DNA of 30,238 nt, taken from Candidatus Zixiibacteriota bacterium (GTDB lineage: Bacteria > Zixibacteria > MSB-5A5 > UBA10806 > 4484-95). The notes under the pieces were generated by a model. That model was not told the origin of the DNA. It saw nothing but the letters and a program-made list of their open reading frames with translations, and searched no databases. A program made the translations under genes and the position numbers. Numbering within the stretch: position 1 is the first letter of the stretch; every line of letters starts with the position of its first letter. Location: assembly GCA_029932605.1 (NCBI GenBank), contig JAOZPT010000006.1:38284-68521 (forward strand), given 5' to 3'. Below, in pieces: positions 1 through 30,238 of the stretch.

Positions 1-21
1 TTAAGGAAAGGAGTAGATGTT

Positions 22-333
22 ATGGATGTTGTCAAAAAATTGATGTTGGCTGCCATAGGTGCGGTTAACCTTTCTAAAGAGAGGGTGGAGGAGATATTAG
101 ATGAGCTAGTGAAAAAGGGGGAGATGACATCAGGTGAAAAAGCTGAGGCTTTAAGAAAAATGGCTGATAAAGTGGAATCATCTACTGAGAAAGTGAAAGA
201 GGCGGTAGAGAAACAGGTTAAAAGCGCCATTGATAAAGTCAATGTTGGTGGCCGTATTGATGAGATTTCCAAAAAGGTTGATGACTTGGCAGCCTCTCTG
301 GAGCAGTTGAAAAAAAAGATTGAAAAGCGTTGA
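22..333 (+). CDS. Phasin-like (PhaF/PhaI-type) helical protein
   Basis: 103 aa. N-terminal KKLMLAAIGAVNLSKERVEEILDELVKKGEMT is typical of phasin-family proteins, with a C-terminal coiled coil. Strong AAGGAG RBS upstream. Adjacent to an ABC1 kinase. Confidence 0.75.
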   Translation: MDVVKKLMLAAIGAVNLSKERVEEILDELVKKGEMTSGEKAEALRKMADKVESSTEKVKEAVEKQVKSAIDKVNVGGRIDEISKKVDDLAASLEQLKKKIEKR

Positions 334-343
334 CACAGAATAT

Positions 344-352
344 TGATATAAT
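344..352 (+). promoter_or_regulatory. Extended -10 sigma70-type element (TGaTATAAT)
   Basis: Exact TGnTATAAT upstream of the ABC1 kinase gene. Confidence 0.4.
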
Positions 353-369
353 TAGTTATATTATCTGAA

Positions 370-396
370 GAAAGTTGGCAATTTGTTTGCCGATAA
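370..396 (+). promoter_or_regulatory. Sigma28-like promoter overlapping a sigma54-like -24/-12 element
   Basis: GAAAGTTG-N11-GCCGATAA versus consensus TAAAGTTT-N11-GCCGATAA. The overlapping TTGGCAATTTGTTTGC has GG (377-378) and GC (389-390) 10 nt apart. Confidence 0.5.
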
Positions 397-468
397 ATAG
401 ACAAGCAGTAAGGCGTTTGATTAAACGTCCGGGAAAAATTTCAATAATTATATTTAAAGTGGGCGCTT

Positions 469-2136
469 TTGGTACTTCCAAGACCAGATAAAGGTATAAA
501 AAGCCTGATGAGATACCGCCAGATTGCGACGGTATTGATCAAGTATGGTTTTGGTGAGCTTGTTTACAGGATGAACCTTGTTTCCCCACTGAAACCCGGC
601 GCCAAGAAAACTAAAGCGGTGGCTCAGAGTACTCCAGTTAGAGTTAGGTTAGCTTTGGAGGAACTTGGGCCTACATTTGTCAAGCTTGGGCAGGTTCTTT
701 CCACCCGGCCGTTTTTGATACCAATGAATTATATTATCGAGCTTTCGAAACTTCAAGACCAGGTTGAACCTATGCCCTGGTCTCTGGCTGTGGATATTTT
801 GTCTGGTGAACTTGGTAAACCAGTTGAAGATTGCTTTTCTGAAATAGACCCAGTGCCGATAGCCTCAGCTTCTTTAGCCCAGGTACATAATGCAACACTT
901 ATGGATGGTACACCGGTGGTTGTTAAAATCCAGCGTGAGGGGATAAAAAAAGTGATAGATTCAGATATGAGAATCCTTTACGATATCGCTGACCTCCTTT
1001 ACAAGAATATTCCGGAAAGCCGTCATTATGACCCTAAAGGTATAGTAGAAGAGTTATCCTATACTACTTTTAAGGAACTCAATTTCTTAAATGAAGCCCG
1101 CAACATGGAGATATTTGCCGAGAATTTCAAAAATGAACCTGTTGTCAAAGTTCCGAAAATCTATTGGGATTACACTACCTTGAAGGTCCTGACAATGGAA
1201 AGAATTAAGGGGATAAAGATCTCCAGGCTCGAGGAGTTGAAGAAAGCAGGTTTTAATACCCAATTAATATGTAAAAACGGCTCCCGGCTAATATTAAAAA
1301 TGATATTTGAAGATGGATTTTTCCATGCCGACCCGCATCCAGGAAATCTTTTTGTATGTGAAGGTGGTGTTATCGCACCGGTTGATTACGGGATGATGGG
1401 GGTTTTATCTGATTCCCAGATGGATGAGCTTGCCGATTTAGTTGTAACAGCCATGTCAAGAGATGCTGGTGCTATTGTCAGGATCTTGCAGAATTCAGGG
1501 ATTGTTCCTGATGATGTAAATACAAGGGCGCTGGAACAGGATATAAACGAGCTGATTGTTAAATACTATCATATGGATCTTTCGCGGATAGAAATGAAAA
1601 CAGCTCTGGATGAGTTTATTACGCTGGTTCAGCGTTATAAGATTAGATTACAGGCCGATTTCATGTTGTTGGGAAAAGCCTTGAGCACTTATGAAGAAGT
1701 TGGCCGTATGCTTTATCCTCAATTTAACTTTTTTGCAGAGATAATTCCCTACGTAAGAAAATTGACCGCCCGTAAATATAAACCGGGAAGATTCTATAAA
1801 GACATCTTGAAGATATTAAATGAATTAAGGTGGTTGTTAGTCGAATCTCCCAGGGAGTGGCGCCAGATAGCCAGTAAATTAAGAAAAGGGGAAATGGCTT
1901 TTCAGTTGCAGCACAAAGGCCTTGAGACTTTAATAAAAGAACTTGACAGCTCGTCCAACCGATTATCGGTATCGCTCTTGGTAGCAGGTTTAATAGTTGG
2001 TTCATCAATGATTATGACGGTGGATAAAGGGTATATGATATTTGACGTACCCCTGTTGGGTCTTATAGGGTATTTGGTTGCAGGTGTCTTAAGTATTTAT
2101 TTGGTAGTATCTATATTGAGGTCTGGCAGGTTATAA
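469..2136 (+). CDS. ABC1/AarF/UbiB-family atypical kinase
   Basis: LGPTFVKLGQ (KxGQ), IASASLAQVH (A-rich loop), VVVKIQR, FFHADPHPGN and DYGM motifs. Two C-terminal TM helices. TTG start uncertain. Confidence 0.92.
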   Translation: MVLPRPDKGIKSLMRYRQIATVLIKYGFGELVYRMNLVSPLKPGAKKTKAVAQSTPVRVRLALEELGPTFVKLGQVLSTRPFLIPMNYIIELSKLQDQVEPMPWSLAVDILSGELGKPVEDCFSEIDPVPIASASLAQVHNATLMDGTPVVVKIQREGIKKVIDSDMRILYDIADLLYKNIPESRHYDPKGIVEELSYTTFKELNFLNEARNMEIFAENFKNEPVVKVPKIYWDYTTLKVLTMERIKGIKISRLEELKKAGFNTQLICKNGSRLILKMIFEDGFFHADPHPGNLFVCEGGVIAPVDYGMMGVLSDSQMDELADLVVTAMSRDAGAIVRILQNSGIVPDDVNTRALEQDINELIVKYYHMDLSRIEMKTALDEFITLVQRYKIRLQADFMLLGKALSTYEEVGRMLYPQFNFFAEIIPYVRKLTARKYKPGRFYKDILKILNELRWLLVESPREWRQIASKLRKGEMAFQLQHKGLETLIKELDSSSNRLSVSLLVAGLIVGSSMIMTVDKGYMIFDVPLLGLIGYLVAGVLSIYLVVSILRSGRL

Positions 2137-2288
2137 CTTAAATAATATAGTTACTTATTCTTAAATTTTTATTGACTCAACAACGATATTCTTGCTTGCA
2201 AAACATCGGATAAAGGCAAACTCTATATTTGCAGTTGGATTACATTATTTCAGAAATCGTAGTTCATTAAAAACGAAAGATAAGTTTG

Positions 2289-2317
2289 TTGACAGATATG
2301 ACATAGTAAAGCATATT
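2289..2317 (+). promoter_or_regulatory. Sigma70-type promoter for rlmD
   Basis: TTGACA (2289-2294), 17 nt spacer, CATATT (2312-2317). Confidence 0.5.
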
Positions 2318-2333
2318 TGTTTTTATTAGAAAT

Positions 2334-3737
2334 GTGCAACAATTAAGCGTTAAAGCCTGTGAATTGAAAAAGAACGACGTTATCAAACTCCAAGTTACAG
2401 ATCTGGCATATGGAGGCAGGGGAGTTGCTGAAGAAGGGGGCAAGGTTGTCTTTGTCGAGAAAGGATTACCAGGCGATATTCTCGATGTGCGCATAAAAAA
2501 GGTTAAACCGGATTATTGTGAAGGTGTAACCGAGAGAATCATTCAACCCTCTCCACATAGATGTGAACCCTTGTGCCAGCATTTCGGCATCTGTGGTGGT
2601 TGCCGGTGGCAAAATTACAATTATAATATGCAATTGAAATTTAAGGCCGATCAGTTAAAGGAGAGTCTTATGCGCATTGGTGGGCTTTCCAACCCGCCGG
2701 TTGAGCCTATCATCGGGGCAAAAAAGATATATTTTTATCGTAACAAGATGGAGTTCTCATTTAATCGAGATAAAAATAACAATAATTTACTGGGTCTACA
2801 CCAAACCGGTTTTTTCGATAGGGTTTTCGACCTCAACAAATGTTATCTGCAATCGGAGTTATCCAACGAAATCGTAAAGTTTGTTAAAGACGAATGCCAT
2901 AGGTTGCATCTTCCGGCATATCATATCCGTAACCACGATGGCCTGATGCGTTTTTTAGTGATAAGAGAAAGCAAATTTGATAGCGGGGTTTTGGTCAACA
3001 TCGTCACCGGCAAGGACTATCATGGATATGAGGACAGTATCGTTGAACTTGGTAAAAACCTCGCAGACAGGTTTAACAGGATAGAAAGTTTGCTCTGGAC
3101 AATTAACAGCAAAAAGGCCAACATTGCCAAATGGGATATGTATCCCGAAAAATTGAAAAATGGTATACTGTATGGACGGGACCATATCTATGAAAAATTG
3201 GGGCGGTATCGTTTTCGGGTTTCTGCAGACAGCTTTTTCCAGACTAACCCATATCAGGCACAGATACTCTATGATACGGTAGTTGATTACGGTCAGCTCT
3301 CCGGACTTGATGATGTTTGTGATTTATATTGCGGGACGGGTACTATATCCGTCTATATTTCTGGATTGGTAAGATCGGTGGTGGGGGTTGAGTCAGTGGC
3401 TCAAGCAGTTTTTGATGCACGGATTAATGCTGAAGAAAATGGTCTTAACAACGTTGATTTTATTGTGGGGAATGTAGAGGATATAATCTTCGAATTAAGG
3501 AAGTTTAATAAGGTTATTCTTGATCCGCCGCGAGCAGGGTTACATCCTAAGGCATTAGAAAAAATCGTTGAAATATCACCTGAGATTGTTGTATATGTTT
3601 CGTGCAACCCAACGACTTTAGCCCGTGATATTGCCGGTTTTATTCAAAATGGGTATAACCTTCAAAGAGCAGTGGCGGTTGATATGTTTCCACACACTTA
3701 TCATATAGAGTCAGTGGTCAAATTGGTACACAGATAA
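2334..3737 (+). CDS. rlmD: 23S rRNA (uracil-C5) methyltransferase RlmD/RumA family
   Basis: N-terminal TRAM domain, CQHFGICGGC Fe-S motif, YRNKMEF, SFFQTN, DLYCGTG, DPPRAGL, YVSCNP, DMFPHTYHIE. True start may be a few codons downstream. Confidence 0.92.
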   Translation: MQQLSVKACELKKNDVIKLQVTDLAYGGRGVAEEGGKVVFVEKGLPGDILDVRIKKVKPDYCEGVTERIIQPSPHRCEPLCQHFGICGGCRWQNYNYNMQLKFKADQLKESLMRIGGLSNPPVEPIIGAKKIYFYRNKMEFSFNRDKNNNNLLGLHQTGFFDRVFDLNKCYLQSELSNEIVKFVKDECHRLHLPAYHIRNHDGLMRFLVIRESKFDSGVLVNIVTGKDYHGYEDSIVELGKNLADRFNRIESLLWTINSKKANIAKWDMYPEKLKNGILYGRDHIYEKLGRYRFRVSADSFFQTNPYQAQILYDTVVDYGQLSGLDDVCDLYCGTGTISVYISGLVRSVVGVESVAQAVFDARINAEENGLNNVDFIVGNVEDIIFELRKFNKVILDPPRAGLHPKALEKIVEISPEIVVYVSCNPTTLARDIAGFIQNGYNLQRAVAVDMFPHTYHIESVVKLVHR

Positions 3738-3767
3738 AATATCTGTATCTTTTAGCGGGAGGTAATC

Positions 3768-5450
3768 ATGTTTAAAAAATTATTTATAATTCTGGTGATG
3801 GCTAGTTCAGTATATGCTGGTTTGTCTGAAGATATTAGGAGATTAGGTGATGAATATATTGCTTTAAAAAGCAGGTTCTACCCTGTTTGGGCAACAAATA
3901 TGGGAATACATGATTATGACTCATTACTGACAAACTACAGTGGGGATAACGTTTTTAACTACAGGAATGAAATATTGGAGATAAAGCTGAAATTGCAGGA
4001 ACTTGATACAACGAGATTGAAAATCGATGATTATATTGACTATCAGCTTCTTTTGTCCGATATCGATTATGATAATTTTATACTGGGTAAATATCCATAT
4101 TATGAACATTCTCCAGCGCTCCACGTTGAGGAGGCTTTAAACTCCATATATTACTTGATGATAAATCAATCTATGTCTTTTAAGCAGAAAGCACCATTTA
4201 TAATGGCCAGATTGAAAGCTATTCCAACGTTCCTACACCGTGGATTCAGTTATCTTTACCAACCAGTGGATATATTTTATGATACGGCTATAGAAACAGC
4301 TACTGAGGGTGAAACCCTTATCGATGAAGTAACACAGGAACTTTTAAAAATTTATCCGGAGAGAAGCAAGGCAATTGAGCAGTTGAATGTTGTAGTTAAA
4401 AAGAGCTTGAAAAATTATGTGAGATATTGTGAAAGTAAGAAAGAATATGCCTCTGGAACATATGCGATTGGTAAGGATAACCTTAATTTTTTATTGAAAA
4501 GAGTACATTTCATCGACATCGATTCTGATTCGTTAAAAAAGATTGGCCGGTATTGGTATAATGTAGCTAACTCTGCAATGGATTCTCTTCAGCGAATCAT
4601 TGATTCAAAACCAAAGGGGAAAATTAAAAAGCATGCTCCTGCTGATTTTTCTAAAGAGGACATTATGGAATATTATCAGTGGGAGATAAACGAGACGGCT
4701 GATTTTTTCAAAGAAAAGGATGTCGTTACTATTCCTGAAGATATCGGTTCCTGCCTTCCGGTTGAGATGCCGCAATTTATGCGGGCAACTCATCGAGGTA
4801 TTGCCTATCAACCACCGGCACCCTTTGATATTGACCAGACTGGTTATTTCTATGTCCGCCCGATACCACCGCTGGATTCGATTCTAAAAGATGAATATTA
4901 CGATTATATTCAGAACCGGGGTTTTAAAGGTTCGGTCGTTCACGAGGCGTATCCTGGTCATCATCTTCAACTTAGCTTAGCAAACAGACATCCATCCCGC
5001 ATTCGGCGCCTTCAGCAGGATATGGTTATGGCTGAGGGGTGGGCGCTATATTGCGAGCAGATGGCTACTGAACAGGGATTATTTGATGAAGATGACATTG
5101 ACCGTCGCTGGTATGCTGTGTACGGCGGTATCCGTTTCCGGGCGATAAGAGTAATTGTCGATTGTTCGTTGGCTGATGGCACTATGACCCCTGATTCAGC
5201 ATTGGTATTTATGAATAATATGCTTGGAGAAAACACTGATTATTTTACCGCTGAGATTCGCCGATACTGCGCTAATCCAACGACAGCTTTATGCTATTTA
5301 ACAGGGAAGTTGATTATTTTAGATATGTTGAACAAAGCTCGCAGGATTGAAAGCAACTCTTTTTCTTTAAGAAGGTTTCATGACCGTCTCTTGGCCGAGG
5401 GCACAATTTCACCTAATTTAATAGCCTTAAAACTTGGTTATAAAGAATAA
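3768..5450 (+). CDS. DUF885-family exported protein (putative metallopeptidase)
   Basis: Signal peptide MFKKLFIILVMASSVYA. HEAYPGHHLQ, EGWALYCE and FHDRLLAEG motifs. GGAGG RBS. Confidence 0.85.
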   Translation: MFKKLFIILVMASSVYAGLSEDIRRLGDEYIALKSRFYPVWATNMGIHDYDSLLTNYSGDNVFNYRNEILEIKLKLQELDTTRLKIDDYIDYQLLLSDIDYDNFILGKYPYYEHSPALHVEEALNSIYYLMINQSMSFKQKAPFIMARLKAIPTFLHRGFSYLYQPVDIFYDTAIETATEGETLIDEVTQELLKIYPERSKAIEQLNVVVKKSLKNYVRYCESKKEYASGTYAIGKDNLNFLLKRVHFIDIDSDSLKKIGRYWYNVANSAMDSLQRIIDSKPKGKIKKHAPADFSKEDIMEYYQWEINETADFFKEKDVVTIPEDIGSCLPVEMPQFMRATHRGIAYQPPAPFDIDQTGYFYVRPIPPLDSILKDEYYDYIQNRGFKGSVVHEAYPGHHLQLSLANRHPSRIRRLQQDMVMAEGWALYCEQMATEQGLFDEDDIDRRWYAVYGGIRFRAIRVIVDCSLADGTMTPDSALVFMNNMLGENTDYFTAEIRRYCANPTTALCYLTGKLIILDMLNKARRIESNSFSLRRFHDRLLAEGTISPNLIALKLGYKE

Positions 5451-5474
5451 ATAAGTCCCATTTATTGCCGATAA
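5448..5474 (+). promoter_or_regulatory. Sigma28 (FliA/SigD/WhiG)-type promoter
   Basis: Exact TAAA (5448-5451)-N15-GCCGATAA (5467-5474), 19 nt before the ATG at 5494. Confidence 0.65.
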
Positions 5475-5493
5475 TTTTATAAGGTTAGTGTAT

Positions 5494-6600
5494 ATGAAGA
5501 TAATTCATACATCCGATATTCATTTAGGTAAAAAGTTTATCGGGCTCAAACTTGCCGGTGATGGATTAAGAGCGGGTTTGAAGGCGTCATTATCAAGGAT
5601 CGTAGATTACACCCTTGAGCAGAAGGCTGATTTGCTCTTAATTGCCGGCAATCTTTTCGATACACTCGAAGTTTCTAAAAATCTTCAAGATTTTGTTGCC
5701 AACGAATTGGCTAGGCTAAAGGAAATTCCTGCAATTATCCTTCCCGGACAGCACGATTATAATGCCGGTGGCTCTTTCTGGAAAAGTTGGGAGGGCTATC
5801 ATTCACAAGGCAATATATTTGTTTTCAATGGAGAGAAAACATATTACAAATTCGATAAGTTAGATTGCACCGTATATGGATTTCCATATTCAACCGAGGG
5901 TAAGCGTAAAAAGTACTTTATGGAGCCTAATAAAAAGCAGGAAACCAAATTCCATATAGCAATGGTTTGCATAGGGCCTGATGACTTTAACAATCAAGTT
6001 AGGGAAGATAATCCTGATAAGCCCCCAATTGAGGGATTCGATTATGTAGCTATGGGAGGTCAACCTGTATTTATGGATTTATCTTTTCCTGGTTTCAGAG
6101 CGGCCTATAGCGGAGCCCCCGAGCAACTTGATTTCAACCAGAAAGAGGCTGGTTGTATAGCCAGGATCGAGATTGATGAGTCGAATGAAGTCAGGATAGA
6201 AAAAGTTCCTTTCGGTAAGTTTATCTGGCGCACTGAGGAGCTGAAGGCGAAAGATGTTTTAAACAATGATGACCTGATAAGTAAAATTAGGGAGATGGCA
6301 GGTCCTGATTCACTTCTGCGGCTCAAATTTTCTGGACTGGCTTTGTTCGAAGCGGAGGTTGAACCTGAACATGTTCAGAAGTTGATGGAGAAAGAATTTT
6401 TATATCTGGATATTGTTGATGAGATGACGGTACTTCCCGAGAATGTTTTCGAGGTTAAAGTTTCCGAGAAAACGCTTCTTGGGCAGTATATCAAGGTGAT
6501 GGCGGAACAGCTTAGCCGAGCAGACAACAATATAAAGCCGCATCTTGAAAAATCATTAAAAATTGGTTACGCTCTCCTTCAGGGACGGGAGTTGTGGTAA
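5494..6600 (+). CDS. SbcD/Mre11/YhaO-like metallophosphoesterase-fold protein with degenerate active site
   Basis: MKIIHTSDIHLG start, YSGAPEQLDF motif and C-terminal capping domain. Motifs II-V are altered (GNLFD, GQHD, MVCIG, MGGQP). Start placed at ATG 5494 rather than GTG 5488. Confidence 0.85.
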   Translation: MKIIHTSDIHLGKKFIGLKLAGDGLRAGLKASLSRIVDYTLEQKADLLLIAGNLFDTLEVSKNLQDFVANELARLKEIPAIILPGQHDYNAGGSFWKSWEGYHSQGNIFVFNGEKTYYKFDKLDCTVYGFPYSTEGKRKKYFMEPNKKQETKFHIAMVCIGPDDFNNQVREDNPDKPPIEGFDYVAMGGQPVFMDLSFPGFRAAYSGAPEQLDFNQKEAGCIARIEIDESNEVRIEKVPFGKFIWRTEELKAKDVLNNDDLISKIREMAGPDSLLRLKFSGLALFEAEVEPEHVQKLMEKEFLYLDIVDEMTVLPENVFEVKVSEKTLLGQYIKVMAEQLSRADNNIKPHLEKSLKIGYALLQGRELW

Positions 6601-6601
6601 A

Positions 6602-8707
6602 ATGAACCTTACCAGCCTGGTTATTGAAAATTTCGGAAAATTTAAGAGTTTTGAATGTGATTTCACTCCCGGTTTGAATCTTATTAAGGGGGCAAATGAA
6701 ACCGGGAAGTCGACATTGGTCTCAGCCATAGCCATGGCATTATATGGTGAACCGGGGTTTGCACAAGAAGATATCGACAAATCAAAGACCTGGGGAACCG
6801 ATATACCGTTTGTGCTTAAGGCCAGTATTTCTTCCGATGATTTCACTGGAGTTTTAGAAAAGGATTTTAGTTCGGGTCAGACAAAGCTTATAAACCAGGA
6901 ACAAAGCATCTCGGAAAATGATAAAGATAGGATTTTAAAGGTTATAACCGGAGCGATTGGACTACCTACGGCAGAGCTTTTCCGGGCTACCGCATGTATC
7001 GAGCAGGGGGAGATAACTAAAATCGGTGATTCTTTGGAGGCAATAAGAGATAAACTTGAAACGCTTGTCACCGGTGGGCATGAGGATTTGGTTGCATCTG
7101 AAGTAATTGCCAAAATAGATCGTCGCATAGAAGATATAACCCGCAAAGATAAACTCAGAGCAGGATTATTACAAAAACTTGAAGAACAGCAGGCGGATAT
7201 TGATTATAACATTGATAAGTTGGAACGTGAAATTAACAATATAAAATCGTGGAGAAATTCTCTTGCCCAGATCGAGATCGCTTTTGTTAACAGCAGAGAG
7301 GATTATAAAAGCAAAAAACAACAGTTAGAAATTGCCAAAAAAGTTGAAGAAGCACGTTTGGAAATAGAACGGGTTACCCAACAGAATAAAGATATTTCTA
7401 AAAAACTGGAAGAGATAGAAAGCTCTGGCGCGAAAGTCGAGGAACTAAAAAGGGAAATAAATCAGGTTGTTGATATATCAACTGGGGACCGCCAGCAGAT
7501 TGAGGAAACATCGTCTGCATTAAATTATCTCCGACCCAAATTAAGAGACCTGGAGAAAGATGTTGAGGAGGCTAATGAGGAGCTTGACAGTTATAAGTTA
7601 AGCGGTGGTCTTATTGGCTGGATGATTTTATCAGTGGTGTTATTCGGATTTTCAATTGTCGACTATTTGGTGCATTTTACCGGATTCTATTTTCACCTGG
7701 GTGGTTTTGGTTTGATATCGTTTATGTTATCGGCAATGGTTCTGTTGAAAGCTAACCAGAAAAGGGTATTTTTCAAGGAGCAATTGAATATAAAGGGGCA
7801 GAAGAAAAAAGAGGTTGAAAAGGAAATAGAGCAACGGTCTGAAGAGTTGAAAAAACTTCTGGGTAGATACAATATCAGCTCTATTGACCAGATGCATCAG
7901 TCTATCTGGAAACGGAATGAACTGGAAAAACTGCTCAAATCGGAAACTGAACGTTACCAAAGCCTTCTTGATGGTCAGACTGAGGAGCAATTTAAGCAAA
8001 AGTTTAAGGACCTTGAGCGAAAAATAAATAAGAATAAAGCTTTCCTTGAGAAGTGTGCAGGCCAGGTGATTGATACGGCTGAAGTTGAAAGGTTAGAACT
8101 TATTGTGGCTCAGCTTGAGGAGCAAAATAATAACCTAAAAAGTGAAATAAAATCATTAAACCACCAGATAGATACTGCAGAGGGGGGAGTTGAACTTTTA
8201 GCAAGCTATCTTGAGCGCAAGGAAGAAGCTCGAGCAAAAAAAATTAAATTGGTTGAGGAGCTTTCGGTATTAAGCCTTACTAAAAGATGTATCGAGAAAG
8301 CCCGTCAGAATGTGATGATATCCACTCTGGAACTTCTTGAAAGAAGAACCTCTGAAATTTTGGAGATGATAACCGGCGGTAAATATAAAAAGGTCCGTTT
8401 CGACAAATCGACACTGAGATTTGAGGTTTTTGTCGATGATAAAAGGGGTTGGGTCGACCCTCTTAAGGAACTTTCGCGAGGAACGATAGAACAGATATAT
8501 TTAACGGCTCGCCTGGCTTTAACTGAAATTTTGTCTGATAAAGCCCAACCACCAATTATCCTCGATGACCCGTTTAATAATCTTGATGCACAAAGACTTG
8601 AAAACACGATGAAGATGCTTAAACAGATGTCGGAGAACCGTCAGATACTTCTTTTAACATCTGATGATAGCATGGACAGCTGGGCTGATAACATAATCCA
8701 ACTGTAA
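6602..8707 (+). CDS. SbcC/Rad50/YhaN-like SMC-family ATPase with central transmembrane hairpin
   Basis: IENFGKF, Walker A GANETGKST, Q-loop IEQGEI, long coiled coils, signature LSRGT, Walker B/D-loop IILDDPFNNLD. ATG lies 1 nt after the upstream stop. Confidence 0.88.
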   Translation: MNLTSLVIENFGKFKSFECDFTPGLNLIKGANETGKSTLVSAIAMALYGEPGFAQEDIDKSKTWGTDIPFVLKASISSDDFTGVLEKDFSSGQTKLINQEQSISENDKDRILKVITGAIGLPTAELFRATACIEQGEITKIGDSLEAIRDKLETLVTGGHEDLVASEVIAKIDRRIEDITRKDKLRAGLLQKLEEQQADIDYNIDKLEREINNIKSWRNSLAQIEIAFVNSREDYKSKKQQLEIAKKVEEARLEIERVTQQNKDISKKLEEIESSGAKVEELKREINQVVDISTGDRQQIEETSSALNYLRPKLRDLEKDVEEANEELDSYKLSGGLIGWMILSVVLFGFSIVDYLVHFTGFYFHLGGFGLISFMLSAMVLLKANQKRVFFKEQLNIKGQKKKEVEKEIEQRSEELKKLLGRYNISSIDQMHQSIWKRNELEKLLKSETERYQSLLDGQTEEQFKQKFKDLERKINKNKAFLEKCAGQVIDTAEVERLELIVAQLEEQNNNLKSEIKSLNHQIDTAEGGVELLASYLERKEEARAKKIKLVEELSVLSLTKRCIEKARQNVMISTLELLERRTSEILEMITGGKYKKVRFDKSTLRFEVFVDDKRGWVDPLKELSRGTIEQIYLTARLALTEILSDKAQPPIILDDPFNNLDAQRLENTMKMLKQMSENRQILLLTSDDSMDSWADNIIQL

Positions 8708-8764
8708 TCAATATTTGTAGAACAATCATAAACCTTATGTAGGTCGCCTGCAGTATATTCAACG

Positions 8765-8798
8765 GGTAAATGGGTATTTTTTTATTTACCTGGTTTTT
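8765..8798 (+). terminator. Possible intrinsic terminator after the SMC-like gene
   Basis: GGTAAAT (8765-8771)/ATTTACC (8784-8790) stem followed by TGGTTTTT. The stem is AT-rich and weak. Confidence 0.35.
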
Positions 8799-8806
8799 AA
8801 CATTTC

Positions 8807-8837
8807 TTGACTGCTGTTGAGATATTTATAATATAAT
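8807..8837 (+). promoter_or_regulatory. Sigma70-type promoter for MATE gene
   Basis: TTGACT at 8807-8812 and two overlapping TATAAT (8827-8832, 8832-8837). Spacing is non-optimal (14 or 19 nt). Confidence 0.45.
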
Positions 8838-8843
8838 TATTTT

Positions 8844-10196
8844 ATGGACGCTTCCTCCGAACCCTCTAACCGGCAGATTCGAAAGGCGATTTATTCGTTG
8901 GCATTACCCATAGTCTGGTCGAATTTTCTTCAGCGGGGAGTGGGCATAATTGATGCTATGATGGTTGGACATCTTGGCCCCGAGGAGCTCGCCGGTGTGG
9001 GAATGTCTCAGTTATTTGTGTTCTTGATGTCGGCTATGAATATGGCTACAGGTATTGGCACCATGATACTGGTTGCCCGTGCTACCGGTGCCAACCAACC
9101 TGATAAACGTTGCCAGTCGGCTGGAACGGGTATAGTTATGGGTATTTGCATATCGATGATGTTAGGTTTAATAGGGTATATATTCAGCTATAGAGTAGCT
9201 GTTTTGATGGGGGCAACTCACCAGGTTGCCCTGTTGGCAGAGGATTACCTTCATATAATATTTATCTTTCTAATAGCCCGGGGGTTAATTTACATTTTAA
9301 GCTCGATATTTCAGGGAGCTGGTAACAGCAAAACCCCCCTTAACGTTATAATCTGGGTCAACATAATTCACATAATAATAGCCTATCCCTTGATTTACGG
9401 GATGTCGATATCGCCTTTGAAATTATACATTCCTTCATGGGGTGTAAAAGGCGCAGCTTTTGCAACCGGCATTACCGAGGTTGGTGGAGCTATTGTTCTT
9501 TTTACGTTAGCCTTAAAAAAAGGACTGGTGCACTTTTCGTTGTGCAGAATCAATTCTATCGATTTTAGAAAGATCGTTCGCTTGGGAGTACCTGTGTTTA
9601 TTGAACGAATACTTCTTACTTCTATGCAAATGGTTTATGCCAGGATAGTGGTAGGTTTTTCGGTGGCTGCCTATGCTGCCCATCAGGTTGGTTTCAATAT
9701 TGAGGCGCTCTCGTTTCTTCCCGGACAGGGTTTCGCCCAGGGAGCTACCGCTCTGGTTGGTCAAAGTATGGGCGCTAAAAAACCCAGAAGGGCAAAGCGA
9801 ATGGGTTACCAGACAAGTTTAATCGCTCTTGTTATAATGACGCTTTTTGGCGCTTCATACTTGATAATACCACGTTTCTGGGTTAACCTCTTTACTACTG
9901 ATCCAAGCGTTGTTGCTTATGGGATTACGTTTTGTTATATAGTGGCCTTTGTTCAACCACCATTAGCGTTGTCTTTAGTTTTTGCCGGGGCTTTGAGAGG
10001 AGCTGGTGAAACTCGTTTTGTAATGTATACCTCTATATTTGGCTCATGGTTAATAAGACTTCCTTTCGCATATATTTTAGGTATATATTTAGGTGGGGGT
10101 ATAGTATGGGTATGGCTGGCAATGCTTGCAGATTGGCTTGTTCGGGTAACTGTGCTTTTCTGGAGATTTAAACGGGGTAAGACATTCAGGTTTTGA
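8844..10196 (+). CDS. MATE-family efflux transporter
   Basis: 450 aa, about 12 TM. IDAMMVGHLG, FQGAGNSKTPL, GVKGAAFAT, LVGQSMGA, LRGAGETR, GIVWVWLAM. Confidence 0.92.
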   Translation: MDASSEPSNRQIRKAIYSLALPIVWSNFLQRGVGIIDAMMVGHLGPEELAGVGMSQLFVFLMSAMNMATGIGTMILVARATGANQPDKRCQSAGTGIVMGICISMMLGLIGYIFSYRVAVLMGATHQVALLAEDYLHIIFIFLIARGLIYILSSIFQGAGNSKTPLNVIIWVNIIHIIIAYPLIYGMSISPLKLYIPSWGVKGAAFATGITEVGGAIVLFTLALKKGLVHFSLCRINSIDFRKIVRLGVPVFIERILLTSMQMVYARIVVGFSVAAYAAHQVGFNIEALSFLPGQGFAQGATALVGQSMGAKKPRRAKRMGYQTSLIALVIMTLFGASYLIIPRFWVNLFTTDPSVVAYGITFCYIVAFVQPPLALSLVFAGALRGAGETRFVMYTSIFGSWLIRLPFAYILGIYLGGGIVWVWLAMLADWLVRVTVLFWRFKRGKTFRF

Positions 10197-10241
10197 TCTT
10201 ATAGGGATGCTTACTAATGCACTGTCTCCGACATTTTTTAT

Positions 10242-10309
10242 ATCGTCATTATCCCCATATTGGAGGCAATCTATAATTATGATTTTTTAGCTTTGTATGG
10301 AATGACGAT
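10242..10309. repeat. Long imperfect palindrome between convergent genes (possible bidirectional terminator or decayed palindromic element)
   Basis: ATCGTCATT (10242-10250)/AATGACGAT (10301-10309) perfect 9-bp arms, with inner AATC..GATT. Confidence 0.55.
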
Positions 10310-10320
10310 TTATTGTAATG

Positions 10321-13300
10321 TTATTTATAGGACACAACATTATTTATCGTTTCTTTTTTATCAAGTTCTTTTCTCAATGCCTGAGCGATAGTTTTCAAGG
10401 TTAATGGTTTTCTTATGAATGCGCCTGCGCCCAGTTTTAAAGCCTCTTCAACTTTTTCTGTTTCTTTATAACCAGATATAATGATTGCTTTTTGAGAGGG
10501 GTTGAACTTTAGCACTTTTTTATATGTTTCAGCGCCATCGATACCGTCGGGCATTATCATGTCCAGCAACAATATGTCCTGTGGATTTTTTTTGATGAAG
10601 TCTATTGCTTTTTCACCGCTTTCGACAGTTGAGACTTTATAACCAAGTTTTTTCAGTAACTTAGAAGCGACTTCCCTCTGGACATTGTCATCGTCAACAA
10701 CCAAGATATTTTCAGTTCCACCAACGATTTGTTCCGGTACTTTTTCTTCGAGGCTTTCACGGGTAATTGGGAAATACAGGTAAAACTTCGTTCCCTCGCC
10801 AACTTTACTTTCCACATCGATATAACCATTGTGGTCTTCAACAACAGCATGAACGATACTTAAGCCTAAACCCGATCCTCTTTTTTTCGTGGTCGTTTTT
10901 GTGGTGAAGAAGGGGTCTAATATTTTGGGCATGATATCATCAGGTATGCCACTGCCGGTATCGGAAACGGTGAGCCGGACATACTCTCCACGAGGAACTC
11001 GTCCAAATTTTCCGGATAATTTATCTACATAATAATTTTCGGTCTTTATGGTCAGGTGACCGACATCCATCATGGCATCCCTGGCGTTATGTACAAGGTT
11101 TAATATAACCCGGAATATCTGTGAACTTCCGCCTTTGATGTTCATAAGATTGTCACTTAAGTCTGTCTCGATTGTTAACGTTTCAGGGACCATGTGGATA
11201 TGTTTTATCACGTTTGTGATGATATCATTTAAGTTCAAGGGTTCAAGACTGTAATGACCTCTTCTGCCCAATGTTAAAAGTTGCTGGTTGATTTCTGTTA
11301 TCTGTTCGGCCGATCTTTCTATTTCCTCGATATATTGTAAAACCGGATGGTTTTCTGGAAGTTCTTCCCTGATTATTTCCGGGTATGCCATAAGTGGCGC
11401 CAGCAGATTGTTGAAATCATGAGCGACCTGTCCGGCAACCCTGCCAGCCTCCTCAAGACGTTGAGCCCGTAAGGCGGATTCCTGAAGGCTCTTTTTCTCA
11501 GTGATATCTATAATCGATCCAAAAGCACCGATATAATTGTTTTTATCATCAAATCTGGGAGAGATAGAAGCATTAATGATTTTTCTTTTACCTTTGGCTG
11601 TTATTATTTCTAATTCATACTTGGTGCTTATTCCTTTTTTACGTTTGGCTGTCTGTGATAGAACTAAATCCTTTTGGCGATTATGAGTGTAATCTAATAA
11701 ACTTTTTCCTACCATGTCATCAGGGGAATCCTCATCAAATATCTTGGCAAAAGCGGGATTGCAAATTTGAATCACTTCATTTTCATCGACTAAACCTATT
11801 CCTTCAATTACAGAGTTAAATAATTCCTGATAACGTCTTTCGGATATTTTCAGCTTTTCTTCTGCTTTTTTGCGTTCGGTGATATCCTCCCCAGAACTGA
11901 GATGACCTACGATATTACCTTTCTTATCTTTTATAACAGTATTGTGCCAGGCTATCATCCTTTCTTCACCTGACTTGGTGAGGATTGGATTCTCGTAATA
12001 TTCTACATTTTCAATCTCTCCAGTTAATAGTTTCTTTGATACAGACTTTAGTTTCTCCCGCATCCGTTCTGGTATGAAATTATCAAACCAGTTTTTACCG
12101 ATAATTTCTTTTTCTTTATATCCCAGGACCTTACATCCTGTCTTGTTTATAAGTATTATTTCTCCCTTAGTATTGATGGCTACTATTAATACCCCTGCTA
12201 TATCGAGGTATTTCCGAACTTTTTCTTTTTCTGATTTTAGCTCCTCTTCCATTTGTTTGCGACTGGTGATATCCCGGACGATAGCCTGAACCATTACCTT
12301 ATTTTCAACCTTGATACGATTTAGACTAACCTCTGAATCGAATAAAGTCCCATCAAGTTTTTGATGTTTCCATTCGAACAATTGTGGATTTCCGTTTAGG
12401 ACGGCTCTTATTTTTTTTAGTGCTTTTTCTTTTGAGTCACTTCCATCCGGTTGACGGGGTGGAGAAAATTCATAAGGTGTATGGTGGAGAATTTCTTCAC
12501 GCTTACAACCAAATATGTCCTCTGTTTTAAGATTACAGTCTATGAATGTATCTTCATCCATCAGAAATATTGCGTCGTTGGCGTTCTCAAATATCGATTT
12601 AAACTTGTGCTCGGAATTAATAATGCGCTCTTCTGCCTTTTTGCGTTTGGTGATATCTATAACAATACCCTGATAATGGGTGATTATACCTTCGGCATTT
12701 CTTCTGATTTCCGTTATATCGTCAACCCATTTAACTTCTCCGTTTTTTGTAACAATCCGGTATGGCTTGTGCTTAAATCCTTCCCTTCCTTTTTCTCTAC
12801 TATATCTTGATGCCTCTTTTGCCACTCTGTCCAGATCTTCAGGATGAATAACCTTGTCATATGGTATCATTCCTGTCATGAATTCTTTATCTGTGTAACC
12901 AAATAATTCCTTGACGTTTTCTGAAACGAATTCGACAGGCCATCCCTCTTTATTCTGCCAGAGAAAAACCACGACAGGACTCTTGTTGATGATTTTGTAA
13001 GCCTCTTTAAGTTTCTCTTCCGCTTCTTTGCGCTCGGTGATATCACGAGCGATGCCCAACAACAAAGTTCTGTCTTTAATCTTTACCGGGTATGTCCTTA
13101 TTTCCACTGTAATTTGTTTGCCATTTTTATGATTGAGAACTAGTTCGTGAGGCTTAACCTGTTTTCCAAGTGTATATTCAACAAGAATCTGTTTCACTTT
13201 CTGGATTTGCGACTGTGGAAGTGCTTTTAGCTCGGAGAATTTCTTTCCGATTAATTCATGTTTCTCATAACCGATTATCTCTTTTGCAGCTTCATTAACA

Positions 13301-13713
13301 TCTATGACAGCGCCTTCTAAATCGTATAGAAAATAAGCATCAGGGTCAAATTCGAATAGTATTTGTAGTCTTTTTTCGGTATCTTTAAATTTATTTTCTA
13401 CCCTTGCAGCATGCTCTCTTAATAAAACAATTACTATGGCGATAACTACAAACATGATGGCACGAGCATAGTCATTTATAGGTGTCACATCCGGTCTGAA
13501 TAAAATGTGACTGAAAATTAGAAAAGCAGATGAAAATATAGCAACAATTAACCCTTTTCGTTTCCACCAGATGCAGGCCAAAATTATTGGAATATAAAAG
13601 AGATGGGAGATAATTGTTCCAATTTTTAGCACTGAATGGAAGTAGTACACCAACAAACAAGTAATGACAAATAGACCGGCAACCGAACCTATCTTAGATT
13701 TTTTTGGTATCAT
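10321..13713 (-). CDS. Membrane-bound hybrid sensor histidine kinase (5 PAS/PAC, HisKA, HATPase, receiver; CckA-like layout)
   Basis: N-terminal TM region, five DITxxK PAC ends, H-box VAHDFNNLL, NARDAM, DTGSGI, PFFTTK, GSGLGL, receiver ILVVDDD..DMIMP..KP. Start set at ATG 13713 behind a GGGGGA RBS. Confidence 0.93.
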   Translation of the reverse strand: MIPKKSKIGSVAGLFVITCLLVYYFHSVLKIGTIISHLFYIPIILACIWWKRKGLIVAIFSSAFLIFSHILFRPDVTPINDYARAIMFVVIAIVIVLLREHAARVENKFKDTEKRLQILFEFDPDAYFLYDLEGAVIDVNEAAKEIIGYEKHELIGKKFSELKALPQSQIQKVKQILVEYTLGKQVKPHELVLNHKNGKQITVEIRTYPVKIKDRTLLLGIARDITERKEAEEKLKEAYKIINKSPVVVFLWQNKEGWPVEFVSENVKELFGYTDKEFMTGMIPYDKVIHPEDLDRVAKEASRYSREKGREGFKHKPYRIVTKNGEVKWVDDITEIRRNAEGIITHYQGIVIDITKRKKAEERIINSEHKFKSIFENANDAIFLMDEDTFIDCNLKTEDIFGCKREEILHHTPYEFSPPRQPDGSDSKEKALKKIRAVLNGNPQLFEWKHQKLDGTLFDSEVSLNRIKVENKVMVQAIVRDITSRKQMEEELKSEKEKVRKYLDIAGVLIVAINTKGEIILINKTGCKVLGYKEKEIIGKNWFDNFIPERMREKLKSVSKKLLTGEIENVEYYENPILTKSGEERMIAWHNTVIKDKKGNIVGHLSSGEDITERKKAEEKLKISERRYQELFNSVIEGIGLVDENEVIQICNPAFAKIFDEDSPDDMVGKSLLDYTHNRQKDLVLSQTAKRKKGISTKYELEIITAKGKRKIINASISPRFDDKNNYIGAFGSIIDITEKKSLQESALRAQRLEEAGRVAGQVAHDFNNLLAPLMAYPEIIREELPENHPVLQYIEEIERSAEQITEINQQLLTLGRRGHYSLEPLNLNDIITNVIKHIHMVPETLTIETDLSDNLMNIKGGSSQIFRVILNLVHNARDAMMDVGHLTIKTENYYVDKLSGKFGRVPRGEYVRLTVSDTGSGIPDDIMPKILDPFFTTKTTTKKRGSGLGLSIVHAVVEDHNGYIDVESKVGEGTKFYLYFPITRESLEEKVPEQIVGGTENILVVDDDNVQREVASKLLKKLGYKVSTVESGEKAIDFIKKNPQDILLLDMIMPDGIDGAETYKKVLKFNPSQKAIIISGYKETEKVEEALKLGAGAFIRKPLTLKTIAQALRKELDKKETINNVVSYK

Positions 13714-13940
13714 TTTACTTCCCCCGTTTGTGCTTTTAATAAGGAGCAATTACAAGTTAGCTATGTACTTGTGTCGTTAATTCAGGCATACTTATAGGAA
13801 CATATAAAAATTTTTGCATTTTTCACCTGAATAGTTGAAAAATCTTTGTTAACTTAAACTCCCTCAGCTAACATATTGAACTTCCCCCGTATTACTCCAT
13901 TTTTTTTCTCGCAGTTTAAATCATATGTCAGCTATAATTT

Positions 13941-13967
13941 TTATCGGTTATTGGAAAGGATATTTTA
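13941..13967 (-). promoter_or_regulatory. Sigma28-like promoter upstream of the histidine kinase
   Basis: Minus strand reads TAAA-N15-ACCGATAA (7/8 match to GCCGATAA), about 230 nt upstream of the start. Confidence 0.5.
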
Positions 13968-14117
13968 CATTTTATTGATATTTTTTTGCATAGTATAATT
14001 GACATTACGCTATAGGTCAGACCCCCCAACATTAAGGAGAAAACCAACATTCTGGCTTTTAAGAAGTCGAAATTATGTTTCATGCAAATGATTAACGTAA
14101 TATACTTTTGCAACCCT

Positions 14118-14170
14118 TAATAGCTGGGCCTTTCCAGCTCCAGTGAAGCCCCTGAAAGGTTTACCTATTA
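14118..14170. repeat. Imperfect long hairpin
   Basis: TAATAG-c-TGGG-CCTTT-c-CAG ... CTG-AAAGG-TTTA-c-CTATTA pairs with G:T contacts and single-base bulges. Confidence 0.45.
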
Positions 14171-14257
14171 GTTCTAGGATATGATGTAAAATTTTGGGGT
14201 AAATTTTAAATGTTTGATTAGGTCGTAGGAAAACGTTACCTGACCGTATATAGGTGC

Positions 14258-14291
14258 TGTCAGGTCATACCCTTGTAGCCACGACCTGACA
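14258..14291. repeat. REP-like hairpin
   Basis: TGTCAGGTC/GACCTGACA perfect 9-bp inverted repeat. A related degenerate hairpin lies at 14218-14243. Confidence 0.55.
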
Positions 14292-14319
14292 CAGAACTTC
14301 GCTTCTGGCATATTTCCTC

Positions 14320-14347
14320 TTGACTTGGGGAACCGTTGCCCTATTTT
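14320..14347 (+). promoter_or_regulatory. Possible sigma70-type promoter for mrp-nifU
   Basis: TTGACT, 16 nt spacer, TATTTT. Confidence 0.3.
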
Positions 14348-14463
14348 TTGAAGTTGTTTATAAAAATATCGGGTTTTCTTTAATTACAGGTCGCTTTTAG
14401 ACCAACGGAGGAAAACGCGACATTCTGACTTTAGAAAGAAGGGATAAGGGTGTTAAACGAGAA

Positions 14464-15525
14464 ATGAAAGTTACTGATGAGAAAATTCTGGAAGCTTTAA
14501 AAAATGTCAACGATCCAGAACTTGGCCGATCCATTGTCGATCTGGGAATGGTGGATAAGATCGAGCGGGATGATGGGACTGTCAAAATTACCGTTAAACT
14601 GACCATATCTGGTTGCCCGATGAAGTACAAGTTTGATGAAGATATCAAATCTGCTTTGATGTCTGTTGATGGAATTAAGAAGGTGGAGGTTGGTTTTTCA
14701 TCTATGAACCAGCAGGAACGGGATGCTCTCACCAAGAAAATGACGGGGCAGGTGAAGTCGGATATATTCGATGATGCCAGGGTAAATAATATCATCGCTA
14801 TCGCCTCGGGCAAAGGCGGGGTTGGTAAATCGACGGTTACGGTTAATTTAGCGTATGCCCTGAAAAACGAAGGTTATTCGGTGGGCATCATAGATTCCGA
14901 TGTCTATGGATTTTCCATTCCTCGCATGATGGGTGTTAAGGCTTTGCCAACGGTGATCGATGAAACCATGATACCGGTTGACAAAGATGGCATCAAGGTC
15001 ATCTCCATGGGCTTTTTCCTTGAGGAGGACCAAGCTGTTTTATGGCGTGGGCCATTGTTGCATAAAGCGGTGGTGCAGTTTCTTACACAGGTTTACTGGG
15101 ATAAACTCGATTTTTTATTAATTGACCTTCCGCCGGGCACAGGTGATGTCACCCTTTCAATATCACAAACGGTTAAACAGGCGCATCTGTTGGTGGTCAC
15201 AACGCCTCAACCAGCCGCTTCAAGCGTTGCCCAGCGTGTGGCAGAGCTGTCTAAGAAAGCTAATTTCAATTTGATTGGTGTAATAGAAAACATGTCATAT
15301 TTTATTGCTCCTGATGGTTCAAAGCAGTATATATTCGGAGACGGTGGCGGTAAGTTTCTGGCTGATAAGATGGGTACGGCCTTATTAGGCCAGATACCGC
15401 TTGAACAGGCGATACGTGAGGGTGGTGACCTGGGCAAACCGATAACTGATTCAAAAGGAGATCATGCCTCAAAAGAGTTTAAAAATATAGCTGATAAGCT
15501 AATCGGTATGTTGGTGAAAAAGTAA
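14464..15525 (+). CDS. mrp: Mrp/NBP35/ApbC-family ATPase with N-terminal DUF59 domain
   Basis: DPELGRSIVDLGMV and GCP (DUF59), deviant Walker A GKGGVGKST, WRGP, DLPPGTGD, VTTPQ, ENMS. Confidence 0.92.
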   Translation: MKVTDEKILEALKNVNDPELGRSIVDLGMVDKIERDDGTVKITVKLTISGCPMKYKFDEDIKSALMSVDGIKKVEVGFSSMNQQERDALTKKMTGQVKSDIFDDARVNNIIAIASGKGGVGKSTVTVNLAYALKNEGYSVGIIDSDVYGFSIPRMMGVKALPTVIDETMIPVDKDGIKVISMGFFLEEDQAVLWRGPLLHKAVVQFLTQVYWDKLDFLLIDLPPGTGDVTLSISQTVKQAHLLVVTTPQPAASSVAQRVAELSKKANFNLIGVIENMSYFIAPDGSKQYIFGDGGGKFLADKMGTALLGQIPLEQAIREGGDLGKPITDSKGDHASKEFKNIADKLIGMLVKK

Positions 15526-15552
15526 ATAACACAAAACCAATAAACATAAACG

Positions 15553-15780
15553 GTGATAAAGGTGAAAGAGAAAGTCCAGAAAGCATTAGATAAAATAAGA
15601 CCAATGCTTCAGGCCGATGGCGGCGACTGTGAGCTTATTGATGTCAGCGTTGATGGTGTGGTCAAGGTGAAACTGACCGGTGCCTGCCAGGGTTGTCCCA
15701 TGTCAGAAATGACCTTGAAAATGGGTATCGAAAGGCAATTAAAGTCAATGGTGCCGGAGGTCAAAGAAGTTACAACTTAA
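15553..15780 (+). CDS. NifU C-terminal (Nfu)-domain Fe-S carrier
   Basis: IRPMLQADGGD, GACQGCPMS (CxxC), TLKMGIE. Start is GTG 15553 or GTG 15562. Confidence 0.92.
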   Translation: MIKVKEKVQKALDKIRPMLQADGGDCELIDVSVDGVVKVKLTGACQGCPMSEMTLKMGIERQLKSMVPEVKEVTT

Positions 15781-15846
15781 TATTATTCCCACCACAAGAG
15801 AGGCATTATCGTAATCGACAGGATGTTTTGAATTTTCTATTGTCCG

Positions 15847-15875
15847 GTAGGGATGTTTAAAGAAGTATGCCCTAC
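15847..15875. repeat. Degenerate GTAG-type REP-like hairpin
   Basis: GTAGGG-ATG ... TATG-CCCTAC between convergent genes. Confidence 0.4.
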
Positions 15876-16163
15876 TCGCTTAGAATTATAAAGATATGTT
15901 GCTTTCTGATAATATTTGCTTTATAATACATCAGGTTTGTATTTTTAAAGATTCAGGCGGGCGAATTCATTGAAACAAAGCGATATTGTTGAAATGATTT
16001 TTTGTTAATACTGTTTAAGTGGGTTTTGTTGGTTCTCTTTTTTTGCATAATAGGATTATATTGTTTCAGCCATTAAAGTCGTGAACCGGCTTTGGTCCTG
16101 TAGAAATCATACTTTTGAAAGATACTCAATAACCTTATACCGATTTACAAGCCTGGTGAGTTT

Positions 16164-17564
16164 TCACCTTACAATCGTGGACGGTTTCAACCTGTTTTCC
16201 CAGTTATAATCCTTAGGTTCTCTTTTAGCTGTTGAATGCACAAGTCTGTAATTACCATAACCTGTCTCATCGATGAAGATGAAATAGACACCCCCTTCTA
16301 ATTCGTTATAGTTCCACCTTATCCAGGGTTTTTCTTCAAGGGATGATGGATAATTTTCCTCATCGGAAGGAGGGCCATAAGTAATATAAACCCTGCCCAT
16401 GTCAGTTTTCCAACCATTACCTTGACCATCCTTTGATTTAAATGTTGAGAAAGCCTCGTTGGCATATCTGAAACGCTGGTAATGTTCGATCTTGTATTCG
16501 TTTATGAGCGTTGAAGGGTTAGTGTCGCGTCTTGCCCAAAACGCTTTGGCGAAATTGTTTTTGCCCTCAATGGATAATTCATCGTACTGCTTCAACTCAT
16601 CACGGGTGCAGATATATAGGATTTGGTTTCTGAAATTTTTTGCCTCTTCTTCGTTAGTGATTTTATCAGCTTCGGGGAAATCGGCAAGTTCCCTTTTCTC
16701 TCTGGCTATTTCCCATTCCAATTTGCCAGGGCTTACCTCGAATATCTTGCTGGTGAAGGTGCTATCATCACCGGAATAAGCATTTACCTGAAGATTATAT
16801 AAACCGACCCTGAAAGCAGATATGTTAATGCCATTTAGAATAATGGCAGGTTTTTCCAAAATAGGCCGGGTTGCAATAGGTATGTTTTTATAAAGGTTAT
16901 TGTTGCTGTCATAAATGCGGATATCAAGAGTGTAATTTTCCATGGAACGGTCAAGGTTATATAACTCTGCATAAAAGTATACAATGGTATCATCATGAGA
17001 AAAGACATTGCGAGTATTGGGGATGATTTTTTTCCCTGCTTTATCAAAGGGGCCACCATCTGCTTCGGTAACGTTATAGGCAAGTTCGATAGTGGATATT
17101 TCCAATTGGTCCTGCGAATATGCGGGAACTACCATCTTGATTTTTCGTTTTCCCGAGGCATTTGAGTTTACATCGGAAACCATGATAGTAAGGTCGTAAT
17201 TACCTGGTATGAGCGACCCTGTGAAGATGTCGTTAATGAGATAGTTGGATTGATTGGCTTCCGTTAGTGATGATGCATGCAAAGCAGCCTGCCAGGATTT
17301 AGAATCGATGAAATCTCCTGTTTCGGATTTTAACTCGACATTTATGTCGGCAAGAGCATAATATCCTGTTGTGTCAGGTAAGAATGAGAATTGATTTCTG
17401 AGAAAGCTGTAATAGATCTCGGTGAAAACATATTCGGTGCTATCGGAATATTTAAAACATGAATAATCGGCAGAAATGAAAAGATTATTAGGTGATTTGG
17501 ATATATCTGCAAGCCCGATGATTGGAAACAAGATAAGTAAACATAATACTAAAATATCCTTCAT
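16164..17564 (-). CDS. GWxTD-domain exported protein
   Basis: Signal peptide, beta-rich N-terminal region, FWARRDTNPSTLINEY, RFRYAN, GWKTDMGRVYITYGPP. ATGA overlap with the upstream paralog. Confidence 0.9.
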   Translation of the reverse strand: MKDILVLCLLILFPIIGLADISKSPNNLFISADYSCFKYSDSTEYVFTEIYYSFLRNQFSFLPDTTGYYALADINVELKSETGDFIDSKSWQAALHASSLTEANQSNYLINDIFTGSLIPGNYDLTIMVSDVNSNASGKRKIKMVVPAYSQDQLEISTIELAYNVTEADGGPFDKAGKKIIPNTRNVFSHDDTIVYFYAELYNLDRSMENYTLDIRIYDSNNNLYKNIPIATRPILEKPAIILNGINISAFRVGLYNLQVNAYSGDDSTFTSKIFEVSPGKLEWEIAREKRELADFPEADKITNEEEAKNFRNQILYICTRDELKQYDELSIEGKNNFAKAFWARRDTNPSTLINEYKIEHYQRFRYANEAFSTFKSKDGQGNGWKTDMGRVYITYGPPSDEENYPSSLEEKPWIRWNYNELEGGVYFIFIDETGYGNYRLVHSTAKREPKDYNWENRLKPSTIVR

Positions 17565-18859
17565 GGTTTTCCTTTCCTGAAATCAATTTGTTTACTTATA
17601 TCGCCGTCATACGGGTATTGTAACGTATATTCGCCGTAACCTTTTTCATCTATAAACAAAAATCTCTGTCGGAGTTTGTAATAATACCAGATTTCATAGG
17701 GTCTAACATCTATATCGAATGGATGACGTTCGATGTCATCAGGTTCACCGTAGATAATATGAATCCTGCCCATATCGGTTTTCCAGCCATCTTTCCCGGG
17801 AAGACTGTAATATTTATTTGAATAAGCGATGCGTCGATAATATTCATCCCTCAATTCATTTTCCTGTGTGCCAGGGCTGGGATCGCGTGATTTCCAGAAT
17901 TCATTCCATAATTGAATTATTTTATCTTTACCCGCATTGCGAAGTTTATCCATTTCCTTTGAATTGGCGATGTATCTTAACTGATCAATGGCTATATCAA
18001 TATCATATTCCACCATTGCCAAGCCAGATAAAGCTATTTTGAAATTACCGCTTGTAGAAACAGTTTTACCCTTCTTAGAAGTTTGATCTTTTATCACTAA
18101 ATTATAATAACCTGGTTTGAGTTTCTCTAAGCTAAGCTTACCAACGAAACCGTTCAGCTTAGTTATTTTACTGCAAACAGTATCCGATGCCACATAATTA
18201 TTTTTGTTGTCTAAAACCTCGAAAATAAAATATGTGGTGTCCCCCACCTGCTTGTCGGAGTAATATTCATAATAATACTTAAGTTCGTTATTGCTATCGC
18301 CATAAATTCTGGAGCATGAAGGAATCACTTTCCAGGGACTTTTATCAAAGACATTAGGTTCACCGGCTTCGGATATTTCACGGGCGAACTCTATTGATGA
18401 AAACATCGGTATTTTTGATTTATAATCAGGTAAAACCAGGTTAGTTTTTAAAGGCAATGATGTGCCAGCATTTGAATCGTTTAAGGTGATCTCTATTTTA
18501 TACTTGCCCGGTTTTAAAAAAAACTTGAACGAGTTTATGAGAAAATCTTCGGGATTTGATGCTTTTTCAAAGGTTTCTTTGTATAAAAATCCTTCAGTTT
18601 CGCTTGCTGTAATCTGCTTTCTACCTTTTTTTATAACGGCGTTTACGCTGTAATTGGCGACATATTTACCATTCTTGCGGATATGTAATAGTTTTGATGT
18701 GTAGATCTGATAATATACTTCCAACTTCACAAGGTCAGTACTATCGGAGGCGAACGAAGCGAAATCCACGTAAAAAGCCGAATTTTGTGTCCCCTGGAAT
18801 GACCAGGTTGGAATGGATAAAACTAATATAGTTATTATGCTCATTATCCTGTTTAACAA
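17561..18859 (-). CDS. GWxTD-domain exported protein
   Basis: Signal peptide, FWKSRDPSPGTQENE, YYRRIAYSN, GWKTDMGRIHIIYGEP, EIWYY. TTG start behind GGGAGA. Confidence 0.9.
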   Translation of the reverse strand: MLNRIMSIITILVLSIPTWSFQGTQNSAFYVDFASFASDSTDLVKLEVYYQIYTSKLLHIRKNGKYVANYSVNAVIKKGRKQITASETEGFLYKETFEKASNPEDFLINSFKFFLKPGKYKIEITLNDSNAGTSLPLKTNLVLPDYKSKIPMFSSIEFAREISEAGEPNVFDKSPWKVIPSCSRIYGDSNNELKYYYEYYSDKQVGDTTYFIFEVLDNKNNYVASDTVCSKITKLNGFVGKLSLEKLKPGYYNLVIKDQTSKKGKTVSTSGNFKIALSGLAMVEYDIDIAIDQLRYIANSKEMDKLRNAGKDKIIQLWNEFWKSRDPSPGTQENELRDEYYRRIAYSNKYYSLPGKDGWKTDMGRIHIIYGEPDDIERHPFDIDVRPYEIWYYYKLRQRFLFIDEKGYGEYTLQYPYDGDISKQIDFRKGKP

Positions 18860-18879
18860 AATTATCTCCCTTTTATTTT

Positions 18880-18908
18880 TATAACGTTACAATTATCCAT
18901 TTGTTCTT
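18880..18908 (-). promoter_or_regulatory. ECF sigma-type promoter for the GWxTD pair
   Basis: Minus strand AAGAAC-N16-CGTTATA just upstream of the RBS. Confidence 0.6.
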
Positions 18909-19036
18909 TTTTATGATAATATTCGTGAGATTTCAATTGTTTCTTTTGGATTTTGCATTTTTTAGAGTTTTTTTTCAATTAATTATTTACAAGTATCAGT
19001 TATAGTTTCCACTGAAATATTTTTACGTCGTTTATT

Positions 19037-20278
19037 TTATTCATAACGCAGGCATTCTATGGGGTCAAGTCGTGAGGCGCGGGCGGCCGGATACATTCCA
19101 AAAATGAGAGCCACACCTACTGAAAAACTAAAACCTATTATAACCCAGAGTACTGGTACAACAGCGGGCAAAGGTGAAATCAGGGCTATAAATTGAGACA
19201 ATAGAATACCACAGATGATTCCCATAACACCTCCAAAACCGGATAATGTTATAGCCTCGATTAAAAACTGCCATAATATATTTGAACGTTTGGCTCCGAC
19301 AGCTTTACGTATGCCAATCTCCTTGGTGCGCTCGGTAACCGAGACAAGCATGATATTCATCACTCCAACGCCACCGACAAGAAGACCGATTGAAGAGATG
19401 ACAATCATAACCAGCCACACGGCCTGGGTAAGAGAGGTCCATATCTCCATTAGGTTTTCTTGGGTGAAGATAGCGAAGTTGTTTTCATCATTATACTTGA
19501 GACCACGGCGGCGGCGCATGAGGTCGGTAATTTGGTCAATGGCTTCTTGTAGTAGTTCAGGACTTCTAGCCTTACAGGCAAGCCATAACTCAACCTCTTC
19601 AGGATGGATTTTTTTAAAAGTACCATAAGGGATAAGGATGAAATTATTTTCTCTACTGCCCATTATCGTTTCCCGTTTTTCCATGACACCGATAACTAAA
19701 AATTTGTCGTTATTCACAAGTATCTCCTTGTTAATCGGGTCAGTATGCGGGAAAAGAGCCTTGGCAACATCATCACCTATAACACACACAAAAGAACGAT
19801 ATTTTACATCAGTGTCAGTGATAAACCGACCATTTTCTACAAAAAAATTATTGACTTTTTCGTAATCCGGCAGGGTTCCAAAAAATGAAGGGTATCTGGC
19901 TTTGTTTTCTTTGTATTTGGCGATGTTTCCTCCGCGTTGAGTAAAATAATTCTGTGGTGAAACAGCTTCAACAGCCGGACAGAAACGCATTATGGCCTGA
20001 GCATCCTCAAAAGTTATCCCTGGTCGATTGCGCTCGGAAGAACTTCGCCGACCGGTTTGTATTCCCGGTTTATATTTTGAAACATATATAACATTAGAGC
20101 CAAGACTTTCGATCTGTTTTGACATGGAACTATTTAGCCCCTCAATTAGCGAAACCATACCGATGATAGCAGTTACTCCGACCAGGACACCAAGAATGGT
20201 TAAAAAGGAGCGCAGCTTGTGAGCCCTTATCGTTCCCAGAGCCATTATCAGGCTTTCTTTTAGTTCCAGCAAATGCAT
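19037..20278 (-). CDS. MacB/FtsX-type ABC permease (no fused NBD)
   Basis: RSFLTILGVLVGV, large periplasmic domain, VGGVGVMNIMLVSVTERTKEIGIRKAVGA, PAARASRLDPIECLRYE. Confidence 0.93.
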   Translation of the reverse strand: MHLLELKESLIMALGTIRAHKLRSFLTILGVLVGVTAIIGMVSLIEGLNSSMSKQIESLGSNVIYVSKYKPGIQTGRRSSSERNRPGITFEDAQAIMRFCPAVEAVSPQNYFTQRGGNIAKYKENKARYPSFFGTLPDYEKVNNFFVENGRFITDTDVKYRSFVCVIGDDVAKALFPHTDPINKEILVNNDKFLVIGVMEKRETIMGSRENNFILIPYGTFKKIHPEEVELWLACKARSPELLQEAIDQITDLMRRRRGLKYNDENNFAIFTQENLMEIWTSLTQAVWLVMIVISSIGLLVGGVGVMNIMLVSVTERTKEIGIRKAVGAKRSNILWQFLIEAITLSGFGGVMGIICGILLSQFIALISPLPAVVPVLWVIIGFSFSVGVALIFGMYPAARASRLDPIECLRYE

Positions 20279-20368
20279 TTTAATAATTTAGTTCAACTTC
20301 TGATAGAGTAAGAATTATTACAATACAAGTATTTTATTAGACCCCCTATCATTCATGGAAATATAAAC

Positions 20369-21586
20369 CTATTCATACCTCAAACACTCCACCGGGTCAA
20401 GTCTGGCGGCTCTCATGGCAGGGAATATGCCAAAGAACAACCCTACCGATGAGGCAATTCCCAACCCAGCTAAAATAGCCCATGTTTCTATGGTGGCGGG
20501 CAAGGGTGTTTGTGCCCCGACAAGTAAGGCTAAACCACACCCCAGACCAACACCGATGGTTCCTCCCAGAAGAGAGAGAGTTACTGACTCAACTAAAAAC
20601 TGCCAGAGTATGTCACGCCGTTTGGCGCCGATGGCTTTTCTTATCCCGATTTCGTGTGTCCTTTCTGTTACCGATACCAGCATTATATTCATGATTACGA
20701 TCCCCCCAACCACGAGTGATATACTTGAGATACCTATAAGCACAATCCAGGCACCATTTACAAAATTGTTATAAAGCTCCATTAGGGAAGCAGCGGTATA
20801 TATACCAAAACTATCAGGGTCTTTGTATTTATCGCCACGACGGTTGCGAAGGATAACCCGGACCTGGTCCTGAGCCTCCTCCATATCGGAAACAGATTTT
20901 GCCATTATGTATATTTCAACACTTCGACGCCTGCCGAAATATTTCTCAAATGTTCTGATGGGCAATACAATCCAATTATCCTGATTTTGCCCCAGAAAGG
21001 AACCTCTCTTTGTGCCAACACCAATAATACGCAGATAATAATTACCCACTTTTATATTTTTATTTATTGGATCTATTCCGGGGAAAAGGTTATCTGCAAT
21101 CTCTGGACCTATAACGCAAACAGCTCGACGGTGTTTTTCATCGGAATTGGTAAAATTACGGCCGGTAGCAATATCGACATCCGATATATCGATATAGTTG
21201 TGCGTAACACCCATAACATCGACATCTTCAAGGTATTGAGCACCATATTTAACATGTCTTCGGGTATATACCGAACCTCCCACATCATAACATAAAGAAC
21301 AATAACGCCTGACCGCATTCATATCATCAAGGGTTAGTTTTTTACGTTTTCGAGCCTCCATCCAATCTTCATGGGAAGTTATTATACCATATCGGTCAAT
21401 GACGAATGTCGAGGAACCCATAGAGTTGATTTTGTTAGCTACATATTTGTTCATGCCGTTGATGACCGAGACCACGGTAATGACTGTTGTTACACCTATT
21501 ACGATGCCAATGAGGGTAAGTATGGCTCGTAATTTATTAGCATATATTGCTCGCAGAGCTATTATGATTCCTTCAAGTAACCGCAT
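20369..21586 (-). CDS. MacB/FtsX-type ABC permease (second paralog)
   Basis: NKLRAILTLIGIVIGV, VGGIVIMNIMLVSVTERTHEIGIRKAIGA, LDPVECLRYE. Start set at ATG 21586 to match paralog length and avoid overlap. Confidence 0.92.
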   Translation of the reverse strand: MRLLEGIIIALRAIYANKLRAILTLIGIVIGVTTVITVVSVINGMNKYVANKINSMGSSTFVIDRYGIITSHEDWMEARKRKKLTLDDMNAVRRYCSLCYDVGGSVYTRRHVKYGAQYLEDVDVMGVTHNYIDISDVDIATGRNFTNSDEKHRRAVCVIGPEIADNLFPGIDPINKNIKVGNYYLRIIGVGTKRGSFLGQNQDNWIVLPIRTFEKYFGRRRSVEIYIMAKSVSDMEEAQDQVRVILRNRRGDKYKDPDSFGIYTAASLMELYNNFVNGAWIVLIGISSISLVVGGIVIMNIMLVSVTERTHEIGIRKAIGAKRRDILWQFLVESVTLSLLGGTIGVGLGCGLALLVGAQTPLPATIETWAILAGLGIASSVGLFFGIFPAMRAARLDPVECLRYE

Positions 21587-21602
21587 GATACTTACATGTG
21601 TT

Positions 21603-22295
21603 TTAATCGGATGGTTTGTTGATTGTTTCCTCTTTTTCAACCAAACCGTCGCGTATATATATTATTCGATCGGCATAAGAAGCAATGTCGTGTTCATGGG
21701 TGACGATGATTACTGTGTTGCCGGTTTTATGCAGTTGAGATAATAATTGCATGATTTCTTTTCCGGTTTTAGTATCGAGGTTACCTGTGGGCTCATCAGC
21801 CAGTATTAAAGAGGGGTTGTTCACAAGAGCCCGGGCAATTGCCACTCTCTGACGTTGGCCACCGGATAGTTCGTTTGGTTTGTGGTTCATCCTATCGGCC
21901 AAGTCAACCAACTCTAAAGCTCTTTTGGATTTTTTAATTCTATCGTTAGTATGGGTGCTGTTATAAATCAGTGGAAGTTCTACGTTACGTAGGGCGCTTA
22001 CTCGTGGCAGAAGATTAAATGTTTGGAAAATAAAGCCGATTTCTTTATTCCGGATAAATGCCAGCTCATCATCGTTCATCGATGAAACCTTGCGGTTGCT
22101 TAAAAAGTATTCACCTTTTGTTGGGGTATCAAGGCAACCGATTAAGTTCATGAGCGTTGATTTTCCCGAGCCAGATGGTCCCATTATGGCAATGTATTCA
22201 CCTTTTGCTATTTTCAGGCTTACTCCTCTTAAGGCAAGCACCTTTTCTGAGCCCATGTCGTATATTTTCCATATATCTCTGGTTTCAATTAACAC
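21603..22295 (-). CDS. ABC ATP-binding subunit (LolD/MacB-NBD type)
   Basis: [42 protein letters not shown] start behind AGGAG. Confidence 0.95.
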
Positions 22296-22398
22296 AACTA
22301 CTCCTTAACGAATTTCCCGGGTCAATGGTTTTTTTGAATATAGAATAGCTGCGAGCTTAACAATTATTTCCTCGATTCCGGGTAGTGCGTTTATTTTT

Positions 22399-23682
22399 TC
22401 ACCTCTTTGCTGATGTTTTTGCTTTTGATTTTCCCTGTTTCTTGCCATCTTTAGCCTTAACCTTATCGCCATTTTTTAAAGTTCTAAGGGTTTTATATGA
22501 ACCAGTTACGATTTTTTGACCTTCTTTTAAACCGGATTTGATCTCAATATATTGCTGATCGGAGATACCGGTTTTTACAGGTACAAATTTAACTGTTTTA
22601 TCTTCAACTACAAACACTCCATCAATCTCTTTCTTCTCTTTATCATTATCTATGTCTTCGTCTTCCTTATTTTCTTTGGTTGTATCGGTATTTGAAGTGG
22701 TGGAGTCGATTGAGGTGTTTTGCTCCAAGTCTAATTTGTCCTCGGTGGGGATACGCATTACAACTGCCTGAATCGGTATCTTGACTATGTCCTGCTGAAT
22801 ATTAGTTGTGATGTCTACCGAAGCGTTCATTCCTGGTTTTATGTCAGGGACTTTATCTATAAAAAGGATTGTGACCTCGAAATTGGTGACCTGGTCCTGG
22901 TTTGTCAACAAGGAGGTTTTGGCGGCATTGCCAATTTTGGTGACCTTGCCGTTAAAAGTTGTATCTGGAAAAGCGTCCAAAGATATTTTAACATCCTGGT
23001 CTAATGCAAGCTGGGCAATATCGGTTTCATCGACCTCGGCTTTAACCACAATTTCGGAAAGGTCAGAGATGACCATTATCACGGTACCGGGGTTGTTCAT
23101 TGTCCCAACTATAACATTTTCACCAACTTCAGAATTAAGCTGGGTGATTGTACCAGCCATTGGTGCCCGAATTGTGCATTTATCAAGCTGGTCTAATGCT
23201 CTATCGAGGTTAGCTTTATATTGTTTGAATACTGCCTTGGCCCTCTCGAGGTTTGTTCGGGCAAGATCATATTCTGCCTGTGAGATCAGGTTCTGGTCGT
23301 AAAGTTTTTGTTTACGCTGAAAATTGATATTAGCCTGTTCCTGGTCAACCTTAGCGGAAGCCAGCATCGCTCGCATCTGGGTAACCTCTGTAAGTTTTTG
23401 TGTCTTGTCTATCTCCACGAGAAGCTGGTTTTTTTCCACAACCTGTCCCTCAACTACCGGCATGTTAACAATCCTGCCCATAACATCAGCAGAGATATTT
23501 ACTTTAGTCTTCGCCTCCACTTTGCCGTTAGCGGTGACGATTGATATAATTTTCCCCTTCTTAACTGTTTCGATTGTTACAGGAATCAGTTTCTCCTGGT
23601 TTTTAACTATGGCAAGTATTATGAATACAGCAAAGATTAAAACTCCAGTAATGATTAATATTAATTTTTTCTTTTTAGCCAT
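22399..23682 (-). CDS. Periplasmic adaptor / membrane fusion protein (MacA/YknX-like)
   Basis: N-terminal TM anchor, lipoyl halves (VVEGQVVEKNQLL, IRAPMAGTI), alpha hairpin, VDETDI, IKPGM, VKTGIS. Confidence 0.92.
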   Translation of the reverse strand: MAKKKKLILIITGVLIFAVFIILAIVKNQEKLIPVTIETVKKGKIISIVTANGKVEAKTKVNISADVMGRIVNMPVVEGQVVEKNQLLVEIDKTQKLTEVTQMRAMLASAKVDQEQANINFQRKQKLYDQNLISQAEYDLARTNLERAKAVFKQYKANLDRALDQLDKCTIRAPMAGTITQLNSEVGENVIVGTMNNPGTVIMVISDLSEIVVKAEVDETDIAQLALDQDVKISLDAFPDTTFNGKVTKIGNAAKTSLLTNQDQVTNFEVTILFIDKVPDIKPGMNASVDITTNIQQDIVKIPIQAVVMRIPTEDKLDLEQNTSIDSTTSNTDTTKENKEDEDIDNDKEKKEIDGVFVVEDKTVKFVPVKTGISDQQYIEIKSGLKEGQKIVTGSYKTLRTLKNGDKVKAKDGKKQGKSKAKTSAKR

Positions 23683-23694
23683 AGTAACTCCCTT

Positions 23695-24996
23695 TTATCT
23701 GCCCATCGCTTTTTCAAGACGGGATACAGCGAGATTATAATCAAACATTGCCTGCACCTGATTGGTTTGAGCTTGCTTGAATGAAACCTCAGCATCCAGT
23801 ACCTCAATTATGGTTGCCGCTCCAAGGTTATATTTTTCTTTTACGATATTTAGATCCTCCAGGGCAGCTTCCACCGATTCCTTATTTAGTTTCAATTTTT
23901 CAAGGTTCTGTTGAACGTTAAGGTACGCCTGTTTAACCTCTAAAGCGACTGCGTTTTTTGAATATTTAAGGTTTTCCTCTTGTGTTTTTGCGTATTTTTT
24001 CCTGCTCACTAAGTACGAAAGATCGTTAAAATTGTTAAAGATATTGTATGAGAGTGTAATACCGAAATAATAGCTTGCATCATTCTTTTCAAAATTAAGA
24101 AGCTGGTTGGTTTCATCAACTGCAGTAGAATGAGACAGGTAAAATCTTAATGTGGGTAAAAAATTCGCCTTTGCCATCCACGATTCTGCTTTGGCCATCT
24201 CCAAGTCATAGATTGCCTTACGGTAAGATGGGTTATTGGTTAAGGCTTCGTTAAGAGCTTGATTGTAGCTTATGTTGAAAGATCTCTGTGGTAAATCCTC
24301 AACCACTTCTATCTCCTCGGTTATATCGATCCCCATATTGAAATTCAGGTTGGCTTTACTTATGCTATAGTTATTTTCAGCTGTAATCAAGTCGAGCTGG
24401 GCGTTACTGCGTAGAACCTTGGCTTTAAGTACATCGGAAAGCGAAACCGAGCCAAGTTCATATTTGCTCTGAGCAACTTTTAATTGTTCCAGGCTGCGTT
24501 TTACAGCGTCTTTATACACATCAACCAGCATCTTTGCTTTTATCAAATTAAAATAAGCTTCTTTTATGGTCTGGATCATTTCATTTTGGGTGCTAATGTA
24601 GTTATAGAAGTATGAATATTTTTGAGCGTGTTTTTGCTTGATATTTGCATAAGTTGCCAGACCTAGCCCCGTAAACGACTGAATAAATGAAAGATTTCCG
24701 CCATATTCAACACTTATACCAGCCCCAGGAATGTAAACCCCTTTGATGCGCCGGTAATATGGTGACCAGCTTTCAGAGCGGTCGGTGGATATTGATATCG
24801 ATGGCAGAAGCTGGCCATAAGACGAGTAAACATCCCAGCGTGCCGCATCGTAACTGTTCTTAGCCGAGATAACCCCGAAATTATTTTTCAAAGCTATTTC
24901 AATGCATTTTTCAAGTGTGTAAGGTTCTGATTGGGCGTTGACGGAAAATGCTATCGTCGATAAAACCACAATACAAAAACGGAGTTTCCAGCTCAT
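23695..24996 (-). CDS. TolC-family outer membrane efflux channel
   Basis: Signal peptide, TLEKCIEIALKNN, duplicated KYELG/KYNLG repeats, C-terminal LEKAMG. Confidence 0.92.
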   Translation of the reverse strand: MSWKLRFCIVVLSTIAFSVNAQSEPYTLEKCIEIALKNNFGVISAKNSYDAARWDVYSSYGQLLPSISISTDRSESWSPYYRRIKGVYIPGAGISVEYGGNLSFIQSFTGLGLATYANIKQKHAQKYSYFYNYISTQNEMIQTIKEAYFNLIKAKMLVDVYKDAVKRSLEQLKVAQSKYELGSVSLSDVLKAKVLRSNAQLDLITAENNYSISKANLNFNMGIDITEEIEVVEDLPQRSFNISYNQALNEALTNNPSYRKAIYDLEMAKAESWMAKANFLPTLRFYLSHSTAVDETNQLLNFEKNDASYYFGITLSYNIFNNFNDLSYLVSRKKYAKTQEENLKYSKNAVALEVKQAYLNVQQNLEKLKLNKESVEAALEDLNIVKEKYNLGAATIIEVLDAEVSFKQAQTNQVQAMFDYNLAVSRLEKAMGR

Positions 24997-25012
24997 AAAT
25001 CTCTCCTTTTAT

Positions 25013-25756
25013 TTACATCCCAAAACGACTGAAAAAGCCTGAAAAAGCTGTGCTTATCGCTATCCAGATACACCACAATAGACCAATCGTAATGTATGCT
25101 TTTGTCAAACTGAACCTGTAAATTACGGCAAAACCTGTTGCGAAAACAGCCAGGAACCAGATTGTGAAGATGTTGAAATTTGCTAAAAATGCATAGATGG
25201 TGGTGTCGATTGAATCGTCGGGTAACAATAGTGCTGGCGATAGTGAAATACTCATCGAATTTTTAATCATGGCCAGCGGGAATGTGATTATAACAGATAA
25301 TGCAAGAATAAATGTTGACCAGGCAAAGACAGAAAGCACTTTTTTATAAGAGGCATCACCACCGAGAATGACTGTACCTATAAAATAAAATATGAAAACC
25401 AAGAGGAAATAGAAAACTACGGGAATGAATATTATCTGTGATATTAAAGTTATAACCCGCTGGGTATTAACATTTTCGGTAAGTTGTTGTTCGATAGCCT
25501 GCAACTGTTCGGTGGATATATTAGGATTGTTTCTAATCATCTCCAACTGTTTATCTATTAGCATAGGAAACAACAACTGAGTTGATAAAATCGTTATACA
25601 GACCATGATTATTACGGGCACAAGCCATGATGGTTGTCTGTCCAAAGACTCGAATGTCTTGCGCGGGTTGGTAAAAATGTTTATTAATCTATCCCAGAAA
25701 CCAAGTTCAAGACCCGTTGTTTCGATAGTAGCTTGATTTTGGTCGTTGCTCTCCAT
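25013..25756 (-). CDS. Yip1-domain membrane protein (YknW-like)
   Basis: IFTNPRKTFESL..PSWLVP, GGDASYKKVLSV, NIFTIW, about 5 TM. ATG 25756 lies 5 nt from AGGAG. Confidence 0.85.
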   Translation of the reverse strand: MESNDQNQATIETTGLELGFWDRLINIFTNPRKTFESLDRQPSWLVPVIIMVCITILSTQLLFPMLIDKQLEMIRNNPNISTEQLQAIEQQLTENVNTQRVITLISQIIFIPVVFYFLLVFIFYFIGTVILGGDASYKKVLSVFAWSTFILALSVIITFPLAMIKNSMSISLSPALLLPDDSIDTTIYAFLANFNIFTIWFLAVFATGFAVIYRFSLTKAYITIGLLWCIWIAISTAFSGFFSRFGM

Positions 25757-25784
25757 CACCACTCCTTTCCTGTTTGGTAGTTTC

Positions 25785-25813
25785 TATAACGAAAACCTTG
25801 CAAAAAAGTTTCA
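25785..25813 (-). promoter_or_regulatory. ECF (sigmaW-like) promoter for the Yip1-TolC-Mac operon
   Basis: Minus strand TGAAAC-N16-CGTTATA, about 15 nt before the RBS. Confidence 0.7.
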
Positions 25814-26153
25814 ATCCTTTACGTTTCTCAAATTAATATACATTATAAGAATAAAAATATTCAAATATTTTTGAAATATTAAGAATATTTTAATCTTAAA
25901 TAATTTGAGCTTGCGTTTATGGATCAAATCCGATAAACAGTTTAGGAATTTAGCCCCAGATATAACCTGGGCATGCCTATAAAAAACCTGAGCTGAAGTT
26001 TTATGACCGTAAATTATAACCGAAAGAGGTTTGTTATCTTGCGGTCTGTTTACACAGAGAGATTGTTCTGCTATTCACTCAGATTTTTGGCAATGACCGG
26101 TAAAGTTAACCTATGTTATACAATCCATCCCAATTGGAATTAGCAATTATTTA

Positions 26154-26885
26154 TTATTTTAACTTGAATTCGATTTTGTAGGCAACCCAGACAGCTACTG
26201 GTTGGCCATTGGATATGGCTGGTTTCCAGAGTGTCTTTTTGGCAGCTTCGATTGCTGCTTCCTCAAAACCGGCTTTTGCTCCAGAATCTTTTACGATAAT
26301 GACATCCCGAACCTTGCCCTCTTTATCGACGAGAGCTTTAACCCAAACAACGCCCTCGATACTTGCACGTCGAGCCATTTCCGGGTAAACGGGCTGAACA
26401 ACTTCAATTTGTTGGGGAGGTTCTTCATAAGCCACGAATTCATCCGGTGTAGGTAGAAGTTCATCGAGGTCTTCGATTATGATTTCTTTATCGCCCACTT
26501 CATCAATATCGGTGATTGGTGGTGGTGCGGCCATTGATGCGAGTTCGTCCATGGTGGCGTATTCAACATCCTCTGGTGCCTCCTCATCGGGTACGGGAGT
26601 GGGAACTCCGACCGATGGCAGGGCTCTTTCTGGAGCAACAACCCTTACCGGGATATCTTTAGCGGATAGAGTGGGTGGCGTACCGAGTTCTGCTGCTGTT
26701 TTTAAAACTATGGTTCCAGCAGTCTCAGGTGGTTTTGCTGATAGTTTACTGACAAAAACAATACTGCCGATTACAATAAGATGAAAAGCACAGGCTACTA
26801 ATATGCCAATCGCCATGTTTTTTCGATAGACCCGTTTGAGCTCAAAGTTGCCATAACCGGCCAGAATGGAAGGTACTTTATTCAT
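26154..26885 (-). CDS. tonB: TonB-family energy transducer
   Basis: YGNFELKRVY, TM helix with His (ACAFH), Pro/acidic linker, C-terminal PVYPEMARRASIEGVV..WKPA..GQPV. Start set at ATG 26885, overlapping the exbD stop. Confidence 0.9.
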   Translation of the reverse strand: MNKVPSILAGYGNFELKRVYRKNMAIGILVACAFHLIVIGSIVFVSKLSAKPPETAGTIVLKTAAELGTPPTLSAKDIPVRVVAPERALPSVGVPTPVPDEEAPEDVEYATMDELASMAAPPPITDIDEVGDKEIIIEDLDELLPTPDEFVAYEEPPQQIEVVQPVYPEMARRASIEGVVWVKALVDKEGKVRDVIIVKDSGAKAGFEEAAIEAAKKTLWKPAISNGQPVAVWVAYKIEFKLK

Positions 26886-27510
26886 TATTTTCCCCTTGCT
26901 TAGCTGGGACCATTCCCATGGCCTCTTTGGCTTTCTCAATTAATTGAAACTCCCAGAGAGTCATATCCTGAAGACTGAACCTGTAAGACCATTCAGGGTC
27001 TGCCGCATATCTTACTCCCTTGAATTCAAACCCTGATTTGAAATTTTTTTCTACCACCTGAATTTCATCAATGATATCCACCATCATTTCATACTTGCAG
27101 GCTTTATCGATCCTTAGCACTGTTACCAACTTAGGTACATCAAGATTTTTCTGAGTAAGGAAATCCCGCAGATTTTTAAGTTCAATATATTCTGGCAATT
27201 TCATATCGGGTTGTCCCTTGGGAGTGTGCATCCAGAATATGTTACCTTCGGCATCAACAAGTATCTCTAAAAGTTTAGATTTGGCTACCGGAATTGGGGG
27301 CGCTTCCCCTTCTTTTGGTTTTGGAGGAAGATTGATCTCCATTGATTGAGGCATTGAAAAAATCGTTGTCACCATATAGAATATCAAAAGTAGAAAAGCG
27401 ATATCAACCATTGGAGTCATATCAATCCTGATACCAATACGTCTCTTGGGTCGCTTTAAACCGCCTTTTTTAGCTTTAACTTCTCTTTGTGGTTGGTCAA
27501 CAACTCCCAT
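26878..27510 (-). CDS. exbD: ExbD/TolR-family protein
   Basis: IDMTPMVDIAFLLLIFYM TM motif with the conserved Asp. AGGAGGT RBS. Has a C-terminal extension. Confidence 0.9.
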   Translation of the reverse strand: MGVVDQPQREVKAKKGGLKRPKRRIGIRIDMTPMVDIAFLLLIFYMVTTIFSMPQSMEINLPPKPKEGEAPPIPVAKSKLLEILVDAEGNIFWMHTPKGQPDMKLPEYIELKNLRDFLTQKNLDVPKLVTVLRIDKACKYEMMVDIIDEIQVVEKNFKSGFEFKGVRYAADPEWSYRFSLQDMTLWEFQLIEKAKEAMGMVPAKQGENNE

Positions 27511-27525
27511 TTGGTATCACCTCCT

Positions 27526-27996
27526 TTATAGTGACGGCTCTTTTGGTTCATCGACTTTAAGTTCCGTCATCATTGAAAAATGGTCTATACCGACATCCTG
27601 AAGGGTGCTCATGATATCTTTCATTGTCCCGTATTTACTATCGCGGTCAGCTTTTACTATTATTATTGGATTACCCAACCTGACTCTGGCTTTAGTTAAC
27701 TCGAAGTTGAGGGTGCGAAGCGTGACCTCAGGAGACTCTCTAATTATATCACCAGTTTTTTTATCTTTGGTGATGTATTCAACGAATATTTCGTTTTGTT
27801 TGTTAACAGTGATACTAATCAGACCCGCATCGGGAACTTTGATTTCTGAATGAGAGGAGGGCAGGGTTACATGTTCTTTTTCAGGTGGTTTGAACTGGGT
27901 GGTGGTCATATAGAAAATCAAAAGCAGAAAGGCAATATCGACCATAGGAGTCATATCGATAGAGATGCCAATTCTCCTTTTTGGTCTTTTAGCCAT
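27526..27996 (-). CDS. exbD: ExbD/TolR-family protein
   Basis: IDMTPMVDIAFLLLIFYM, LPSS, IKAD-like VKADRDSKYG. TAATG coupling with exbB. Confidence 0.92.
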   Translation of the reverse strand: MAKRPKRRIGISIDMTPMVDIAFLLLIFYMTTTQFKPPEKEHVTLPSSHSEIKVPDAGLISITVNKQNEIFVEYITKDKKTGDIIRESPEVTLRTLNFELTKARVRLGNPIIIVKADRDSKYGTMKDIMSTLQDVGIDHFSMMTELKVDEPKEPSL

Positions 27997-28727
27997 TAAC
28001 AACCTTCTTTCTTTTTGATTAACTGTATCACCTCGTAGGATGCCTCATCGATTGTGAAGTTGAAAGTATCAACTTTGTTGACGAACACATTATATGCCAC
28101 GATACCCACGATAGCGTTAGCCAGTCCTCCAGCAGTGTTAACCAACGCTTCGGATATACCGATAGCCAATTGCTGAGCATCGATAACACCGCCTTTGCGG
28201 TGACCGGTTGCGGCAAAGGCTCTGATCATTCCGATTGTTGTTCCCAGCAATCCCCACATGGTGGCGATTGAGGCGATAGTTGAAAGGGCGATTAAGTTTC
28301 TTTCTAAAAGTGGCACCTCTAAAGCATTGGCTTCATCAATAGCGCGCTGAGTTTCTTCAACCTTCTTTTCGGAGGTCAATGAGGAATCATCCTTGACAGC
28401 ATTATATCGTTCTATCCCGGCTCTGAGAATATTGGCGACACTGCCACGTTGTTTATCACAAGCAGCTATGGCACCTTCGTAGTCACTGCTATTGAGCATA
28501 GTTATGACCTTTTTGAAGAAAGATTGCACAGAGGCTTTACCACGGGCGACACGCAACGTTAACCAGCGCTCGATAATAAAACCAATCAGAAGGATCATCA
28601 TGGCAATTAAGCCTGCTACAAGAGGACCGCCTTCGCGAAGATAATCTGGAAGTAAATACGCCCAGATGATATACCCCGTGGCAATTGCTACAATCAACAA
28701 CACGAAGAAAAATACAGACTGTTTCAC
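27996..28727 (-). CDS. exbB: ExbB/TolQ/MotA proton-channel protein
   Basis: LSTIASIATMWGLLGTTIGMIRAF and GISEALVNTAGGL. GTG start behind AGGAGG. Confidence 0.92.
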   Translation of the reverse strand: MKQSVFFFVLLIVAIATGYIIWAYLLPDYLREGGPLVAGLIAMMILLIGFIIERWLTLRVARGKASVQSFFKKVITMLNSSDYEGAIAACDKQRGSVANILRAGIERYNAVKDDSSLTSEKKVEETQRAIDEANALEVPLLERNLIALSTIASIATMWGLLGTTIGMIRAFAATGHRKGGVIDAQQLAIGISEALVNTAGGLANAIVGIVAYNVFVNKVDTFNFTIDEASYEVIQLIKKKEGC

Positions 28728-28762
28728 TTAATTCCTCCTAAAGTTTATTATTTTATTTAACG

Positions 28763-29815
28763 TTAAAGTTCCATTGCAGGAATAATTCCTAATAAGTGAG
28801 CGGCTATGTTTAACCATATACTGAAACTGGCCAGAGCTAAAATACCTGGCTGCTCAACAAATATTAAAACGATTAACAAAAGATACAAGATGATGGCTAG
28901 GATGTTAAGTTTGCCAAGAGACTTCAAGCGGTCAAAATAGTTAGTCGTTTTCCTGCCAGTGTTTAAGCTTACCAGGTTTATAAGCCCGATTAACGGGCTG
29001 AGTAATATAAGGATTATAGAAAGAGTGAAAATAATTTTTAAGATTAAATCTCCCCAGGCAACAAAACTGCCTATATTTCCAAGGTGGAAAATGTAGTTTA
29101 TTGCCAGCCCACTGAAATTTTTACCAAAAGCGTCAAATCTATAATAGGGCAAAAATAGTGAAATAATCATCAGTGCCGAAGCAATAGATATTATTGTTAT
29201 GTCGGTTTTGCTGAGCAAGGATGAATTTACAATTGATGATTCACGTTCGATGTTGTGGGGTTTACCGGATTGTTTTCGTATTTTTTCAACGTATTTATTT
29301 TTTTCCGCTTCAGAAGTCCAGAATTCCTTGAGTTCTCTTGGAGCTACATCAAAACCGAGGTAGTTGTATCGCAGTTCATCGGGTGTTGGTTTTGCTGGGG
29401 GGTCTAGATAATTTATGCCTAATTCAGAAATAAAAAAGCCGATTGCGGCCAAGATGGCACCAAATTGTATCGTTAATCCGTAATCTTCGGGTCTTATAGT
29501 GCCAAAATCAGTTTTCCATCCCTGTTGGAACATAATATATCTGATTATCATAATTGCGATTGCAATGTTTGAGCTAATCAAAATGGCAATCTTTGCATTT
29601 TGAGACTGCTTTGAACTAATAAAGTAAAAATATGTTGCTAAAATAACAATAGCAGCAGCAAAAACGATCCATAATTCGTCACCCAGGAAAATTCCTGACA
29701 TGTTTAATTCGGCTCCTCCTATTGATAGTTTCAACCAGGGCAGGAAAAAGCAGATGATAGATAATATCGCTCCTATTGGTATTGTCAGGATTTTAAACTT
29801 GTCCAGTTGATTCAT
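28763..29815 (-). CDS. Hypothetical polytopic membrane protein with two related TM modules
   Basis: 350 aa, about 8 TM, AGGAG RBS, packed within the operon. FFLPW..SG and LFLPY..SG module starts. Confidence 0.75.
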   Translation of the reverse strand: MNQLDKFKILTIPIGAILSIICFFLPWLKLSIGGAELNMSGIFLGDELWIVFAAAIVILATYFYFISSKQSQNAKIAILISSNIAIAIMIIRYIMFQQGWKTDFGTIRPEDYGLTIQFGAILAAIGFFISELGINYLDPPAKPTPDELRYNYLGFDVAPRELKEFWTSEAEKNKYVEKIRKQSGKPHNIERESSIVNSSLLSKTDITIISIASALMIISLFLPYYRFDAFGKNFSGLAINYIFHLGNIGSFVAWGDLILKIIFTLSIILILLSPLIGLINLVSLNTGRKTTNYFDRLKSLGKLNILAIILYLLLIVLIFVEQPGILALASFSIWLNIAAHLLGIIPAMEL

Positions 29816-29823
29816 AATTTCTC

Positions 29824-30237
29824 CTAACGTACTTCAGTTCGGGCAGCACCTTCCCGGGCACCCTTATGTTTAGGATCTATCTCCAAAACTTTTTTATAAT
29901 ATGTATTTGCAAGTTTAATTTTGTTACACAGATGATAAGCAGTGGCAAGGTTATACAAATAATCGATATTTTTGGGGTCACATTTAATTGCCCGTTCACC
30001 ATAGGTAATGGCGTTGCCACAATCGCGCATCACATTATAACAGAAACAAACGTCACCAAGTATCTTGCACTTGTCAATATTCGAGAGGGAACATGTGGTA
30101 TCTTTTAAAGCAACTTTATAATGTTCAATTGCCTTTTCACAATTGCCGATAAAACTGTATATCGTGCCTATCGTTTGCCTCATGATGACATCCTCAGGCT
30201 TTAAAACAATCGCCTGTTCAAGAGTGGAAGCGGCTAG
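29824..30237 (-). CDS. TPR-repeat protein, C-terminal part (5' end outside window)
   Basis: Frame stays open from the window edge (LAASTLEQAIVLKPEDVIM...). TPR patterns AIEHYKVAL, AITYGERAIKCDP, YYKKVLEIDP. Confidence 0.85.
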   Translation of the reverse strand, partial: LAASTLEQAIVLKPEDVIMRQTIGTIYSFIGNCEKAIEHYKVALKDTTCSLSNIDKCKILGDVCFCYNVMRDCGNAITYGERAIKCDPKNIDYLYNLATAYHLCNKIKLANTYYKKVLEIDPKHKGAREGAARTEVR

Positions 30238-30238
30238 T

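Follow-up and report, generated by a model that had tools for sequence, protein, structure and literature searches.

A FliA-type promoter precedes an SbcE/SbcF-like gene pair with a degenerate nuclease site in Zixibacteria

Introduction

The closest described counterparts of the locus studied here are SbcE and SbcF (YhaN and YhaO) of Bacillus subtilis, in which an sbcD-like gene lies directly before a gene for an SMC-like ATPase. SbcF has been described as a predicted nuclease, and the two proteins have a role in break repair and transformation (PMC2811018). In the available text of that paper, SbcE is polar and is proposed to protect incoming DNA, and its central domain is called hydrophobic and insoluble, not transmembrane. 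SbcCD and Mre11-Rad50 couple an Mre11 fold carrying a capping domain and a helix-loop-helix to a Rad50-type head with an antiparallel coiled coil (PMC7260605, available text); their hallmark is a set of five phosphodiesterase motifs that bind two Mn.

Three further systems, each summarized from the available text of its paper, bear on the comparison. Lamassu (LmuB/LmuC) is derived from SbcCD and has dropped the SbcD nuclease but kept the SbcC-binding part (PMC12663957). Eukaryotic DNA polymerase B-subunits contain a calcineurin-like domain whose motifs are inactivated and which is kept as a scaffold (PMC4996933). In Bdellovibrio bacteriovorus, the attack-phase regulon of FliA, mapped by transcript starts, extends far past flagellar genes and has a promoter of the TTAAG-N16-CCGATA type (PMC3627812).

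Results

Gene pair and neighborhood

The window, a stretch of 30,238 nucleotides from a Candidatus Zixiibacteriota genome, contains the two coupled, uninterrupted open reading frames that an earlier note on this DNA had described. They lie on the same strand, one base apart (Table 1).

Table 1 Features of the SbcE/SbcF-like pair and its surroundings in the window
Feature	Position	Strand	Remark
rlmD-type methyltransferase gene, outside module	2334..3737	+	upstream neighbor, conserved among relatives
DUF885 gene, outside module	3768..5450	+	upstream neighbor, variable among relatives
Candidate sigma28/FliA-type promoter, TAAA (5448-5451)-N15-GCCGATAA (5467-5474)	5448..5474	+	19 nt before ATG
SbcF/YhaO-like Mre11-fold pseudo-nuclease gene (ORF1)	5494..6600	+	368 aa, ATG start
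Motif I, D8-x-H10	5515..5523	+	intact in window copy; D8 in 9/23 and H10 in 7/23 order members
Degenerate motifs II-V	5650..6066	+	N53, Q86, C159, G189, P191
Clade-conserved F95-W96-x-x-W99	5776-5790	+	sequence comparison
Helix-loop-helix, predicted Rad50-binding element	6475..6579	+	among best-conserved protein parts in order
SbcE/YhaN-like Rad50-fold ATPase gene (ORF2)	6602..8707	+	701 aa; PF13514 AAA_27 above cut-off
Walker A, GANETGKST	6689..6715	+	G30, N32, E33, G35, K36, T38 invariant in 19 order members
Predicted transmembrane hairpin, ~residues 336-384	7607..7753	+	coiled-coil apex, replaces zinc hook
Signature LSRGT, Walker B ending DD, H-loop TSDD without His	8471..8668	+	DD family-wide
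Terminator-like stem-loop 3' of ATPase gene	8763..8792	+	consensus match only

The pair is present in 24/24 genomes of the order that were searched. An SbcD-like match was obtained in 22 order genomes, in 21 of which the Mre11-fold subunit of the pair is the sole one. The ATPase gene is interrupted in two assemblies (G022 and G007), and since rlmD is also split in G022, the interruption there is possibly an assembly error. The scan of the window showed nothing resembling a terminator between DUF885 and the pair, which would permit read-through from rlmD. The gene that follows is MatE in the window and HIT or aconitase-like genes in relatives, with no yhaM. Neighborhoods across relatives contain no effector gene or stably linked partner gene; a roadblock-like gene pair adjoins the nuclease/ATPase pair in two genomes (G037 and G028).

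The gene order resembles that of SbcE/SbcF, but the ATPase, at about 700 amino acids, differs from the 106-kDa B. subtilis protein, the yhaM gene is missing downstream, and the pair lacks an intact site and carries a FliA-type promoter. Both proteins score below every NCBIfam cut-off for SbcC, SbcD, Rad50 and Mre11. LmuB is the best PADLOC hit of the ATPase (E 7e-22); PADLOC returned nothing for the DUF885 protein or the Mre11-fold subunit, and LmuA and LmuC are absent beside the LmuB-like ATPase. Unlike Lamassu, the pair keeps an entire nuclease fold. Because it has no effector gene, lies in a fixed housekeeping neighborhood and is near-universal in the order, we rejected a defense system.

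Mre11-fold subunit

The ORF1 product belongs to the calcineurin-like phosphoesterases (PF00149, E 3e-13 in a profile search). Its AlphaFold model (pLDDT 86) adopts the Mre11/SbcD fold, with a predicted nuclease-fold domain, capping domain and C-terminal helix-loop-helix, and superimposes on Pyrococcus furiosus Mre11 with Z 25.6 and an rmsd of 3.4 over 280 aligned residues. The likeness to the polymerase B-subunits, which belong to another lineage and have another partner, reaches only Z ~12.

In ORF1 numbering, the canonical eight site residues are D8, H10, D53, N86, H87, H159, H189 and H191, a register set by profile alignment to Thermotoga maritima Mre11 and by alignment to an intact relative. 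The window copy retains three of them (D8, H10 and H87); N53 stands for D, Q86 for N/T, and C159, G189 and P191 for the three histidines. The five-motif, two-Mn site of SbcCD/Mre11 is thus incomplete, and the degenerate metallophosphoesterase site read by the earlier note holds beyond this copy. All 23 order members lack H159, H189 and H191 of motifs IV/V, and each retains only 1-3 of the eight residues. Replacements vary freely, D53 being present in 14/23 and H87 in 2/23. In contrast, all 16 pairs compared from other phyla retain 6-7 of the eight.

Rad50-fold subunit

ORF2 matches PF13514 AAA_27 at 40.9 bits (cut-off 22), presumably the YhaN family. AAA_27 is also annotated on proteins that their source names YhaN, and close relatives are named YhaN by one source. 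The model of ORF2 combines a Rad50-type head with an antiparallel coiled coil and places a helical hairpin where the coil turns. Two 19-mers of hydrophobic character begin at residues 335 and 364, at this turn, and no CxxC zinc hook was found in ORF2. SbcE shares the hydrophobic central domain without CxxC, a likeness taken from its description in the available text of PMC2811018.

The transmembrane hairpin reported earlier at mid-protein is therefore upheld as a prediction but not as a new feature: 117 of 120 ATPase family relatives have a hydrophobic hairpin, also beside intact nucleases, which marks it as ancestral to SbcE/YhaN and rules it out as a novelty. Two other features of the ATPase were likewise ruled out as decay specific to the clade. 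The Walker B DD occurs in 108/120 family members, and the H-loop histidine is sparse across groups (2/20 degenerate-clade, 6/9 intact Zixibacteria and 4/15 outgroup ATPases). Only half of the degenerate-clade ATPases (10/20) retain the signature glycine.

FliA-type promoter and its relatives

Directly upstream of the pair, TAAA-N15-GCCGATAA matches what we take to be the sigma28 consensus; the TAA of its TAAA is the stop codon of DUF885. A near-identical form appears in the available text of PMC3627812. The exact motif occurs once in the window against 0.01 expected. Across the genome it is found three times where about 1.8 matches are expected, and other spacer lengths give 0-5. We therefore rejected the exact-motif count as evidence. 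Similarly, TGCCGATA precedes 10/227 ATG starts, barely above control words. An inverted repeat within the promoter was considered as an operator or hairpin and was not significant (z -0.5).

A single match proves little, and the candidate promoter is established by its conservation. CCGATA lies within 80 nt upstream of the pair in 27 of 28 relatives (control background 3.8%), and in the 28th the promoter is 150 nt further upstream. The -35 T-x-A is found at a fixed spacing in 25/27 relatives against a background of 9-10%. Spacer identity across relatives is only 0.29, whereas the boxes are fixed (TNAA-N15-GCCGATA). The sigma28-type promoter that the earlier note had read from one sequence is thus seen across relatives. 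No such promoter precedes any of 22 pairs from outside Zixibacteria. The co-occurrence of ligand loss, hairpin and promoter, which that note had proposed to test, is not strict: the promoter is also found before pairs with an intact site in other Zixibacteria, and the degenerate pairs of G026 and G035 have no CCGATA within 110 nt upstream. Since intact-site pairs have it too, the promoter alone does not account for loss of the site.

FliA is encoded in the flagellar cluster of the window's genome (276 bits; cut-off 189.6). Of 41 genomes, 40 have a FliA above the family cut-off, and FliA is retained in lineages without flagellin or FlhA. The exact motif also precedes motA in the window's genome, and variants precede genes read from position and sequence as flgM, flgN and flgL; the flagellin gene has only a divergent site upstream. 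The motif stands before pilT in 30/30 genomes and before the roadblock-like pair in 25/30, as compared with 1/30 for dprA and 3/27 for comEA among control genes, the latter count leaving out three 740-aa matches that are not ComEA. In three flagellin-less genomes, the pattern scans covered 30 of 55, 15 of 70 and 15 of 54 matches. A genome-wide weight-matrix scan placed the pair's promoter second among upstream sites. Because the matrix was trained partly on orthologs of this promoter and gives noisy results (at a score of at least 16, 27 hits are upstream and 50 intragenic), only conservation-checked targets were counted. FliA in the flagellar cluster and the shared motif before motA and pilT agree with the motility-stage context suggested earlier. 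No conserved FliA-type site was found directly before comEA, comEC or dprA, most of which are operon-internal; hence no connection with DNA uptake emerged, and a competence link through FliA control was rejected.

Selection and history of the site

In 12 estimable pairs of pseudo-nuclease genes, dN/dS is 0.09-0.19, similar to that of the ATPase (0.06-0.18) and of one intact pair (0.13); the window's own copy is comparable only at saturated dS. Relaxed selection, which the earlier note had named as grounds against repurposing if close homologs kept the ligands, was not found: dN/dS is far below 1, and close homologs also lack the ligands. By these comparisons, the ligands have been lost throughout the order, and the degenerate gene is maintained by purifying selection. 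Grouping all degenerate copies in a single clade was rejected (p-AU 3e-58, both trees being quick trees), which indicates that the nuclease site has been lost more than once within Zixibacteria. Pairs without the promoter nearly always keep the site (22/22 in other phyla and 28/30 in Clostridia), and the search found no close member of the Eubacterium-like degenerate clade. Capture of the promoter likely preceded loss of the nuclease.

Discussion

As judged from sequence, ligand loss and the promoter are real and lineage-wide, and the hairpin is already family-wide. Because the pair is conserved behind a FliA-type promoter despite its lost cutting residues, it likely serves motile-phase cells by holding rather than cutting. 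In our preferred model, for which we see roughly even odds, the pair belongs to the FliA regulon and acts as a membrane-anchored, non-cutting clamp of the motile phase that holds DNA at the inner membrane. FliA would transcribe the pair during a phase with flagella and type IV pili. Two ATPases would be fixed in the membrane by their predicted hairpins, and 140-170 coil residues, at 0.15 nm per residue, would place the heads about 20-25 nm deep in the cytoplasm. A pseudo-nuclease dimer is predicted to bridge the heads through its helix-loop-helix, as in Mre11-Rad50, and ATP would be bound with slow or absent turnover. The promoter would have been captured first, followed by repeated loss of a cutting activity no longer needed.

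The predicted nuclease-ATPase complex lends weak support to the helix-loop-helix contact, with a score of 0.47 (best control 0.00); 116 of the 157 solved pairs and 2 of the 215 mismatched pairs attained the mark for such scores, 18 of the solved and both mismatched ones with a score of at most 0.60. At least 84% of contacts agree among runs, and partner pLDDT is at least 70. The score may reflect likeness to solved Mre11-Rad50 structures.

The thing held would be DNA, either the chromosome or free ends. Ancestry, the retained basic helix K24/R26/K30 of the nuclease subunit, and polar SbcE with its proposed DNA protection (PMC2811018, available text) point to DNA. The ATPase head, in contrast, has turned acidic, which argues against strong DNA binding. 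Mean net charge of the N-terminal 200 residues is -9.8 in the degenerate clade (n=20), -3.1 in intact Zixibacteria (n=9) and -0.6 in other phyla (n=15), a comparison in which the degenerate ATPases form one clade of non-independent samples and net charge stands in only crudely for a binding surface.

For this reason, a second model ranks close behind the DNA clamp, although we consider it rather unlikely. It keeps the same anatomy and FliA control but places the pair off DNA, as a coiled-coil scaffold or nucleotide switch, anchored in the membrane, that organizes proteins of the motile pole (pilus motors and roadblock-type polarity proteins) through new surfaces of the dead nuclease. Besides the acidified head, the clade has lost a basic patch at residues 48-66 and newly fixed F95, W96, W99, N63 and W368 in the nuclease subunit and R175, N203, Q223, N230, D234 and W436 in the coil; surface features of both proteins were judged from sequence. 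Co-regulation with pilT and with the roadblock-like pair, adjacent in two genomes, fits such a role, and the polymerase B-subunits provide a precedent (PMC4996933, available text). However, the fixed residues may merely reflect common descent within one clade, the neighborhoods show no stably linked partner gene, the charge proxy is crude, and the K24/R26/K30 helix remains.

Less probable still is that the pair assists recombination or competence as SbcE/SbcF do, acting before RecA with no need to cut since AddAB-type enzymes resect, while the FliA promoter merely supplements read-through from rlmD when cells are motile. The family function in B. subtilis (PMC2811018, available text) and the status of the pair's nuclease as the sole SbcD-like match in nearly all order genomes favor this reading, as do an encoded AddA/B-type nuclease, ComEC, ComEA and DprA, and a terminator-free junction downstream of DUF885 and the conserved rlmD. 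An auxiliary promoter, however, would not be expected to stay fixed class-wide while upstream neighbors change, and promoterless pairs almost always keep their site. We regard it as very improbable that the Mre11-fold subunit has kept hydrolase activity through an altered or single-metal site, or acts on a small nucleotide: the window copy retains D8, H10 and H87, and G52, F55, P84, G85 and D88 are retained across groups, but no site residue is conserved order-wide. A decaying pseudogene pair behind a chance promoter match, to which the unenriched exact motif and the two interrupted ATPase genes might point, is largely refuted by the pair's presence in every order genome searched, its low dN/dS and its conserved promoter, and is barely credible.

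The DNA clamp can be placed in a broader scenario that we put forward tentatively, as one that is possible but more doubtful than the clamp itself. FliA of Zixibacteria would be a phylum-wide master regulator of the motile phase that has outlasted flagella and captured a membrane-anchored Rad50-Mre11-type machine; the nuclease would then have been lost several times independently, leaving a chromosome-membrane tether or pole organizer. If true, such a non-enzymatic role is undescribed for any SMC-like complex. The Bdellovibrio regulon was mapped by transcript starts, whereas the Zixibacteria promoter is inferred from conservation alone, and the analysis yielded no evidence of predation in Zixibacteria. 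A literature search that covered listings and passages of the papers cited here, with few subscription journals included, turned up no account of a nuclease-dead SbcF, of a transmembrane SbcE or of a FliA regulon in Zixibacteria.

The putative FliA regulon, comprising pili, roadblock-like proteins and the pair, is conserved in an uncultured phylum and is the first sign in this analysis that Zixibacteria may have a life cycle of two phases. Sister lineages that share promoter and hairpin, with the nuclease intact in some and dead in others, constitute a natural separation-of-function experiment for Mre11-Rad50-type machines, in which cutting would be separable from holding. If the hairpin prediction is true, proteins of the little-studied SbcE/YhaN family in general would be integral membrane SMC-like ATPases, and the polar, insoluble behavior of B. 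subtilis SbcE could be read anew as that of a membrane-anchored protein.

Locus and predicted structures

The pair is composed of ORF1, an SbcF/YhaO-like pseudo-nuclease with an Mre11 fold, and ORF2, an SbcE/YhaN-like ATPase with a Rad50 fold, in a genome (G000) of 2.53 Mb that is 99.96% complete. Both frames are uninterrupted, as an earlier note had claimed. Plus-strand genes run in the order phasin-like, ABC1 kinase, rlmD-type methyltransferase, DUF885, ORF1, ORF2, and MatE. Close homologs of both proteins carry source names of candidate division Zixibacteria; the few titled Ignavibacteria group in the same clade. The genome is therefore probably zixibacterial. As far as was checked, the phasin-like, ABC1 kinase, GWxTD, and TonB-ExbB genes of the window are ordinary for the group. 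A HIT gene and genes for aconitase-family large and small subunits lie 3' of the pair in most relatives, the large subunit having an extra N-terminal region of ~170 amino acids; in G000 these genes are elsewhere in the genome.

Features at and around the pair (window positions unless prefixed by contig or locus)
Feature	Position	Strand	Remark
Phasin-like gene and ABC1 kinase	22-2136	+	
FliA-type promoter, TAAA-N15-GCCGATAA	5448-5474		Upstream of ORF1; exact pattern match
ORF1	5494-6600	+	Open, 368 aa
ORF2	6602-8707	+	Open, 701 aa; one base after ORF1
Two tandem GWxTD-domain genes and TonB-ExbD-ExbD-ExbB cluster	16164-18859 and 26154-28727		
Flagellin gene	G000:C10:22850-23035		Divergent site only, GTCGAAAT-like, not consensus
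Single-domain response regulator	G000:C10:36888-37271		Just upstream of window; L245; FliA-type site
Roadblock/LC7-like genes	L070:458-1827 (G000:C53)		Two coupled, 210 and 245 aa; no Pfam match
HIT and aconitase-family genes	L121:9739-12319		Relative's locus; equivalents in 9 loci

In profile searches, ORF1 matched PF00149, with SbcD/Mre11 models matching below their own cut-offs. Its predicted structure (pLDDT 86) had Mre11/SbcD as the top match in both structure searches (Z 25.6, RMSD 3.4, 280 residues aligned) and ends in a helix-loop-helix, described as the Rad50-binding element of Mre11 (PMC7260605). ORF2 matched AAA_27 and SMC_N, and its predicted structure (pLDDT 86, pTM 0.54) shows a head of the Rad50 type and an antiparallel coil.

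Where this coil turns back, sequence and model place a pair of hydrophobic helices with a short loop between them; a sequence scan of ORF2 found no CxxC. The transmembrane hairpin described earlier, itself a prediction, is a family trait and was ruled out as a new feature: a central hydrophobic segment occurs in 117/120 family representatives of 600-760 amino acids (two segments in 87), in 27/28 Zixibacteria ATPases, and also in intact-site pairs of other phyla and in source-named YhaN proteins. PMC2811018 describes B. subtilis SbcE as having a hydrophobic, insoluble central domain and no CxxC. Relatives of ~800 amino acids with neither hairpin nor CxxC form a third, apparently β-rich kind of coil apex (P0240, P0287, P0296, P0299, P0302, P0321, P0327, P0342, P0347, and P0356).

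Loss of the active site

The register of the ORF1 site was set by T. maritima Mre11 and one intact relative. Of the eight canonical residues, ORF1 retains D8, H10, and H87; the others are replaced by N53, Q86, C159, G189, and P191. The nuclease-fold gene was matched in 37 and the ATPase gene in 39 of 41 genomes searched, both including all 24 genomes of the order-level group of Zixibacteria that contains G000 (the order). A contig end truncates the G007 copy; 23 members are complete. The degeneracy reported earlier for ORF1 extends to all of them: the three motif IV/V histidines are missing, one to three of the eight residues remain, and the substitutes vary freely.

In other phyla, 6-7 of the eight are retained in 16/16 pairs, motif III Asn often being Thr in this family. 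The site also looks intact in each of the 22 pairs that have a nuclease gene and come from outside Zixibacteria. Among the best 30 loci from Clostridia (35/300 genomes matched), 28 are intact. Ten Zixibacteria outside the order, a group chosen by intactness itself, retain 7-8 residues; four more (G025, G032, G026, and G035) are degenerate. A separate Eubacterium-like clade of nuclease-fold proteins from gut Clostridia is also degenerate (P0093, P0103, P0109, and P0114; loci L256 and L259). The 1.5 kb that follow the YhaO-like gene in genomes G198 and G278 yielded no Walker A of an ATPase. Of the order genomes, 22 have an SbcD-family match, and in 21 it is the sole one; G000 encodes an AddA/B-type nuclease.

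Pairwise dN/dS, estimable for 13/17 pairs and comparable for the window's own gene only at saturation, was 0.09-0.19 in 12 degenerate nuclease-fold pairs and 0.13 in one intact pair; ATPase values were 0.06-0.18. Close homologs with kept ligands and relaxed selection, which the earlier note had named as grounds against its proposal, were looked for and not seen. In quick trees the order forms one clade (support 100) and G025 lies among intact copies; placing every degenerate copy in one clade was rejected (p-AU 3e-58; ATPase quick tree, 26 rows). On these grounds, the sequences indicate repeated loss of cutting with retention of the fold. Two assemblies have an interrupted ATPase gene (L066 and L047): it is split in two in G022, and a single TAG lies inside it in G007. 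Because rlmD is also split in G022, assembly error is possible.

Nineteen order members share an invariant Walker A and Q-loop Gln; the DD of Walker B occurs across the family, and the H-loop does not always have its His. The signature Gly is kept in 10/20 degenerate-clade ATPases, including ORF2, in 9/9 intact Zixibacteria, and in 11/15 outgroup ATPases. With Walker A and the Q-loop Gln invariant and the signature Gly half lost, the ATPase likely binds ATP, whereas turnover is uncertain.

A FliA-type promoter and its probable regulon

The exact motif occurs three times in G000 (~1.8 expected), which is weak by itself, and the promoter TAA coincides with the DUF885 stop codon; we accept the promoter because of its conservation. 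CCGATA, from the second box, lies ≤80 nt from the start in 27/28 relatives (background: 106/2773 control windows and 64/1977 upstream regions in G000), and 150 nt further upstream in the lone exception, G004. A T-x-A box stands at a fixed distance in 25/27 sites, compared with 9-10% of all CCGATA, also where the neighbor is not DUF885; spacer identity between these sites is only 29%. The relatives are kin, hence not independent, yet at 30-55% protein identity fixed boxes with a free spacer form the pattern of a selected promoter. Read-through from rlmD may also transcribe the pair.

In one set of relatives, the promoter is present in 11/11 Zixibacteria pairs outside the order and absent in 22/22 pairs of other phyla; it is also absent in the degenerate Zixibacteria G026 and G035. 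The proposed co-occurrence of ligand loss, hairpin, and promoter is not strict, since 10 of those 11 pairs are intact and two degenerate pairs lack the promoter. Because intact-site relatives carry it, promoter capture likely preceded site loss.

G000 encodes FliA inside a flagellar cluster, and its other two exact motifs precede motA and an unknown gene. We infer that FliA, rather than another sigma factor, reads the motif. FliA exceeded the family cut-off in 40/41 genomes; flagellin was found in just 30/41. FlhA was not matched in five flagellin-less genomes (86-99% complete), which retain FliA ~70% identical to that of G000. Pair and promoter are kept in G014, G022, G023, G029, and G032. 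Regions where fliA occurs and flagellin was not found (L350-L355, from G022, G014, G029, G032, G024, and G040, and L069) hold flagellar-cluster remnants, including CsrA-like, FliW-like, and response-regulator genes by sequence likeness. As a side reading, flagellin-less FliA may be an orphan sigma28 with a pilus-centered regulon.

In 30/30 genomes the best-scoring pilT has the same two-box site in front of it (eight CCGATA, others TCGATA or ACGATA; L320-L349); Zixibacteria carry 2-4 PilT-family genes each. The site precedes the unknown gene in 25/30; this gene and its neighbor have weak roadblock/LC7 fold likeness. The roadblock/LC7-like genes lie behind the best FliA-type site of G000 and adjoin the pair as convergent neighbors in G037 and G028. 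Among control genes, the site stands before dprA in 1/30 (CCGATA only) and before comEA in 3/27. Other putative candidates in G000 read as pilA, pilB, pilM, pilU, flgM, and flgN. The response-regulator site also occurs in G023, with near-identical sequence in G014 and G022. This probable regulon resembles the Bdellovibrio attack-phase FliA regulon (PMC3627812).

Proposed complex and its role

The finding is real, and the searched literature yielded no published account of a nuclease-dead variant behind a FliA-type promoter. The order of its genes, the family of its head, and its central domain point to descent from SbcE/SbcF, from which the pair differs in its degenerate nuclease partner, the absence of yhaM, and its length; it falls outside SbcCD and Lamassu and is likened to the Mre11-Rad50 head complex without catalysis. 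From its anatomy, the pair is predicted to form an M2R2 complex in which inner-membrane hairpins take the place of the zinc hook and the heads, bridged by the dead nuclease, would reach ~20-25 nm into the cytoplasm. Few parts of the pseudo-nuclease are conserved as well as the helix-loop-helix region. The predicted complex of this region with the ATPase scored 0.47 (best control 0.00; contact agreement ≥84%, partner pLDDT ≥70), weak support that may stem from likeness to solved complexes; the score mark was reached by 116/157 solved and 2/215 mismatched pairs, and marked pairs scoring ≤0.60 comprise 18 of the 157 and both mismatches.

The core common to the readings of its role, a complex that is dead as a nuclease, anchored in the membrane, and part of the FliA regulon, is quite probable. 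The chances that it holds DNA are even. DNA holding is favored by ancestry, retention of the K24/R26/K30 helix, tethering by Mre11-Rad50 (PMC7260605), and the polar position of SbcE in competent cells of B. subtilis (PMC2811018). The acidic turn of the ATPase N-terminal region, newly fixed aromatic and polar residues, and the lack of a link to uptake genes in the dprA and comEA counts argue against it. That the complex is instead a protein scaffold is conceivable though rather unlikely, and a conventional repair helper is improbable. Precedents for repurposing are Lamassu (PMC12663957) and polymerase B-subunits (PMC4996933).
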